NCBI GenBank assembly: GCA_963717465.1
Contig: OY970340.1
Coordinates: forward strand, 64,001 to 128,000
Reading direction: 5' to 3'
Length of the DNA: 64,000 nucleotides
From: Candidatus Bathyarchaeota archaeon
Lineage (GTDB): Archaea > Thermoproteota > Bathyarchaeia > Bathyarchaeales > Bathycorpusculaceae
Shown here: positions 1 through 64,000 of the stretch, in pieces
How positions within the stretch are numbered: position 1 is the first letter of the stretch
Layout of the letters: each line of letters opens with the position of its first letter
Position numbers and translations under genes: made by a program
Notes under the pieces: model-generated
What the model was told of the DNA's origin: nothing
The model's input: the letters and a program-made list of their open reading frames with translations, nothing else
Database searches by the model: none

Positions 1-816
1 AATAATACCATTCTAGTTATCGGTTCGTTTCCGGATAAAGAGGCTAAGCTTAAGAAATGGTGGAGTATTACAGGTTCGTTGCCTAACGATAGTGCTAGCG
101 AGATTCTTATTGGTTCAGCGCTTGCGGCATCGCTTAACCTGACGTTAGGTTCTAACATTCCAATTAACAATGCTTCATTCAAAATTACTGGAATCCTATC
201 TGAAACAGGCTCTACAGATGATTATTCGATTTTTATGCCATTGCCTATTGCACAAGCACTTTTCAACCAAGAAGGAAAAGTTAGTGAGATAGATGTTAGC
301 GCATTGTGCAATTATTGTCCTGTAGATGCGATGGCGACGCAAATTATGAATGTAGTGGCAGATGTAAAGGCTGTTCCGGTAAAACAGACAGTCGAAACTA
401 GAATGCAGGCTGTAGAAACAACATCAAACTATTTGTTGCTTTTAGCATTAATAGTTCTTGTCGTTGGCATTGCTGGAATAATGAATACAATGCTGGCTTC
501 CGTTCATGAGCGCACAAAAGAACTTGGTGTTTTTATGTCTCTTGGCGCGGATAGTACATATCTTTACAAGGTATTTTTGTTGGAATCAGTAATTATTGGG
601 TTGATTGGGGGCATACTGGGAACTCTTGTTGGCATAATTTCATCAGTGATACTTGGGCCTTTGATAGTAAATAATTCAATCAGCCTTGCGGAGTTACCCA
701 TCTACGTTATTCCGCTTGCCATAGGTTTGTCAGTTCTTACAAGCATGGCTGCAAGTCTTTATCCTATTTGGATAGCAAGCAAAACAGATCCGGTTAAAGC
801 ACTTAGGACAGTTTAG
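1..816 (+). CDS. ABC transporter permease (MacB/FtsX-like), 5' part runs off the window
   Basis: Motif GIMNTMLASVHERTKELGV, TM helices and C-terminal DPVKALR; adjacent ATPase gene. Confidence 0.9.
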   Translation, partial: NNTILVIGSFPDKEAKLKKWWSITGSLPNDSASEILIGSALAASLNLTLGSNIPINNASFKITGILSETGSTDDYSIFMPLPIAQALFNQEGKVSEIDVSALCNYCPVDAMATQIMNVVADVKAVPVKQTVETRMQAVETTSNYLLLLALIVLVVGIAGIMNTMLASVHERTKELGVFMSLGADSTYLYKVFLLESVIIGLIGGILGTLVGIISSVILGPLIVNNSISLAELPIYVIPLAIGLSVLTSMAASLYPIWIASKTDPVKALRTV

Positions 817-820
817 ACGA

Positions 821-1495
821 ATGCTAGAACTAAAAGAGATAACTAAAATTTACGAAATTGGAAAAAACCAAGTTATTTCTCTTAACAATGTTAGTCTAAA
901 GGTTAACGAAGGCGAATTTGTCTCAGTAATGGGTCCAAGCGGCAGCGGAAAATCTACTCTGCTCTACACAATTGGGGGACTGTTAACGCCAACAAAAGGG
1001 GAAGTTACAATTGGAGAAAACTCTATTTACCGCATGACTACTAAAAAACGCGGACAATTTAGACGCAAAAACGTGGGTTTCATCTTTCAAACCTTTGAAT
1101 TGCTTCCTTACTTAACGGCACTTGAGAATGTCATGCTTCCACTCCACTTAGCAGGCGAAAACTCAGCGAAACAAAAAAAAGCCGCCACAGAAGCTTTAGA
1201 GAAAGTAGGTTTAGGCAAGCGAGCAAATCATAAACCAACTGAACTAAGCGGAGGCGAACAACAAAGAGTTGCCATAGCAAGAGGAATAGTGAACAAACCA
1301 TCGATTCTCCTTGCTGATGAACCAACAGGAAACTTGGATCAAAAAACTGGCAATGAGATTATGCATTTACTGTGCGATTTGCATAAAAGCGAAAAACTTA
1401 CCTTAATCTTTGTTTCACATGACCCGGCAAAAGCTCAACTCGCTGACAGGATTATTCAAATGCTTGACGGACACACATTAACGAATGTCAACTGA
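821..1495 (+). CDS. ABC transporter ATP-binding protein (LolD/MacB-like)
   Basis: Walker A GPSGSGKST, signature LSGGEQQRVAIAR, Walker B ILLADEPTGNLD. Confidence 0.95.
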   Translation: MLELKEITKIYEIGKNQVISLNNVSLKVNEGEFVSVMGPSGSGKSTLLYTIGGLLTPTKGEVTIGENSIYRMTTKKRGQFRRKNVGFIFQTFELLPYLTALENVMLPLHLAGENSAKQKKAATEALEKVGLGKRANHKPTELSGGEQQRVAIARGIVNKPSILLADEPTGNLDQKTGNEIMHLLCDLHKSEKLTLIFVSHDPAKAQLADRIIQMLDGHTLTNVN

Positions 1496-1615
1496 AATAA
1501 AAGTGCCAGCCACAGAATAATCGCTCATTATGTCAGTAACTTTATCTTTTACTTGCTCTGCCTGCTGCAATTCCCAGTTGAAGCTGCCAAAAACAGGTGG
1601 TGTACAGTTGAAATA

Positions 1616-1639
1616 GGCTGGTGTGTTGGCCGTAACCCG
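1616..1639 (-). repeat. Direct-repeat copy of the RNase P RNA 3' end
   Basis: ggctggtgtgttggccgtaacccg is identical to 2337-2360; adjacent ggtgtRcagttga also similar. Confidence 0.85.
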
Positions 1640-1749
1640 CCTTAGGGCTTAGTAACTTCTTATTGTTTTATTAAAATCATTTTCAATCAATCCCTTTTTC
1701 TCTGCATGAAAAACTAAATTAAGCTATCTTTTCTCTATTCAGCTACACC

Positions 1750-2280
1750 TTGAACTATTCGAATGTTATATTCCCTCATTCTGTTGGTTTTAGTTGTAAA
1801 AAGTGTGGTGTTTGCTGTAAGATGCAACCGCCCGATGTTAGTATAGTGGAACAAAAGCTTATTGAAAAGAAAGGTTTTAGGAATTTTATTGATTTTATCG
1901 ATGAATCGGGGATTCGGTGGGTTAAAAGAAAAAACGGTGGCAGTTGTTTCTTTCTTACAAAGGAAAATAAGTGTTCAATTTACGATGTTAGGCCGTCTGT
2001 TTGTATGCTTGAGCCTTTTACCATAATTGATTACGACCCTGAAAAAAACAAAATAGCGTTAGCGTTAGACTTTCCTTTTAGTTGCTGCTGTGAAGGCGTA
2101 TGTACTGAAGGCGCTTTGCCGATTGAAATGATTGGAAAGGCTGCCCAAGTTGTTATGAACAAGATTTTGGAGTTAACGGCTAAAGAAATGGGTTTGCCTG
2201 TTAATGATAAAAAAGTTCGTTTTGCAGCTCGTGCAAAGTTGCTTCGCAGAATGATTGAGATAGCTGACCTCCAAGTATAA
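1750..2280 (+). CDS. YkgJ-family cysteine cluster protein
   Basis: CKKCGVCC, CFFL, CSIYDVRPSVCMLEPF motifs. Confidence 0.88.
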   Translation: MNYSNVIFPHSVGFSCKKCGVCCKMQPPDVSIVEQKLIEKKGFRNFIDFIDESGIRWVKRKNGGSCFFLTKENKCSIYDVRPSVCMLEPFTIIDYDPEKNKIALALDFPFSCCCEGVCTEGALPIEMIGKAAQVVMNKILELTAKEMGLPVNDKKVRFAARAKLLRRMIEIADLQV

Positions 2281-2335
2281 TTTCAGTTATGCAAGACAGA
2301 GCCCATGCCGGGGGAGTAGCGGTGTGCAGTTGAGT

Positions 2336-2660
2336 GGGCTGGTGTGTTGGCCGTAACCCGTCTTTTGTTGTTTGTGGCATTCGGCTAATCGGGCTACCCG
2401 CGCTTTCAGGTAGAGACTTCATCAGCGACTGTTTGCCCTTTCCACTTGCAGGACGGCCGTTTCACCGTTTCCAGATGGCATCTTCAGCAACTTAGCATGC
2501 TTCATTTTCACGCGCCAAGTGGACGTTTCGTTTCTGCTCCGTTGCCAAGGCTCTCGCCTTTCCCCGCAGTTAACAGGGATGCAATTCTACACGTGGACGG
2601 AGTTTCCTCAGACCCATCAAACTTTCTGGGTCCGAAAGCCACACACCAACTCGCCAGCCC
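2336..2660 (-). ncRNA. rnpB: RNase P RNA
   Basis: Minus strand has GAGGAAACTCCGTCC (P4 5' strand), 3' ACAAAAGACGGGTTAC, and P1 pairing gggctggcgagttgg/ccaacacaccagccc; GC-rich within AT-rich DNA. Confidence 0.92.
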
Positions 2661-2789
2661 AAATAAAAATGCACGGTTCAAAGCAATAAGAATTTCTAGG
2701 CACTTGACAATTACGTCCCAAAGAACCAAGCTTCCACACGAAAGATACATCAAAGGCATTCTTTCAAAAAAGCCGCTTAAATTATAAAT

Positions 2790-3683
2790 TTAGGCAAGCT
2801 CGCCTTTGGCAACAAGAAAAACTTTGCCGCCGACTAAAACCTCAAAACTTTCGCCTGCTTTTCTTGCTTTAAGCATGAGCAAGGATGACCGATTGATTTC
2901 GATGCCCTGCTCCACACAGATATTTACGTTATCGTTGCCAAAGTACTTGTAGTAAGACAGATAGCCTGCCAAGCAACCGTTGCCTGAACCTGTAGCTGGG
3001 TCTTCAGGTATGCCAAGCAGATCCACGAACACGCGCACATGCAAATCATTGCTCTGCTGAATGGTTTGGGGGCAAAAAACTAGTATGCCTAATTGATTTT
3101 TACAAGCGATTTCGGCAAGGTGCTTGATGTTTACTTGAGCACGCTTAGCAGCATCTAAAGTTTTCAAGGGTACGATGATAAAGGGTAAACCTGTAGATAC
3201 TTCTTGAATTGGAAATCGCTCATCAAAATCAGCACTTTGAAGCTGCAAAACCTTTGCTAACTGCGAAACTTCAAATTTCCTGCCGAACGCGGGTGGAAGC
3301 TGCTTCATCCATAAGACTTCCTCACTAGCTGGGGTCTCTTCGAATTTTACGGTTATTTGTCCCACTTTCAGGTTAAGTCTAACTTGATTTACGCTATTGC
3401 CAAGGACAAAATGCTTGATTACGTACGCAGTGCCTAAAGTTGGATGACCTGCAAATGGCACTTCTGCAGCAGGCGTAAAAATACGCACGTCATATCCACC
3501 TTCTCGCGCGTTATCTGAAAGAATGAAAGTTGTTTCTGAAAAATGCATTTCATTAGCTATCTTCTGCATGTCAACAGTAGACAGGCCCTCCGCATTCAAG
3601 TAAACAGCTAGTTGATTTCCCCCATACTTCTCCTGCGCAAACACATCAACCAAATAAAAAACCAGTTTATTCAACAAATTCAC
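2790..3683 (-). CDS. PhzF-family isomerase/epimerase
   Basis: VDVF..GGNQLAV, SETTF, EVPFAGHPTLG, EDPATGS motifs. Confidence 0.93.
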   Translation of the reverse strand: MNLLNKLVFYLVDVFAQEKYGGNQLAVYLNAEGLSTVDMQKIANEMHFSETTFILSDNAREGGYDVRIFTPAAEVPFAGHPTLGTAYVIKHFVLGNSVNQVRLNLKVGQITVKFEETPASEEVLWMKQLPPAFGRKFEVSQLAKVLQLQSADFDERFPIQEVSTGLPFIIVPLKTLDAAKRAQVNIKHLAEIACKNQLGILVFCPQTIQQSNDLHVRVFVDLLGIPEDPATGSGNGCLAGYLSYYKYFGNDNVNICVEQGIEINRSSLLMLKARKAGESFEVLVGGKVFLVAKGELA

Positions 3684-3752
3684 CGTTCAGCTAGTGCGCT
3701 TATCGGTTGAGCATCGGAATAGATAAAACTTTCTTCAAACAACACACTTGTC

Positions 3753-4344
3753 ATGAAGCAACGCATTATTCTCATAACGGGGACGCCGTGCATCGGAAAA
3801 ACAACAGTCGCTACAGCATTGGCAACCGAGCTTAATGCGGAATACATAAACCTTACCGACTACGCCAAGACGTACAATTTAATACTTGGCGAAGATAAAG
3901 AGCGAGACACCACTATAATCGATGAGAAAAAAATGCAGCAAAAACTCTCCGAAACCATAAAAGCATCAAAAAATGCCAACATAATCATCGACGGGCACTA
4001 CGCCAGCGCAGTTACACCTAAGGAGCATGTGGCTAACGTTTTTGTTTTGCGCCGAGACCCACGTGAACTAAAACAGTTCATGGAAAAACGGGGTTATTCA
4101 GGCAATAAACTCTGGGAGAATCTACAAGCGGAAATCATCGACGTTTGCCTCGGCGAGGCGGTTGAAGTGCACGCGGGCAGAGTCTGTGAACTTGGATGTT
4201 ACCGGCAAAATGGCTGAGCAAGTGGTTAACGACATTTTGGATGTTTTGGAGAAACGTAAAAACTGTTTCGTGGGCAGAGTAGACTGGTTGGGCATGCTGG
4301 AACGCGAAGGCTTAACTGACTCGTACTTGCGCGAATTAGAATAG
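3753..4344 (+). CDS. Archaeal adenylate kinase 6 (AK6/Fap7-like), frameshift near 4193
   Basis: ITGTPCIGKTT, DGHY, RGYS..KLWENLQAE; C-terminus (LDVTG...VDWL) continues in ORF 4162..4344. Confidence 0.85.
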
Positions 4345-4352
4345 TTATGAAT

Positions 4353-4715
4353 TTACCTGTATCCGTACCCGATCTTTTGTTTAGTCAAAAGCGTGACCTT
4401 GCGTCTATTCGAGTAAGATTTTGCGTGATCGCTAAATTTGTCTCCAATCATTATGGGATTAGACAATCCTACATCTTCAGTGGCAGTATCTAAATTAATA
4501 ATTACGTTAACGCCGATTGTTCGATTCCAATCCCTAACCCAAACAGGCTGTTCTATGCGTCCTTTTTGAACAATAAGGTCAAAATTGCGGGTTATACCGC
4601 TGAAGCCATCAAGAGCCGTGTTTTCACTGTTCACCTTGAACCCTTCCTTCTTAAAAAAGGAAATAGCAAGATCCAGTAACCCTGACCTAGGCTTAGCCTG
4701 CTCGCTTGTGCTCAT
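4353..4715 (-). CDS. Small Mrr-like restriction-endonuclease-fold protein
   Basis: G.SG..R.FDL and FS..AK.Y pattern typical of standalone Mrr_cat-like domains. Confidence 0.55.
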   Translation of the reverse strand: MSTSEQAKPRSGLLDLAISFFKKEGFKVNSENTALDGFSGITRNFDLIVQKGRIEQPVWVRDWNRTIGVNVIINLDTATEDVGLSNPIMIGDKFSDHAKSYSNRRKVTLLTKQKIGYGYR

Positions 4716-4752
4716 TTATATCGCTCTTCCCTAAACTGTTATCTATCTGTGT

Positions 4753-4989
4753 GTGGAAAAGGTTTTCGGAAGGCAACAACAATTGGGCAAGACTGCGATA
4801 TTAAAATGCACCAAATGTGCCGGTTTAATGTTGGCACAAATAGGTTTGAAAACTAAAACTTGTCCGTACTGCGGCGAGCGTGTTGATTTAAGTCGAGCAC
4901 AAACACTAGCCAGAGCAGCAGACGCGTTTGAAGCCTCAAACATTCTTAAGAAACTGAAAAGTCAACAGCGCCAAAACCCAAAGAATTAA
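4753..4989 (+). CDS. Zn-ribbon protein (DUF1922-like)
   Basis: CTKC...KTKTCPYCG. Confidence 0.7.
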   Translation: MEKVFGRQQQLGKTAILKCTKCAGLMLAQIGLKTKTCPYCGERVDLSRAQTLARAADAFEASNILKKLKSQQRQNPKN

Positions 4990-5926
4990 CGAACGTGCTT
5001 TAGCAGCTCGCAGGTTTTGCATAGGTCCTGAGCGGATGGTTCGCCGCATTCTCTGCAAATTGTAAAATCTTCTTTGGCAACTGTTTCCTCAATGGCTGGC
5101 CTTAAGCGTTCCATAGTTTTTAGAATCGTGAACTTTGTCCCAGCATGTTTTTCCTCCATCCGATTAAGCATAGCTCTGAGGTCATTGCGCAAAGCCTCTG
5201 AAGCGTATGGGCAAGGCGTGTCTTGAAAAGGAATTTTTTTAACGTAGGCGTAAAGGGCGCTTTCTTTCTCAGGAATTTCGCAAAAAGGCTTTATCTTTTG
5301 AACAAGTAAGGGGTGAACCTCGCTCGTGAGGGGTTTCTCCTTGAATAAACGTGTGATGTCGCCTCGGAAAATATTCATAAGAATCGTTTGCGCTTCATCA
5401 TCCAAAGTGTGGGCAGTAGCAATCTTATTTGCCTTCACTTGCCTGAGCCGCAAGGTTTAAGGCTCTTCGCCGTAACACTCCGCAGTAAGCACAGGAAGTT
5501 AATTCCATCATGCCTCTTTCTCGTGCCCTGGCAATTATCTCATCCAATGTGAAACCGAAAAGCTCCTTAAAAGACACGATGGTGTGTGGAATCTCGAAGT
5601 TTAATGCAGTTTTCTTCTGCGATCTTTAAGGCTTCTTTTCGATAGCCTTTGATGCCTTCATCTACGGTGACCGCCATCAGCGTGGTTTTAGGTCGAAACC
5701 GCTTAATTTTTGCCATTATATGCAGCAGGCTAACGCTGTCTTTTCCGCCTGAAACCGCTACAGCTAACCTATCATCGAAACGAAGCATATGATACCTTGT
5801 AATCGTCGCTCTAACTTTTGCCTCAATCGATTGGGTAAAGCATTTTTTGCACAGTGTTTCACCTGAATATGGTCTATGAAAGAAAGCCTCATTCGTTTTA
5901 CAGGCAGAGCACACCGAAGCGTTCAT
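4986..5926 (-). CDS. TtuA/Ncs6-family tRNA 2-thiolation protein (TIGR00269-like), frameshifted near 5597 and 5453
   Basis: N-terminal Zn finger, SGGKDS PP-loop, CAYCGVLRR in the intervening frame, TAHTLDDE, C-terminal CRECGE..CKTC. Confidence 0.85.
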
Positions 5927-6003
5927 TTAAACAGTCACATATTAAATTTCCATCAAACCTAATTAAACAATTCACCAATATTTTCCTTTATCAGATGATA
6001 AAA

Positions 6004-6716
6004 ATGGCAATTAAACCCAAACGACACGCTGAATACAAAGAAGTAACATACAACGATGCACACTGGACATTACTTGCCGAGTTTCGGAAAAAAGCAATCA
6101 GCTTAATGGCATCTCTTGAGAATTTTCATTTGCCCGTTATTGTCCATGGAAGCATCGCAAGAGGCGACGTGAAAAAAGACAGCGACATCGACATTTTCAT
6201 AGCTGAACCACAAAATAGTTTTCTTGTTGAAACAGCCCTCCAAAAATCGAACGTGCCCATTAACGCTCGACTGTTAGTGCAAGCCACACCTTCCTACGCG
6301 ATAAAAGCGCATATTGAGGTTGACGAGAAAACAAGCGTTTCCTTTCCCCTTACGCCCCTACGAAGGGTGGAACGAGAGTTTTACAGGTTCGGCGGCGAAG
6401 TCAACATACATCAGCTTAAGGCTAATGCGATGTTCGTGTTGCAGGCGTAGATAAACGGCTAATGCTGATTGAACCAACAGAGAAGGGGCATAATGAAAGC
6501 AGCATAATAGGCAAAGAAGAGTACGCAGCTAAAACCCTGAAAATATCCACTGAAACAGTGCTTGACAGGGTTCATGCATTACTAAAAAGAGACACAGTTG
6601 GGAGGACAGGAGTTTTCCTAAAAAAGGAGCTAGATGAAAACGAAACTTTTGAATATGCGTTAAAAAAACTTTCGGAGGAAAACCCAGCAGTGCGCAGAAG
6701 AGTTAAAAGTTCTTAG
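6004..6716 (+). CDS. Predicted archaeal nucleotidyltransferase (COG2413-like), frameshift near 6430
   Basis: VHGSIARGDV..DSDIDI; C-terminus GRTGVF in ORF 6462..6716. Confidence 0.8.
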
Positions 6717-6722
6717 AAGTTT

Positions 6723-7292
6723 TTAAGATGGGGTGGGGTAGTAAATGAGCTCTTTTTCTTCAAGAAGCTTTTGTATTTTGTCAACTGCTTCGTAAACCTG
6801 TTCTTCTTTCTTTGCGCCGACGCAGACAAGTTTTCCAGCTGAAAAGATCAAGAACACAACTTTAGGTTCATCCATGCGGAACACTGCACCAGGAAACTGT
6901 TCAGGCTCATACATAACCCGACTGAGCTTATATACGAGACTTTCCAAATCGATTTCTCCGCCTAACTCTGCTGAAGCAACAATATTTTGAATATTCACAA
7001 TCGGCTTTTCAGTTATCTGTATGCCCTCGCCCCGCAGTTCTTTCACGACTTTTTCAACTGCACTGCGTGATTCTTTTTCTGATTTAGCACCTGTGCAAAC
7101 CATTTTGCCTGTGCCGAAAATCAAAGTAGCGGTTTTAGGTTTTTTAAGCCTGAAAACTAATCCTGGAAACACACTTGGATTATATTCTGTTTGAGGAAAC
7201 TTTTCCACGATTTTCTGAAGATCAATTTTTTGATTAAGTGACACAGAAGCAACGATGTTCTGTATTGAAATAATTGGTTTTCTGGTACTCAT
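6723..7292 (-). CDS. tbp: TATA-box binding protein
   Basis: Two repeats of IQNIVAS, Y.P..FPG, LIF..GK.VC.GAK. Confidence 0.98.
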   Translation of the reverse strand: MSTRKPIISIQNIVASVSLNQKIDLQKIVEKFPQTEYNPSVFPGLVFRLKKPKTATLIFGTGKMVCTGAKSEKESRSAVEKVVKELRGEGIQITEKPIVNIQNIVASAELGGEIDLESLVYKLSRVMYEPEQFPGAVFRMDEPKVVFLIFSAGKLVCVGAKKEEQVYEAVDKIQKLLEEKELIYYPTPS

Positions 7293-7465
7293 TTCACTTC
7301 ACATGTCTTAGGGTATTTAAATACTAAAGGAAGTATATATATAATGCCTTTATAAAGGAGATCTAAATTAGCTTCCTGCAAGGTATTAATTACGTTTTTA
7401 TATGTAAACCGAGAAAAAAATAAGTCAAAGATAGCAGTTCTCTTTGATTTTAAACAAGCGAAATA

Positions 7466-8356
7466 GTGGTTATAATGCTTCCTTTATATAACTTGACAGA
7501 TAAACACGAAGCGTGGTATAACATATCGCAGGATGGTATTACTACTGTAACTGTCAGAAGTAAAACCCGTCTTAAGCCAAGAGCAATCTATGCAGGTTTG
7601 GGTACATTATCGCTATATTTATCTTCACTTGGCAGAAGAGAAAATTGGAAATTTACCCCATCCCTTCCCATTCCGACAAAAGTACAGTATAACGAGAGAA
7701 CCGATGAGGGACAAAACCAAATAATCAATGTTTCAGTAAAAAACATGCTATTTCCAGCCACTGGATTAATCAAATCCAATGTCACAGGCGAAATCACGGC
7801 ACCGGCGGTTCATTTTGATTTACCCCACGCAAACGATCTATGGTTATTTATCCTAAGGTCTCCTTGGTTCCCAATTAGAATACAAGCCGAAAAATCCTCT
7901 CTCACTATCTCTCATGGATCAGCACAAGCCACCGCTCAAATTGAAAGCATTAACGCTGACCAAGATAAAAACCAAATTCTGAGGGCAAATGTAAGCGTTC
8001 ACGGCGAAGGCTTCAAGCACGTTCAACTAGTCATGGAAAGAACCGTTGGCATTATTTCGATGCAAGAAACAATTGGAAGCTTGAACCAAGAAATAGGTAC
8101 CTTCGTTTGGAAACCATCTCTGAGAGCATTTAATACTATGCTTTTAACCTTTTCTAACATGGGCTTGCCTGAATGTCTCGATTTCTTGAAAGCGTTAGGC
8201 GCTCAGACAAATCAAAGATCCTTTTCAGGAAGTGTTCTAGAGAACGATTTCCTCTTAAGTGATGGCCCAACCATAAATTATACGTTACAGTTGATAGGCG
8301 AGAAGCACATATTAGGGCACGAAAAAAGCGAAACCAAAATAATACTCAAACCCTAA
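7466..8356 (+). CDS. Hypothetical protein
   Basis: 296-aa ORF, no recognised motif. Confidence 0.6.
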   Translation: MVIMLPLYNLTDKHEAWYNISQDGITTVTVRSKTRLKPRAIYAGLGTLSLYLSSLGRRENWKFTPSLPIPTKVQYNERTDEGQNQIINVSVKNMLFPATGLIKSNVTGEITAPAVHFDLPHANDLWLFILRSPWFPIRIQAEKSSLTISHGSAQATAQIESINADQDKNQILRANVSVHGEGFKHVQLVMERTVGIISMQETIGSLNQEIGTFVWKPSLRAFNTMLLTFSNMGLPECLDFLKALGAQTNQRSFSGSVLENDFLLSDGPTINYTLQLIGEKHILGHEKSETKIILKP

Positions 8357-8542
8357 CATTTCATACGAACAAGTACATTTTTACAATAGTAAAATGATTG
8401 ATCTATAAGTTGTGCACTATTTTTTATGAAAGGAAAACAGTATTAACAAAACCAGTAAGGAAAAGCAACTGGCAATTTGAACAGGGAAGGCTATATTGAT
8501 TTGGTTTTGCGATGAGAAATGGTTTATTTCTTGTGTTTTTGT

Positions 8543-9664
8543 TTAGGTTACTGCTAAGTGTTGTCCGTTGAAAGTGATTGATTCAATTGTGTTCTCATCG
8601 ATTTGAACAACGTTTGACGGGAGAGGCACGTATTCTTCGCTTGGTGCAAGCTTTTGTCCATCATGCACGACCCACCAGAGAAACTGAACTTCTGCTGTAG
8701 CCATGGCTTGAGTCATGCCTGGAATAACGTTCAGTTCCTTGTAGACTAGCAGGTATGTGAAGCTTACTATGGGGTATGCTTGTGAATCGTTTGCGTTAAG
8801 CAGGCTGACAGTTGCCCAGCTCTCATCACCAGTTGGTAAGCCATTTGAAGAGGCGGATTGAACAGCATCCTGGAATGCGCTGAGACTTGGCAAAATCCAA
8901 TTGCCTGAAGGATTTTGAATAGCAGCTACGGTCATATTGTTCTGTAAAACATAAGATAGCTCGACATATCCAATAGCATAAGGCTGCCCCTGCACGACAT
9001 AAGCGACGCCAGAGTTTCCTTGGGCACCGATTGTTGAGGCTGGCCAAGTTACGGTTTTGCCTTGACCTATTGAATTGTTCCAGCTAGTGCTCATTTTGCT
9101 GAGATAACCTGTGAATATGTAGGTTGTTCCTGAGCTGTCTGCTCGATGCACTACTCGAATAGCCTGATCTGGAAGCGTAACGTTCTGGTTTAAGCTTTGA
9201 ATTTCAGAGTCATTCCACATCGTTACTTTACACTGGAAAATGTCTGCAATGACTGTGCCGTTTAGATGCAGGCCGCTATAGATTCCTGGTAGATTGTATG
9301 CAACTGTTACCCCGCCTATAGTTTCTGGAATATGAAGAACATTAGGAGCCTTAGCCATATCGGAAGCACCTAAGGGAGCATCAGAGGCGTCAAAATCATT
9401 TACCTTATTTTCTAAGTCGGTTATTCCAGTGCCGCTTCCGACTCCGTCGTAATTAATTTGGACGCTCGGATTAACATCAGTGGTATAATTCGATATCATA
9501 GCGGCAAGTAATGGCTGTGGGAAGGTAGCGCCTGCCCCATTTAGAGTTATGGATTTTTGAGTAGGACTGCTTGGTCGATTAAGGAATGCTCCTACGAGTA
9601 CGCCAGCAACAAGTGCAACAACAATTACTATACTGATAATAATAAGAATTGCATGTTTGTTCAT
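8543..9664 (-). CDS. pstS: Phosphate-binding protein PstS, membrane anchored
   Basis: GAGATFP, GSGTGI, DFDASDAP, HRADSSGTT, YPIVSFTY; N-terminal TM helix. Confidence 0.95.
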   Translation of the reverse strand: MNKHAILIIISIVIVVALVAGVLVGAFLNRPSSPTQKSITLNGAGATFPQPLLAAMISNYTTDVNPSVQINYDGVGSGTGITDLENKVNDFDASDAPLGASDMAKAPNVLHIPETIGGVTVAYNLPGIYSGLHLNGTVIADIFQCKVTMWNDSEIQSLNQNVTLPDQAIRVVHRADSSGTTYIFTGYLSKMSTSWNNSIGQGKTVTWPASTIGAQGNSGVAYVVQGQPYAIGYVELSYVLQNNMTVAAIQNPSGNWILPSLSAFQDAVQSASSNGLPTGDESWATVSLLNANDSQAYPIVSFTYLLVYKELNVIPGMTQAMATAEVQFLWWVVHDGQKLAPSEEYVPLPSNVVQIDENTIESITFNGQHLAVT

Positions 9665-9880
9665 ATTTTAGTCTATCCTGAAACTTAATACGCGATACAC
9701 TTGATTCAATACATGCATAAGTAGATTCCGCATATAAAATATATAAAACCCATGTTTTTAAAATAAAATTTCTTATTAAAAATTAACAATTCAGTTGCTT
9801 GAGGCATAAGCGGTTAATATGTGTTTTCTTATTCATTGGCACAAATGAACTTCATCGCAAAATTTGATGGTTGAAACCAC

Positions 9881-11683
9881 ATGAGAATTCGCATAAAAAC
9901 TCTAATTGCTCTAATGGTAACTACTCTTTTCCTATTCTTGGTTATACAATTCTTTTCGAGTTCATTTGTTCAAAGTGAATTTTCAGGCATCGAACAGAAC
10001 GATGTGGATCAAACGATTAGCAGAATTCAGGTAGCAACTATAAACCGATTGACACAAATAGACAGCGAACTAGTCAGCTGGTCCCAACTTAACAGCACAT
10101 ACGAATTCATGCAAAATCCACAGAACGACACTGAATTCGAAGAAACTTACCTGACGGCAGCTTCCTTGTCCAACTTGGGAATAAATTTTGTCATTTTTCT
10201 AGACCCTCAAGGCAATTACATGACAAGTATGGGTGTGAATTTGATCGATTTAACCCAGGTGCCTGTTCCTCAAGATATATTAACCAAAGTATCTAACGAC
10301 AGCACAATTTGGAACTTAGGTAGCGCCATAGATAACCCTAATTACGGCTTCATCTGGTCCTTGGAGGGACCTGTTATGGTGGCTTCTAGCCCTGTGTTGA
10401 TGACTGGCGGAGAAGGTCCCTCAGCAGGGGTTTTAATTTTTGCCCGTTATTTCGATTCGGGCAGCGAGGGAACAGGGGCTGGAGCAAGTGAAACAGAAAA
10501 ACTCCAAAATGTTTTGGGTTATCCAATAACGATGTTATCCATTGCCGACTGGGAAAAGGAAAATTCAATTCAAGACGATCCTCCTTCAACATACATTAAA
10601 CCGTTAAATCAGCAATACATCATAGGCTACGATATAATTGACGGAATCGACGGTCAGCCAATTTTAGTCATTGGAGCAACCATGCCCAGAACAGTCTATG
10701 ACCAAGGTTTACAAATAACTGAATACATCAATGAAATATTGATATCTGCTGGAATAACGTTTAGCTTAATCATCAGTTTACTAGTGGAATTTTCAGTTCT
10801 CAGAAAATTAAGCAATCTCACTTCATCTGTAATTAAAATCATGGCCAGCCCAGACCAATTCCAGAAGCTATCGGTTTCTGGAAACGATGAAATAACTTGG
10901 TTAACACGTTCAATCAACGGAATGATTGAACAAATTCACAAACAAAACGTTAAAATACAAAAAACAGAGCGCATGTCAGCCATCGGGGAACTCGCAAGGC
11001 AAGTTGGCCATGACCTTCGCAATCCCTTAGCAAGCATGAAGAACGCTGCATTTTATTTAAAGCGAAAAGGGAGTAAATGCACGGATGCAGATAGGGATAA
11101 AATGCTTTCGATTATCGAGGATGATATTAATCGTTCAAATAAAATTATAAACGATCTCATCGAATACTCAACCGAATTATATTTAAATGTTAGACAATGC
11201 TCAGCCAAAACACTTCTTAAAGATGCCTTACTTCAACTGCAAATTCCGAGCACTATCCAAATTGTGGATAACATTTCTGAGGAACCCAAAATTTTAGTGG
11301 ATATTGACAGAATGCAGCGAGTTTTCGCATCTATACTAGAGAATGCAGTTGAAGCCATGCCGCATGGAGGAACAATAGAGGTTCAAAGCAGCCAAGAAGA
11401 TTCCAACGTGAAAATATCGTTCAGTGATACTGGAGAAGGTATAGATATAGACATAAGGCCAAAAATTTTCTCGCCGCTGATTACAACAAAAGCTCGGGGC
11501 ATGGGGTTAAGTTTAGCAATTTGCAAACGCATTGTGGATAGTCATGGTGGCAAAATAGAGTTTGAAAGCGCCGTGGGCAAGGGCACGACGTTCAGAATAA
11601 TTTTGCCGCTTAAACCAAAAATTAAACGACGCGAAAAAGCTGAGTCGCCTAAACCTGACCCATTGCTTCATTACAAGAATTAA
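9881..11683 (+). CDS. Membrane sensor histidine kinase (CHASE4-HAMP-HisKA-HATPase)
   Basis: Two TMs, H-box VGHDLRNPL, N-box ENAVEAM, DTGEGI, GMGLSL, GKGTTF. Confidence 0.93.
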   Translation: MRIRIKTLIALMVTTLFLFLVIQFFSSSFVQSEFSGIEQNDVDQTISRIQVATINRLTQIDSELVSWSQLNSTYEFMQNPQNDTEFEETYLTAASLSNLGINFVIFLDPQGNYMTSMGVNLIDLTQVPVPQDILTKVSNDSTIWNLGSAIDNPNYGFIWSLEGPVMVASSPVLMTGGEGPSAGVLIFARYFDSGSEGTGAGASETEKLQNVLGYPITMLSIADWEKENSIQDDPPSTYIKPLNQQYIIGYDIIDGIDGQPILVIGATMPRTVYDQGLQITEYINEILISAGITFSLIISLLVEFSVLRKLSNLTSSVIKIMASPDQFQKLSVSGNDEITWLTRSINGMIEQIHKQNVKIQKTERMSAIGELARQVGHDLRNPLASMKNAAFYLKRKGSKCTDADRDKMLSIIEDDINRSNKIINDLIEYSTELYLNVRQCSAKTLLKDALLQLQIPSTIQIVDNISEEPKILVDIDRMQRVFASILENAVEAMPHGGTIEVQSSQEDSNVKISFSDTGEGIDIDIRPKIFSPLITTKARGMGLSLAICKRIVDSHGGKIEFESAVGKGTTFRIILPLKPKIKRREKAESPKPDPLLHYKN

Positions 11684-12053
11684 GACAATTTTCAAATATT
11701 TGACAATCAAGCGAATATGCAATTGAACGCTACTTCACAAATTGTGCGTTTACAAGTAATTGTATGTTCAATATCATTTAATCACAGAAATCAAGAAATT
11801 ATTCTTTAATTGAATCTTGAAAAATAATGCGCAATTTGCCTAAAACAGGAAATCCCATTCCTTTCCTGCTCCTTTACTTGCTAGCCTGTTAATATGACTG
11901 CATTGAAAAGAAGATCTATCTTTAATCCCGCACGGCATTACACAAAATCTGTAGCTTCAATTAATAACGCTTTATAATAACATGTTAAGAAACGAGTTTT
12001 AGGTCCAATTATGACCAAGGGCATTACAAGAAACCAGTCAAACCGTTTAGAAG

Positions 12054-12695
12054 TTGAAGCATATTCTTAGCAAGAGAATAGGAGGCCTACTTTTCATCAT
12101 TGGCGCAGTTCAGTTTGTCATAGCAGTCTTTATTTCCCAAGCGATCTATCCTAGCTACGATGTCTTGCAGCAAGTTACAAGTGACTTAGGTAACTGGAGC
12201 TTATCAACCAACTCCGCAATAGTCTTCAACATATCGCTTTGCCTGCTGGGGGCATTCATGATTGCTGGGGCCTATTTTATCCAAAAAGGACTCAACAATA
12301 GAACTTTTACCTCCCTATTTGTTATCGCTGGAATTAGCATTATTGTGACAGGCTTTATTACTGAGAACATTTTCTTGCCAGTGCATTTATTTTTCTCTGT
12401 GGTGACCTTTGTCTTTATAGCGGCTTGCTCCTTGACGGGCTATAAGTTTGAGAAGTCACCTGTTTCATATCTATCAGCTTCTTTGGGGGCTGTCGCTTTT
12501 TTGGCAATGATCTTGTTTGTTTTGGGCTTAGCATTTGGAAATAGCAATTTCGACTTGGGCTTAGGTAAAGGCGGAATGGAACGCCTCATAATATATCCAT
12601 GTTTGCTTGCGTTGTTTGCCTGTGGCGCATGCTTAATTACAGGTTTCATTAAAACTCTCCCGGCCGAAATAAATCGGACAGCGATTCACCATTGA
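12054..12695 (+). CDS. DUF998 membrane protein
   Basis: YP.Y..SDLG and GLG.GGMER motifs, multiple TMs. Confidence 0.85.
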   Translation: MKHILSKRIGGLLFIIGAVQFVIAVFISQAIYPSYDVLQQVTSDLGNWSLSTNSAIVFNISLCLLGAFMIAGAYFIQKGLNNRTFTSLFVIAGISIIVTGFITENIFLPVHLFFSVVTFVFIAACSLTGYKFEKSPVSYLSASLGAVAFLAMILFVLGLAFGNSNFDLGLGKGGMERLIIYPCLLALFACGACLITGFIKTLPAEINRTAIHH

Positions 12696-12799
12696 GAGAA
12701 GCTTGGATTTCCAGATTCCCGACAAATTGATTAGATTATTAAAACAGGCTTAAAATCAGTCGACATAAGTTTAAATATTGAATTATTTAAGCAGTTTCC

Positions 12800-13084
12800 A
12801 TGGAAGTCAAACGAATTCAAAACATCGATTCACTAAAAAAACTACATGAAACAAACAAAAAATAACACTCAAAAATACTGAAGATACTTGACAAAGAACT
12901 AAAAAAGCAAATCACCGTCCCTTTGGGAGAAAAACTCGAAACACGCATAAGCATTAAAACCGCACTCTATCACAGGGTTATGGAAGACATGATACACTAC
13001 GGAGAATTGTCTGCAGCACTTTGGCAAATGAACCTTGAAGCTCCATACAGCGGCTTTTGGCATCACAAATATCAAAATCCCTAA
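12800..13084 (+). pseudogene. DinB-like protein C-terminal remnant
   Basis: Manual translation gives ...ALYHRVMEDMIHYGELSAALWQMNLEAPY..., resembling the DinB H..E..H.G motif; the N-terminus is broken by a stop/frameshift near 12862. Confidence 0.45.
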
Positions 13085-13171
13085 GCAACAAGTCGAACAC
13101 TCATCAGCGAATGGAAAGATTGACAGCTTTACTTCGGTAATCTGTGGGAAAATGAAAAATTTGTGTGGGAC

Positions 13172-13687
13172 TTACTCTAATTTCTTGCTTAGAGTTAAGG
13201 ATTTTAGTTGAAGTGGCTTAAACACCGTGTTTGTTCCAAGGTTGACGATGAAACTTTCGCTTCCCACTATCCAATCGGACAATTCGGATTCTACCGACTT
13301 TCTAAAGTCAGTATAACCCGTGAAGTTTTCGTGAACTGAAAAGCACGCTAAATCCCAGCCCATTCCCAGCCCCTCCAATACCAAGACAACGCCTGGGAGT
13401 TTCATATACCAATCTTTTAGTTTCTTTACTGATTCTTCTTTTGTTTGCCCTCTTTGGCTTCTTACGTTAGTTTTAAGAAATGTTATTGCAAAAATTTCGA
13501 AACCGATTTCAAAGAATTTCGGTATAACTGTGTAGCCTAACATGTAATTCTCTTCAAGCATTGCTCTTCTTCGAGTTATGGTAGGCTGAGAAACACCCAA
13601 GACTTTAGCCAGTTGCCTATCACTCCTATGCGAGTCCTTCATTAATTCAAACAATAATTTATAATCAATCGATTTCAACTCTTTCAT
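13172..13687 (-). CDS. Lrp/AsnC-family transcriptional regulator
   Basis: LFELMKDSHRSDRQLAKVLGVSQPTITRRR HTH; start placed at MKELKS. Confidence 0.9.
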   Translation of the reverse strand: MKELKSIDYKLLFELMKDSHRSDRQLAKVLGVSQPTITRRRAMLEENYMLGYTVIPKFFEIGFEIFAITFLKTNVRSQRGQTKEESVKKLKDWYMKLPGVVLVLEGLGMGWDLACFSVHENFTGYTDFRKSVESELSDWIVGSESFIVNLGTNTVFKPLQLKSLTLSKKLE

Positions 13688-13873
13688 AGTTATCATCTTT
13701 TTTAATATCATGAATTTTTTGCCAAAATATAAACTTAATTGTTTAATATAAAGAAACATATCAAGAAATCACTGATTAACTTTAGAGATTATAAAAACAA
13801 AACATTGAAAAACGGATGCTATACAAAAAGCCTATTCACTCATGTAAGAATAAAAAAAGAGGGGGTTTTCAGT

Positions 13874-14584
13874 TTAAACTGATGTTGGCGGTTGTGCTGG
13901 TGCTCCTGTATCTGCTGGGGTTGGCAAAGGTTTTAGCGTTAAGAATGCTATTGCTAGGAAGATTATTGAAATCCAAATTATTATGTACCCAATGCCGACA
14001 ATCGTTAGAATTGCGCCGATAAGCAAAAGTGTTCCTGTAGTTGCGAATAACCCTTGACCTGCTTTTTGGGAAAGCATGTTTAATGATCTTCTCATTAGGA
14101 GAGCCGCGATCACAAAGAAGACAAGCAGAATGACTAGAACTGCTACAATGCCTCCGGCTGTGGATCTAACTATGGATGCAGCGAAAGAAGCTATTTGATC
14201 TGGAGTGGTTGGAGTTTGTGCAGTCATAGTTGAAAGTGCTGACCAATCACCGAATGTCCAACCTGGATAAATCGTCGTCAAAACAGTCGGTAGAATTAAG
14301 TAGAAAGCAGCTGTCACTGCAGCTATGACCCCGATTATCCCCGCGACTAAGCCGTATAAAAAGTCGTAAAATATGCCTGAATTTTTGTAATAATCTGCTA
14401 AACCCTTCAAGCCTATAAGCAAAAGTATTAGACCTATCAAGGATAACCCTGAGGCAGGCGGGGATATTCTAGGAACCAAAAAGCCAATCAAAAGCAGTAT
14501 TGCACCTATGCCACCTAAATACTTGCTTGTATCAAGATTCAATTTTATTCTCCTCCATTTTCTTGAAAAACATAGATATTGCAT
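13874..14584 (-). CDS. DUF996 membrane protein (true start probably ~14542)
   Basis: KYLGGIGAILLL, LF.TTG.LLLIGAILTI..IG motifs. Confidence 0.85.
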   Translation of the reverse strand: MQYLCFSRKWRRIKLNLDTSKYLGGIGAILLLIGFLVPRISPPASGLSLIGLILLLIGLKGLADYYKNSGIFYDFLYGLVAGIIGVIAAVTAAFYLILPTVLTTIYPGWTFGDWSALSTMTAQTPTTPDQIASFAASIVRSTAGGIVAVLVILLVFFVIAALLMRRSLNMLSQKAGQGLFATTGTLLLIGAILTIVGIGYIIIWISIIFLAIAFLTLKPLPTPADTGAPAQPPTSV

Positions 14585-14821
14585 GAGTGATATAGCCCTA
14601 ACATTTAGATCATCAACTCTAACAGTTAGAGACCCAAACAGGCGGATTATTCAAGCCGAAAACATGCAAAAAGATAAGCAGGCAAGCAGTTTAAGCTGAA
14701 CAAACCTCTCTCGTCCATTATATCTAAAGAGAACCAGCTAAGCCAAGTGTTAAACCAAATATTAGTTATGCTGCGCCTGAATTTTTTTGACCGAGGCGAA
14801 GAGTATCATACGTTCAAATAA

Positions 14822-15232
14822 TCATTTGAATTTTTCAAGCGTCAATTCAAGCTGATCAAAGTCTTTCAGGATTGTATCTGAATGTGCCATAATCCATGGG
14901 CTTAAGCAATCCATTGCTGATACAACGATAACCTTCTTGCCTTTACGTTTAGCATAAAATAGTTCCATGCATGCTCCTGCTGACAGCTTTGGCAAATAAA
15001 CAATCATAATATCGCATCTGTCAGCATCATCTAAATCTCGCTGTACAAAGTCAAACGTTTTATAAGTATTCCACCAACATTCTTCATTTCCCGTGTAGAG
15101 TACCTTTTCACGTTGCCAAGGGTCAATAACATCAAAACCTATTTTTGCACAGACCTTGGTAATTGCTTCCCTATACACTTGGTTATTTTCCATTCCTAAA
15201 ATAGGACCCGAAATGAACACTGCTTTCTTCAT
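14822..15232 (-). CDS. Nucleoside 2-deoxyribosyltransferase-like protein
   Basis: VFISGP, DP, RDL...CD, SAGACMELFYA motifs. Confidence 0.75.
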   Translation of the reverse strand: MKKAVFISGPILGMENNQVYREAITKVCAKIGFDVIDPWQREKVLYTGNEECWWNTYKTFDFVQRDLDDADRCDIMIVYLPKLSAGACMELFYAKRKGKKVIVVSAMDCLSPWIMAHSDTILKDFDQLELTLEKFK

Positions 15233-15496
15233 AGCCTAATTAACCATAAAATCATAAAAATAAGTTTTTGGTGCACGCATATGCTTTAAGAAAGAAGTAA
15301 GTTCCAGATTTGAACTAGAGCCTATAGCGCGTGGGAAGCATAGTTTATCGGTGCTCTTTTTATGTGAGCATTAATTATTTTTTGAAGTCCAGCATTTTCT
15401 TTTTCGACTCTATTAGAGCACAATACAACATGAGAAAATACATTATCAAAAAAGAATCATTCAGATTAAATAGAAAAAAGGTAGGAGTTTTTGTAT

Positions 15497-16864
15497 TTAA
15501 CCCCAAGTTGGGTAGTCAAAACCCATATCTTTGAACTCTTTTGTCATCTTGTTATAATGGTCTATGTACCATTTGTTGGGTCGAAGAGTTTCTTTGTCGT
15601 AGAATTCGTATAGGTCCTTCGGTGGAGGTTGGCCGCCCATGGGCACAATAGTCGGCTCATATTTTTTGATAAGATCTTTAATCACCTTGATTCCTTCGCT
15701 TACCTTCATTCCAGCTGCTGCTCTTGTCACTTCACTTCCAAATCTTATGTCCAAAGCAGGCATACCGCCGACCATCCACATTCCCTCCATTCCTGATATG
15801 CAAGAAGTTATGCAGGCGGCTGCTGTAGCCAAATAATTGGTTTCAGTGGCAAATTGGCCAACTGCGCCTAATCCGCTGGAAATCCATGGATTTCTTGTGT
15901 TTCTTTCTGCGGCTAAAGCCATGGCTGAATTGCACCAAAAGACATCTGTTCCTTCGTAACGATTATCGAGCGTGTTGCTCATTGCCTGTGTGAATGAGCC
16001 ATCGGCGTAAGCCATCTGACCCAGCGAATGAGCCATCCCTTCAAGAACCGCTTCTTCAGGACAACTGATATACGCATATAGAGTAGGGCTAGTACTCTGC
16101 CATGGAACAATCCCATGCTGCATAGCAAAATAGGCAAGATTAAGCCTATCAATGACTACCCTCATGTCCTGCAGTATATGCACTGGCATCATACAGTTTT
16201 TAGGCGTATAGTAGCCAGGATCAAAAGCCTGCATTAACGCAACCATGCTCGTACCAGTTTCTGGGAATCCGAGTAACATGCCAGGTCTTCCAGCAGCGCG
16301 TGTGCCTGCAGTCATCAGTTCACATTCGGCGTGAACTGCTAGTGACTCAGTAGGCGTTGCATACGTTGATTTCTGACCAAAAGACGCCTCCATTATTGCA
16401 GTCATCATTCCATCCGTAGTCGGTTCACGAGCAGTAAGATAAACGGCGTCCCTCCACTGTTGTATGTCACTTCCCATCCATCCGCCCGCATTTAGACAGT
16501 ATGGATGCTGCTTATCCTCAGGACCCCTAATATGCATCCTCAGAATATCTCTGCCTGATCCCCATTCAACCTCATGCTTTCTTGTTTTAGCAACCTCTCT
16601 AAGTTCATTTTCACTAAACTTAACTATGTGCTTAGTATCTTTACAGTACAACCCGCACTGAACAAGCAACTGTATGCTGCCTTCAAAAATAGCATCAGCC
16701 ATCTGCGGATCTGACATTATTGGTTCGCCTGGTTCCCATTTGATCTTGTAGTCTTGGACGAGTTTCTTTAGTATTGTTGGAAAATACGTGTTCTCAAATT
16801 CATCTTCTTTCATTATTGGACCCGTTCTTGTTCTTTCTAAAACTTCCCACAAAAGATGTCCCAT
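15497..16864 (-). CDS. Monomethylamine methyltransferase MtmB-family protein, pyrrolysine-free (paralog 1)
   Basis: ERTRTGP, ADAIF..G...L..G.YC.DT, AGRPGM..FPET, RF.SEV.RAAAG; uninterrupted ORF with no amber codon. Confidence 0.88.
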   Translation of the reverse strand: MGHLLWEVLERTRTGPIMKEDEFENTYFPTILKKLVQDYKIKWEPGEPIMSDPQMADAIFEGSIQLLVQCGLYCKDTKHIVKFSENELREVAKTRKHEVEWGSGRDILRMHIRGPEDKQHPYCLNAGGWMGSDIQQWRDAVYLTAREPTTDGMMTAIMEASFGQKSTYATPTESLAVHAECELMTAGTRAAGRPGMLLGFPETGTSMVALMQAFDPGYYTPKNCMMPVHILQDMRVVIDRLNLAYFAMQHGIVPWQSTSPTLYAYISCPEEAVLEGMAHSLGQMAYADGSFTQAMSNTLDNRYEGTDVFWCNSAMALAAERNTRNPWISSGLGAVGQFATETNYLATAAACITSCISGMEGMWMVGGMPALDIRFGSEVTRAAAGMKVSEGIKVIKDLIKKYEPTIVPMGGQPPPKDLYEFYDKETLRPNKWYIDHYNKMTKEFKDMGFDYPTWG

Positions 16865-17013
16865 ATTTCTTTCTCCTTTTTCGGGATTAAAATCCCAAAT
16901 TAATATGGGTTAATTAATCATTTAATGCTTGTGCAACCGAGCTATTTTTCAATCGCTAAGCATGGACGCGGGCTTAAAGAAACATTAATTTATAATGCTT
17001 GTTTTTTCAAAAA

Positions 17014-17910
17014 CTATACTTTCTGGATTTTGTTCATTGGGCGAGGCAAGATGGGATCTGTGCCGTCAATAGCTCGATCAAGGGCTTGCAGAAGCTTTTC
17101 CTTGTTTTCCGGCAGCATCCCTTCCAAGTGTAGGCAGTTGGATGGGTGAATTGACGTGAAGCCGCAATGTTTCAGCTCCAGGTCCTTAATTATGATGCGC
17201 ATTTCCTGTAGTATTTCCATATCGGTCGGGATCTCGAATTCACCATTTTGAACTTTCTTATGCAATTCTGTTCCGGGGATTACCATAATCGTTAATGCGC
17301 CGATGTAATCGGGTTGGATTTCGTTACAAATACGTGCGGTGCTTTTAGCGTGCTCCAGAGCCTGGGGTGTTCTTCCAGCTAGTCCTAAGATAACGGTGAT
17401 AAACAGCTGAATGCCAGATTCATGCACCTTTTTTCCGGCTTCAACCATTTGATCATAAGTCACGCCTTTGCGTACTTCACGAAGCACTTTTTCGTCCCCG
17501 CTCTCAACGCCCAGATGAGCCTCAACGAGTCCATGTCCGCGTAGTTGCTTCAGTTCAAGTGGTGCCTTGTTTAGGATACTTGCAGGGCTGGCATAGGTCC
17601 CTACATAGAAGAGGCTTGGAAAGGTATCATACAGGCGACCCAAAATCTTTACCAAGCTTGAAGTAGGCATAGTTAGAGCATCCCCGTCTCCCAGAAACAC
17701 CTTCTTGACATCTCCATAGTATTCTTTTGCCAGCTTGATATCCTCAAGAATTTCATCCAAATTGCGGATCCGGTAGCGTTTGTCTTTATACATTGAACAA
17801 AATGTGCATTGGTTATGACTGCAACCGATGGTGCACTGAAGAATGTAGTCGTCTCCTGCAATGTGCGGGCTATAAATATCCCCTTCATAACGCATAATAA
17901 AACCGCCCAT
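17014..17910 (-). CDS. Radical SAM protein
   Basis: CSHNQCTFC, FLGDGDAL, GVESG. Confidence 0.92.
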   Translation of the reverse strand: MGGFIMRYEGDIYSPHIAGDDYILQCTIGCSHNQCTFCSMYKDKRYRIRNLDEILEDIKLAKEYYGDVKKVFLGDGDALTMPTSSLVKILGRLYDTFPSLFYVGTYASPASILNKAPLELKQLRGHGLVEAHLGVESGDEKVLREVRKGVTYDQMVEAGKKVHESGIQLFITVILGLAGRTPQALEHAKSTARICNEIQPDYIGALTIMVIPGTELHKKVQNGEFEIPTDMEILQEMRIIIKDLELKHCGFTSIHPSNCLHLEGMLPENKEKLLQALDRAIDGTDPILPRPMNKIQKV

Positions 17911-18065
17911 TTGAGGCGCCGCACAAATTGTTTATAATGTTAATGCCCCATTGAGTAATTGTAAACGTTTATCTTAAGTTTATTTGAAAAGCTGACTTCG
18001 GTAAACATAAAACCATGCACTTAACGGAAGCAAAGCTGAAATATGGGCAATTGACGAATATTTTT

Positions 18066-18458
18066 ATGCGTTGTAAAAACTGCGGCGTCTGCTGCATAAA
18101 CACAGAAATGCTGCTTAGCAACCAAGATATAAAACGCCTAACGGAAAAAGGCCACCTAAAAGAAAACTTCATGCAAATCGATCAAGATGGCTATGCACAA
18201 CTGAAAAACATAAACGGTCACTGTGTGTTCTACAATATCGCGAAAAGCAAGTGTAATATCTATGAAGATAGGCCGGAAGGATGCCAAATCTACCCAATAA
18301 TTCTTGACGAAGAAAAAGGCATCGTATTTGACGAGGGTTGTAGCGCAACAGAAACAATAACGGATGAGGAAAAACAGGCGAAAGGCAAAAAAGTAATCAC
18401 ACTTCTGCAAAAAATGGATCAACAGGCAAAATCACGAGCCTCCAACAGTCTTAAATAA
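18066..18458 (+). CDS. YkgJ-family cysteine cluster protein
   Basis: MRCKNCGVCC, CVF, CNIYEDRPEGCQIYP. Confidence 0.88.
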   Translation: MRCKNCGVCCINTEMLLSNQDIKRLTEKGHLKENFMQIDQDGYAQLKNINGHCVFYNIAKSKCNIYEDRPEGCQIYPIILDEEKGIVFDEGCSATETITDEEKQAKGKKVITLLQKMDQQAKSRASNSLK

Positions 18459-18844
18459 ATGATTTTGTAAAAAAGAAAGTCGTCAACAAAGTCAAAAGAA
18501 AAAATGGCGCTATTAGAGCAATGAAAAATAGAAATTTAGAAAATATCCTACGGTTTCACATTTAGATTGTGATTTTTAAGAAAAAATAGATTTTTGAATG
18601 CGTTCGCAGTCCATGAATTGTCCTCCAGCTACAGCGCTACCCTTTATCTACACGCGCTATTGCTCTCATTAATTGTCGCTTTGTTTGTCTGTCTCTGTTT
18701 TTGTCCGTTGTTCAATGAAGGTTTTGTTTCAAGGGTTTCAGGCATCTCATCAATTTTCAGGAAATGAGTTACACAGGAGTTGTATCTGATTAAACGAGCT
18801 AGTCTTTAAGAGTTCACATATTTATTCTCAAAAGGAGGGATTAT

Positions 18845-19474
18845 ATGGAAGTAGGTAAGCTGAAAAAGGACCTCGAAGATTTAAGCAGTTTTGCTTCGAA
18901 AAATGGTGCAACTGAAGTAAAAGTGATAGAATCCAGCAAAGTGGTTGTTGACGAACGAGTTCAACTGAAATGTGCATATCCTCCTTGTATTTACTATGGA
19001 AAAAGTCTTATGTGTCCACCTTATACGCCCAAAGCTAAAGATTTTCGAGAAATTGTTAAAAAATATGATTTTGCCATCGCCGCACAAATAACCCGTGCTT
19101 ATGATGACGAATTAAAAAAATACCTTAATGTAAATGGAGCAAAATTTCAAGATGTTATAAATAATCCTGAATTTCAAAAAGAAATGAAAGTTGTTATGGA
19201 TGATGTAACTAAAAGGCTTAGAAACCTCATTGCTTCCATAGAGAGAGAAGCTTTTAGCAGAGGGTATTATCTATCAATTGGACTTGGATCAGGCACCTGC
19301 TTATTATGCGAAACATGCGAATTAAAATATCCATGTAAACATCCATGGGAGGCTAGACCAAGCATGGAAGCTATGGGGATCGATATTACTAGAACTATGA
19401 GGAATGCGGGGCTACAGTTGACTTGGAATTCAGGAGAGAAAATCACCTTAAATTGTCTTGTTTTAATTGGTTAA
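18845..19474 (+). CDS. DUF2284 predicted metal-binding protein
   Basis: KC...C..YG....CPP, G.C.LC..C, C.HP..ARPSMEA.GID; RBS GGAGG upstream. Confidence 0.9.
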   Translation: MEVGKLKKDLEDLSSFASKNGATEVKVIESSKVVVDERVQLKCAYPPCIYYGKSLMCPPYTPKAKDFREIVKKYDFAIAAQITRAYDDELKKYLNVNGAKFQDVINNPEFQKEMKVVMDDVTKRLRNLIASIEREAFSRGYYLSIGLGSGTCLLCETCELKYPCKHPWEARPSMEAMGIDITRTMRNAGLQLTWNSGEKITLNCLVLIG

Positions 19475-19757
19475 ATTATGCGCGCTTAATAGCGCGCTAA
19501 AAAAATAGAGCTCTTTTAGCTTATTGTAAAGAATGGTTGCAATTGAAGCATAGTACCCAGTCCGCGATAGTATACGTACAATATTTTAGACATAGACATA
19601 CATAAATAGAGACAGACATCACACAGAGATAGAGATACATATCACACATATCTCTCAAATAAAAGATAAAAGTAGAAAAAAATAGCGCGCTGTTGATTCA
19701 ACTCTATCCCTAACTCTATTGAAGAATCCTAAACTCTTGTGTAACTAACAATTACGA

Positions 19758-20834
19758 TTAACCTTCATAGCCCCAATAATAATTAGTTCCTCCATCGATT
19801 GCGGAAGCTCGAACTTCTTTGCCAGAGTAGCACTTGCCAACAATAAGTAGTTTTGAACCGCATTTAGGGCAGGCGTACTCCGAAGTCAAGTTGTAAGTCA
19901 AATGGAACACATGTTTCCCACATCGACTAATCAACTGCTCGCCGCAGCTTGGGCAATTTGTGTCTCTTTCATACCTGTTATAAACGTACTTAAGCCCTAA
20001 ACGTCTAAGGTCATTGGATAGTTTTATTACGTTTACCTCAGTATTACTTTGTTCCCTTTGTTCCATTAAGCACTGCGCTCTAAACGGCAGTAAATGCAAC
20101 GGTGTTTCAGGACCTAAATTATCCAATATCCATTTGCCAAGTTTATGCAACTCTTGATTCGAATCACCGTGTTCAAGCATCACTAAATTTGTTAATTCGA
20201 CATGAACTTTTTTATCCCTAAATGTTTTAACACATTCAAATATAGGCTGAACATTGTGCACATCGCAGAGTTCTCTATAAAACTGACTGTTTCCTGAACC
20301 TTTAAAATCTACAGTTACTGCATCAATATAGGGCGAAATCATGTTTACAGCCTCAGGAGTCATGTAACCGTTGGTTACTATCGTGGAGTATAAGCCGTTT
20401 TTGTGTGCAAGTTTGGCTGTGTCATATGCGTATTCAAAGAAAATTGTTGGTTCATTATATGTGAAGCTTATCCCCTGGCAGTCATTTTTTAGGGCACTTT
20501 CAACAATTTCTAACGGCGAAAGCTTTTCAATTGCTACAAATTTTTTTTGGTTGCTCAATTCGTGGTTTATGCAGAATTTGCATCTGAAATTGCAGCTTGT
20601 TGTGCCAAAAGAAAATGTGGCAGACCCGGGGTTAAAGTGGTATTGCGCTTTTTTCTCTATATTATCAATAAATCTTAAACTTAAATAACCATAAATATCG
20701 GTTAATAACTTGGCGTTTTCATTTCTTCTCACATTACAATATCCGACTTTGCCCTCAGGAATAACACATCTTCTAGCGCAAAGGTCACAGCGCACGCCTA
20801 AGGTTGTTGGGGAGTAAAACATGGCTTCTTTCAA
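19758..20834 (-). CDS. AmmeMemoRadiSam-type (PFL-activase-like) radical SAM enzyme, paralog 1
   Basis: CDLCARRC..G.C.VR, IEKK..YHF.PG, CNFRCKFC, FTYNEPT, C-terminal CPSCG/CPKCG. Confidence 0.92.
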   Translation of the reverse strand: MKEAMFYSPTTLGVRCDLCARRCVIPEGKVGYCNVRRNENAKLLTDIYGYLSLRFIDNIEKKAQYHFNPGSATFSFGTTSCNFRCKFCINHELSNQKKFVAIEKLSPLEIVESALKNDCQGISFTYNEPTIFFEYAYDTAKLAHKNGLYSTIVTNGYMTPEAVNMISPYIDAVTVDFKGSGNSQFYRELCDVHNVQPIFECVKTFRDKKVHVELTNLVMLEHGDSNQELHKLGKWILDNLGPETPLHLLPFRAQCLMEQREQSNTEVNVIKLSNDLRRLGLKYVYNRYERDTNCPSCGEQLISRCGKHVFHLTYNLTSEYACPKCGSKLLIVGKCYSGKEVRASAIDGGTNYYWGYEG

Positions 20835-20880
20835 AAATTTACACCATTAGCCCCTAAAAATCTAAAAAAAATATTCTTCT

Positions 20881-21225
20881 TTAACTTATAGTAAAAAATG
20901 GCTGCAATTTCATCAAAAAGCCCATTTCTTTAACATCAAATTTGAATTCACCAGAGGGCATCATGTCTTTAAGAGACTTTTTTTTATCTAGCAACGCTTC
21001 AAGACAATCTGCTTTTGCAAAAATGAAGGCCAAATCATACTGACCTTTAGGTTTGATAGCCTTTTCATTTTTTTCTATTTTCCCGTCTGGAGCTATCTTC
21101 CACCACCATCCGATATTTTCGTCTGTAAAGACAAATTGTAGAGATTCGTCAACTCCAACAAGCAAAAAGGAATTTTCTTCAGCATATTCTAACATTCTTT
21201 TCATTACAACCTCAGCAGTGGTCAT
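20881..21225 (-). CDS. SCP2 sterol/lipid-binding-like small protein
   Basis: 114 aa; LQFVF, D..F, M.SGEFKF and L.KLQPFF pattern resembles SCP2. Confidence 0.55.
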   Translation of the reverse strand: MTTAEVVMKRMLEYAEENSFLLVGVDESLQFVFTDENIGWWWKIAPDGKIEKNEKAIKPKGQYDLAFIFAKADCLEALLDKKKSLKDMMPSGEFKFDVKEMGFLMKLQPFFTIS

Positions 21226-21263
21226 TTAATTTCACCATTCACCAATATAGGAATTGTTTGTTT

Positions 21264-21291
21264 ATTAATTCTAGTATTTACAGAAAGTAAA
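21264..21291 (-). promoter_or_regulatory. Promoter/operator shared with 24130-24157
   Basis: 25/28 identical to 24130-24157; both lie about 40 bp upstream of minus-strand starts. Confidence 0.6.
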
Positions 21292-21418
21292 AGCAGAGTA
21301 GATTCGCCAAGTAAATGTACTTTCTCAAGCAAAATCTTTTGAGCTCACGCGCTTTACTTTCTAAAAATAATTTTTTTTTAAATATAAAAAGGTAGGCTTC
21401 TCAGGAATTAACGCTCTG

Positions 21419-21892
21419 TTAGCCTGAGCCTCTTCCTTTTTGGTGTTCCTTAAAGACTACCAGCTCGTCAACTACTGGTTCGGCAGCCTCTTTAAACCAT
21501 GCAGCAGCACCTTCACCCTGCATAAGGGTTTTCAATTCTGCCGCAAGATTAGAAGGCTTCACAATAAACAGCCACCCCTTATCATAAGGATCCTCCATGT
21601 ACCCAGCGGCCCCAAGCTTAACAACTACCTCATTCACTTCCAAAATCTCCCCCGAAACTGGAGCAGGAATAGGCCCAGTATACTTGCGAGATTCCAAAAT
21701 CCCCATTTTCTGCTTTTGCGTCACTTTTGTTCCCTTAAATGAGAGCTTTAAATAAAAAACCTCATGAGCCCCCTTTGCTATGATATCATCAAAGCCAATC
21801 CTTACAGTTCCATCAGTTTCCAGCTTAATCCATAAATGGTCTTTACTATAGTATAGCTCTGGTCGAAACTCGAATCCTAAGATATCTGTCAT
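21419..21892 (-). CDS. gcvH: Glycine cleavage H-like lipoyl carrier protein
   Basis: YSKDHLW, VRIG, LESRKY (lipoyl Lys), PVSG.I.EVN, DPY.KGW. Confidence 0.88.
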   Translation of the reverse strand: MTDILGFEFRPELYYSKDHLWIKLETDGTVRIGFDDIIAKGAHEVFYLKLSFKGTKVTQKQKMGILESRKYTGPIPAPVSGEILEVNEVVVKLGAAGYMEDPYDKGWLFIVKPSNLAAELKTLMQGEGAAAWFKEAAEPVVDELVVFKEHQKGRGSG

Positions 21893-21948
21893 TGAAATTA
21901 TCCACTCTTATAGTCTTAATGCGATAAAACAAGAAAAAAAGATAAGGA

Positions 21949-23310
21949 TTAAGTCTCCGCCTCTTTCTCTAACCAACTGGGAACCTTCACTGGAAACTTA
22001 TATACCTCTAAGGCTATTCTGTCCAATTCCTCCAAGTTCGCCAACGGAGTCTGAATATCAACATTACCGCCACCGCCACCGCCTGTCATTCTCAGGCCTT
22101 TCTGTTCAGTACTTGCAGTCCCACGCGCAGATCTTAATAAGCCTTTACGCATCGCTTCTCCACCCATCAACACTTCTTGTGTACCAAATGCAGCAGCCCA
22201 AAGGATTGATTGGTTTTTTGTTTTGTCGCGATTCTCAAACATGCGAATAGCGTCCTCATAAGCCGGGAGACCGACATCAGCACAAAGCCCTCCTCCTATA
22301 TGCTCATCAAAGTATTTAATGAACAACTCAGCGGTCTTTGCGTTGCAAAGTGGAGCAACAAAAGGAGGAATGTCCTTCTCTGTACAGAAATCTAAAATTG
22401 GTCCAAAGTGATAATCATAGGTTCTTGTGAACTCTTCAAAAGTTAAGTAAGCGCCTCCACCATCACAGTAAAACATCATGTTGCCTTTCGGATTCCCCTT
22501 AGTCATCATCGGTGCAGAAACAGTCAGCACTTCGTGTAATCTATCAATCTTCCTACAGACGTATTTCGAAACGGCTTTTAAAGCCAACTCTGCCAGTGGC
22601 GGATTCTTTCGCACATCCATCAAGAATTCTTTTGGTCCTCTAAGAAAAGTAGCAGAAGCAATTGGACCAGTACAGGCAGAACCAAGCGTTGGAAACTCCG
22701 GATTTATCTTACTAATTTGTTTTACAAGCCAGAGATAATATGGGTAATACCCTCTCAGGGCGGGGTCAGGTATGTTATCCATGAAAAATTCCAGCCTTGC
22801 CTTGGCTTCTGCTGGGTCTTTAGTTTGTGCGAAGCCTTCAACAGCCAAAGGCGGTCCATGCTCAACGTTCCTGAATTTACTGGTCAGCACTTCTTCTCCA
22901 AAGCTGACAGCACTGCAAAAGTGATAATCACCAACAAACTTTGAAGTTCTCAGCTCAAAACAAATTAAATGTAGCTCTGGATATTCACGAAAGTCATTGG
23001 CGTGGATTACTGAGGGCGTTTCAGCATAGCTGTCAAGTATCCTTCCATTATAGGCTGCACCTAATGATACACCAAATGGAAGGCGGTCAAGGCCAAGGCT
23101 ATTGAGGTCAGCTGGGGCGTCATCATACCAACATTTCATTATTCTTTCGCGTGGCATCAGTTTCTCCCTTTGAGCCTTCTCCACTGCTTTCTGGTGGCAT
23201 CTCTCAATTATGAGTTCTTCATAACCTGTCCACTCATGAGAAAAACCTGCCGCGTTCCAAGTGCGGGGATATTGCCCCCTGATTTCTACACTATTATAGT
23301 CCTGATTCAT
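21949..23310 (-). CDS. Divergent UroD/MtaA-fold (methylcobamide methyltransferase-like) protein
   Basis: MPRER, PDP...G, GP..SA..LRG..EFLMD...NP, C-terminal TP.ANL. Confidence 0.75.
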   Translation of the reverse strand: MNQDYNSVEIRGQYPRTWNAAGFSHEWTGYEELIIERCHQKAVEKAQREKLMPRERIMKCWYDDAPADLNSLGLDRLPFGVSLGAAYNGRILDSYAETPSVIHANDFREYPELHLICFELRTSKFVGDYHFCSAVSFGEEVLTSKFRNVEHGPPLAVEGFAQTKDPAEAKARLEFFMDNIPDPALRGYYPYYLWLVKQISKINPEFPTLGSACTGPIASATFLRGPKEFLMDVRKNPPLAELALKAVSKYVCRKIDRLHEVLTVSAPMMTKGNPKGNMMFYCDGGGAYLTFEEFTRTYDYHFGPILDFCTEKDIPPFVAPLCNAKTAELFIKYFDEHIGGGLCADVGLPAYEDAIRMFENRDKTKNQSILWAAAFGTQEVLMGGEAMRKGLLRSARGTASTEQKGLRMTGGGGGGNVDIQTPLANLEELDRIALEVYKFPVKVPSWLEKEAET

Positions 23311-23364
23311 TTTTTATACCTCTTTTTATTTTTTTATTTTAATTTAAAAAAACTTGATTTGGTT

Positions 23365-24090
23365 TTAACTACGTTTTTGTCGTTGTTCTTTGAGCACTCT
23401 CATCAGTTCATTGCAGTTGCTCAAACCCGCAGTGATACTGTTGCCATGTGCGTCTGTCCCGTACATTTTAACGTCGGTTTCAAAAGTTGCTTGACCTCCA
23501 GTTATAATTTTCACGTTGTCGCGCATGCCGAGTTTCTTTAGCTCATCAACGGTCTCTTTCATAACTAGCCTTGCCATTCCCATTGAGCAACTTAAAGCTA
23601 TGATATCAGCTTTAGAGTTCCTGGTTTTGTTTACGAATGTTTTGGCAGGGATATCATAACCTAAGTCTATCACTTCATATCCAGCTGCTGCCAAGATGTT
23701 GCCCACCAAGCTTTTTCCTATGTCATGAATGTCTCCTTCAACGGTTCCAATCACTACTTTGCCTGGAGATTCCACTTTTACCATCCTTTTGGCTAATTCA
23801 GGCTTTAAAACTCCAACAGCATTCGTTAGGCATTCAGCTATCATTACAAGCTCTGAGAGCATTACTTCCTTTTCAGGTTGCATTTTTTGCTTTTCGTAAT
23901 CAATTTCACGAGCTACATCATAGATACTTCTGCCGCAAATATCCTTTGTCCATACTAGCAGATGGTTCTCTAGAAGCTCTTGCGGATTGGCTCCTGCCTC
24001 TAAAGCTGCTTTAGTTAATTCAGCTACTTTTATGTCATCCTGTGCATAAAATGCATCCTTGAGGTCTTTTATCGCTATTTCTAAAGCCAT
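23365..24090 (-). CDS. Corrinoid (B12-binding) protein, MtaC/MtbC family
   Basis: GTVEGDIHDIGK (DxHxxG), DLG.DIP, LS, GG. Confidence 0.93.
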   Translation of the reverse strand: MALEIAIKDLKDAFYAQDDIKVAELTKAALEAGANPQELLENHLLVWTKDICGRSIYDVAREIDYEKQKMQPEKEVMLSELVMIAECLTNAVGVLKPELAKRMVKVESPGKVVIGTVEGDIHDIGKSLVGNILAAAGYEVIDLGYDIPAKTFVNKTRNSKADIIALSCSMGMARLVMKETVDELKKLGMRDNVKIITGGQATFETDVKMYGTDAHGNSITAGLSNCNELMRVLKEQRQKRS

Positions 24091-24129
24091 ATTTTTGCCT
24101 CTTTGACAATTACAAGGATTGCATTGTTA

Positions 24130-24157
24130 ATTAATTCTAGTAATTACAAAAATTAAA
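24130..24157 (-). promoter_or_regulatory. Promoter/operator shared with 21264-21291
   Basis: 25/28 identity, upstream of the corrinoid gene. Confidence 0.6.
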
Positions 24158-24295
24158 TACAGGAGAGGGAGCGCGGGTAATATTTTTTCTTTTCTCTTTA
24201 GAAGCGGACGACATGTATTGAATTAGCCTTCGCTTCTTTTTTGAACGATGTAGCTAACACAGCTTTCAGTAGTTCTTTCTATTAATCGCACATCC

Positions 24296-25573
24296 TTAAG
24301 ATCCGAGCGGATAGCTGCAGATCTTCTCATACGTCAATTCTTCATTACGTAGACGGTAGGCAACCTCAAGGTTCTCAAGAGGAGTCATAGCATCGCCAAT
24401 AACCCCAGCGTTTGTCCTATGACCCTTAGTTTGATATTTGCCGAAAACCTTAGCCATCCTAATCAACTCATCGCGAATCTTTTCAACAAGACCATTCAGT
24501 ATTATCTTGGTGTTAGTAGCCGTTATTGCGTAGACTTTGCTATATTTAATAGCTACTGGGTATCCTTGCTCAATCGGCGGATGCTCTTGCATACAACTAA
24601 CAGCTCCTCCTTTATTCTCTTCCAAAATCCTCGCAACTTCATTCATGTATTCAGGGGGAGCAACAGGTGCAATGTATGGCGCAAAACCTTTTCTTGCAGC
24701 ATAAGGAATACTATCACCATAATGAAGTGGCAGTGTCTGCTTAAACTCGTCCAGAGTCATATATGCAGCAGAATCACACCACATTAAGCGGTTACCTTTA
24801 CCGTCTGCACCTATTGATTGTTCAAGAATTTTAGTGGCAGAATCAATTTTTTTATTCTGATAAATCGTAGCGATCTCGAGGGCCAATTCAGCCACTTCAG
24901 GATTCGTACGTAAATCCAGCAAGAATTCATTAACACCCCGAATGAAGCAGGCTGTGGTTATGGCACCAGCGCATGTCGACATCGTTATTGGAAGCACATC
25001 ACCCATTATTTTTTTGCCTTCTGTGCACATCCAATTGTATGATGGTCTTAAACCCCTCAGGTTTGGATCAGGTAGATTATCCATCAGCCATTCTAAATCT
25101 TCCTTATTTTTAGCGAATGGTTCGACAACTAACGGTGGACCATGAGCAATAGAACGAAACTTTCTTGATAGCACTTCTTCCCCAAAGCTGGACGGCGTGA
25201 AAAAGAAATCATCCGCAGGAAATTTCACCATATGGTACATCCTTGCAAGAAAATCCAAGTTTGGAAAGTCCAGCAAGTCTCTGTAAGAAATAGCAGGGGG
25301 ATACGGTGTAGCGAACGATTCGAATATGGGGTTAACAAGACCTCCTGCGCTTGAAGCTTGCCCAAGTACCTGATCATACGGGTCATCAGTGAAAAGAGTT
25401 TTAGTCCATCTTTCGCGCGGCATCATCTTTTGATTCTTTAGTGTATTCAGGATCTTCTCTCGCGCTCTCTCAATCATCAATTCTTCAGTTTCTGTCCAAT
25501 GGTATCTGTAGAGAATATTCCAATTTTTTGGATAATCATTCTCTACTTCTTCAGATTCGAAATTCAGTCTCAT
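24296..25573 (-). CDS. Divergent UroD/MtaA-fold protein, paralog of 21949..23310
   Basis: Shares EELMIER, MPRER, SFGEEVL..KFR...HGPPL, PDP.LRG and TPLENL with the neighbour. Confidence 0.75.
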   Translation of the reverse strand: MRLNFESEEVENDYPKNWNILYRYHWTETEELMIERAREKILNTLKNQKMMPRERWTKTLFTDDPYDQVLGQASSAGGLVNPIFESFATPYPPAISYRDLLDFPNLDFLARMYHMVKFPADDFFFTPSSFGEEVLSRKFRSIAHGPPLVVEPFAKNKEDLEWLMDNLPDPNLRGLRPSYNWMCTEGKKIMGDVLPITMSTCAGAITTACFIRGVNEFLLDLRTNPEVAELALEIATIYQNKKIDSATKILEQSIGADGKGNRLMWCDSAAYMTLDEFKQTLPLHYGDSIPYAARKGFAPYIAPVAPPEYMNEVARILEENKGGAVSCMQEHPPIEQGYPVAIKYSKVYAITATNTKIILNGLVEKIRDELIRMAKVFGKYQTKGHRTNAGVIGDAMTPLENLEVAYRLRNEELTYEKICSYPLGS

Positions 25574-25656
25574 CTTTCAACTTCCCATTCCTTTTTGAAC
25601 ACGCATTAAAGAGAATTGAGCTTTCCTAAGTATCAACCATTCTAGTGTGTGCCTTT

Positions 25657-26622
25657 CTAATTATGACCATTCTCTAATGATAAATCAATATTGCCACATC
25701 GCATGAAAGGAGTAAACACCCAAGAGTTAATCTTGTAATCTGCAGAATAAAACTGCGGTTTTAGATCCGCGTTTAGATAACTATGTAATAAATTTATGTT
25801 TGTTGGCGCAACCGTGCGATCTCTCCACATGTTTTCGAAAATGAATTTAGCCTGAATTACCATCGCTCGATTATTGGTCACGATTGCCTTACTTATATGA
25901 CCATAATTGTCTTTTTCAACTGGAAGAATTAGCTCTCTTCCATCACCTAGTAAAAATGATGGGAGAACTTCGGGATCCGCCTCAATGAATTGCTCTTTGA
26001 AATTTCCGTATTTTATAAGGTTTTTTGCAAACTTTTCTAAAAAGTCCCTATTTGCTCGAGTATTGGCGGAAATTAATCTATATTTTGATCCTTTTTTAAT
26101 CGAGGTTCTTAGAGTTTTATAGAATTTTTCTAAGTCAGGTATTGCCTTCTGCCAATCATTTATCATTATTCTCAATTGCCCAAAATTCTTGTTAGGAAAG
26201 TCATTGATTAGTGAACATACGGTATTCACATTGTCTATGACCGAAAACTTATTAGCTTCCTCTGGAATATTGGGTTCAATCATTTTTAATGATGACATTA
26301 TTGCTTCCTTGCTGCGTTTGAGCAACATGACCTCAGAACTTTTGGACTCTATTAGAAGGTTGATTGCCTTTTCCAAAGAGATAGTGGAGAAAATAGCTGG
26401 ATGACCAAGTGATGAATCGACAAAACCTCTATTCTCTAGATTCTGAAGGTTGCGGTAAACTTGAACTTTGCTAAGTCGTATTGCTTTCGAAATATCCTTG
26501 GCTTTTTGAGGACCTGATCTAGCTAACATAACGTATATTTTTGCTTCTTGTTCTGCCAATCCTAATTCTACAAACTTTGCAACTATTTGATTTGGGTCCA
26601 ATCTTCCTTTGCACCAACTCAA
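25657..26622 (-). CDS. TrmB-family transcriptional regulator
   Basis: LGL.EQEAKIY..L, VYRNLQNLENRGFV, C-terminal PLD-like domain ending FENMW. Confidence 0.88.
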   Translation of the reverse strand: MSWCKGRLDPNQIVAKFVELGLAEQEAKIYVMLARSGPQKAKDISKAIRLSKVQVYRNLQNLENRGFVDSSLGHPAIFSTISLEKAINLLIESKSSEVMLLKRSKEAIMSSLKMIEPNIPEEANKFSVIDNVNTVCSLINDFPNKNFGQLRIMINDWQKAIPDLEKFYKTLRTSIKKGSKYRLISANTRANRDFLEKFAKNLIKYGNFKEQFIEADPEVLPSFLLGDGRELILPVEKDNYGHISKAIVTNNRAMVIQAKFIFENMWRDRTVAPTNINLLHSYLNADLKPQFYSADYKINSWVFTPFMRCGNIDLSLENGHN

Positions 26623-26845
26623 CTTTGATAGTCGAAAGGTCTAAGGCATATAGCACAACTGCTACTTCAAGTTATTACTTAAGCCTTTTCAAAGGCCATT
26701 CGGTCAAACACACCCGCACATCATGAATTGACTCATATTTAATAAAATATCAACAGATTTTAAATTTTTGGTATTTTGACCAATTTTTCTCTTAAAAATT
26801 CTTTGAGCAGCAGAGCAACCATTAAAATTTTAATCTCCCTCAAAA

Positions 26846-28273
26846 TTCTCACCTTTTACTCTCCCTCATCTCTCTAAGACAAGTAAACAGATAATCAACC
26901 AGACAGACAAACAAACAAAAACTGCTTCTTATAAGCGTTCAATGGAGCGCGCTAGTGCTTTTAGATGTTGAAACAAAAAATCTAAACAGGACATAATGAA
27001 AGACAACGAAAAACTTTTATCGATTCAGATTGGCAAGTTTAAATAAAAGTCCACTAATTTGGACATGGAGGTTGGCGTCATCTGATGCCCTCAGTTGCGA
27101 TGTTGTACACACCACTTTCGTCGGCTGTGCGGTGTGATCTTTGCGCTAGAAGATGTGTTATTCCTGAAGGTAAAGTTGGGTTTTGCAATGTGCGAAGAAA
27201 CGTTGACGGTAGATTACTAACAGATATCTATGGCGCTTTAAGTTTACGTTTTATTGATAATATAGAAAAAAAAATGCTATATCATTTTAATCCCGGGTCT
27301 TCTACCTATTCGTTTGGGACAACTTGCTGCAATTTTAGATGTAAATTCTGCATAAACTTTGATTTGAGCGGAGTAAATGAATTTGTTCCAATAGTGAAAA
27401 TGCTGCCATCCGACATTGTGGAAAGCGCCATAAAGAATAACTGCCAAGGGATAAGCTTCACATATAATGAGCCGACCATTTTTTTCGAATACGCTTACGA
27501 TACCGCCAAGCTTGCCCATGAGCAGGGTCTTTATACAACAATAGTTACAAACGGTTATATGACGCCAGAGGCCGTGAAGATTATTTCCCCTTACATGGAT
27601 GCCGTAACTATAAATTTCAAAGGTTCAGGAAACAGTCAGTTTTACAAAGAAATATGCGCAGTATCTAATGTGCAGCCCATATTTGATTGCATTGAAATGT
27701 TTAGAGATAAAAGAGTTCATATCGAAATATCAAATTTAGTTATGCTTGAACATGGTGATTCGGATCAAGAAGTGCATAAACTTGGCAAATGGATATTGGA
27801 TAATTTAGGTCCTGAAACACCGTTGTATTTGCTGTCTTTTATTGATCAGTGTTTAATGGATAATAAGGTAGCTGGAAGGCACTTAATAGATTTATCCAGG
27901 GACATCAGAGGTTTAGGGCTTAAGTACGTATACAACGATTTTGAAAGAAACACCAATTGCCCAAGCTGCGGTGAAACGTTGATTAAGCGAGGAGGGAAAG
28001 TTCCATACTATTTGACATACAACTTGACATCGGATTACGCCTGCCCTAAATGCGGCATAAAACCGCCTATTATCGGCAAGTGCTACTCTGGCAGATTAGC
28101 TCAGCCAATCGAAGCTGAATGGGATGGCTATATATATGACTATGGAGGTTAAGCGCTTGATGGGAATACGCGCACATAAGGATATTTTAGAAACACCCAC
28201 TATCACGCTTTTCTGTTTATTTGTCTTTGATTGTCTGTTTGTTTCAGAGAGATGAGAGAGTAAAAGGTGAGAA
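26846..28273. repeat. Imperfect inverted repeat pair (26846-26898 / 28227-28273) bracketing a radical SAM gene
   Basis: Reverse complement of the left arm, ttgattatctgttt..agagagatgag(gg)agagtaaaaggtgagaa, matches the right arm ttgattgtctgttt..agagagatgagagagtaaaaggtgagaa. Confidence 0.75.
27085..28152 (+). CDS. AmmeMemoRadiSam-type radical SAM enzyme, paralog 2
   Basis: Long blocks identical to 19758..20834; CNFRCKFC; RBS GGAGG. Confidence 0.92.
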   Translation: MPSVAMLYTPLSSAVRCDLCARRCVIPEGKVGFCNVRRNVDGRLLTDIYGALSLRFIDNIEKKMLYHFNPGSSTYSFGTTCCNFRCKFCINFDLSGVNEFVPIVKMLPSDIVESAIKNNCQGISFTYNEPTIFFEYAYDTAKLAHEQGLYTTIVTNGYMTPEAVKIISPYMDAVTINFKGSGNSQFYKEICAVSNVQPIFDCIEMFRDKRVHIEISNLVMLEHGDSDQEVHKLGKWILDNLGPETPLYLLSFIDQCLMDNKVAGRHLIDLSRDIRGLGLKYVYNDFERNTNCPSCGETLIKRGGKVPYYLTYNLTSDYACPKCGIKPPIIGKCYSGRLAQPIEAEWDGYIYDYGG

Positions 28274-28329
28274 ATTACAAGAATTAATTTTTGAGAGAAA
28301 AAAAATTGAAATTTAATCGTAAATAAAGG

Positions 28330-28803
28330 CTAAGGCACTATCGATGCCTTGACAATGGTTACTTTTTGTAACGGTTTGTCTCTTGAGTCTCGTTTGACCA
28401 AAGAAATTTTGTCTACAACGTCCATTCCTGAAAGGACTGTGCCAAAAGCAGGGTGCTTGTCATCTAAGTAACTGTTATCTACTATGTTGATGAAGAATTG
28501 GCTGCTTCCAGTGTTTGGACCTGCATTTGCCATTGAGATTGAGCCTCGATTGTTGCGGTTTGTTTTTGTGAATTCATCTTTGATTTCTGGGATTGACGGA
28601 TCCCCGTAGCCTGTTCCTGTTGGGTCGCCGCCTTGAATCATAAATTTAGGAATAACCCGGTGAAATATAGTGTTGTTGTATGTGCCTTTTTCAACAAGAT
28701 TCTTGAAATTGCCAGTTGTAATAGGCATATCGTTTCGTAATTCAATGGTTATATTGCCCATTGTGGTTTCAAGCAAAACTTTGATTTTAGGTTGACTCGA
28801 CAT
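28330..28803 (-). CDS. Cyclophilin-type peptidyl-prolyl isomerase
   Basis: FHRVIPKFMIQGGDPTGTG, SMANAGPNTGSSQFFI. Confidence 0.97.
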   Translation of the reverse strand: MSSQPKIKVLLETTMGNITIELRNDMPITTGNFKNLVEKGTYNNTIFHRVIPKFMIQGGDPTGTGYGDPSIPEIKDEFTKTNRNNRGSISMANAGPNTGSSQFFINIVDNSYLDDKHPAFGTVLSGMDVVDKISLVKRDSRDKPLQKVTIVKASIVP

Positions 28804-28990
28804 AAATATATCCTTAAGAGAATGAAGGAGTTGAGTATTTCAACTTAATGATTGCAGATAATCACGTTGAAGCGTTCCTGAAGCGATATCACTCTTTAAT
28901 GAGGAATTTATGAACACAAGACTTATTCATTTTAAAATATATTTGTTGTTTACACTTGAGCAAGTTACTGTATTGGCGTGAGTATTCAAA

Positions 28991-29641
28991 ATGGAAAATG
29001 TTGAAAAAATTGCTGATGATCTCTACTTTGTAAAGTATGTTCATCGTATTGGGTCATTCGTTGGGATAACTGTTATCGCGGGTAGTCACACGATAGGTTT
29101 AGTTGATTCGGGTTTCGAGGCAACCGTTGCCGATAACCTGTTTCCTTTCATCAATGAATTGGGGCGTAGTCCAGAAGAGATTGATCTCGTAGTTAACACT
29201 CATAGTGATGTAGATCACGTTCAAGGAAATAAAATAATTAAGGAGAAAACCAAGGCTAAGATAGCTATTCACAATCTCGATGCAAAGGCATCAGAATTTG
29301 TAGATATCAAGCTGAACGATGGAGATCACGTTGAACTGGGTGATAGGAAATTTGAGATTATACATGCCCCAGGTCATACACCTGGAAACATATGCCTCTA
29401 TGAAAAGGAAAACCAACTTTTGATTACTGGAGATTCCCTTTGCGGAGACAGAGTCGATCTCATAAGGATGGGCAAAGACATGTACATAAACTCCATCAAA
29501 AAATTGCTAGAATTAAATGTGCGTCTTTTGATTCAAAGCCATCCTCGAAAACCAATTGAAAAGGCAGTTCTTAGGGGAGATGAACCTCGAAGAATGATGA
29601 TGGCAAGCATTTCTTTTGCAGACAAGTTATCGTCAAAATAG
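28991..29641 (+). CDS. Metallo-beta-lactamase-fold hydrolase
   Basis: THSDVDHVQG, PGHTPG, TGD. Confidence 0.9.
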   Translation: MENVEKIADDLYFVKYVHRIGSFVGITVIAGSHTIGLVDSGFEATVADNLFPFINELGRSPEEIDLVVNTHSDVDHVQGNKIIKEKTKAKIAIHNLDAKASEFVDIKLNDGDHVELGDRKFEIIHAPGHTPGNICLYEKENQLLITGDSLCGDRVDLIRMGKDMYINSIKKLLELNVRLLIQSHPRKPIEKAVLRGDEPRRMMMASISFADKLSSK

Positions 29642-29705
29642 AGAAAATATCAAGCTCTAAATCGAAGATGTTCTTTTGGAATCTTTAGTTTTTGTGATTT
29701 AGCGT

Positions 29706-30359
29706 TTATTTTTTTCCTTCGGTTTTTGCCCAGTCTTCTTTGAATTTCTTTATTCCGCTTTCAGTTAGTGGATGATTCCACATCTTTGCTAAAACGTCGG
29801 CTGGTATTGTTGCAACATGTGCTCCTGCTTTTGCTGCTTCTAGAACGTGAATTGGATGTCTGATGCTTGCAACAATAATTTTTGTTTTAAACCCGTAGTT
29901 CTTGTAAATTTGCATCATGTCTCGAATTAAGTTCATTCCATCTTCGGATATGTCATCTAGTCTTCCAACAAAAGGCGATACGTAGCTTGCACCTGCCTTT
30001 GCTGCAATTAATGCTTGACTTGCACTGAATACTAGCGTTACGTTTGTTTTGATTCCTTTCCCTTCGAGTATTTTTACAGCTTTAATTCCTTCTTGAGTAA
30101 ACGCAACTTTTACAACGATATTTTTTGCCCATTTTGAATATGCTTCTGCCTCGCGAACAATCTCATCGCACGTATCAGCATTTCCTTCAACTGAAATAGG
30201 TCCATTTATTACTTTTGCAATCTCAGCAATTATTTCTTGTTGACTTTTTCCGCCTTCTTTTGCAATAAGTGTTGGATTTGTTGTAACTCCGTCGACAACT
30301 CCAAGTGCAGCTGCTTTCTTAATCTGTTCAACATTTGCAGTATCTAAAAAGAATTCCAT
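29706..30359 (-). CDS. tal: Transaldolase (short TalC/FSA family)
   Basis: FFLDTAN, GVTTNP, VVK, YVSPFVGR (Phe) and ISVE (Glu) favour transaldolase over FSA. Confidence 0.92.
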   Translation of the reverse strand: MEFFLDTANVEQIKKAAALGVVDGVTTNPTLIAKEGGKSQQEIIAEIAKVINGPISVEGNADTCDEIVREAEAYSKWAKNIVVKVAFTQEGIKAVKILEGKGIKTNVTLVFSASQALIAAKAGASYVSPFVGRLDDISEDGMNLIRDMMQIYKNYGFKTKIIVASIRHPIHVLEAAKAGAHVATIPADVLAKMWNHPLTESGIKKFKEDWAKTEGKK

Positions 30360-30393
30360 AATTTCCAGCCTCAATAAACAAACATTAATTTGA

Positions 30394-31431
30394 TCAATTA
30401 ACTCTCACTACTTCACTTATCGCTCGCAATTCTTTTTTGCAGTTCTCACGAACGAATTTTGCAATTCCCTCGGAATCAAGCCCATATATTTTCATAAGTT
30501 CAAGAGGCTCTCCTGATTCGCAGAACATATTTTTTATCCCATGCCGCTTTAACGTGCATGGGATCGACTTTCCTGATTCGCTTAAAACTTCTGCGATTGC
30601 TCCTCCGAGTCCACCTGTTATTTGATGGTCTTCAACACTGATTATCAGGCCAGTTTTTTTCGCCCAAAATCTGATCGCGTCCTCATCAATTGGCTTTATT
30701 GTATGACAATCAATTACTGCACATGAGATTCCTTCAGATTCAAGTTTCTCTGCTGCAATTATTGATTCATATACTTGTGGTCCACATGCAAAAATTGCAA
30801 CGTCTTTTCCATCTCGATAAACATTTGCCTTTCCAATTGCAAATGGTGTTGAATGCGTAGTAAATACCGGCATTTTCTCTCGGCATGATCTAATATAGAC
30901 TGGACTTTTTGTTTTACTTGCTTCAATTGTTGCTTTTCTTGCCTCTTCAACATCTGCTGGAACAATGACTGTCATATTCGGAATAACTCGAGTAATTGCA
31001 ATGTCTTCTAATGCTTGGTGAGATGCCCCATCCGGCCCAACTGTAACTCCAGTATGTGAACCATGTAATTTTACTGGTACATTATTGTAACAAAGTGAAA
31101 CACGAATCTGATCCCAATTTCTTCCAGGCGAGAAAGCCCCATATGCAGAGATAAAAACTGTTTTTCCCGAAGAAGCAATTCCTGCAGCAACTCCTGCCAA
31201 ATTTTGCTCAGATACTCCAACTTGAACAAATCGATCTGGATATTTTTCCGCAAACCAATGCGTTCTCGTACTCTCAGAAACATCAGCAGTCATTACCCAT
31301 AGGTTTGGATTTTCAGCTCCAATCTCAACTAATGCTTTTCCAAATCCATCTCGACTTGGTTTCTTATTCTGGGGTGCATCAATATTTTCGATAAGCCCCA
31401 TTTCTTTGTTTATTTTTGATGAATTTACCAT
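30394..31431 (-). CDS. Transketolase C-terminal subunit
   Basis: GVSEQN, GPDGASHQ, PVYIR, EDH..GGLG. Confidence 0.93.
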   Translation of the reverse strand: MVNSSKINKEMGLIENIDAPQNKKPSRDGFGKALVEIGAENPNLWVMTADVSESTRTHWFAEKYPDRFVQVGVSEQNLAGVAAGIASSGKTVFISAYGAFSPGRNWDQIRVSLCYNNVPVKLHGSHTGVTVGPDGASHQALEDIAITRVIPNMTVIVPADVEEARKATIEASKTKSPVYIRSCREKMPVFTTHSTPFAIGKANVYRDGKDVAIFACGPQVYESIIAAEKLESEGISCAVIDCHTIKPIDEDAIRFWAKKTGLIISVEDHQITGGLGGAIAEVLSESGKSIPCTLKRHGIKNMFCESGEPLELMKIYGLDSEGIAKFVRENCKKELRAISEVVRVN

Positions 31432-31485
31432 ATCAACACCACAAAACCCGTTTCAGACTGTAGCAATAGTTGGTTTGACATAGGG

Positions 31486-32429
31486 CTACTTCTCCTCTTC
31501 ATCTCGATAGAATTTTCTCTCCTCTTCAAGATCTTCTAAGGCTGTTGTTGCTTCTTTATCACCCGGTGATTTTCCGTGCCATTCGGTAATAAATTCCATA
31601 AATGAGATATCTTTTCCAGGAACGGTATGTGCGATTATCATCGTTGGTTTATCGATTACCGTTTTCGCTTCGTTACATGCTGAAATTATTTGTTGAATAT
31701 TATGGCCATCGATATTAATTACGTGCCATCCGAATGCTCGATATTTTTCGTCAAGTGGTTCGAGTGGAAGAACATCTTCAGTAAATCCATCGATTTGAAT
31801 ATTATTTCTATCCATAATTGCAACTAAATTTCCAAGTTTAAATTTAGATGCTAAAAGTGCCGCTTCCCATACTTGTCCCTCGTTATGCTCACCATCTGAA
31901 CAAACACAGTAAACTCGCCAATTCTTTTTTTCTCTCTTTCCAACAAGTGCCATTCCAACTGCAATCGACAGTCCCTGACCGAGAGGACCTGAACTATTCT
32001 CGATTCCAGGTAACGTTTCTCTATGAGGGTGCCCTTGTAATCTTGAACCAAATTTTCTAAGTGTCATTAACTCTTCTTTTGGGAAATATCCTGCCTCAGC
32101 CATTGCAGCATATAATCCTGGACAAACGTGACCGTTTGATAAAATACATCGATCCCGACCTTCCCAATTCGGATTTTTCGGATCGTGATTTAAAACATTA
32201 AAGTAAAGTGCAGTAAATACGTCGGCTAAACCCATCGAACCTGCAGGGTGACCAGATTTTGCTTCATGAAGCATTTTAACAATATTTTGTCTAATATTAT
32301 TTGATAATAAATAGAGTTTTTTTATATCAGTAATTTTTTTTGCTCCAACTCCAACTGATGGATTAGCTCAAGAAGCGTTTGCTTTGGAGGGTCATTAGTT
32401 AGTTTTGGAATATTAACATCCGCTGTCAT
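31486..32429 (-). CDS. Transketolase N-terminal (TPP-binding) subunit; probable homopolymer frameshift near 32335
   Basis: SGHPAGS, LSNGH, LQGHP, SDGE..EG; upstream ATG at 32429 with GGTGGGAG RBS joins if A8 is A9. Confidence 0.88.
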
Positions 32430-33114
32430 TTTCTCCCACCAACCACTTTCCGATTTATTTCTCCCTCGAATTCCCGACTCGTAGATATTCTGAACTGCTT
32501 CTGGAATGCTTTTTGCCATAAAAATTGCATTCGCTGCCGCAAGAATATTCGCTCCTGCTTCACACGCTCTCTCGGAAGTCTCTGCGATTTATTCCCCCAT
32601 CAACTTCAATTTCGAGTTTTGGGAATTTTGCTCGAAGAGTACGAACTTTTGATTCGACTTCAGGAATATATTTTTGTCCACAAAAGCCGGGATTAACTGT
32701 CATGAATAGAACTTGCTTAACCTCTTTATCATTAATATATGGATAGAGTTTTTCGATGGGTGTTGCTGGGTTAATAGCAAGGCCTATTTTTCCACCACCA
32801 GCGAGCGTGCATGCTTTTTTTATTTTATTCCAATCAGAAATAGCCTCAACATGAACTAAATGCGTGTGTTTTCCAGGAATTTTTGAAATCCAATTTTCAG
32901 GATCTTTTACCATCCAGTGGAATTCGTACAAGATTCCTGAGGGAAGATTTGTTAAACTTTCAAGCCCAATCGTTTTGTTAGGGACAAAAATATTATCCAT
33001 TATGTCGATGTGAACAGTTGTAACGCTTAGTTTTACTTTTTCGATGCGGACCAGCAATTCTTCTCGGCTATTTACTAGGATTGCGGGTAATACTTTTACA
33101 CCCATCCAAATCAA
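32430..33114 (-). CDS. rpe: Ribulose-phosphate 3-epimerase, frameshift near 32586; 3' end uncertain
   Basis: HIDIMD..FVPN, HWMV, MTVNPGFCGQ, EVDGGIN; GANILAA..AIF continues in the shifted frame. Confidence 0.85.
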
Positions 33115-33344
33115 CTATTAAACCTAAATTTTTTTAAATTTACTCGCCAATTATTTTTCGAACCTCTCTCGGAAAGAATTTACGAGATATATAAACTTTA
33201 TTACTTACTTGCCACGAGATGAACGCCACCACTTACTTGCTATGACATGAACACTGCCAGCGTTCAAGCCTTTTGGGAAAGTCATTGACTTTAATAATTG
33301 ATGTTCTTCGTGCTACTGTCGAAAGAAAAAATAAGTTTTTTACT

Positions 33345-34204
33345 TTATTGCAGATAGTCGTTTAGTCGCTTTTTTATGCTCACTACGGCTGCTGGACTTG
33401 GCACGCTATCGCTAACAACGATTTCTTTTGCTCCTGCAGCTCGAATTTTATCAAATGCGCTACCTACTAGTAAGCCGTGAGCTGAAGCGCAAACGATTCT
33501 TTTGGCGCCTGCCTTTTTGCATACCGTGGCGGCTTTAATCATCGTCTCTCCGCTAATAATCATGTCATCGATTAGAATTACGTCACGTCCAGCAATATCC
33601 ACATCCAATTTTTCAGAAGTGATTTGCCTAAAGGCAACTGGTCCATGGATGTATTCACCAAGGGTTTTTTCCATACTGATCCCGCCTTCTTTTTTAACCA
33701 AGTGGGCGGCACCTCGATCTGGTGCGAGATAAAGACAGGATTTGATACTCTTGGTTTAACATAATCAAATAAGTCGGTTACAATCGATCGATTCTCGATA
33801 TTTAAGCCGGCGACATTCTTTTTGGTTTCGCCTGATTGCAAAAAGTGGCAATCAAAAGTAATGAGCCCATCAAGGCCAGCACCAGACAGCAACTTGCACA
33901 CCATTGTCGCAGAATCTGTTTCTCCAGGTCTAGAAATTTCGTCTTGTCTTGAGTATGGAAGATATGGAATAATCGCTGTTACTTTTGATGCAACTGGTTT
34001 TACTGCGCTTAAAATTTGTAAAAGCTGCAGAAGGCGTGAATCCTGGTCTGGGTAGCACCTGTGTAAGATCGCAACGTGTTTTCCTTTTAATTTTTCAATA
34101 TCAGGAATGTAAATGTAATTCTCGCAGTCATGAAATTTTTTTATCTCAATGTTTGACTGCGCAAGATCAGAACAATTTGGACCCACTAGTAGAAATTTTT
34201 CCAT
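33345..34204 (-). CDS. prs: Ribose-phosphate pyrophosphokinase, frameshift near 33722
   Basis: PYLPYSRQD, FDCH, PDRG across the shift, VILIDDMIISGET, SDSVP. Confidence 0.85.
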
Positions 34205-34345
34205 ACCACTAATTTGCTGGAAAGGTATAAAAAGCCTACCATGCTATCTTAGCAAACATAATAGCTCACAATTTATATTCGCAAGCATCGAAATTGCTTA
34301 GTTTAGACTACTTGACGTTTGTATTAATAGAAAAAGGATTGATTA

Positions 34346-34828
34346 ATGATGAAAGTTGCGTTTGATCTTGATGGTGTAGTTTTGCATCAAGAAATGTACT
34401 GTTTAAGGGCAATGGACTCTTGCAAGAATGAAGAAGAAAGATCCGAACTAATGAGGTACTATTATGCACGAAGAAGCATGCAACTAAACCCGATAGATTT
34501 TCTTGCAGATGATGATGAATTATTTTTTATTACGGGTCGGTCCATTTTGGTTGAAGATTTAACGAACAGATGGGCTAAGAAATACTTCCCGATGGCAATT
34601 GTCATAAACACGCGAACGGTGATGCCAAGTTCAGACAATGAATTGATGACAAAAAATTATGTGAATGACAGAAAAAAGGAATGGAGCTTGATACAAGCTG
34701 AAAGAAAAGCTGAAGCCCTTAACGACCACAAAATAGATGTGTTCTTCGAAGACGACCCAAACGTCGTAAAACACCTCAGGCATTTATGCACAAACACCAA
34801 AATAATTCAGTACGGCGGAAGATTCTGA
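34346..34828 (+). CDS. HAD-superfamily-like protein
   Basis: AFDLDGV, ITGR, K...IDVFFEDD. Confidence 0.75.
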   Translation: MMKVAFDLDGVVLHQEMYCLRAMDSCKNEEERSELMRYYYARRSMQLNPIDFLADDDELFFITGRSILVEDLTNRWAKKYFPMAIVINTRTVMPSSDNELMTKNYVNDRKKEWSLIQAERKAEALNDHKIDVFFEDDPNVVKHLRHLCTNTKIIQYGGRF

Positions 34829-34979
34829 ATAATCATTTGAGAGTCCGCCAAGTAATGGTGATGATATTGGATTTCCTTAGAAATCTTGCTTTGCGATTTG
34901 GGGAGAAAATTAGTTTGGGCAAGCAGCCTATTTAACGGTTTCTTGCATTGCAATCATCAATCAGTACACTTGATAGGTA

Positions 34980-35810
34980 TTAATGTCCCTTATTGTTTAT
35001 CTTTATTTTAAACCAATAAACTGTTTTTGTCAAATCTGCTAACCTGTTGATGACTATATTGTTCGAATAGTAATTGTGGCCAACAAGCAGGACGATCAGT
35101 ATGAATAATGGTGAGTAAGTAAAAATGATACAAAACACACTAGGATTAAGAGTATTTAGCAAAAGAATATAGGGAATTTGAAAAAGGTAAATCGGATAAG
35201 TTAGCTTGCTTATGAGACTAACAATTTCAGAGGGTTTTTTGGAAAAATGTATCATTTTTTGGGTTTTGGCACCAGCAAAAAATAAGGTCAAGTAGGCGAT
35301 GCTTGCTAAACCGGTATTCTGGAAGTTGACTACGCAGGTTAAATAGGCCAAATAACCACTTAAGCAACAGAAGGCTGTCAGGAAACAAAATTTGTTTTTC
35401 TTGTATAAAGCAAAGAGGCAATATCCGGCAAAAATGACCGGAACAAACCATAAGAAGCCAGAGGGGGAAGGCGAAAAGATTTGACCTAAAAAAGGGTAAA
35501 GAATCATTTGGCCTCGTTGGACGTCTGCTACATAAGGAACAGATATTAAAACTGCAATGACATATAGCGGATAAAGTTTTAAAAATTTTGATAAAACATA
35601 TTTTTTCGGCTGATCTGCTAAGCGGCTATTTGGTGCGAGGTATCCTGAAGCGTAAAAGAAAATTCCCACACTTGCAAATGCAATTGGACTTGATTCAAAA
35701 ATTACGTTCGGGTTAAAATTAGTGGCTATTAATAGTGTGTGGTAGATGAAAACAAGTATGCAAGCACTGAATTTAAGGTAGGTAACGCCGTGTGAGGCTG
35801 TCTCATCCAT
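34980..35810 (-). CDS. Acyltransferase-3 (OafA-like) membrane protein
   Basis: LVFIYH, VGIFF..SGY, KLYPLY, LWFV, YPIYLF. Confidence 0.8.
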   Translation of the reverse strand: MDETASHGVTYLKFSACILVFIYHTLLIATNFNPNVIFESSPIAFASVGIFFYASGYLAPNSRLADQPKKYVLSKFLKLYPLYVIAVLISVPYVADVQRGQMILYPFLGQIFSPSPSGFLWFVPVIFAGYCLFALYKKNKFCFLTAFCCLSGYLAYLTCVVNFQNTGLASIAYLTLFFAGAKTQKMIHFSKKPSEIVSLISKLTYPIYLFQIPYILLLNTLNPSVFCIIFTYSPLFILIVLLVGHNYYSNNIVINRLADLTKTVYWFKIKINNKGH

Positions 35811-35972
35811 AGGCGTTTACACTTTTCAAGCTATAAGTATCTTATTACTTACGAATCAATATTTAAAACCAATTTGCACTTTCTAACAAAGAATCGATGA
35901 ACTTGGATGCATATCGATATATATCCATTAAAAAGCAAGCTTGAAATACGAGCTGGAAAATCAGCTTTAACT

Positions 35973-36575
35973 ATGTCCTATACCAATGCAAAGAAGGCTG
36001 GAACGATAATTCTCGCTGGAAGTGCCCAGTACATTCTATGTTTAGTAATTGCCGAATCAATTTACCCACACTACAGTATTTCAACCAATTTCTTAAGTGA
36101 TCTGGGAGTTTGGGGCAACTCATCAGCATTTGTTTTTAATCCATCCATTATGCTTTTAGGCTTGGCTGTAATTGCAGGCTCGTATTTTCTAAGCAAAGAC
36201 CTTAAAATACGTGCAATTCCTATCTTACTGGCAGCGACAGGCGTAGGCTACTTGCTGGTAGGGATTTTTCCTGAGAACACTTTAATATGGTTGGGAAAGC
36301 CAATAATTCACTCCATTGGAGCTCTTTTAGCCTTTTCCGGTGGAGGAGTAGCAGCCATCTCATTTTACAAAATCACCAAAGGCCCGTACAGGTACATAAC
36401 TGTTATTTTAGGCGCAGTGATTCTTCTGGCAGCTGTGCTCTTTGTTATAACCAGTCAGTATAATTACTTGGGATTAGGGGTTGGCGGCATGGAGAGAGTG
36501 AACGCGGACCCTGCTCTGATTAGCTTAATTGGTTTTGGCGGATACCTACTCGGAAAAGCCAAAACAGAAACTTAA
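35973..36575 (+). CDS. DUF998 membrane protein
   Basis: ESIYPHYS...LSDLG, GIFPE, GLGVGGMER. Confidence 0.85.
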   Translation: MSYTNAKKAGTIILAGSAQYILCLVIAESIYPHYSISTNFLSDLGVWGNSSAFVFNPSIMLLGLAVIAGSYFLSKDLKIRAIPILLAATGVGYLLVGIFPENTLIWLGKPIIHSIGALLAFSGGGVAAISFYKITKGPYRYITVILGAVILLAAVLFVITSQYNYLGLGVGGMERVNADPALISLIGFGGYLLGKAKTET

Positions 36576-36757
36576 ATTACATATTTAAGATATACCTTGC
36601 TATAACTTAGCATTGGCAAACCAATCCTAAACTTCATGATACCTGTTGTTTTTAGATCGAAATCTTACATGGTTCATTTTAAAAGGTGAAAGGCTCAAGT
36701 TTCTGAAGATAAGAATAGCGTGCACGATCGTTTTTCATTATCAGTGCATGAAAAGGG

Positions 36758-36801
36758 TGGTGGGGCTGCCCGGATTTAAACCGGAGTCTATAGAGCCCAA
36801 G
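36758..36801 (-). repeat. att site: copy of the 3' half of tRNA-Pro
   Basis: 44 bp, 43/44 identical to 39571-39614. Confidence 0.93.
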
Positions 36802-37122
36802 ACTTACGAGACGATCAACTGGCAAGAGTTCAAGCAGTACGTAGATAACAAATACGCCAAGGGTTATGCAATGTCAATCTACGAACACTCAAGAAAATAC
36901 TTTAATCTTCTGAGCAACGTTAACGGCATATTATCGATTAAGCCGACAGCAAGAAACAACACAATTAACTCACTTACAGCTTTGAGCAGATTCTTAGGAA
37001 ATTACGATTCTTTTCTGTCTGACATGAAAACACATGGAGTCAAACGATATAAGCCAGATGCTATTCATTGTAGTAACAGCCACACCAGCAAAACTCTTAG
37101 AGTGACCAAGTTATATTTTTGA
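36758..37122 (+). pseudogene. Integrase C-terminal fragment (IntC), truncated
   Basis: Begins in att, continues INWQEFKQYV...ALSRFLG; no catalytic R-H-R-Y region follows. Confidence 0.7.
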
Positions 37123-37272
37123 CAGCCAGAATCGTGATCTTGAACCCAAATACAACTTGATTCATGCTAATTTTATCCCGTAATTCTTCCTCTTTTTCAG
37201 GTATCACGCTATTAAACTATTTATTTTTGACAAATTACTTTGACCAAAGGATGGCACGCCATTAGAGTTTGT

Positions 37273-37605
37273 TTACTTAGAAAGCAAATTATATCCGTTT
37301 TCTGTTAGTGCATAATAAGTTTTTTTCATTGTACCGATGCGAAAGCCTATAGCAAAATCAAATTTTAACAAATTATCAATAATAGTCATAATTTGTGCTA
37401 TAGACAAATTTGTTTTTTTAGCAATTCCTTCTCTTGATAGAGGTTCTTGAGCATTCAAAAATAAATCGATAACTTCTGAACCTTCAATTGGAGTAACGGC
37501 ACTAACTTCAAATTCAGCAAATGATTTCTGAACATCTGCTACAGTTTGACGTTTTCCACCCATTATTACCATTCTTGAAGTTACATCATTATTTTGCTTG
37601 TACAT
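37273..37605 (-). CDS. Small winged-helix protein
   Basis: PLSREGIAKKTNLS...YYALTENG. Confidence 0.6.
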   Translation of the reverse strand: MYKQNNDVTSRMVIMGGKRQTVADVQKSFAEFEVSAVTPIEGSEVIDLFLNAQEPLSREGIAKKTNLSIAQIMTIIDNLLKFDFAIGFRIGTMKKTYYALTENGYNLLSK

Positions 37606-37863
37606 GATTTTCTAATCAGCATTAATATATTAACAACATTTGTAACATATCTAATTTATCAAGTATAATTAATTTGCCCTAAGTCTAAAAATGCTTTTAA
37701 TTTTGAATTCTAATAGCAGCACGCCCTTTTCCATGTCAGCGCGCGTTCAAACTGTAGGCTTGTTGGACATGTCTACAATATTGATACCAAATATATAAAG
37801 TACAAATATTCTCAATGGCCAATTGTACAAATACCTGAATTCGATCTTTAAACGGTAACAAGC

Positions 37864-38235
37864 ATGAACAACAAAAACGAAAACACAACACTTTGGCTGC
37901 TTGAGGAAACGCGCGAAAAGGATAAAGAGAAAGCTCGTATAGCAAAAGCTTGCAAAACTCATCTAAACGCTGTTCAGGAGAAAAATTTTTGCTCTAAATG
38001 CAAGCAACCTTTTGACGAACCCCAGTTAGTTCAATACTACGCCTGCCCTCATTGCATGGCAAAAATAGAAGAAGAAACGAAACCAGGCTGCCAGTTTTAC
38101 CTCGGCTTCCTAAGCCAAAAAGACAAAACCCAATCATTGCCAACCGAGTGCGTAGAATGCCCCAAGGTTTTGGAGTGCATGTTGGACCGAGACCATTCTC
38201 CCAATGCCTTATCAGAAATTAAGAAGTGGTACTGA
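37864..38235 (+). CDS. Cys-rich zinc-binding hypothetical protein
   Basis: CSKC, CPHC, CQFYLGFL, CVECP...C. Confidence 0.7.
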   Translation: MNNKNENTTLWLLEETREKDKEKARIAKACKTHLNAVQEKNFCSKCKQPFDEPQLVQYYACPHCMAKIEEETKPGCQFYLGFLSQKDKTQSLPTECVECPKVLECMLDRDHSPNALSEIKKWY

Positions 38236-38463
38236 GCCAGCCTCGCTAAATCCTACTCTAACTTTTTTGGCGTGCTATAAAGATTTTATGTTGTTGGTCA
38301 ATGGTTATTATCCAAGCAATTGCTGGTAACTGACCCACACTTGCTTTGCAATTAAGAAAGAATTTACAAGAAAGGAGTCTGAGTAAGTATCACAGATTTG
38401 AGCCTAATGCTCTGTTTATAGAGCATATGTTTAATTCCTGTCTGGGATGAAAAAAGTAAAATA

Positions 38464-39057
38464 TTATGGAACTGTTATTTCTTCATTAAATTGAATTGAT
38501 GTTTCATTGACTAGCAATATTCCAAGCATTGTTGTCTCATAAACTTTGAAAGTAAAATCAAAGGTAGTATTATAATACCCTGAAAACGCGTCATAAAATG
38601 CATAAGCCAATGAGCAATTATCTAAATTTAAATATTCAGGCACAAAAGCATATTGACGTATTGAGAAATCTCCATTTCCAATAAAATTAGATTGATAAGA
38701 AAATTGAAGACCTTCTCCTACAACATCAACACTTTGAACGAAAAAGTTTGTGCTTTGATTAATCTTAAGGATGTATAGACTTGCTAAACCAGTATTTGTA
38801 TTAGTAAAATTTTTGATTGCATTAAAGATAAGCAGCCATGTTGCTCCATTAGAGGAATAAAGACAAGAAGCATTGACATAATTTGGACCTGAACCAATAC
38901 CAGTAATCTTAAACGCGTCTTCAGAGGAAACAAGGGATAAATTATTAACCTGAACGTAGGTACGAGCATAATTTTCTAAGCAAACAACACTTATCAAAAC
39001 AATCATGAGAATGAGGGCAATTGTGATTAGCTTCTTATGCTTCAAATCTACTTTCAA
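38464..39057 (-). CDS. Hypothetical membrane-anchored/secreted protein
   Basis: N-terminal TM, several N-x-S/T sequons, low GC. Confidence 0.65.
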   Translation of the reverse strand: MKVDLKHKKLITIALILMIVLISVVCLENYARTYVQVNNLSLVSSEDAFKITGIGSGPNYVNASCLYSSNGATWLLIFNAIKNFTNTNTGLASLYILKINQSTNFFVQSVDVVGEGLQFSYQSNFIGNGDFSIRQYAFVPEYLNLDNCSLAYAFYDAFSGYYNTTFDFTFKVYETTMLGILLVNETSIQFNEEITVP

Positions 39058-39287
39058 CCCTTTTCATATTCCATAAACCATGCACATTGTTGATAAAGTT
39101 TCTGCTAATTAAACTCTAAAGCACTTATACTTAAAACTTTCAATTATTATGGCAAGTTATTTTTAAAATTCAACCACAATTTCAAGCTTCTTCAAGGCTT
39201 CTAAAAAACTGTTCTCAGGGGTGTTTAAATGCTGAATTGACCACTCTGGAGGTCCAAAACCTAAGAATGGGGTAAAATGAAAATCAA

Positions 39288-39614
39288 ATGCTTAAATTTG
39301 AATGCGAAGTTTGCAGTAAAGTTTCAACTGCTCAAATTTTCTTTAAGGCAAATGGAGAAATAGGTTATGGAAGAGCTAGGCAGTATATTAAGAGAGTAAA
39401 TGGCAAACCACAGTTTGAATATCATCCTCAAAGTATTGATTATTTGAAAAGAAAACTTTGGGAATTAGAAGTTGATAGCAATAATGAAGGCCACAATGGT
39501 CAAGTTATAATTAATGCCAATGGTGACTTACAAAACTTTTCAAGCTCTAAAATAAAATCAAGCTCTGTTTTGGTGGGGCTGCCCGGATTTGAACCGGAGT
39601 CTATAGAGCCCAAG
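39288..39614 (+). pseudogene. Integrase N-terminal fragment (IntN)
   Basis: ORF MLKFECEVC... runs into att (VGLPGFEPESIEPK) in the same register as IntC. Confidence 0.65.
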
Positions 39615-39648
39615 TCTACAAGCCTAGACCAAGCTAGCCGACAGCCCC
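39571..39648 (-). tRNA. tRNA-Pro(TGG), CCA encoded, no intron
   Basis: GGGGCTG acceptor stem, anticodon loop CT-TGG-GC, GGTTCAAATCC T-arm, ...CCCCACCA. Confidence 0.96.
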
Positions 39649-39886
39649 AAACTTTGCCGAGAAACATAATTTCGCATGCACCATAAAAACCTTAGCTACA
39701 GACTAGTAAATTTGAAGTTGGATTAAGCGTTGTATTGTTGACTGATTAATCTGTGAAAAATGAGACTTTAAGTATTATCTCTGATTTCTATTGAAGCATT
39801 TTTCGCTATCTTGATTAATTACCATTCAATTGTCCGCTGGAAATAAATACTGGTAGTGCAATTTCGTATCAGTTGGAGGATAAAAG

Positions 39887-40309
39887 TTGTCTGTAGCACA
39901 AAGGAAGTTCCAAAGTGAAGTCGCATCATTAGCAGATAAAACTGTTGCCGTACTTACAACTAATGGAAAAACGTACACGGGAACATTAATCGGCATTAAT
40001 CCTGACAATCTAAGCCTCTGCATAGCTGAGGCAAAAGATGAAACAGGGAAAACTTCTCATCGTATCTTCTTGAACGGCAGCGTAGTAGCCGAAATAGCAA
40101 GCACGGAAAAACCCTTCGATCTTAAAGCATTAGCAGGTAGACTTGAGAAGGTATTTCCAACCATGGTCAAACTTTACGAAGACAAGGGTTTCATCTGGGT
40201 AATGGACAAGGTAAAATTAACTGAGCGCGGAGTAACTGAGGGCTCAGGACCAGCTGCCGAACGAGTACAAAGAGTATACGAACAGTTTATTAGCGAAATA
40301 AAAACCTAA
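39887..40309 (+). CDS. Lsm/Sm-like protein with C-terminal extension (SmAP3-like)
   Basis: V.V....GKTYTGTL.G, IFLNG Sm motifs plus Lsm_C-like tail. Confidence 0.85.
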   Translation: MSVAQRKFQSEVASLADKTVAVLTTNGKTYTGTLIGINPDNLSLCIAEAKDETGKTSHRIFLNGSVVAEIASTEKPFDLKALAGRLEKVFPTMVKLYEDKGFIWVMDKVKLTERGVTEGSGPAAERVQRVYEQFISEIKT

Positions 40310-41059
40310 ATAAACCAGCGCAATTGCTGCTCTTCTTTCTTCTTTTCTTCTGAAATACTTTTAACTAAACCGAAAGTCTCAATCATTTCCTTAATTTGAG
40401 CACCCGCAACATCAAGTTTAGACAAATCCACATTTAAACCAAGAAACTTATCCAGAGTCGTTAATGCGAGCTTTGCAGCACCAACATCAGGCTCAAGCCC
40501 AAGAGTATCCACAAGCAATGAGAAACCTTTCAGATTCCTGATTTTCGCTAACCCGATTGATAAGCCTGCAATGCCGAAAACATGCCCAACCATGACTTTG
40601 GTTCCTAAATCCAACACCTGCTTCATCGTTTCATCATCCGTGGCAGTGCTATAAGTCCCAGGGGTTTGTCGTTGATTCCTCTTTCTTGTAGCCTCCGATA
40701 GAAATTAGAAAACGGCAGCCAAGCTCCTGCGAAATATCCAACACTTTACCGCACAGTTCGTACTGCCCAACAGTTGTCAAAGCCTGAGTATTACCATACC
40801 AAATTATCAAGTCACGTTGACCATTCTCACGTTTAACAAAATAAAGCTCATTTATAGGCGAACAAGTTCCACCGCCCTTAGTTGTAACCGCGAAATCTTG
40901 AAAAGATGAGGACACTATTTGGGCAAAACAAGTAGCTTTCAACTCTGTAATTAAATGCAAAGCCGCAATATTAGCTACAAACCCGATGCCAGGCAATCCC
41001 TCAATGAGAATAGGATCATTAAGTTTTGGTTTTTCGCTGAGCACAATTGTGCAAACCAT
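40306..41059 (-). CDS. PAC2-family (proteasome assembly chaperone-like) protein, frameshift near 40660
   Basis: LIEGLPGIGFVA, SIGGY, G.AGL, PD..AA. Confidence 0.85.
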
Positions 41060-41280
41060 CGTTCGGCTTCCTTTCGACGCTAATAGATAAGACTAATGAT
41101 ATAAGGATGTCTTAAACCAAAATAACGTCATAAATAATTAAAAACGTGACCAACGAAATTACAAATTGCAATTACACTTGCTTTCCTTAAGCCAGATGAC
41201 AAAAACAATTACAATTAACTCTCTTAATTACGAATGTTAATGCTTTTTATTATCGAACACGATTCCATGATTAGGTTTGA

Positions 41281-42909
41281 GTGTTGAGTTTCGAAATTAA
41301 AGAAAAAGATTTACTGGGGAGAATCGGCAAATTGAAAACTAAAAGCGGTTCGATTGAAACTCCGCTTTTGTTTCCAGTGATTAATCCATATCTTCAGCCG
41401 ATTCCTCCAAAGAAGCTTAAGGAAACGTTTGGTTATGAAGCAGTTATAACGAATGCGTATATTATCAAAAAACGGTTCCAGAACAAACCCGTTGATGAGG
41501 GCTTGCACAAGTTTTTGGGTTTTGACGGTGCAGTCATGACTGATTCTGGAGCATACCAGATTCTTGTTTATGGTGGAGTAGAAGTTAATCAGAAGGAAAT
41601 TGTTGCCTATCAGGAAGCCATTGGAAGCGATATTGCCACTATACTTGATATTCCAACAGGCTGGAAAGTAACCAAAGAACAAGCACAATTAACCGTCGCT
41701 GAAACATTACGTCGCGCAAAAGATTTTTTCAAATTAAAAACCCGCGAAGACATTCTGTGGGTCGGTCCAGTTCAAGGCGGCAAACACTTAGATTTAGTTG
41801 CCAAGTCAGCTGTTCAAATGGGGAAACTGTCTTTTGATATTCACGCGTTGGGAAGCCCGACTGAAGTAATGGAAAACTATCGTTTTGACGTTTTAGCAGA
41901 TATGATTTTAACTGCTAAGAAAAACTTGCCCGTTCAAAGGCCGCTACATCTTTTCGGCGCTGGTCACCCCACAATGTTTTCGCTTGCAGTTTCTTTGGGA
42001 TGCGACCTCTTTGACTCCGCTGCCTACGCGTTGTATGCAAGAGAAAACCGTTACATGACAGAAAACGGTACATGGCGACTTGAAGAACTGGACTATTTTC
42101 CATGCAATTGCCCAAACTGCGCCAATGAAACACCTCGAGGATTAGAAAAAAAGACATTAAAAGAACGAGAAATTTTCCTTGCTGAACATAACCTGTACGT
42201 TTGCCAAGCAGAAATAAAACGCATTAAGCAGGCAATACGAAACGGCAGGCTTTGGGAACACACCGAAATGCGAGTCCATGCTCACCCTGCATTGCTGTCA
42301 GCTCTTAAGAAATTGAGGACAAACGCTGATTTCCTTGAAACTTTCAGTCCCACCGTTAAAAGTAACGGATTCTTCTATTTTGACGCTATCGGATTAGCGC
42401 GACCAGAAATAACTCATTACCGAAAACGTCTCCAACAAAATTACATGCCTCCAGAAAAAAAGAAGGCACTTTTTCTTGTACCACAAACAAGAAATAAACC
42501 GTTCCATAAAGCCCCAGAATTCAAGAAAATCAGGCAACTAATGCGAAACTTAGGCGAAAAATATTCTTCAAAAATTCACATTTGCGTCTACGAAGCCCCT
42601 TTCGGAGTTGTTCCATTAGAGCTTGATGAAGTCTACCCACTGTCTCAGCATGAAGCAGCCTTGCCACTTGACACGGAAACGGTGGATTACGTTGCAGGCC
42701 AAGTGGCTTCTTTCATTGAAAAATCAGCTTACAAGTCTATCGTGCTGCTTAATGACCCAAAAATTTGGGGTAACAAGATAACAAAAAAATGCAAATTAAC
42801 TTGCAAAAAGAAGGCTTTGCTTTTTGAGCACGTAGATGCAGATTTGGCTGGAACCAAAGAGATTTTAAGTCGTTTAGAGATGATTTTGCGGAAACATTTG
42901 AGCGGTTAA
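41281..42909 (+). CDS. tgtA: Archaeosine tRNA-guanine(15) transglycosylase
   Basis: MTDSGAYQ, LDIPT, PVQGG, HLFGAGHP, DLFDSAAY, CNCPNC. Confidence 0.95.
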   Translation: MLSFEIKEKDLLGRIGKLKTKSGSIETPLLFPVINPYLQPIPPKKLKETFGYEAVITNAYIIKKRFQNKPVDEGLHKFLGFDGAVMTDSGAYQILVYGGVEVNQKEIVAYQEAIGSDIATILDIPTGWKVTKEQAQLTVAETLRRAKDFFKLKTREDILWVGPVQGGKHLDLVAKSAVQMGKLSFDIHALGSPTEVMENYRFDVLADMILTAKKNLPVQRPLHLFGAGHPTMFSLAVSLGCDLFDSAAYALYARENRYMTENGTWRLEELDYFPCNCPNCANETPRGLEKKTLKEREIFLAEHNLYVCQAEIKRIKQAIRNGRLWEHTEMRVHAHPALLSALKKLRTNADFLETFSPTVKSNGFFYFDAIGLARPEITHYRKRLQQNYMPPEKKKALFLVPQTRNKPFHKAPEFKKIRQLMRNLGEKYSSKIHICVYEAPFGVVPLELDEVYPLSQHEAALPLDTETVDYVAGQVASFIEKSAYKSIVLLNDPKIWGNKITKKCKLTCKKKALLFEHVDADLAGTKEILSRLEMILRKHLSG

Positions 42910-42911
42910 CC

Positions 42912-43517
42912 TTGATTAAAGCCGACTTTCACATTCACACTATATATTCTCCGGATTCACTTGTTCAGCCTAAGACATTAGTCGATATGCTTGTTTCAAA
43001 TAGTTCCATTAAGGTAGCCGCAATTACCGATCATGATTCTGTCAGGGCGTGCAAGATTACAAGGCAGTTAGCTGCGCCATATCCGGATATACTGATTATT
43101 CCAGGAATAGAGGTCAGCACAACAAACGGTGACATGCTTGTTTTAGGTACTGAGGAAGAGCCGCCTACGCCTTGGACGCCGGAAAACGTGATTGATTACG
43201 CAAAATCTATCGGGGCGGTATCAATTGTTGCACATCCTTATAGGTTGTATGGCATGGGTGATAAGGCGAGAAATTTGAAGGTTGACGCTATAGAAGTCCT
43301 TAATGGAGGAACATATCCAGCGGCAAATGAACGAGCTAAGCAGCTTGCTAAAGAAATGAGTTTACCTGGAACAGCTGGAAGTGATGCACATCAAACCTCA
43401 GAATTATTTAGTGTTTATAATCAAGTCCAAGCTTCACTAGATATCGATGACATTTTAGGGGCAATAAAGAAGGGTTTAATATCAACGTACCATTCAAATC
43501 AGTCAATACATTTTTAA
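42912..43517 (+). CDS. PHP-domain phosphoesterase
   Basis: DFHIHT, ITDHD, GIE, AHP, GSDAH. Confidence 0.93.
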   Translation: MIKADFHIHTIYSPDSLVQPKTLVDMLVSNSSIKVAAITDHDSVRACKITRQLAAPYPDILIIPGIEVSTTNGDMLVLGTEEEPPTPWTPENVIDYAKSIGAVSIVAHPYRLYGMGDKARNLKVDAIEVLNGGTYPAANERAKQLAKEMSLPGTAGSDAHQTSELFSVYNQVQASLDIDDILGAIKKGLISTYHSNQSIHF

Positions 43518-43570
43518 AAGACAACAATTTCATGATTAATCGTGAATCGTAACTTAAGGATTGGTATTGA

Positions 43571-44827
43571 TTGGAGATTGGATTTTTAGGCGGAGCCAGA
43601 GAAGTAGGCAGAATTGGAATAACAGTAAAAACTCAAACTACCCAAGTTGTCTTAGACTACGGAGTGCTGCTTGACAGAGAACCAGGCTTTCCTATGCACA
43701 TACCGCCGAAAGACTTGAACGGCGTAATTCTTACACATAGCCACCTTGACCATTCAGGAGCAATACCAATCTTTTACATCAACGATCAAAAACCATTATA
43801 CACTAATAGACTTAATCTTGAGTTAACACAAATTCTCATCCAAGACTTCATCCACTTATCAAGTTACTATCTGCCATTCGAATATCTTGAGCTACAGACG
43901 ATGATGCGCAACAACAAACATCTGGATTTTGGAGTTGAAGAAGCAATCGGTGACATGAAAGTTAAGCTCTTAAACGCTGGACATACCCCTGGAAGCGCAC
44001 AAATTCTAATCGAAGCTGAAGGCAAAAAAATACTCTATACTGGCGATTACAACATGGAGGATAGCAGACTCTTGCAAGGCGCAACCATGGATTACGGGGA
44101 AGTAGATGCCGTTATCACCGAAAGCACGTATGCAAATGAGGATCACACCCCAAGACAGGACCTTGAAAAAAGATTTGTTCAAAGCGCCACGGATATCGTG
44201 GAAAGAGGAGGAACAGTTCTTGTCCCCGCATTCGGCGTTGGAAGAGCCCAAGAAATTGCCTGCATACTTACAGCCAACCATTTTGAATACCCAATAGTTC
44301 TTGACGGCATGGCACGGGAAGCAAGCCGAATAATCATGAATTACAAAGAATTCCTACGAGATCCCAAACTGTTCGTTAACGCAATGCATTCAGTAGAATG
44401 GGTTGAAGGCTGGAGAGACAGGCGAAGAGCCCTCAAAAATCCAAGTGTAATAATTTCTCCAGCAGGCATGCTAAAAGGCGGACCATCATCATTCTACATT
44501 TCGAAGGTAGGAAAAAAAGCGAATAATGCAGTTTTCCTAGTCAGTTATCAAATCCCAGGAACCCCTGGAAAAGAATTAATGGAGAAAGGAGTATGTACGA
44601 TTGATGGCAAAGTACGCAAAGTTAAAGCACACTACGAGCATTTTGATTTCTCTTCCCATTGCGGAGCAAGCCAACTTAAAGAGGGATTACAAAAACTGAA
44701 AGGCAAACCAAAAGTCTTCGTTGTCCACGGCGCTGAACACAACTGTGAACTCTTTGCGAACTGGGCAAAAACAGACCTTGGATTAGATGCTGTGGCACCG
44801 AGAACAGGCGAAACTTACAAAGTATAG
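43571..44827 (+). CDS. Beta-CASP metallo-beta-lactamase ribonuclease
   Basis: GGAREVGR, THSHLDHSG, AGHTPGS, ESTY, FGVGRAQE, FSSH, VHG. Confidence 0.93.
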   Translation: MEIGFLGGAREVGRIGITVKTQTTQVVLDYGVLLDREPGFPMHIPPKDLNGVILTHSHLDHSGAIPIFYINDQKPLYTNRLNLELTQILIQDFIHLSSYYLPFEYLELQTMMRNNKHLDFGVEEAIGDMKVKLLNAGHTPGSAQILIEAEGKKILYTGDYNMEDSRLLQGATMDYGEVDAVITESTYANEDHTPRQDLEKRFVQSATDIVERGGTVLVPAFGVGRAQEIACILTANHFEYPIVLDGMAREASRIIMNYKEFLRDPKLFVNAMHSVEWVEGWRDRRRALKNPSVIISPAGMLKGGPSSFYISKVGKKANNAVFLVSYQIPGTPGKELMEKGVCTIDGKVRKVKAHYEHFDFSSHCGASQLKEGLQKLKGKPKVFVVHGAEHNCELFANWAKTDLGLDAVAPRTGETYKV

Positions 44828-44836
44828 GTTAAAATA

Positions 44837-45389
44837 ATGAAAATTGGAATTTTACCCGTTAAACAAATTGATCCTAACGTTTTAGTTGAGATTCAAAAAG
44901 GTTTAGTTAAAGTGTTTCCTGACACTTCCTGCACCGTTATCAATGATGTCTTTGCCTCTGGAAGAAACCTCATTTGATAAAAAACGTAATCAATACAATT
45001 CCAGTTCTATTCTTGAAGAATTAAGAAACTACTGCATAAAAAAAGCTGATTGCAACTGCGTACTTGGTTTAGTCGACAAAGATATTTTCGTGCCAGAACT
45101 TAATTACGTGTTCGGATTAGCCCATAATCCTGGGAATGCCGCTTTAATTTCTCTTCATCGCCTAAAACCAGAATTCTACGGTGAAACCGTCAACCATGAA
45201 CTTTACATTAATAGAGCATTGAAAGAAGCCGTGCATGAAATCGGGCACACCTTAGGCTTAGCACACTGCAGAAACAAAAGTTGTGTCATGCACTTCTCTA
45301 ATTCCATTTTTGACACAGATATAAAACAAAGCTTATTCTGTGACCAATGCGAATTAAAAGCGGCTGTAGCAATTAACAATTTAGGGTAA
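44837..45389 (+). CDS. Archaemetzincin (peptidase M54), frameshift near 44950
   Basis: HEIGHTLGLAHC...CVM.FSNS...D.K...FC..C; N-terminal MKIGILP in another frame. Confidence 0.9.
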
Positions 45390-45393
45390 TACT

Positions 45394-46224
45394 TTGACTG
45401 AAAAGTTTCAAGCTCATCTGGTTTATCTTGTTCCTGTACTTGCAAGTTTATCGGTCGGATTAGCATGCGCCTACTTACTTTGGTCCTCGTCAATTCAAAC
45501 TTTAGCTATAACTCCTTTCACTGAAAACTCCGCTGCTGGATCATTTAGCAACGCCTTCTATTTTCTAATAGCCGTCGCTTTGGGAGGAGCCTTCTTTTAC
45601 TTCTTAATTAGACGGAAAAAAGAAAGGATACTCAAAACAGTAATTGCTTTTGCCCTAACAACTGCTTCTTTACTCTTATCGATTGTTTATTTATCAGCAC
45701 TTTTTGCCTTCTTTCCAAACATTCCCTATCCAGATTTATTGTTAATTTCAATTTCAATATTAATTACCATCCTATTTGACTTAGCCATTTTCCGTTTAGG
45801 AAGCAAAGCAAGAAACACCGCAGTAATCTGCATCGGAGGAGCATTAGGCATGTTCTTTGGAGCCTCAATCCCACTATTCAGCGCTGTGTTAATCCTCGCC
45901 TTTCTAGCAATATACGATATATACGCCGTTTACCGTGGACCCGTAGGAAAAATTGCAAAATCCGGAATTGATGAGCTTAACGGTTTAACCTTCTCCTTCA
46001 AAGATATCCAAATGGGTCTTGGAGACTTAGCATTCTATTCAATGCTAACCGGAGCAATACTCTTCAACTATGATGTAATACCATGCATAATCTCAATCGT
46101 AGGCATTTTAGCAGGAGCATACTTAACCTTCAAGATGCTTGAAAAAAAAGGAATCTTTCCAGGATTACCATTCCCAATATTTCTTGGATTAGCAGCAGGA
46201 ATACTTACTGCACTAATCATCTAG
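45394..46224 (+). CDS. Presenilin/SPP-type intramembrane aspartyl protease
   Basis: YD, MGLGD (GxGD) and PGLP (PAL-like) motifs. Confidence 0.9.
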   Translation: MTEKFQAHLVYLVPVLASLSVGLACAYLLWSSSIQTLAITPFTENSAAGSFSNAFYFLIAVALGGAFFYFLIRRKKERILKTVIAFALTTASLLLSIVYLSALFAFFPNIPYPDLLLISISILITILFDLAIFRLGSKARNTAVICIGGALGMFFGASIPLFSAVLILAFLAIYDIYAVYRGPVGKIAKSGIDELNGLTFSFKDIQMGLGDLAFYSMLTGAILFNYDVIPCIISIVGILAGAYLTFKMLEKKGIFPGLPFPIFLGLAAGILTALII

Positions 46225-46358
46225 TCTTCCTCAAAAGCGCACTAAAGAAACTGTTTTTTCAAACCGACTAACAGGATAATGGAAATCGATGAAAAACAAG
46301 AGACAAAAACACTGAAATAGCAAATTAGCTCATAAGTTAGCAAAATTGTGATGATCCC

Positions 46359-46697
46359 TTGACGAAAGTTAAAATCGATCCTGGCGTATGCCAATTTGTT
46401 GCAGTAGTCAATGTCGAGAAAAAGACGCCGAAAGAGCTTGAAATAAACATTGAATCGCAATGCCCAAACATCGGAGCTTTTAAGGAAGCAATCAAAACTA
46501 TCCAGATAGCAGATGCGGTTAATAGGCCAAAGGCAAATCTTATACTTAAGAAAGCTGCAGAATCGTTGCCTCACTCTGACTGCCCTATTCCGATAGGAAT
46601 AATAAAGGCGTGCATGGTGGAAATTCATTTTGCTATAAAAAGGGATGCAAAAGTAGAATTCATAACGGAAGATAAACAAGCAAGCGAGCAAAAATAA
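46359..46697 (+). CDS. Small conserved Cys-containing hypothetical protein
   Basis: DPGVC.F, SQCP, H..CPIP.GIIKA. Confidence 0.7.
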   Translation: MTKVKIDPGVCQFVAVVNVEKKTPKELEINIESQCPNIGAFKEAIKTIQIADAVNRPKANLILKKAAESLPHSDCPIPIGIIKACMVEIHFAIKRDAKVEFITEDKQASEQK

Positions 46698-46796
46698 GGG
46701 CTTCTTTCCAATTATTTTCGAACATCAGTGATTATTAAACATCAGTCACAAGACTTTTTCTTAAACACAAAAACTACTAGTTAATCGAGGCCATTT

Positions 46797-47159
46797 ATGT
46801 CAATAATTGCGAATACCGAAGACATCAATTGGAACTATAGAAAGCTGGATGAAAGGTTGGTTCGAATAAAAGCTACAAATGTTCGTGATAGTAAAGCAGT
46901 TGCAGTTGATGTTTTAACCAATATACCGATTACTTTTGATTTTTCAAAAGATATCCAGTTGGAATTTTTGGAACTAGACAAAGAATATTATGTTAACTTG
47001 GAGGTTTTTACTTCAGCAAACCTTAACGATGTTGGAAAAGATTTCATCGAGTTTTTCGAGGAAGCTGATGTTGACCAAAACATGGAAGATTTCATTAAGG
47101 CATACTTGTTTTACCCAGACAAGATAAGGTTTGAAGCAGTTGCGATTGAACCAGCCTAA
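46797..47159 (+). CDS. Hypothetical protein
   Basis: 120-aa acidic ORF between genes. Confidence 0.6.
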   Translation: MSIIANTEDINWNYRKLDERLVRIKATNVRDSKAVAVDVLTNIPITFDFSKDIQLEFLELDKEYYVNLEVFTSANLNDVGKDFIEFFEEADVDQNMEDFIKAYLFYPDKIRFEAVAIEPA

Positions 47160-47161
47160 GC

Positions 47162-48067
47162 TTATTTTAACACCATGTTAACGAATTTTTCTGGGTTAAA
47201 CAACTCTAAATCCTTGTATGTTTGACCAACACCGATAAACAATATTGGTTTTTGAGTGATGTAGGTGACACTTAAGGCTGAACCTCCTTTGACGTCAGCG
47301 TCAACTTTTGTTAAAATTGTAGCGTCAACGCCTATAGCCTTGTTGAATTCTTCGGCTTGCATTACTGCATCGTTTCCGATTAGGGAATCAATTGTTAGAA
47401 CAGTTAAATCTGGATTTACGACACGTTTTACCTTGACCAGTTCATTCATTAAGTTCTGATTTGTTTGCATTCTGCCAGCAGTATCGATTAAAACAACATT
47501 TACTCCATGAGCTTTAGCATGACTGATAGCATCAAACGCCACTGCAGCTGGATCAGCACCATAAGAATGCTTAATGACTCTTACGCCTAACCGTTTAGCA
47601 TGCTCTTCCAATTGTTCAATGGAACCAGCACGGTACGTGTCGCTACCAGCGAACACGGAAGAATAACCTTTATCTCTTAAAAACTGAGCAACCTTCGCAA
47701 TAGTAGTTGTTTTTCCAGTTCCATTGATTCCTACAAACAACATCACAAACGGTTCATTCTTCTTGCGCTTCTCATCAATTAGCTTTAGTAATTCAATCTT
47801 GCTGTTTGTAAGCATAACTTCCAAGAGAACTTTCCTAAGGTTTTCTTCGACAATTTGTTTGCGATCTTCTAAACGTTTAACTTGAACACCCGTTAAACGC
47901 TTCTCAAGCTCATCGCATATTTTGTCCGCTACTGGAAAAGCAACATCATTTTCTGCAAGATTCATTTTAAAATCCGCTAAAAGCGGTCGAAGGCTTTCAG
48001 GTTTAAGTTCAGTAGTTGTTACTTTAGTTACTAAACCCTTGAACCCTGACTTTAGCTTCTCAAACAT
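47162..48067 (-). CDS. ftsY: SRP receptor FtsY
   Basis: GINGTGKTTT, DTYRAG, DTAGR, TKVD, GVGQ. Confidence 0.97.
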   Translation of the reverse strand: MFEKLKSGFKGLVTKVTTTELKPESLRPLLADFKMNLAENDVAFPVADKICDELEKRLTGVQVKRLEDRKQIVEENLRKVLLEVMLTNSKIELLKLIDEKRKKNEPFVMLFVGINGTGKTTTIAKVAQFLRDKGYSSVFAGSDTYRAGSIEQLEEHAKRLGVRVIKHSYGADPAAVAFDAISHAKAHGVNVVLIDTAGRMQTNQNLMNELVKVKRVVNPDLTVLTIDSLIGNDAVMQAEEFNKAIGVDATILTKVDADVKGGSALSVTYITQKPILFIGVGQTYKDLELFNPEKFVNMVLK

Positions 48068-48071
48068 CGGC

Positions 48072-48518
48072 TTAAGGGTTCCCTTCTGCCTCGCCAGCGC
48101 CAGTAAGGTAACTCTGAAGCGTTCTTCTTCCTTGGTTAATCCTTTCAGCCACTTGGGTAAACTGCTGTTGAGAGCTTACAAATGCTTTCTGCATCTGCTC
48201 TAAACGTTCTTTAAAAATTGCCTTTGTTTCCTGCACAGTCCTCTCCACAGACACACCAGCTCCTATTCCCACGATGACCTTGTCTGGATCTGCAAGTTTC
48301 ATCTTAACGTAAGAGCTACTGCCGATTGGAACAAGCATTTCCGCATTTTCTTTTTCTTTTTCCATTCCCTCTAAAGCGGCGCTTGCAAAAGTCAAATTAG
48401 AAATAGCAGCTTGAAGCATACCCATACGCTGTTGCAAAGCCTCAGCCGTTTGTTCCAAATAATCTAATTGCACGCTGAGATTTTGAAGGTCTTGTTGAGG
48501 ATTACGATTTTGTTCCAA
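48072..48518 (-). CDS. pfdA: Prefoldin alpha subunit
   Basis: LVPIG, VIVGIGAGVSVE, coiled coils; conserved synteny. Confidence 0.93.
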   Translation of the reverse strand: MEQNRNPQQDLQNLSVQLDYLEQTAEALQQRMGMLQAAISNLTFASAALEGMEKEKENAEMLVPIGSSSYVKMKLADPDKVIVGIGAGVSVERTVQETKAIFKERLEQMQKAFVSSQQQFTQVAERINQGRRTLQSYLTGAGEAEGNP

Positions 48519-48521
48519 AAT

Positions 48522-48749
48522 TTATTCCCCACTAACAATTTTTTTCAAAACTGCATTTTCAATCTTCTCTGCAGGCACTTCTTCAACACTCGCAATTTTA
48601 ATGTGGAACCTTTTCACGCGGTGCCTGCTACCTATTTCCGCATATACTTTCTCTACGGCATGATCACTTTTGTCAGCCAATATTTCCTTAGCAAACGGTG
48701 TTCTCAAGTTTGGCTTGTTGATCTCTCCAGTTACTTTGAAAACCTTCAA
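48522..48749 (-). CDS. rpl18a: 50S ribosomal protein L18a/LX (eL20)
   Basis: KVF.VTG, F.KE, EKVY..IGSRH.VKR..IKI. Confidence 0.9.
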   Translation of the reverse strand: MKVFKVTGEINKPNLRTPFAKEILADKSDHAVEKVYAEIGSRHRVKRFHIKIASVEEVPAEKIENAVLKKIVSGE

Positions 48750-48750
48750 T

Positions 48751-49431
48751 TCACTCGACTTCCTGCACAACATCCATTGCATTCCCAATTATAAACATCT
48801 CGGGTCCAGTTGTCATAGAACCAGCTACCGCTGCATGAGTATTAGCGATCAAGCCTGTACCGACATAGGGTACACCGCAGTTCACTGTTCCAACATCAAC
48901 AGGGACTTTGAATACGTTTTGTAAAGTCTCTTTTTCCGCATCTTTTAGAAGGGGATGAGCTAAAACGCCCTTATTTGTCGCCACAGCTAAAGATCCAACG
49001 TATGGTAACTCAGCAATTGTTGTTGGAACAACTTCAACGCAGAGAGTTTCAGCGATCAGGTTAACATCAGGTGATTTTAAGCGTGGATCACAAACGGCTC
49101 CGTTATCATTGGCTAAAACAAGGTTTCCATAAGCTGTCTTTTTTGTTTCCATAATAGTTATGTTACCTTTAAAACAAGATTTTATTTGACTCAATTCTTC
49201 CTCTCGAATTAAGCTTGGAAGAACAATTCCTTTAGAGTTTGCACAAGCCAACGCTCCCGCGAGAACTGAGCCGCTGATAGAAGTGTAAATGAGTTCGACT
49301 TTTAACCAATCAGCGATTTCCTGAGCCTTTTCCAAGGGCACCATGCGTGGGATGATTACAAACTTTTCAGTAGCCAATGAATAAACACCTATACTTGCGC
49401 TTCCAACTATGCTTGATAAGTAAACAGCCAA
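48751..49431 (-). CDS. eif6: Translation initiation factor 6 (aIF6)
   Basis: IGVY, GNLVLANDNG, VGS...TNKG.LAHP, GTVN.G, TTGPE. Confidence 0.95.
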   Translation of the reverse strand: MAVYLSSIVGSASIGVYSLATEKFVIIPRMVPLEKAQEIADWLKVELIYTSISGSVLAGALACANSKGIVLPSLIREEELSQIKSCFKGNITIMETKKTAYGNLVLANDNGAVCDPRLKSPDVNLIAETLCVEVVPTTIAELPYVGSLAVATNKGVLAHPLLKDAEKETLQNVFKVPVDVGTVNCGVPYVGTGLIANTHAAVAGSMTTGPEMFIIGNAMDVVQEVE

Positions 49432-49570
49432 AATTATTCTTCCCTTAAAGAGACTCTAATTGAAAAAGTTTCACGCAAACTCCTTTTTTTAGATTGTGGT
49501 TCTTAAATGCCCCGAATGAACGCGAACAGAAATTCAAAAATTCTCAGCAAAAAGGTGCGAAATTAGAAAT

Positions 49571-50071
49571 TTATGTTTCGGCTAAATAAACGGTGATGTT
49601 GCCATCTTTATCTTTAGTAGCACGCACACGAATCTTTCTTGGAGGTTTCTCTATTCCTTTGCTCCAAATTTTTTCGTTAACTTCTTTGCTTATCGAAAGC
49701 TGAGGCAGTTCTTCCTCGTCTTCAGAGGGTTTTATGTCAAGCTTCATGTGCTTGATAATGAAGGCTTTAACCAGTTGCATTGCTCTTGGAGAACGCTTCT
49801 TCGGCGGCCTAACTAAAGCTTTTTGCAATGGAATAGTATAAACTCGCTCTTCAACGATTTCTTCCTCTTTCTTCTTTTTCTTCACCGTTTCTACTTTTTC
49901 TTCTGCTTCCTCTTTCTCTTCAGCTACAGGCTGCTCCTCAACTTTTTCCACTTCTTTTGAAGATTCTTCCTTGACTTCTTCCTTGCTTTCTTCGTCTTCT
50001 GTTAAGGCAGGCAGTTCTTCTTCCTCTACTTCTTCTACTGGTTTCTTACTGTTTTTGCTTTGTTTCGCCAT
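49571..50071 (-). CDS. rpl31e: 50S ribosomal protein L31e with acidic N-terminal extension
   Basis: ERVYTIPL, KRSPRA, NEKIWSKGIEKPPRKIRV. Confidence 0.93.
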   Translation of the reverse strand: MAKQSKNSKKPVEEVEEEELPALTEDEESKEEVKEESSKEVEKVEEQPVAEEKEEAEEKVETVKKKKKEEEIVEERVYTIPLQKALVRPPKKRSPRAMQLVKAFIIKHMKLDIKPSEDEEELPQLSISKEVNEKIWSKGIEKPPRKIRVRATKDKDGNITVYLAET

Positions 50072-50085
50072 TCGTCCTTACTCTC

Positions 50086-50244
50086 CTAAGCTTTTATTTT
50101 ACGAGTTCGCCAATTTCGTCTCTGTTTAGGGTTATTTCTTACTTTACCATCAGTTCTCGAAATTACCCATGTTGGAACAGAAGACTTTTCTTTAGTAGCT
50201 TTAGCAAGTCTACGTTTTTTTGCTGTAGGTTTAACTCGTGCCAT
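50086..50244 (-). CDS. rpl39e: 50S ribosomal protein L39e (missing from the ORF track)
   Basis: Manual translation MARVKPTAKKRRLAKATKEKSSVPTWVISRTDGKVRNNPKQRRNWRTRKIKA*. Confidence 0.95.
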   Translation of the reverse strand: MARVKPTAKKRRLAKATKEKSSVPTWVISRTDGKVRNNPKQRRNWRTRKIKA

Positions 50245-50249
50245 TACTT

Positions 50250-50576
50250 TCAAATCCTTGTAATTTTTGTTTCTCGTTTCCGAGATTGAAGCGAAATTAA
50301 TATTTGTTTAAGTTGTGAATCGTTCAAAGGCGTAGGTAACTTTCCAGATTGAGCCATCTGAATCAATTGAAGCTCAATTTGATCCACAAAATCAGCTTTG
50401 ACCATCTTTAAATTATTTAGTCTCTGTCGTGCTTCATCGGTGAGGATTTGCTTTAGCAGGGCCTGTTTTTGAGCTTCAATTTGTTCTGATTGGGCTTGCT
50501 TCTCCTCATCGCCTGCTCGGTTCTGCATCGCCATAAGTTTTTTCTTTCGAATTTGCTCAAGTTCGTCATCAGACAT
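50250..50576 (-). CDS. PDCD5-like dsDNA-binding protein
   Basis: DELEQIR, ILTDEARQRL, IELQLIQ.AQSG. Confidence 0.93.
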   Translation of the reverse strand: MSDDELEQIRKKKLMAMQNRAGDEEKQAQSEQIEAQKQALLKQILTDEARQRLNNLKMVKADFVDQIELQLIQMAQSGKLPTPLNDSQLKQILISLQSRKRETKITRI

Positions 50577-50581
50577 TGTAT

Positions 50582-51046
50582 CTATTCGCCTTGATATTTC
50601 TTGAGTTCAGGGATAGTCTTAACTATTTCCTTATTTAAATCTCCAGCAATTTCTTGGAGAAGCTTGCGTCCTTTAGGTGTCATTATTTTTCCTTGAGGTC
50701 TTGCAGTTTGAACTAATCCTGCTGCTTCAAGCTGCTGAAGAACCTTTCGAATGTTGTTACCGCCAGCTTTTATGGCATGTGAACGTTTTACGCCGAAGTT
50801 CTTTCTTCCCCCATAGTCTGCACGAAGCTTCTCAAGTCCAATCGGACCATGAATGTAAACCTTACGAAGCACTGAAGCACTGCGAACATACCACCAATTG
50901 GGGTTTTGAGGCTGCTTCTCAACATGCATACCTGTTTTGGCAACACTTGCCCATGAAGGAGGCTGAACTTCATCGATGTTTTCCTTCAAGTATTTTGCTA
51001 GCCTATCAATAAATTTTGATGCTGGAACGTCATAAGGAGTTGTCAA
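50582..51046 (-). CDS. rps19e: 30S ribosomal protein S19e
   Basis: PSWA..KTG...E, WWYVRSASVLRK, YGG, LQQLE.AG. Confidence 0.97.
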   Translation of the reverse strand: MTTPYDVPASKFIDRLAKYLKENIDEVQPPSWASVAKTGMHVEKQPQNPNWWYVRSASVLRKVYIHGPIGLEKLRADYGGRKNFGVKRSHAIKAGGNNIRKVLQQLEAAGLVQTARPQGKIMTPKGRKLLQEIAGDLNKEIVKTIPELKKYQGE

Positions 51047-51284
51047 GATGCTCTTGTCTCTTTTTTTGTTTTACCTTGCAGTAAAAACATGAAGCCCTAA
51101 TATAAATATTCTCTGAGACGAAAACTCAGTTATGTAAGATCGAATTTTTCTCTAATAAGATCTAAAAACAAAAGACAAGTGGAAAATAATATTAAATTTG
51201 GTTAAAGGCATGTTTTCTTCAGTTTTGTAAGCGCTCCTAATACAAGCATCTTATCGATATTCGACGATTTCAGTGATTTTATAA

Positions 51285-52748
51285 TTATTCGATTCGTCTA
51301 ACTTGGCGTTTGGCTATTGCACTAAAGCTTTTATAGAAGCTACGTAAGACGCCTCCGTACCATCGCTCATCAAAGGACATACCGATTAAATTGTCTACCC
51401 AGCGAAAGTCATGTTCTGCGCATTGGAACATAAGTTTTACATGAAGATCGTTGAGTTTTGTATCGTTGAACCAGTTTTCACTGCGGAATCTGCCCAATGG
51501 AACGAAATACAATGGAACAATAAGGCTGCGGTAGTCTTTGATGTCATCCAAAAGCTCCATCGTTTTAATGATGTCTTCCTCACGTTCTTCTGGTAATCCT
51601 AAAATTAATGTTGCTGCAGGTACTAACTTGTTATCATGCATTAATCCCAATCCAGTATGGACAACTTCCTTCCAATTCTCAGCCTTGAATGGATGCGCTT
51701 TTGCAGGCATAATTTTTTTGGCAATTTCAGGAGAGCCTGTCTCTATACCTATTTCTACGCCCCACCATGATTGTTTTTGAAGAATTATCTCTGATAATTT
51801 GGCGAAAAGTTTTGGATTAGCTGCAACAGCAGCTAAAGAACAATGGCTCCAACTTATTTGTTGACAGCCTTTGATTGCATCAGTATGTAACTGTATAAGT
51901 TTTTTTTCGTCAGGGATAGTATTGTTTGAACCGTACAGCATAACATCTTCGGCGTGAAGGCACGCGCCTTTGACTTTGCCTGATTTTAAATTAACATTTA
52001 TTTCCCGCTTCACTTTTTCAACAGGGTACCACCTTAGCGGCCTTAGCGTAACGTTACAGAATTTGCAGCCTCTGCAACACCCCCGACCAATTTCAACTAA
52101 GCCATTAACTGAGGGCTGAGTTATGTCAGGTATTTGATCAATTGTAGGAGCTTCACCTATGTCAACCTTGTAGTGTTTGGGCAGTTCTTGCCCTTCGATT
52201 GCGGCTTTGAAGATTTTTCCAACTATATTTTCAGATTCGCCCTCAATAATGCAGTCAATTCCGGCTTTTCTAACAAAGTTTTCCCTGTATGGAAACTGCC
52301 ATACTCCAGGGCCACCAACAATGATTTTTAATCCATTCTTTTTGGCCTGTCTAATAGCCGGATTACTTAGTAGTCCCTCGAAATGCTGAGCTAAAAAGGG
52401 CTTTTTCTTAAGAACCGAAGCAAGAGTACTAGACGCTGGGCCTAATCCAAATGGATCCATGGTATGAATACCAAGCACTTTTGTATCGTTTAGAAACTTA
52501 CTTAGGTATCTTGGATCTACCGTGTTAACATCAAAGCCGTCCTTTAATAGTTGGGCTTCAGTTTTCCGAAGTCCGTATGGCGCTGTTTCTGGATGCCCAT
52601 GGCTTGTCTTGAGAGGTGGGAAAAAAAGATAACTAAATATAAAATCTGGTATAAAATTTGGAGGAGCACAGGTTCCAAACCCTAAGAATTCATTGTGATG
52701 ATAATTGCTCATTAAAGTTCTATCTGCTGTAAGAAGCACCTTATCCAT
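51285..52748 (-). CDS. B12-binding-type radical SAM protein
   Basis: APYGLRK, IIVGGPG, EIGRGCCRGCKFC, GIETGS. Confidence 0.9.
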   Translation of the reverse strand: MDKVLLTADRTLMSNYHHNEFLGFGTCAPPNFIPDFIFSYLFFPPLKTSHGHPETAPYGLRKTEAQLLKDGFDVNTVDPRYLSKFLNDTKVLGIHTMDPFGLGPASSTLASVLKKKPFLAQHFEGLLSNPAIRQAKKNGLKIIVGGPGVWQFPYRENFVRKAGIDCIIEGESENIVGKIFKAAIEGQELPKHYKVDIGEAPTIDQIPDITQPSVNGLVEIGRGCCRGCKFCNVTLRPLRWYPVEKVKREINVNLKSGKVKGACLHAEDVMLYGSNNTIPDEKKLIQLHTDAIKGCQQISWSHCSLAAVAANPKLFAKLSEIILQKQSWWGVEIGIETGSPEIAKKIMPAKAHPFKAENWKEVVHTGLGLMHDNKLVPAATLILGLPEEREEDIIKTMELLDDIKDYRSLIVPLYFVPLGRFRSENWFNDTKLNDLHVKLMFQCAEHDFRWVDNLIGMSFDERWYGGVLRSFYKSFSAIAKRQVRRIE

Positions 52749-53040
52749 TTCTTAAGCCTCTCCCCGTATGCTTTGACGAAAATTCTCCGAAATTTGTCTT
52801 TCTAATGAGGGTTTGTCTGAGATATAACTTTATCGTCGCTATTCTGCTTGTATTGCAGGTATTTAACCGCTTGAAACTTTCAGCCGGTTGTCATAGCAAC
52901 TAAATTGTTCTAATGCATGCTTTTTCAAAGTGTTTTTGCTTAGAAAATTACTTGACTAGAAAAATTTTGCTTTTCTCGTATTATGCATCTTATTTCAAAA
53001 CTCTAAAATGGCTAAATTAAAAAATTGGGGGGTTTTGAGT

Positions 53041-54402
53041 TTATCCCCATGTTGGGTAATCAAAACCCATATCTTTGAACTCTTTTGTAAATCGGTTATA
53101 GTGGTCCACTAATTCCTTCCTTGGTTTCAAAGTTTCCTGGTCATAGTATTCATAAAGGTTATGTGATAGCTGACCAAAGTCAAAAGCCTTCATAGCTGGT
53201 TCAAATTTCTTGATCCACTCTTTTATGAGCTTGTTGCCTTCACTTACTTTTGTTCCAGCCGCTGCTCTTGTGAATTCACTGCCAAACCTTGCGCTTATCG
53301 CAGGGAAAGTGCCTACCATCCACATTCCTTCTATCCCAGCTACACAACAAGTCATAACTGCCGCCGCTGTTCCATACCAGTCAACTTCATTCATAGGTTG
53401 ATTTAGACCAATTCCGCTAGTAAGCCATGGAGCTTTTATGTTTCTTTCTGCAGCTAAACCTACCGCTGAATTACTCCAAAAGACATCCGCACCTATGTAT
53501 TGATTATCAATGGTGTTGCTCATAGCCTGAGTGAATGAGCCATCAGCATAAGCCATCTGACCTATAGAGTGAGCCATAGATTCAAGTACTGATTCTTCTG
53601 GACCACTAATATACGCGTACAATGTAGGACTGGAACTCTGCCATGGAACAATTCCATGCTGCATAGCAAAGTAGGCAAGATTAATTCTATCAATGACTAT
53701 TCTCATGTCTTGCAGTATGTGTACTGGCATCATGCAGTTCCTAGGTGTGTAGTAGCCAGGGTCAAAAGCTTGCATCAAAGCAACCATGCTCGTTGCAGTC
53801 TCGGGAAAACCAAGTAACATGCCAGGTCTTCCAGCAGCACGCGCCGCAGCAGTCATCAGTTCACATTCAGTGTGAACCATCAGGGTTTCAGTAGGCGTTC
53901 CTCCTGTCGGTTTCTGACCAAAAGACGCCTCAATAATCGCGGGTATCATCCCGTCCGTCGTCGGTTCGCGAGCCATAAGATAAACAGCATCTCTCCATTG
54001 TCCTACGTCACTGCCCATCCAACCGCCAGCATTCAAACAGTATGGATGCTGCTTATCTTCAGGAGCTCTAATGTGCATTCTTAGTATATCTCTGCCTGTT
54101 CCCCACTCAACCTCATGCTTTCTTGTCTTAACAACTTCTTTAAGTTCATTTTCAGTGAACTTGACGAGGTGCTTAGTGTCTTTGCAATACAAACCGCATT
54201 GAACCAACAATTGTATGCCGGCTTCAAAAATAGCATCAGCCATTGCTGCATCCGACATAATTGGTTCGCCGTCAAATTTAATCTTGTAGTCTTGCACTAG
54301 TTTCTTGAGGATTGTTGGAAAATACGTGTTTTCAAATTCGTCTTCTTTCATTATTGGACCCGTTCGGGTTCTTTCTAAAACTTCCCACAATAAATGTCCC
54401 AT
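53041..54402 (-). CDS. MtmB-family methyltransferase, pyrrolysine-free (paralog 2)
   Basis: First 42 aa and last 15 aa identical to 15497..16864; AGRPGMLLGFPET. Confidence 0.88.
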   Translation of the reverse strand: MGHLLWEVLERTRTGPIMKEDEFENTYFPTILKKLVQDYKIKFDGEPIMSDAAMADAIFEAGIQLLVQCGLYCKDTKHLVKFTENELKEVVKTRKHEVEWGTGRDILRMHIRAPEDKQHPYCLNAGGWMGSDVGQWRDAVYLMAREPTTDGMIPAIIEASFGQKPTGGTPTETLMVHTECELMTAAARAAGRPGMLLGFPETATSMVALMQAFDPGYYTPRNCMMPVHILQDMRIVIDRINLAYFAMQHGIVPWQSSSPTLYAYISGPEESVLESMAHSIGQMAYADGSFTQAMSNTIDNQYIGADVFWSNSAVGLAAERNIKAPWLTSGIGLNQPMNEVDWYGTAAAVMTCCVAGIEGMWMVGTFPAISARFGSEFTRAAAGTKVSEGNKLIKEWIKKFEPAMKAFDFGQLSHNLYEYYDQETLKPRKELVDHYNRFTKEFKDMGFDYPTWG

Positions 54403-54616
54403 ATTTTTTTCACCTTGCTTGCTTATTCTTTTCTTTTATCTTTTAATTATTTCTATTCCCGTGCAGCGTTTTGTTCATTCAATAGCTATGTTAGCTCGCA
54501 TAGATCAGAACATTCAGATTCTACCAAGGCAATGTTAGTTTTGATGTTGCATTTTTTAGAATTGTTTTTTGCATTCATTTTTTTTATCACGGGTTGCTAA
54601 TATATGCGTTCTGATA

Positions 54617-54730
54617 GATAATTAAGTTAAATCATAAAGCAATTTCAGCTTTCGACACAAAACGGAAATAATTAGCCCATTGATAACAAATATTGTTGCA
54701 TTTCAACTTTTTTTTTGGCACAATGTGCAA
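54617..54730 (-). promoter_or_regulatory. Promoter/operator module copy 1 (upstream of mtmB2)
   Basis: attaagttaaatcataa / gacacaaaa / ttgcatt / cacaatgtg with conserved spacing. Confidence 0.7.
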
Positions 54731-54832
54731 TCAATCTTTTAAGTTCCTTATTATTTTGGCTTAAACTGCCCAGGTGAAAACTGCTAAAAATGAAAGTAGC
54801 GTGGAGTAAGTAACAATGCTGCTTCGTGTCGA

Positions 54833-55441
54833 TTAAGACACGTCAACGGGTACTTTTGATGTGTGATCGCTTGTATTTTTATTGGGATTTGATTGTTTTG
54901 AGAGGTCAAAAAGGGCTTCCAAGTTTCGCAGCGAAAACGGCATTGGGGCGGACTTGCCCGTATGAAACATGACAGCGTGGGTGTTAAAGTTTCTTGGTCG
55001 GTGTTGCATTACCATCGATTCTTTTTGTACTTCATTAAACAATTCGATATAATCGTCGTAACTCTTGTGCACTGATATTACAAACCAGTTATTTCCCGAT
55101 AAACCTAGATCTTCAAGAACGCATAATACCTGAGGGTGTTTTTTCATTAATGCACGAAATTCAGAAGGATGAGCTGCATTTACTGTCTCAGGCGTTGAGG
55201 CGAATGTAAATACGATAACGTTTAAGCCTAATTTGTGGAAATCAGGAATTACAGTGTATTCTTTTATGTAACCTTCCTGCTCCAGCTTTCTCCTTCTCCT
55301 GGACAATGTCGTATTATTTATTCCAAGAGTTTTTGCAATTTCCCTATCGCTTTTGCCACCTAGCGCCATCAGAGCGAACAAGACTTTCAGTTTTTCCTGA
55401 GTCTTCTTGTCCAACGCACCCTCTTTGTTGGAATTACTCAT
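54833..55441 (-). CDS. Lrp/AsnC-like regulator
   Basis: GGKSDREIAKTLGINNTTLSRRRRKLEQEGYIKEYT. Confidence 0.88.
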   Translation of the reverse strand: MSNSNKEGALDKKTQEKLKVLFALMALGGKSDREIAKTLGINNTTLSRRRRKLEQEGYIKEYTVIPDFHKLGLNVIVFTFASTPETVNAAHPSEFRALMKKHPQVLCVLEDLGLSGNNWFVISVHKSYDDYIELFNEVQKESMVMQHRPRNFNTHAVMFHTGKSAPMPFSLRNLEALFDLSKQSNPNKNTSDHTSKVPVDVS

Positions 55442-55682
55442 AGAGTGAAATACACTGCTGACAGTTTTAAGTTTTCTTATTTTGCATGTCTAATAATAAA
55501 ATAGTAATTTCATGCAAAAATATTGGCTTAAAACGCAACAAAATACTAACTCTTAACCTTTTTCCGCTCTTCCGCTTGATGAGTTTCCATATAGTTATCA
55601 TGAGACATAAAGAATAATCTGCTTATTAACGGAAGAAGAAAAGGGATTTTTTTGCTTGGATTTCTTAAGACGTCTTGGCAGT

Positions 55683-56102
55683 CTACTCTGGTAGACCTGG
55701 AAACTCGCCTTTAATCTGCTGATAAACCTTCTTTAATGGCTCTTCAACTGGCGCCATGAAACCCAGATCACCCAGGTCACCCGACAACAGTGACATGGCT
55801 CCTTGCGAAAACAACGCGTCAGCACCCATCTTACCAGACCACCAATCATTTAGGTATTTAAGCTTAAGATACTGAATAGCCGCATTAGCCTCATCAACAC
55901 TACCCTTATTCACAACCCACTTCTTACCCTTCGAACCAATCTGCCAAACAACATCAGGAACATCACCAATACTCAACTCAACAATCATGTCATTCTCCTG
56001 ATCCTTACACGCATCAATAATAGCAGGATCATCAGCAAGCTTAGAATACAACTTATACGCGAAATTCATCAACTTATCTTCATAAGACATAACATTTTCC
56101 AC
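55683..56102 (-). CDS. SCP2-like small protein
   Basis: V.KG....A...I, W.G.M....F.QG.M..L.GDL pattern. Confidence 0.6.
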   Translation of the reverse strand: MENVMSYEDKLMNFAYKLYSKLADDPAIIDACKDQENDMIVELSIGDVPDVVWQIGSKGKKWVVNKGSVDEANAAIQYLKLKYLNDWWSGKMGADALFSQGAMSLLSGDLGDLGFMAPVEEPLKKVYQQIKGEFPGLPE

Positions 56103-56182
56103 CTTTCATTTTAAATTTTAGATTTTATACAGAGAAAAGAAAAAGAGGATAGATATTTTTGTTTTTCGGTTTTGCAGTTTAT

Positions 56183-56836
56183 TTAAGTTTTGCCTACGAG
56201 CATTCGTGCTTTTTTGATTGCGTCGCCGCAGTCTGCACCCCAAGTATCAGCCTTAATCCGCTTGCAGAAATCATCAGTCATCGGAGTACCGCCAACAAGC
56301 ACCTTATACTTCTTACGCAACCCACGCTCAACAAGCGTATCTACTAATGCTCTCTGATACGACATACTGCTAGTCATCAACGCACCCATAGCAACAATAT
56401 CAGCATGAACCTCTTCAGCCTTCTTCACATAGTCCTCGGTTGGAATCTCTTCACCTAAGTCATAAACGTCAAAGCCATCGGTACGCAACATGTCAGCAAT
56501 CAAGTTCTTGCCGATGCTGTGGATGTCACCGAAAGCCGTGCCAATTACGACTATGCCTTTTGCCTTTGGCAGCTTGTCTTTGGGATACTTTTCTTTGAGA
56601 TAGTTAACTGCAGCAGTCATCGCGTTAGCAGCCATAATCACGTAGGGTAGAGGATATTCAAAGCGGCCAAAACGGTCACCAACCTCTTTGATGCCAACAG
56701 ATAAGCCTTTCTCGATAGCATCCATAATCTCCAGCTTGTTCTCAACAGCTTCTTTTGCCGCTGCAACAGCCTTTTCCTCATCATAGTCAATGATTGCTTT
56801 AGCGAGGTGTTCAAGTACTTCAGCTTTAGTTACCAT
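56183..56836 (-). CDS. Corrinoid protein, MttC/MtmC family
   Basis: GL..GI.EVG..F, GTAFGDIHSIGKNL, GALMTS, VGG. Confidence 0.95.
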   Translation of the reverse strand: MVTKAEVLEHLAKAIIDYDEEKAVAAAKEAVENKLEIMDAIEKGLSVGIKEVGDRFGRFEYPLPYVIMAANAMTAAVNYLKEKYPKDKLPKAKGIVVIGTAFGDIHSIGKNLIADMLRTDGFDVYDLGEEIPTEDYVKKAEEVHADIVAMGALMTSSMSYQRALVDTLVERGLRKKYKVLVGGTPMTDDFCKRIKADTWGADCGDAIKKARMLVGKT

Positions 56837-56861
56837 ATATGATTCCTTCTTTTTTGTCTCC

Positions 56862-58451
56862 TTAGAATCTTGCGCCTGTGCCTGATTTGTCTATTGTGTA
56901 GCCGCCGATCTGGTACATTTTATCGTATCTGGCTATGATTGCATTCATTCTGTCTGCTACTTCTTTTGGTGGCAGTGGAGCAGGGAAGTCTTTAATGATC
57001 TTCTGGGTTAAAGCGTTTGCACGATCATCCATGCATTTCTTGTCCTCGATCCATCGTAGATATTGTCTAACTTCCCACAAACCGTAACCGTGACGCATCG
57101 GAGCGAACATTAATTCCATCATATTTTTCACTGTATCCTTGTCCTTCATGAAGTCGCCTCTGGGACCCTTATTAAGCCACCCTTCAGGTTGGTAACTCTT
57201 GGCTGAAAAGTCAACGTCCCTGAAATACCACTTCATTATTCTAATCATTTCAGCGCATATAGCATAACCCATCATGTTGATTCCGTTTGGACCTACGGTT
57301 GTGGACCATTCTCCTGTCTGATCAGTACCGTTTTGGAATGCATTAAGCAAATGCCAACTCATCATGCCGTTTTGCGTATCAGAACCACCAGCGCCAACCG
57401 ATCCTACGGCTTGGCCAGGCCACATCGTAGCTTTTGGTCGACTGTAATTGCGGTGCCAGAAGTTCACGTGAATAGCAAGTGCCTTACTAAATATTTCTTC
57501 AGTGGTTGCTAATTGCTGAGTGTATGGGTCCATAGGCATGACCAGATCGTAAGTCATAACTGGGACATGGCCTTTCCCAACTCCGTTCAATCCCAAACTT
57601 AAACCTACTGACATCGATAAAGCTGCGGCAACAGTAACTGCGTAAGCTCCCGTTAAGCTGCATGGACCTTGGAATCCAGGTATGCAAACATCTGTGTAGT
57701 CTATAAGCAGAGGTCTGCTCTTCGCCCAGCCTTCTAAAGTTCCGCTCATTCTGTCACTTGTTTTTTGGCCGTAAACTAGACCTGGTGTGTCTCCATGGTT
57801 AGTTATGAATGGTCTCTTCGCAAGCTCATCAAATCCTCCGAGAACCTCAGCGGCTAAATCAGTGTAACATTCAATATGATCAATTGCGTCAATATGCCAA
57901 ATATGCTTTGTAGTGCATTGAATAGTACTGTTGAGATCATGAGTATCCACTGGCAAACCAGCCTCAGCCAAATCCATAGGTAAGTATATGGGGCTAGTCA
58001 TGTCATACTCGGGGAAGTACTCAACAACTTTTTGCTCTTTCCAGTTGTCAGCATCTACTCCATCTCGGAATTCAAATAGTCGTGTATCAGGATTCCATTT
58101 TGCATAAAGGGCCATTATGCCGAAAGCTCCAACAAAGACATTGTTGCTTCCTGCTTGCATAAAGCAGTCTTCTTTAGGAGCCCTACCTGGCAGAACCAAG
58201 TTGCTCGGCACTGCGTCTATGCCTTCGACTGCAATAGCTTCAGGAATTTTTACGATTCCCTTCTTCTCATCAACAACGGTGCAACCTATGTCTTTGTAGA
58301 TTTTTTGAAGCTTAGGTGTGAGACCTCCAACCCCAACTCTTTCTAATAGATAAACTGCGGCTTGATGTATTGACATTAGTTCTTCTCTCGTCGCTATAGG
58401 CGGAGAAAATCTCTTAGGTATATTTGTTCCAGTTCTCATTTTTCTTTTCAA
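56862..58451 (-). CDS. Trimethylamine methyltransferase MttB-family protein, pyrrolysine-free, divergent
   Basis: IH.A...LLE.VG, V.IP, G..GP.SL.G, D.Q.G, GP.G.F....T, P.PLP; no amber codon. Confidence 0.85.
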   Translation of the reverse strand: MKRKMRTGTNIPKRFSPPIATREELMSIHQAAVYLLERVGVGGLTPKLQKIYKDIGCTVVDEKKGIVKIPEAIAVEGIDAVPSNLVLPGRAPKEDCFMQAGSNNVFVGAFGIMALYAKWNPDTRLFEFRDGVDADNWKEQKVVEYFPEYDMTSPIYLPMDLAEAGLPVDTHDLNSTIQCTTKHIWHIDAIDHIECYTDLAAEVLGGFDELAKRPFITNHGDTPGLVYGQKTSDRMSGTLEGWAKSRPLLIDYTDVCIPGFQGPCSLTGAYAVTVAAALSMSVGLSLGLNGVGKGHVPVMTYDLVMPMDPYTQQLATTEEIFSKALAIHVNFWHRNYSRPKATMWPGQAVGSVGAGGSDTQNGMMSWHLLNAFQNGTDQTGEWSTTVGPNGINMMGYAICAEMIRIMKWYFRDVDFSAKSYQPEGWLNKGPRGDFMKDKDTVKNMMELMFAPMRHGYGLWEVRQYLRWIEDKKCMDDRANALTQKIIKDFPAPLPPKEVADRMNAIIARYDKMYQIGGYTIDKSGTGARF

Positions 58452-58496
58452 TCTCCCGTTATTTATTTGAATCTGTAAGTCTAAGTCGCCTTGTTA

Positions 58497-58610
58497 GGTA
58501 TTTAACTTAAATCATAAGCGATTCTCTTCTTCTGCTACAAAACTTGTCTGCCCACAGAAATAACCATCAAGATTGCTTCATTATGAGACGTTTTTTAATA
58601 CATTGTGCAA
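58497..58610 (-). promoter_or_regulatory. Promoter/operator module copy 2 (upstream of mttB)
   Basis: ggtatttaacttaaatcataa / gctacaaaa / ttgcttc / tacattgtgca. Confidence 0.7.
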
Positions 58611-58776
58611 AATTTTTTTTGGCTTTTAACGAGAAAAGCAGTAAGACGCGATTAGTGAAAGAAGTCTTCAGGAAAAAAGTCTTGCGTAACACCAGGCGTT
58701 TTCAGTATATAAACACATTCGGCTTCTAAGCGACATACAAAAATTAAGAAAATAAAAAGGGGAGTGTAGTTGTTTT

Positions 58777-61092
58777 TTATGGTCCAATAGGTCCGATGTT
58801 GGCTGAGTACACTTTTGCAAGATTAACTTTGAAGCACCAAGCTCCAAGTTCAGGACTAAGCTGCTCTGGACTATCTGGCACTGTAACGTTGATGTTCCAG
58901 TCTGCCCATCCATAAAGTGTTGGTTCCTCAGCTGGTAATTCAGGACGCCACCAGCCATGCTCGGGTGAAACGATTTTTGGATTTACTCCGAAGTCGTAAC
59001 GTACTGTCTGCATGCATCTGCCAAGCGGCGTCTCAATGTAAATCCATTCGCCATCGCCAATGCCCATGTTACGAGCCGTCAGTGGATGCATTTTTACACG
59101 TGGAAACGGACGCAAATGACGCATCAATGTTAAATGTCGATGTTCGCCATGCTGTGCTTCTTGGAATCTGGCTCCACTGCACATAATCAACGGATAATCT
59201 TTTGCAATATCAGGCGCACTTACCGGAGTCCAAGCGCACTCCACATAGTACGGCAGAGGATCAAACCCAAAGTCCTCCAGAATCGTTGAGTAGAATACAA
59301 CTTTGCCTTCAGGGGTTCCGAAGCCTCTAATCAATCCAGTGGTTGGATCAATTTGCTCGTACTTCTTGAACGTGGGGTTCCATGGTGGTACACCTTTCCA
59401 TTCGCCTATAACTTGCTTACGTGTCCAGCCTACTGGCTCATAGAACCAATCTTGGAACTGCTCTAAAGTCTTCCATTTCCAAACTCTATCGATTTTTTCG
59501 TTACCCAACATTTTAGCAGCAATGTGTCGGAATATTACCGCGTCGTCTTCTAAGTCCCACAATCCCGGTATCTTTTGAGCTACTGCACGATCGCCTGCAA
59601 TCTCAAACTCGATTGATCCTTGACATGAAATGGTTGCATATCCAGAAGGTCTCTCGAATTGACTAGTACCAGGCAGCACATAATCTGCTAACATGGCCTC
59701 AGGTGTCATCGAAGCGCATTCCACATAAACGAACAGTTCAAGCTTCTTAAGAGCTTCATAAATCTTCTTAGTGTTCGGATAACCTCGCATTGGACCTATT
59801 TCACCAGCCAACATCGCCTTAACAGGGTAAGGTTTTTCCGTCAAAATTGCCTCTATCGTTGCAGGCCAATTTGGAGCAATTGGTCCGGTATGTGGACCAC
59901 CCTTCCAATAGCCTTTGTCCATTCCTGCCTCAACAAGCGCTGCACCACCTGGCATCGTTAGCATCTTATACTTGTCCGACCCTATCTGTTTCTCCATTAT
60001 GCCCATATCAGTTTCATTAGCACAATCTGCAGCGGCTTCAGCACCCGAATAGAACTTGGGTTTTTGGTGCAGATATTCTCCGCCTTCTATGTCTATGTTG
60101 CCTGTTAACGCGGGCAGCATATATTTTGATCGAACGTTGTTTAATGAGTTCCTGCCTGCCGATTCGATTGCATAACCGAATGGGAAAGTGCATGGACTGT
60201 TTTTCACTACCCACCTAGCTGCCTCTCTGATTCTCTCGGCAGGAATCCAAGTTATTTCCGCAGCTTTCTCAGGAGTATACTGCTTGGCTCTTTCTTTGAG
60301 CTTGTCAAATCCAAAAGTCCACTTCTCCACGAAATCATGATCGTACAAGTCTTCTTCGATGATCACGTTTATCATAGCCATATTTAGTGCAGTGTCAGTT
60401 CCAGGCCTAATCGCCAACCACATTTCAGAAAGTCTAGTTGTTTCCGTATATTTTGGATCGACATTGAGCATTTTTACGCCAGCCTCTATTCCTGCAACAA
60501 ATCCTGGCCAAGAATACGTCCAAGATTCACTTGGGTTTGTGCCAGTTGTAAAGATACCCTTTGTTTTACCGGGAGTTATCATTGCATACGTTAATCCCAC
60601 GCCGTAGCCTAATCCTAAGGCTTGGTACGTGGGTCCAGCTCATGTGGTAGCTGCAGCAGAACCCCAGTTTGGGGAGCCTATCAACATACAGAGTTGATAC
60701 AGTCCCAAAGCAAGGTTTGCGGCTCGACCTGTGCCGTGGAATCCGCATACGGATTCGCCGCCATTCTTTGCTATGATTTCTTTTAGTTTATCAGATATTT
60801 CACTAATTGCTTGTTCCCAAGATATTTTCTGCCATTTGCCTTCGCCACGCTTGCCTATACGCTTCATCGGGTACATTGGCCTATCCTTATGATAAATGTA
60901 CTCAACACCATACTTCCACTTCTGACAATAAGGACCAGGATTAAATGGACTATCCCAATCAGGCTCAATCTTTGTGATTTTTCCGTTCTCAACCGTCTCG
61001 ACAAGTTGGCAGGAACCAGTACTGCAAAAACCGCAAACGCATCTATGAATCCCATCGAAACTCTTTGGATCTTCAAGTTTTTCACTCATCAT
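58777..61092 (-). CDS. Cytoplasmic Mo/W-bisPGD oxidoreductase (DMSO reductase superfamily, acetylene-hydratase-like architecture), 771 aa with in-frame TGA at codon 151; candidate selenoprotein
   Basis: ORFs 60640..61092 and 58777..60600 share a frame and are separated by one TGA plus 13 sense codons; CGFCSTGSC..C Fe-S motif, RGEGKW..ISW, IRPGTD, ADYVLP, TPEGK, C-terminal molybdopterin-binding domain. Confidence 0.85.
60596..60633 (-). other. Candidate bacterial-type SECIS stem-loop inside the CDS
   Basis: UGA-GCUGGA-CCCACG-UA-CC-A-AGCCU-UAGGAUU-AGGCU-AC-GG-CGUGGG. Confidence 0.6.
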
Positions 61093-61166
61093 TCTATCTC
61101 CTATTTTCTCTTTAACCCATTTTTATTGTGCTTTCAACACAAGCCTTAACATATGCGGTCTGATTA

Positions 61167-61279
61167 CTATTTAAAGTTGAATTATAACCGTTTTTTGCTT
61201 TTGCTACAAAAATAGGAATTATCATAAAATAGCAGGGACACTTGTCGCATTATGAATAAAATTTTGATACAATGTGCAA
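61167..61279 (-). promoter_or_regulatory. Promoter/operator module copy 3 (upstream of the oxidoreductase)
   Basis: tatttaaagttgaattataa / gctacaaaa / tcgcatt / tacaatgtgca; adjacent atatgcgNtctgat shared with copy 1. Confidence 0.7.
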
Positions 61280-61434
61280 TTTCCTTTTTTCTGGTTTGCA
61301 TTGCAAAACAAAACAAGTACTAAACACAATTCAACAACACTATTCTTGGATCTTTCCGTTGAACTATTAAACAAAAGATGAAAGCGCTAAAAAAACCTAA
61401 TTCACACCCATAGATATTGAGTCCTTAACTTAAG

Positions 61435-61562
61435 AAATTGACAACACAACAGCTAGTGGCTGCAGGAAATTAGGAGATACGTTAGTATCTACCTGTAGCC
61501 ACTACCAAGGCTATAGGAAAGAGGGATTAACTTTCCTATAGCCATCTACCTAAAGGTGAATA
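61435..61562. ncRNA. Candidate structured RNA/palindromic element (two GGCT-core hairpins)
   Basis: Stems at 61454-61504 and 61509-61543; flanks aaattgacaac and acctaRaggtgaata shared with 62331-62405. Confidence 0.45.
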
Positions 61563-61755
61563 AATTTTGTTATTCTGTACGAAGCATCGTTCGCCTATCT
61601 TGCCTGTATTTCACATTAAATTCTCATGGACTGCGTAGTGCTTGGGGATGCCGTGATAGCTTGATGCCGAGCCCTCGTTTACCGTTGTTGGATGAGACAA
61701 TCTGTCCTTGATTTTTACTCTTTCAGTTTTACTTTTTTATTATCAATTGCTCTGT

Positions 61756-61866
61756 GGATATTTAAATTAAATTATAAGCTGACTTTGAGTTTCGCAACAA
61801 AAAAAGAAATTTCACCCAATCATCATTTACATAATTGCATTAAAGCATCATTTTTAGCACAATGTG
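61756..61866 (-). promoter_or_regulatory. Promoter/operator module copy 4 (orphan)
   Basis: ggatatttaaattaaattataa / gcaacaaaa / ttgcatt / cacaatgtg. Confidence 0.65.
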
Positions 61867-62099
61867 GTATCCGTCTTTTTTTGATTTTCATCGAATCGTT
61901 TGTGCATAGAAAAGGCAATATTGGAAACCATTAAAAAGTACACGTTTAAAGTGAACGTTTTTTGATTACCCAAAAAAATCGGCAATTTAGCAGAAAGTGG
62001 TAAAAAAAAAAAGTAATCGATCAGAATATTTAGAAGCACTCATAACAAACTGACGACGGTCGCGAGGTACCGACGACCGCATCGTTATGGTAACGTGTA

Positions 62100-62210
62100 G
62101 GATATTTAAGTTAAATTGCAAGCAAGTTACGGGTTTTGCCACAAAACTAGATAATAGATTTAATCTCTGCCGATTAAGTTGCATTCAGAACAATTTTCTA
62201 ACACAATGTG
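62100..62210 (-). promoter_or_regulatory. Promoter/operator module copy 5 (orphan)
   Basis: ggatatttaagttaaat / gccacaaaa / ttgcatt / cacaatgtg. Confidence 0.65.
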
Positions 62211-62330
62211 GAGGGTTCTTCTTTGGTTATTATTGAAGTATTACGGTAGAGTTTACGTATTATTTGTATTAGAGGCCTCTAAAGCCATCTTTAAATATGC
62301 ATATTTTTCTTAATAATAATAAAAATCGCA

Positions 62331-62427
62331 AAATTGACAACCTGCCAGATGGTGGCTACAGGTTGGGAGTTTGGCTTTCCTGTGGCCACCACCTAGAGGT
62401 GAATAGCGCGTCTTTAGAATGACGCGC
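62331..62427. ncRNA. Candidate structured RNA/palindromic element, homolog of 61435-61562
   Basis: 12-bp stem ggtggctacagg/cctgtggccacc plus gcgcgtc/gacgcgc hairpin, same flanks. Confidence 0.45.
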
Positions 62428-62446
62428 AGTCTATTTGCATCCTTAT

Positions 62447-62560
62447 GGATATTTAAGTTAAGTCGTAAACCGTTTTTGGGTTTTGCTACAAAACACGAAT
62501 ATAAATTTAATCAATATCAATTTAATTGCATTAATACAACATTTTTTAACACATTGTGCA
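62447..62560 (-). promoter_or_regulatory. Promoter/operator module copy 6 (orphan)
   Basis: ggatatttaagttaagt / gctacaaaa / ttgcatt / cacattgtg. Confidence 0.65.
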
Positions 62561-62762
62561 AGTCGCTTTAACGTTCCTCCGATTAAAAGAAACAGAAGAT
62601 AGAACAGAAATTCAAAGCGGAATTGTAAAGCAAAGTTCAGCTTAATGCTTGAACTGTCACACTAAGCAAATTACTAAAAATAGTAATATTTGGCGTTATG
62701 CACAAAAGACTCACTATTCGCCAATTTAGCCATTAGTAGAAACTATTATCTCGTCAGCGTTT

Positions 62763-63341
62763 TTAAGAACGGGATTTAAGGGGTTTTCGAGTTGAAATTT
62801 CAGGTTGGAATAAAGCATTCAAGCTTCGCAATGAGAACGGCCTTGGAAACTTATTGCCTGTGCGGAACATAACGCTACGTGTTTCCACATGTGGTCGCTG
62901 AGGTAATAACAGTGTTTCTTTTTGCACTTCCTTAGACAATTCTACGAAACCATCATAGTTCTTATGCACAGATATCATGACCCAGTTCGTTGATTCTAAG
63001 CCTTGATCCTCTATAGCGCAAAGCACTTCAGGATGTCTCTGCATTAATTCACGAACTTTGCTAGTTTGTTCTGGTGTTATCACTTCAGTAGTTGAGGCAA
63101 ATGTAAATACGATAACATCTAGCCCCATTTTGTACAAGTTAGGGATTATAGTGTACTCTTTTATGTAACCATCCTGCTCCAGCTTCCTTCTCCTCCTAGA
63201 CAATGTCGTGTTACTAATTCCTAAAATTCTAGCAATTTCTCTATCGCTTTTACCGCCTAGCGCCATTAAGGCAAATAGAACTTTCAGGTTTTCCAAGGCT
63301 TTTCTATCTAACGTATCGTGCGTGCTCAAAAACTTATTCAT
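62763..63341 (-). CDS. Lrp/AsnC-like regulator (paralog of 54833..55441)
   Basis: LKVLFALMALGGKSDREIA...NTTLSRRRRKLEQ.GYIKEYT. Confidence 0.88.
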   Translation of the reverse strand: MNKFLSTHDTLDRKALENLKVLFALMALGGKSDREIARILGISNTTLSRRRRKLEQDGYIKEYTIIPNLYKMGLDVIVFTFASTTEVITPEQTSKVRELMQRHPEVLCAIEDQGLESTNWVMISVHKNYDGFVELSKEVQKETLLLPQRPHVETRSVMFRTGNKFPRPFSLRSLNALFQPEISTRKPLKSRS

Positions 63342-63484
63342 ACCAATGCATTATTCAACATAAAGCTTTAAATTTTTTTATTTCACATAGTGTGCCGAAT
63401 TAAAAAATTGAAGTTCTATTACTTTAAAAAATTCTGGAAAGTTTTGGTTTTTCTTATTTTAAGCATTACGTTGTCTGAGTAATT

Positions 63485-64000
63485 CTATGCATCAATGGGG
63501 TTGATTGTCTTGCCATCCCGCTTGTTTTTGACGCCATGCAATGGTTTGACAGATTGAAACAATGATTCCATGTTTCTGAACGAGAATGGTTTTGGAAACA
63601 TCTTATCCGTATGAAACATGAAAGTGTGAGTTTCGATGTGCGGTGGTTGATGAAGGGATAGTAATTCGTTTTGCACTTTTTTAGACAGGTCTATGAAACC
63701 ATCATAGTTCTTGTGCACAGTTATGCCAAGCCAGTTTGTACCTTCTAAACCTTGATCTTGTAGTATGCACAGAATTTCGGGATATTTCTGAATTAAATCA
63801 TGAGCCTCTTTAGATTGCACTGGTGTCACAACATCAGTAGTAGATGAAAAAGAAAACACTATAACCTCTAATCCCATTTTATGCAAATCAGGAATTATAG
63901 TATACTCTTTTATGTAACCATCCTGCTCCAGCTTCCTTCTCCTCCTAGACAATGTGGTATTACTAATCTCCAAAATCCGGGCAATCTCTCTGTCACTTTT
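63485..64000 (-). CDS. Lrp/AsnC-like regulator, third paralog, 5' end off the window
   Basis: KSDREIARILEISNTTLSRRRRKLEQDGYIKEYT continues to the window edge. Confidence 0.88.
   Translation of the reverse strand, partial: KSDREIARILEISNTTLSRRRRKLEQDGYIKEYTIIPDLHKMGLEVIVFSFSSTTDVVTPVQSKEAHDLIQKYPEILCILQDQGLEGTNWLGITVHKNYDGFIDLSKKVQNELLSLHQPPHIETHTFMFHTDKMFPKPFSFRNMESLFQSVKPLHGVKNKRDGKTINPIDA

Follow-up and report, generated by a model that had tools for sequence, protein, structure and literature searches.

A predicted selenocysteine ligand in an acetylene-hydratase-like enzyme of a Bathyarchaeon, and a candidate recoding hairpin inside its gene

An in-frame UGA in a gene of a Candidatus Bathyarchaeota archaeon almost certainly encodes selenocysteine (Sec), predicted from sequence at the metal-binding residue of a molybdenum or tungsten enzyme, and the recoding signal seems to be a hairpin inside the gene itself. 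Signals of this kind seem to have been described for bacteria and not for archaea, and we found no publication on this selenoprotein family or on an in-gene archaeal signal within the searchable literature. We consider it very probable that the TGA stands for Sec151 in a single 771-residue enzyme and that Sec is made by the archaeal route; marking by the hairpin is the part of this reading that we infer, and a substrate other than acetylene is its weaker part. The gene lies in a window of 64,000 nt (positions 64,001 to 128,000 of contig OY970340.1, assembly GCA_963717465.1), and the coordinates below are those of the window unless stated otherwise.

58777..61092, minus strand: predicted gene for a bisPGD (Mo/W) selenoenzyme in the acetylene-hydratase/catechol-dehydroxylase-like branch; ATG at 61092, TAA at 58777-58779, 771 residues
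60925..61035, minus strand: N-terminal [4Fe-4S] cluster motif, with Cys20, Cys23, Cys28 and Cys56, then Lys58
60640..60642, minus strand: in-frame UGA, read as Sec151 and predicted to be the Mo/W ligand from alignment to the acetylene hydratase ligand Cys and FdhH Sec140; TGA in 11/11 paralogs
60596..60633, minus strand: hairpin in the coding sequence, candidate Sec recoding signal, beginning 6 nt past the UGA

Two ORFs lie in the same frame of the minus strand, one of 150 aa starting with ATG (60640..61092) and one of 607 aa starting with GTG (58777..60600). The codons around the stop read ...ACC ACA TGA GCT GGA CCC..., with the TGA at 60642..60640, and translation across it gives ...GSPNWGSAAATT-U-AGPTYQALG..., where U is residue 151 (...GSAAATT-U-AGPTYQALGLGYGVGLTYAMITPGK). 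The first-pass annotation had proposed one frame interrupted by the TGA alone, and both the ORF coordinates and the read-through translation bear this out, since the TGA is the sole break in the 771 codons. The TGA is known from the assembly; two public DNA runs (shares of the stretch 0.17 and 0.10) leave 60548-60799 uncovered, and none of the public RNA sequencing runs searched contained this stretch. The Pfam domains Molybdop_Fe4S4, Molybdopterin and Molydop_binding all scored above their cut-offs, which places the protein in the DMSO reductase (bisPGD, MopB) superfamily.

The best solved relative was acetylene hydratase (PDB 2e7z; E 1.5e-102, 347.1 bits, residues 18-755 aligned). U151 aligned to the acetylene hydratase Cys directly after GSPNW, which we take to be Cys141, the tungsten ligand, and also to Sec140 of E. 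coli FdhH (PDB 1aa6), shown as X in ...VXHGP. The two alignments agree in placing the UGA at the Mo/W-ligand position, as had been claimed from the letters alone, and the second sets X-H-G-P against U-A-G-P, confirming the proposed correspondence with the U-H-G-P of the E. coli enzyme. FdhH and FwdB thus share a Sec ligand in the homologous column, but FdhH belongs to another branch of the superfamily (135.5 bits, compared with 347.1 for acetylene hydratase, both over the full-length query), and its His after Sec is missing in the Bathyarchaeon enzyme. In its accessible sections, PMC10100899 names FwdB, FdhG and cytoplasmic FDHs as the only enzymes with Sec and gives Cys for acetylene hydratase.

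The acetylene hydratase of Pelobacter (Syntrophotalea) acetylenicus has the same three Pfam domains, and its [4Fe-4S] cysteines match the four N-terminal cysteines here, which are unchanged across the 8 intact paralogs. It shares the ligand column after GSPNW, keeps Lys48 and Trp179 where we find K58 and W191, and likewise has neither a Tat signal nor a partner subunit. The Bathyarchaeon enzyme differs in that Sec replaces the ligand Cys, Asp13 becomes Ser24, Ile113 becomes Arg123 (unchanged in the 8 intact copies) and Ile142 becomes Ala152. The alignment of Asp13 to Ser24 upholds the earlier remark that the Asp of the CxxCD motif is Ser here. By the numbering and roles that we assume for acetylene hydratase, Asp13 is the catalytic residue and Ile113, Ile142 and Trp179 belong to a hydrophobic substrate ring. 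Together, these features suggest a cytoplasmic, probably single-subunit enzyme with a [4Fe-4S] cluster in its N-terminal part and a bis-pyranopterin cofactor whose Mo or W is ligated by Sec151. More tentatively, such an enzyme may not hydrate acetylene.

The genome holds 11 copies of the gene, 8 intact and 3 disrupted by frameshifts or by TAA/TAG stops, and every copy has TGA at the homologous column, which argues that the codon is not there by chance; being paralogs of one genome, the 11 copies are not independent counts. Purifying selection acts before as well as after the TGA (dN/dS 0.07-0.16, dS 1.2-2.1 in the 6 of 8 copy pairs with finite dS; dS was saturated in the other two, both involving copy J). 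The claim that a lone stop at the ligand codon is unlikely to be random was thus strengthened. That the TGA is a plain terminator in a pseudogene or a misassembled gene is hardly credible: the three disrupted copies, and the position of the TGA outside the read coverage of the public runs, would fit such a history, but the TGA occupies one column in all copies despite saturated dS, selection is strong on either side of it, it falls on the metal ligand, and the genome encodes full Sec machinery (see below).

We consider it highly improbable that the locus makes two polypeptides, with the TGA closing an FeS protein of 150 residues and the GTG at 60600 opening a second protein of 607 residues. 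Both ORFs are valid under table 11, and in public gene calls relatives appear as pieces of about 596-607 aa; the protein-level search gave fragments of 560-607 aa on other NCBI contigs (63-91% identity). Against a split, the 13 codons from the TGA to the GTG are conserved at the protein and the nucleotide level, the metal ligand would be lost, and the Cys homologs and acetylene hydratase are each a single chain across the site.

Homologs pointed to Sec as a replacement for Cys. Of the genome loci, 91 of 111 have Cys at the U column, as do 67 of 78 loci from metagenomes, and the remaining rows whose context we inspected have Cys a few residues away (alignment slips). TGA occurred at this column in only two of these loci, both from the genome itself, so the Cys/UGA alternation that had been suggested as a check was found, with TGA restricted to own-genome copies. 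The single-protein scan of genome contigs gave no close relatives with DNA, and the homologs from the alignment-based scans of genome and metagenome contigs were all at most 45% identical, with Cys at the column. In a phylum-wide search, 31 of 301 genomes matched at E <=1e-40, counting the genome studied; none of the other matching genomes had TGA at the U column, and 0 of 6 same-genus genomes had a match. The 8 intact Sec copies formed one clade (SH-aLRT 100) in a tree of 145 rows that leaves out acetylene hydratase, the characterised dehydroxylases, the 3 disrupted copies and, of 196 candidate ORFs, the 60 that aligned over <=550 residues. Catechol dehydroxylases of Eggerthella and Gordonibacter (Dadh, Cldh and others) use Cys; the present family resembles them in its many paralogs and in the HTH_24-type regulators beside 7 of the 11. 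Gordonibacter and Eggerthellaceae loci are in the homolog set (28-34% identity) but fall in clades other than the Sec clade, in this tree without characterised dehydroxylases. The copies would then be a Sec-using clade nested in a part of the DMSO reductase superfamily, the acetylene-hydratase/catechol-dehydroxylase-like branch, that otherwise uses Cys.

A check of the genome for Sec machinery, which the first-pass annotation had advised, recovered two tRNA-Sec(UCA) genes (71.8 and 61.8 bits), SepSecS (400 bits), SelD (240 bits, with an in-frame TGA of its own) and two PSTK-SelB fusions of 732 and 730 aa that are 54% identical. The fusions have the architecture KTI12/PSTK + GTP_EFTU + D2 + aSelB_III, and their relatives at ~70% identity carry the names Bathyarchaeota or Bathyarchaeia. 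Residues 276-727, the SelB part, align end to end with archaeal SelB 4ac9 (19-478 of 482); bacterial SelBs match only up to about residue 300, and the bacterial C-terminal SECIS-binding extension is missing from this part. TGA ends 350 of 1381 ORFs of at least 250 codons, so there is no genome-wide reassignment and recoding must be local. We propose that Sec-tRNA would be made by the archaeal route, from a putative SerRS through PSTK to SepSecS with SelD, and delivered by the archaeal-type SelB fused to PSTK. Taken with the ligand alignment, the Cys homologs and the TGA in all copies, this machinery supports, at the level of sequence, the original proposal of a 771-aa selenoenzyme.

The further claim that the lineage has no established Sec use stood in part. 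Mukai et al. (PMC8762117) have reported Sec-encoding machinery, with the PSTK-aSelB fusion, from "diverse Bathyarchaeota", so the machinery was already published; reviews, as far as their available text goes, give Methanococcales, Methanopyrales and Asgard as the only archaeal Sec users (PMC13188914). The system studied here has the same fused architecture as the published one, with two fusions and two tRNA-Sec genes in this genome, and the accessible text of PMC8762117 contains "SECIS" 0 times and "selenoprotein" once. The same excerpts bear on whether Cys rather than Sec is inserted at the UGA, through tRNA-Sec charged with Cys (SepCysS acting on Sep-tRNA-Sec) or some other near-cognate reading. 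Cross-talk between SepCysS and Sep-tRNA-Sec is discussed there for archaea without SepCysE, but the PSTK-SelB fusion is proposed to block it (PMC8762117). SelD and SepSecS are moreover present and intact, and we regard Cys at this position as improbable.

With Sec151 as the preferred reading, we turned to how the UGA is marked. The hairpin has a lower stem (CCCACG/CGUGGG), an internal loop, an upper stem (GCCU(U)/(A)AGGC) and a 7-nt loop (UAGGAUU). Each of the 11 copies has it, at minimum free energies of -16.0 to -22.2 kcal/mol, compared with a median of -7.0 for the 287 other in-frame-TGA candidates, which were collected genome-wide and ranked by coding score and hairpin energy. The native hairpin was more stable than synonymous recodings in every copy (z -1.56 to -3.40); the same stretch in 155 Cys homologs gave a median z of -0.10, with 12% at <=-1.5. 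When the hairpins were aligned, 89% of cells were paired vs 23-47% with the partner slid, and both sides had changed in 5 of 14 pairs. Copy J has its 5' arm displaced by one base, so that 3 of the 6 lower-stem pairs are lost when it is read in the register of the other copies. The 15-codon windows just past the UGA were the two highest of 587 in synonymous conservation (0.831, where the remainder of the gene has 0.567), and 5 of 9 codon columns were fixed there vs 58 of 379 elsewhere. Since synonymous recodings of the stretch retain -8.8 to -14.2 kcal/mol, the peptide after U itself encodes much of the hairpin.

The predicted selenoprotein genes that we name in this genome are the 11 copies, hdrA-mvhD and SelD. 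The two strongest hairpins past other in-frame UGAs both lie in the hdrA-mvhD gene (DCSIU and CNWU), again at a 6-nt spacing, and in two further Sec-capable genomes from this order (G204 and G319) the hdrA homologs have Cys at both positions. The SelD UGA is followed by a weak downstream fold only (-9.6 over 70 nt).

The untranslated regions gave little sign of a SECIS element elsewhere. Downstream of the gene lies one further feature:

58739..58762, minus strand: T-rich run, likely an archaeal terminator, 15-38 nt past the stop codon

At this distance the run leaves no space before the terminator for a 3'-UTR SECIS. No structure was found in the full 325-nt downstream spacer relative to shuffles (z 0.19), and an Rfam search of 57800-61800 that admitted matches up to E 10 yielded no SECIS family, only three matches at chance level. 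Folding and Rfam thus gave no 3'-UTR element of the kind known from methanogens and Asgard, and in copy F the next ORF begins about 40 nt past the stop. Upstream, a small hairpin conserved in the 5' UTR (UUGUG-N7-CACAA, 61126-61143) forms a repeat of 5-6 bp.

These results bear on a second way of placing the signal, in which the UGA is still Sec, the in-gene hairpin is a mere enhancer and the true SECIS lies elsewhere, for example at the 5'-UTR hairpin. The human SEPN1 gene has such an enhancer, the selenocysteine codon redefinition element (SRE), which slows termination. A read-through-stimulating stem-loop past the UGA is thus known (SEPN1; PMC2248747, in the portion available), the SelB of this genome has no bacterial SECIS-binding domain, and a small inverted repeat about 30 nt before the start codon recurs in several paralogs. 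The repeat is short, however, and the 5' leader only marginally beats shuffles (z -1.51; 17 of 200 equally good), while the 3' UTR is short and unstructured and copy F leaves about 40 nt before its next ORF. We view an enhancer role as possible yet unlikely. The hairpin as the local mark of the UGA, in place of a 3'-UTR SECIS, remains the reading that we infer.

Bacterial SECIS elements (bSECIS) are read by the C-terminal winged-helix domains of SelB. The hairpin described here resembles them, for example that of E. coli fdhF, in lying within the coding sequence directly 3' of the UGA, here after a spacer of 6 nt; this position just past the UGA is given for bSECIS in the accessible parts of PMC9499178 and PMC13188914. 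Unlike the bacterial system, this one has PSTK and SepSecS, and its SelB is archaeal, with none of the C-terminal domains that bind SECIS in bacteria. Whether Bathyarchaeia with a PSTK-SelB fusion generally mark Sec codons by a coding-sequence hairpin 6 nt downstream, as a third mode of Sec recoding, is a proposition that we judge evenly balanced.

The surroundings of the gene offer some indication of its role.

61262..61279, minus strand: putative operator-like motif TTGCACATTGTATCAAAA, 170-187 nt before the start codon
56862..58451, minus strand: MttB-superfamily methyltransferase homolog without in-frame TAG, downstream neighbour
56183..56836, minus strand: corrinoid (B12-binding) protein of a methyltransferase module, neighbour
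62763..63341, minus strand: winged-helix (HTH_24) regulator, upstream of the gene

The motif TTGCACATTGTATCAAAA also precedes the MttB-like neighbour gene (58593-58610) and occurs 7 times genome-wide, always on the minus strand, between genome positions 118730 and 176545. A module of MttB-like and corrinoid proteins adjoins 4 of the 11 paralogs. From neighbours beside 3-4 of the 11 copies alone, we tentatively suggest that the substrate may be anionic or aromatic and tied to the adjacent corrinoid methyl-transfer modules, for example a demethylation product.

Sec as a Mo/W ligand has been described for formate and formylmethanofuran dehydrogenases, and these data would add the acetylene-hydratase-like branch. 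Gene callers split these genes, leaving relatives as ~600-aa fragments, and the family is therefore invisible in annotations; its hosts are abundant sediment archaea whose selenoproteome is not described in the searchable literature. If the hairpin is the signal, it would be an exception to the textbook rule that places the archaeal SECIS in untranslated regions, and the evolution of Sec decoding, bacterial versus archaeal/eukaryal, would become testable in a new system. A third mode, if true, would pair Sec synthesis of the archaeal/eukaryal kind, and an archaeal SelB that has no SECIS-binding domain, with a bacterial-style local signal, and that signal would have permitted the switch from Cys to Sec in the acetylene-hydratase-like branch and then expansion to 11 copies. 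For the organism, the link to corrinoid methyltransferases hints at a part in degrading methylated or aromatic compounds of the sediment.

The ORFs at window positions 60640..61092 (150 aa) and 58777..60600 (607 aa) share a single minus-strand frame, exactly as the first-pass annotation had read them, broken by a TGA at 60642..60640 (ACC ACA TGA GCT GGA CCC). Read-through gives a product of 771 residues, GSPNWGSAAATT-U-AGPTYQALG, in which U is residue 151 (U151). Molybdop_Fe4S4, Molybdopterin and Molydop_binding each scored over the Pfam cut-off; NCBIfam returned sub-threshold matches only (PhsA, 245 bits; Fdh-alpha, 228 bits), which places the protein outside every named equivalog. The top match among solved structures was acetylene hydratase 2e7z (E 1.5e-102, 347 bits, residues 18-755), followed by thiosulfate/polysulfide reductase 2vpw at 172 bits.

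In the 2e7z alignment, U151 paired with the Cys directly after GSPNW, which, allowing for a 3-residue chain offset, we take to be the tungsten ligand Cys141. A separate structure search placed U151 at the X of V-X-H-G-P in E. coli FdhH, i.e. Sec140, and three other formate dehydrogenases had Cys in this column. The cluster cysteines of acetylene hydratase are retained (C20, C23, C28, C56), as is Lys48 (K58), whereas Ile113 is replaced by Arg123, Ile142 by Ala152 and Asp13 by Ser24, bearing out the earlier observation that the catalytic Asp is Ser here. Judged from these alignments, the protein is a member of the acetylene hydratase branch that fails the features defining the enzyme. Arg123 is invariant in the 8 intact copies of the gene, which suggests an anionic substrate. 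In the accessible text of PMC10100899, the ligand is given as Sec in FwdB, FdhG and cytoplasmic FDHs and as Cys in acetylene hydratase.

A single 3.05-Mb contig makes up the genome (40% G+C, 88% complete), which carries 11 copies at 42-81% identity with one TGA apiece, and the TGA column is identical in all of them, in the context GSPN(F/W)..-U-(A/D/F/Y)(G/A)P. Eight copies are intact, while the other three (genome 130829-133145, 616633-618949 and 2797280-2799584) carry disrupting frameshifts or TAA/TAG stops; two further fragments lie at 1076144-1076551 and 616127-616231, and the family is turning over in this genome. Of 8 sampled pairs of copies, 6 had a finite dS (1.2-2.1), and their dN/dS was 0.07-0.16 both before and after the TGA; in the 2 pairs with one copy, J, dS was saturated and not computable. 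The homolog alignment proposed in the first pass returned Cys elsewhere and TGA solely in copies from this genome: among 111 genome loci spanning the U151 column, 91 had Cys and 2 had TGA (both own-genome copies), the remaining 18 being alignment slips in whose printed context a Cys stands 1-4 residues upstream, and among 78 metagenome loci 67 had Cys and none TGA. In a 145-row tree, arbitrarily rooted and with acetylene hydratase itself absent, the 8 intact Sec copies formed one clade (SH-aLRT 100) nested within Cys sequences, a topology that fits one switch from Cys to Sec and a later expansion.

The Sec machinery, whose presence had been suggested as a check, is encoded in the same genome:

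Genome 845693-846923, 951636-954940 and 2827783-2829725: Sec machinery loci, partly duplicated, outside the window

Two nearly identical tRNA-Sec genes (anticodon UCA) were found, the first adjoined by a SepSecS gene. SelD carries its own in-frame TGA (HGUSCK), and two PSTK-SelB fusions of 732 and 730 aa, with a mutual identity of just 54%, are respectively clustered with SelD and adjacent to the second tRNA-Sec. The SelB portion matched archaeal SelB 4ac9 end to end, and in this alignment it had no bacterial winged-helix extension. TGA terminates 350 of 1381 long ORFs and is thus a normal stop elsewhere in the genome. TGA conservation among the paralogs, purifying selection, the Cys homologs and the machinery all agree with the original proposal that the UGA encodes Sec, and we consider this reading very likely; given the same evidence and the use of TGA as a stop, a pseudogene, a sequencing error or a code reassignment is very unlikely. 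ARAGORN also reported a 98-nt tRNA-like gene of unassigned identity with a four-base anticodon (ccgg) at genome 904785-904882 (-), possibly an intron-containing tRNA.

Archaeal SECIS elements are placed in 3' UTRs in the accessible part of a 2026 review (PMC13188914). An Rfam search found no SECIS; on the 3' side of the focal gene, a T-run starts 15 nt past the stop, the 325-nt spacer is no more structured than its shuffles (z 0.19), and in another copy, F, the following ORF begins ~40 nt past the stop. A stem-loop lies instead in the coding sequence:

Window 60633..60596, minus strand: hairpin with lower stem CCCACG/CGUGGG, internal loop, upper stem and 7-nt loop

It begins 6 nt past the UGA in all copies except J (7 nt), where it is retained only via a one-base shift of the 5' arm. 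Over 52 nt, the 11 copies had an MFE of -16.0 to -22.2 kcal/mol, compared with a median of -7.0 for 287 candidate in-frame TGAs with coding signal on both sides. When the peptide was fixed and codons were resampled by genome usage, mean energies were -8.8 to -14.2, and the native fold lay below the recodings in 11 of 11 copies (z -1.56 to -3.40), with 0.3-7.7% of recodings equally stable. The same control on 155 Cys homologs gave a median z of -0.10 (<= -1.5 in 12%, <= -2 in 5.8% and <= -3 in 0.6%). Across the copies, 89% of 154 cells were paired versus 23-47% with the partner slid, both sides had changed in 5 of 14 pairs, and the observed pair values were matched by 0-1 of 500 shuffles on 4 of 5 measures, all of these figures being inflated by relatedness. 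Where the amino acid is invariant across the 7 close copies, codons matched at a mean pairwise identity of 0.831 over the 15 codons past the UGA versus 0.567 elsewhere, and 15-codon windows beginning right past the UGA ranked as the top two of 587.

The strongest two hairpins past other in-frame UGAs fall in one gene:

Genome 1519920-1522484 (L238:920-3484), minus strand: hdrA-mvhD fusion gene, 854 codons, two in-frame UGAs

Both (DCSIU, -25.8; CNWU, -22.8 kcal/mol) likewise begin 6 nt past the UGA; the SelD UGA has a weak downstream fold only. Together, the stability, recoding, control, pairing and conservation tests and the hdrA-mvhD hairpins show that selection acts on the hairpin as RNA and that it goes with Sec codons. 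We infer that the in-gene hairpin is the recoding signal, a likely but unproven reading with odds even or slightly better. The main alternative is an enhancer of the SRE (selenocysteine codon redefinition element) type, known from SEPN1 (PMC2248747, accessible text), that could work with a signal elsewhere, for which a small conserved 5'-leader repeat is a possible candidate:

Window 61126-61143, minus strand: inverted repeat UUGUG-N7-CACAA, ~30 nt upstream of the start codon

A conserved TTATAAT..TTAAATA block lies upstream of this repeat, which several paralogs share. Elsewhere, an in-frame UGA at genome 2823439 (-) (..DFMMSU GCPMGH..) is flanked on either side by coding signal and followed by a fold of -19.6 kcal/mol, and its gene may encode a further selenoprotein.

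The label 'probable Bathyarchaeon' is supported by ~70%-identity relatives of the PSTK-SelB fusion, which are named Candidatus Bathyarchaeota or Bathyarchaeia. The first-pass statement that Sec use is not established in this lineage held in part: the accessible text of PMC13188914 lists archaeal Sec use for Methanococcales, Methanopyrales and Asgard only, but PSTK-aSelB fusions and tRNA-Sec are already published for Bathyarchaeota (PMC8762117, PMC9499178, each as far as its accessible text goes). In the text of PMC8762117, 'SECIS' is absent and 'selenoprotein' appears once, and in the literature outside subscription journals and bioRxiv supplements we found no description of this selenoprotein family or of an in-gene signal in these archaea. 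The Sec trait is patchy: SepSecS occurred in 3 of 61 genomes of the order, this one counted, in 0 of 3 same-genus and 0 of 7 other same-family genomes searched, and the enzyme family in 0 of 6 same-genus genomes. At 3.05 Mb, the genome is larger than the 1.5-2.4 Mb of an order-level sample; this and the patchy SepSecS suggest gain by transfer or repeated loss.

We found no Tat motif in the focal protein and no conserved electron-transfer partner, so it probably works in the cytoplasm as a single subunit, as acetylene hydratase does. The neighbours of the copies were as follows:

Beside 7 of 11 copies: HTH_24 regulator, ~190 aa
Beside 4 of 11 copies, focal gene included: MttB-like methyltransferase and corrinoid protein
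Beside 3 of 11 copies, focal gene included: MtmB-like protein
Beside 4 of 11 copies: old-yellow-enzyme-type flavoreductases
Beside 3 of 11 copies: short-chain dehydrogenases

Methyltransferase modules like that of the window recur next to other paralogs; the window itself holds these module genes and motif sites:

Window 53041-54402, minus strand: full-length MtmB-family homolog, 453 aa, no in-frame TAG
Window 56862-58451, minus strand: full-length MttB-family homolog, 529 aa, no in-frame TAG
Window 56183-56836: corrinoid protein adjoining the MtmB/MttB homologs
Window 61262-61279, 58593-58610, 54713-54730 and 62544-62561, minus strand: 18-nt motif TTGCACAWTGTRYYAAAA

The two homologs are non-pyrrolysine members of their families. 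The genome holds 7 occurrences of TTGCACAWTGTRYYAAAA, all on the minus strand and confined to positions 118730-176545; the motif lies upstream of the focal gene, the MttB-like gene, another paralog (H) and the MttB-like gene beside H. The motif is likely a shared operator or promoter element, and its position before both the focal gene and the MttB-like gene suggests that the two are co-regulated. The catechol dehydroxylases are, in the accessible text of PMC7028382, the enzymes closest to acetylene hydratase; genomes hold expanded sets of them, and they occur 'even in Archaea'. Plausibly, the Sec family may act on aromatic or methylated compounds.

Follow-up and report, generated by a model that had tools for sequence, protein, structure and literature searches.

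How does an archaeon that reads an in-frame UGA as selenocysteine (Sec) tell this codon from an ordinary stop, and can the signal lie inside the coding sequence itself? The question is raised by a gene of a Candidatus Bathyarchaeota archaeon located in the window, that is, the whole stretch of 64,000 nucleotides that was analyzed (contig OY970340.1, assembly GCA_963717465.1). In this genome, a single contig of 3.05 Mb with 40% GC, 350 of 1381 long open frames terminate in TGA; the codon thus serves as an ordinary stop, so Sec codons need a discriminating signal. A preliminary description, made from the letters of the window, proposed that this signal is a hairpin of bacterial style placed directly after the UGA.

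In the bacterial SECIS, as modeled by bSECISearch, the apical loop lies 16-37 nt from the UGA and carries a conserved G; bacterial SelB binds the element through its C-terminal winged-helix domains, and the element operates with SelA-dependent Sec synthesis. The euryarchaeal SECIS consists of two stems with a GAA_A internal loop between them and three S-S pairs within the upper stem; the archaeal exception to a location in the 3'UTR is a 5'UTR element. We know of no archaeal SECIS-binding factor. In their available text, two reviews place the archaeal SECIS in 3'UTRs (PMC13188914, PMC8211752), one of them documenting a single exception (PMC8211752), and the introduction of a study on Asgard archaea places it there as well (PMC11227280); as far as the available text of these sources goes, a SECIS inside the ORF occurs in bacteria only, archaea and eukaryotes having theirs in UTRs (PMC13188914, PMC8211752, PMC11227280). 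An ORF-internal hairpin past a Sec UGA has so far been described for bacteria and not for archaea, and a search of the literature on SECIS, selenocysteine, PSTK and SelB in Bathyarchaeota/Bathyarchaeia yielded no ORF-internal archaeal element. The features of the locus are as follows.

58777 to 61092, minus strand: 771-codon gene of an acetylene-hydratase-like Mo/W bis-MGD oxidoreductase, interrupted by a single in-frame TGA (Sec151)
60640 to 60642, minus strand: UGA, taken as a selenocysteine codon from the TGA common to 11 paralogs and the Sec machinery of the genome
60634 to 60639, minus strand: spacer GCUGGA, 6 nt from the UGA to the first paired base (+10), of the same length in the 11 paralogs, HdrA, MvhD and the second UGA of L158 (see below)
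60596 to 60633, minus strand: putative recoding hairpin, 38 nt, recognized by folding, covariation and invariant basal-stem codons
60633-60628 with 60601-60596, minus strand: basal stem CCCACG/CGUGGG
between basal and upper stems, minus strand: internal loop and bulge, with middle CC(A)/(U)GG
60622-60618 with 60610-60606, minus strand: upper stem AGCCU/AGGCU
60617-60611, minus strand: apical loop UAGGAUU, 7 nt, +26 to +32, with Gs at +28/+29
58738 to 58758, minus strand: oligo-T run about 20 nt past the stop, which resembles an archaeal terminator and may act as one

By its sequence the host protein is a member of the DMSO-reductase superfamily, acetylene-hydratase-like clade, and the reaction catalyzed is predicted only. 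Pfam recognizes Molybdop_Fe4S4, Molybdopterin and Molydop_binding domains in the 771-codon translation, the best NCBIfam matches of the protein (PhsA and FdhA) both fall below cut-off, and the nearest solved structure is that of acetylene hydratase (2e7z, E 1.5e-102, residues 18-755). The column of U151 is an invariant Cys in all ten full-length homologs aligned (39-44% identity), thus the TGA stands at a Sec/Cys position, which in this family we take to be the metal ligand. Relatives retrieved with an alignment as query were all at 41% identity or less, and Cys was found in 46 of the 47 ligand codons read (Gly in one); with the Mo/W protein alone as query no related loci were found in the genome contigs searched. 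The enzyme is absent from 60 relatives except one genome of the same order, was not found in five Sec-using congeners and occurs solely as a Cys homolog (34-42% identity) in 22 of 400 genomes of the class. Many homologs are bacterial (Dehalococcoidia, Eggerthellaceae, Desulfobacterota; 30-41% identity). One TGA-bearing partial homolog (G224:C50) was observed among the class genomes, its site not being located with the motif used. The closest Sec-type relatives in other assemblies (P0003, P0005-P0008, P0010) lie outside the DNA comparison.

The RNA of the minus strand reads UGA GCUGGA CCCACG UA CC A AGCCU UAGGAUU AGGCU A CGG CGUGGG, and the hairpin outlined in the preliminary description, with UGA, 6 nt, both stems and the UAGGAUU loop, is exact in sequence and in folding; the loop Gs, which had been put about 25 nt past the UGA, are those at +28/+29. 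Folded by itself, the 47-nt stretch yields precisely this hairpin at -18.8 kcal/mol (z -2.37), and 3 of 200 dinucleotide shuffles do as well; in a 91-nt context the z-score is just -1.48, and 15 of 200 shuffles equal it. Scanned in 2757 overlapping 45-nt segments, the gene with its flanks has this hairpin as its second most stable local structure (-19.4 vs a mean of -6.5, sd 3.3), and by fold energy this UGA is 16th of the 2394 in-frame TGA contexts of the genome. No GAA occurs within the hairpin sequence, and an Rfam search of 58300-61300 with E up to 10 found no SECIS, giving only chance matches to lncRNA and frameshift families. Another, equally stable hairpin at 60717-60761 is particular to this gene copy and is not conserved in the paralogs. 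The lone fold is suggestive and not compelling, so the case weighs on comparison.

The genome carries 11 gene copies with TGA at the same codon. Eight of them look intact (p1-p7 at 72-78% identity, p11 at 42%) and three (p8, p9, p10) are disrupted by frameshifts or stops. The hairpin is found in all 11, with the first paired base at +10, or +11 in p11, and the apical loop displays a G in every copy. Its sequence varies in ways that preserve pairing: in p2 and p4 two synonymous Leu substitutions turn the closing U-A of the upper stem into C-G, p7 and p9 encode other residues in the upper stem by other sequences that pair and keep the hairpin, and the distant p11 builds the six-pair basal stem as CCAACG/CGUUGG. 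Across the 11-row alignment 89% of the cells of the 14 named pairs are paired, vs 23-47% after the partners are shifted by 1-3 columns. Changes on both sides are seen in five pairs, a number that 2 of 500 shuffles reach, although the structure used in this count came from one aligned row and the paralogs are related, so that such counts overstate independence. In a codon alignment of eight paralogs, the 14-codon window that begins 3 codons past the TGA has the least synonymous diversity of all 697 (0.216 vs a mean of 0.436), the runner-up (0.228) being located elsewhere, and the five full codons of the basal stem (CCC, ACG, GGC, GTG, GGA) do not vary among the 8. On this sequence comparison, the hairpin is conserved beyond what the protein requires.

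The same arrangement was found at other Sec genes. When the 2394 in-frame TGA contexts of the genome were ranked by the minimum free energy of the next 52 nt, ranks 1 and 2 fell on the two TGAs of one 858-codon frame that, by Pfam, encodes an HdrA-like flavoprotein joined to an MvhD/FlpD domain; we take these TGAs to match the Sec residues known from HdrA and VhuD. Of the 11 Mo-enzyme sites, ten are inside the top 28. Each of the two UGAs in the HdrA-MvhD mRNA has its own hairpin, and the +10 arrangement is present in HdrA and MvhD of this genome and nine related archaeal genomes. A 413-codon frame beside a second Sec gene cluster (L158), weakly URO-D-like with E 0.0077, below cut-off, has two TGAs that rank 15th and 43rd; the first aligns with a Cys conserved in five paralogs and the second is one residue off. 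The frame may encode a new selenoprotein of URO-D-like type. Pairing sets in at precisely +10 in the Mo, HdrA and MvhD sites and at the second UGA of L158, and single-sequence fold z-scores are modest (-1.4 to -3.2). A codon-statistics screen of in-frame TGAs gave 267 candidates, of which 20 were taken to Pfam (11 chosen by hairpin, 9 by coding score). Most of these turned out to be neighboring genes sharing a frame, or a genuine stop (BcrAD ATPase, FTR). With 20 of 267 checked and most of them false, the list of selenoproteins is a lower bound.

Sec and Cys forms of hdrA-mvhD were compared, using five genomes of the genus with two TGAs and 26 Cys orthologs or paralogs from the loci retrieved. 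At HdrA, the energies of the Sec forms (n=5, -25.8 to -28.4 kcal/mol) and Cys forms (n=26, -4.9 to -14.0 kcal/mol) do not overlap, although the first five residues past the site are alike in both. Five further Sec hdrA genes, four of them from another genus of the family, gave -20.7 to -26.8 kcal/mol; the hairpin is therefore present in 10 of 10 Sec orthologs and 0 of 26 Cys orthologs, counts that overstate independence because congeners are related. In the five full-length Sec hdrA-mvhD genes, when 817 windows are ordered from the lowest synonymous diversity up, those just past the first UGA take places 1-3 (0.033-0.067 vs 0.324) and those past the second UGA places 22-37. The split was clean for HdrA and blurred elsewhere: at the MvhD site Sec forms (-23.0 to -24.9 kcal/mol) and Cys forms (-10.6 to -25.7 kcal/mol) overlap, and among 46 Cys homologs of the Mo enzyme (mean -14.4, sd 3.3) ten fold at -17 or below, many of these homologs coming from GC-richer bacteria and forming a weak control.

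The preliminary description had advised looking for similar sites in other genes (fdh, hdrA, selD); such sites were found in HdrA, MvhD and L158 and not in SelD. The UGA of selD (genome position 951702) is followed by no stable hairpin (-9.6 kcal/mol, z +0.96). In nine related genomes this codon is TGA in two and TGC or TGT in seven. Among the three Sec-type selD genes the 48 nt from the UGA on are identical at 43-45 of 48 positions, vs 68-70% gene-wide, and TGA forms compared with Cys forms share 30-37 of 48. The former identity points to nucleotide constraint there too, but with no stable +10 hairpin.

Scans of the untranslated regions agree with the earlier remark that no GAA_A archaeal SECIS lies past the stop at 58777. 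The GAA_A descriptor, which was self-made and run without a positive control, gave no matches in the 3' flanks of 14 genes (background 0.002 per 530 nt) or in the 5' flanks of 12 genes; kink-turn elements of the Asgard/eukaryote-like type were judged by fold stability alone. For the Mo and HdrA genes, the best 60-nt folds over 250 nt of 3' flank ranged from -7.6 to -14.4, vs a mean of -14.6 for 150 ordinary genes; neither the 3' flanks (250 nt) nor the 5' flanks (220 nt) showed a stable or common structure. T-runs occur 15-35 nt past the stop of hdrA-mvhD and past those of the nine paralogs read to their true 3' end. A T-run so close behind the stop would leave little room for a 3'UTR element, and in p6 the following gene begins about 50 nt past the stop.

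The machinery encoded in the genome is of the archaeal type. SepSecS (488.9 bits), two tRNA-Sec genes with anticodon UCA and SelD with an in-frame TGA are present, together with two ORFs of about 740 residues that join PSTK (KTI12 family) to an archaeal SelB as one fusion; in both, the SelB part comprises GTP_EFTU, D2 and aSelB_III domains and a short C-terminal domain by Pfam. No SelA was found in the genome (best TIGR00474 score 20.5 bits vs a cut-off of 267.9), and SelB-wing_3 (PF09107) has no match in it, the E. coli control matching. The PSTK-aSelB fusion of Bathyarchaeota/Archaeoglobi was published previously (Mukai et al., 2022, PMC8762117); the same fused ORF occurs here in two copies, as well as in 5 of 5 additional, related Sec-HdrA genomes, where it lies 5-8 kb from hdrA and is split by a TAA in one. 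The word SECIS is absent from the available text of that paper, which leaves the location of the recoding signal undescribed and whose supplements might bear on novelty, and it is likewise absent from the available text of an mBio paper (PMC5424206).

These data do not support what the preliminary description had made of the hairpin, namely that the archaeon may use bacterial-type, SelB-read Sec insertion, or that the gene came from a bacterium with its SECIS attached. The acquisition of a bacterial gene together with a SECIS read by a bacterial-type SelB would suit the hairpin position and loop Gs, which fit the bacterial model, and the many bacterial homologs of the enzyme. This explanation is largely refuted, and we give it hardly any probability: both SelB proteins are of archaeal type and fused to PSTK, SepSecS is present, no SelA scored above cut-off, the bacterial homologs compared carry Cys, and archaeal HdrA/MvhD genes here and in nine related genomes share the +10 hairpin. 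What stood was the bacterial-style position, a conserved, Sec-linked hairpin in the coding sequence straight past the UGA with no UTR SECIS found; the bacterial-like trait of the hairpin is its position and not its reader. A structure with no part in recoding, either a by-product of the conserved GPT...YGVG residues and codon choice or an element for mRNA stability or another role, is disfavored and seems quite improbable, even if the basal stem codes for conserved residues, the single-sequence z-scores are modest, some Cys homologs fold equally well and the copy-specific hairpin at 60717-60761 is as stable. Against it, synonymous sites are frozen exactly at the hairpin in both the Mo paralogs and hdrA-mvhD, p7, p9 and p11 keep a hairpin of other sequence with other residues, four mutually unrelated Sec sites have the +10 register in common, and HdrA splits cleanly into Sec and Cys forms inside one genus.

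An accessory role is harder to set aside and is nonetheless unlikely in our view. The hairpin would then aid read-through in the manner of the eukaryotic SRE, the true SECIS being elsewhere in the transcript or of an unmodeled type. Machinery of archaeal/eukaryal type, the decoding of the SelD UGA by some means other than a stable hairpin and the reliance of the UTR scans on one descriptor plus fold stability all speak for it, as does the published effect of SRE stem-loops near the UGA, which, according to the available text, disfavor termination, promote recoding and enhance Sec insertion with the SECIS (PMC4561486). On the other side are the flanks devoid of stable or common structure over 250 nt (3') and 220 nt (5'), the short distance from the stops to the T-runs and, in p6, to the next gene, and the two UGAs of one HdrA-MvhD mRNA with one hairpin each, as in bacteria. 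The unstable SelD fold, the MvhD overlap and the ten of 46 Mo-enzyme Cys homologs at -17 or below count against the hairpin as the main signal. With these points weighed, the hairpin is probably a cis-acting, ORF-internal Sec recoding signal, a SECIS equivalent in a small archaeal clade (Bathyarchaeia), and we infer from the comparison of sequences that Sec insertion would need it.

As a recoding signal the hairpin could act as follows. While the UGA occupies the A site of the ribosome, a spacer of 6 nt would bring the foot of the stem to the mRNA entry channel, where the hairpin may slow the ribosome and disfavor release-factor action at the UGA; it may also recruit or favor the Sec-tRNA-Sec complex of the PSTK-aSelB fusion, a candidate reader. 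A stronger proposal, that an archaeal lineage with archaeal/eukaryal Sec synthesis decodes UGA by ORF-internal hairpins alone, read by PSTK-aSelB or at the mRNA entry site, is put forward tentatively, as something we find plausible enough to state and would hesitate to favor.

Compared with known systems, the element resembles the bacterial SECIS of E. coli fdhF/fdnG in being an ORF stem-loop directly 3' of each Sec UGA, one per UGA, with an apical-loop G about 25 nt past it, and the host gene likewise encodes a Mo/W enzyme with Sec at the metal-ligand position. It differs in its host, which has no SelA or SelB winged-helix domain and makes Sec via PSTK/SepSecS, and in its form, a fixed 6-nt spacer followed by a GC-rich 6-bp basal stem with no Rfam SECIS match. 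With the euryarchaeal (Methanococcus/Methanopyrus) and Asgard systems it shares the machinery (tRNA-Sec, PSTK, SepSecS, aSelB) and the selenoprotein families HdrA, VhuD/MvhD and SelD; unlike the euryarchaeal GAA_A SECIS it lies in the coding sequence instead of the 3'UTR and lacks the GAA_A internal loop, and unlike the eSECIS-like elements of Asgard archaea, which are located in the 3'UTR and have a kink-turn core, it is in the CDS. The SRE of eukaryotic SEPN1 and SPS2 is also an ORF stem-loop beside the UGA, associated with eukaryote-like Sec synthesis, and that of SEPN1 likewise begins 6 nt past the UGA; the SRE acts with a 3'UTR SECIS, whereas none was found here, kink-turn types having been judged by fold stability alone. 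In the available text of PMC4561486 the SRE is proposed to have descended from the bacterial SECIS.

If the hairpin is the signal, a clade with archaeal machinery and ORF hairpins would break the rule on SECIS location, the PSTK-aSelB fusion would become a concrete candidate reader for a long-open question, and the UGA, 6 nt and hairpin would form a compact, portable recoding cassette; the finding would also bear on the movement of SECIS elements in evolution. Should decoding by the hairpin alone hold, an ORF-adjacent SECIS would be ancestral or repeatedly accessible and no bacterial speciality, and this lineage would represent the missing link from the bacterial SECIS to the eukaryotic SRE that is postulated in the available text of PMC4561486. 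Archaeal selenoprotein finders based on the 3'UTR would miss the 11 Mo/W copies, the Sec-HdrA-MvhD fusion and the possible URO-D-like selenoprotein, and gene callers split these selenoprotein genes at the TGA.

Two tRNA-Sec(UCA) genes occur in the genome alongside two open reading frames in which the Sec-tRNA kinase PSTK is fused to archaeal-type SelB (PSTK-aSelB). Both fusions are located outside the window, the first directly downstream of selD (G000:C1, whole-genome contig):

G000:C1:951663-952716, + strand, selD (L177), TGA at 951702, the catalytic Cys/Sec codon
G000:C1:952706-954940, + strand, first PSTK-aSelB fusion ORF (L001)
G000:C1:2827363-2829725, - strand, second PSTK-aSelB fusion ORF (L002/L012)

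The second SelB copy adjoins its own tRNA-Sec gene and its GTPase motifs are altered (GHCKHGKT and EMPGN vs GHVDHGKT and DLPGH in the first). The fusion as such is already published (PMC8762117); for its duplication with one divergent copy, no description was found in the literature. The catalytic codon of selD is TGC or TGT in 7 of 9 related genomes. Identity between the three forms with TGA is 90-94% over the 48 nt that follow this codon; no stable hairpin was predicted after the selD UGA.

In the related genomes G398, G260, G275, G402 and G272 the Sec-type hdrA is found 5-8 kb from the PSTK-aSelB fusion, as if both formed a single Sec island. Sec use across the genus is patchy: the two-TGA hdrA-mvhD (HdrA-like flavoprotein fused to an MvhD/FlpD domain) was detected in 5 of the 61 genomes sampled.

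A candidate new selenoprotein is encoded by L158, which is separated by 3 kb from the second cluster of Sec genes and was not found in the four Sec-using congeners searched. Its two in-frame TGAs coincide with or adjoin Cys conserved across five paralogs.

G000:C1:2822990-2824228, - strand, L158, 413-codon frame, weakly URO-D/MtaA-like (E 0.0077)
Window 22558-23295, URO-D-like paralog of L158
Window 24350-25546, URO-D-like paralog of L158

Many Cys homologs of the Mo enzyme (L078-L156, 30-41% identity) derive from Dehalococcoidia, Desulfobacterota and gut Eggerthellaceae (Gordonibacter, Ellagibacter, Raoultibacter). This clade includes catechol dehydroxylases, which hints that the Mo enzyme may act on aromatic substrates. 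Its neighbors and its most stable 45-nt fold are:

Window 56862-58451, - strand, downstream, MttB (trimethylamine methyltransferase) superfamily gene
Window 62763-63341, - strand, upstream, small winged-helix regulator
Window 63485-63973, - strand, upstream, small winged-helix regulator
Window 60717-60761, - strand, GAAUCCG...CGGAUUC fold, -21.4 kcal/mol

The fold lies ~75-120 nt upstream of the UGA and is confined to this copy, no conservation being found in the Mo-enzyme paralogs. Frameshifts or stops disrupt three of the eleven Sec-type copies (p8, p9 and p10), all three of which retain the UGA and the hairpin that follows it; one C-terminal fragment also occurs.

Genome 130832-133145, broken paralog p8
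Genome 2797283-2799584, broken paralog p9
Genome 616633-618946, broken paralog p10
Genome 1076144-1076551, Mo-enzyme C-terminal fragment
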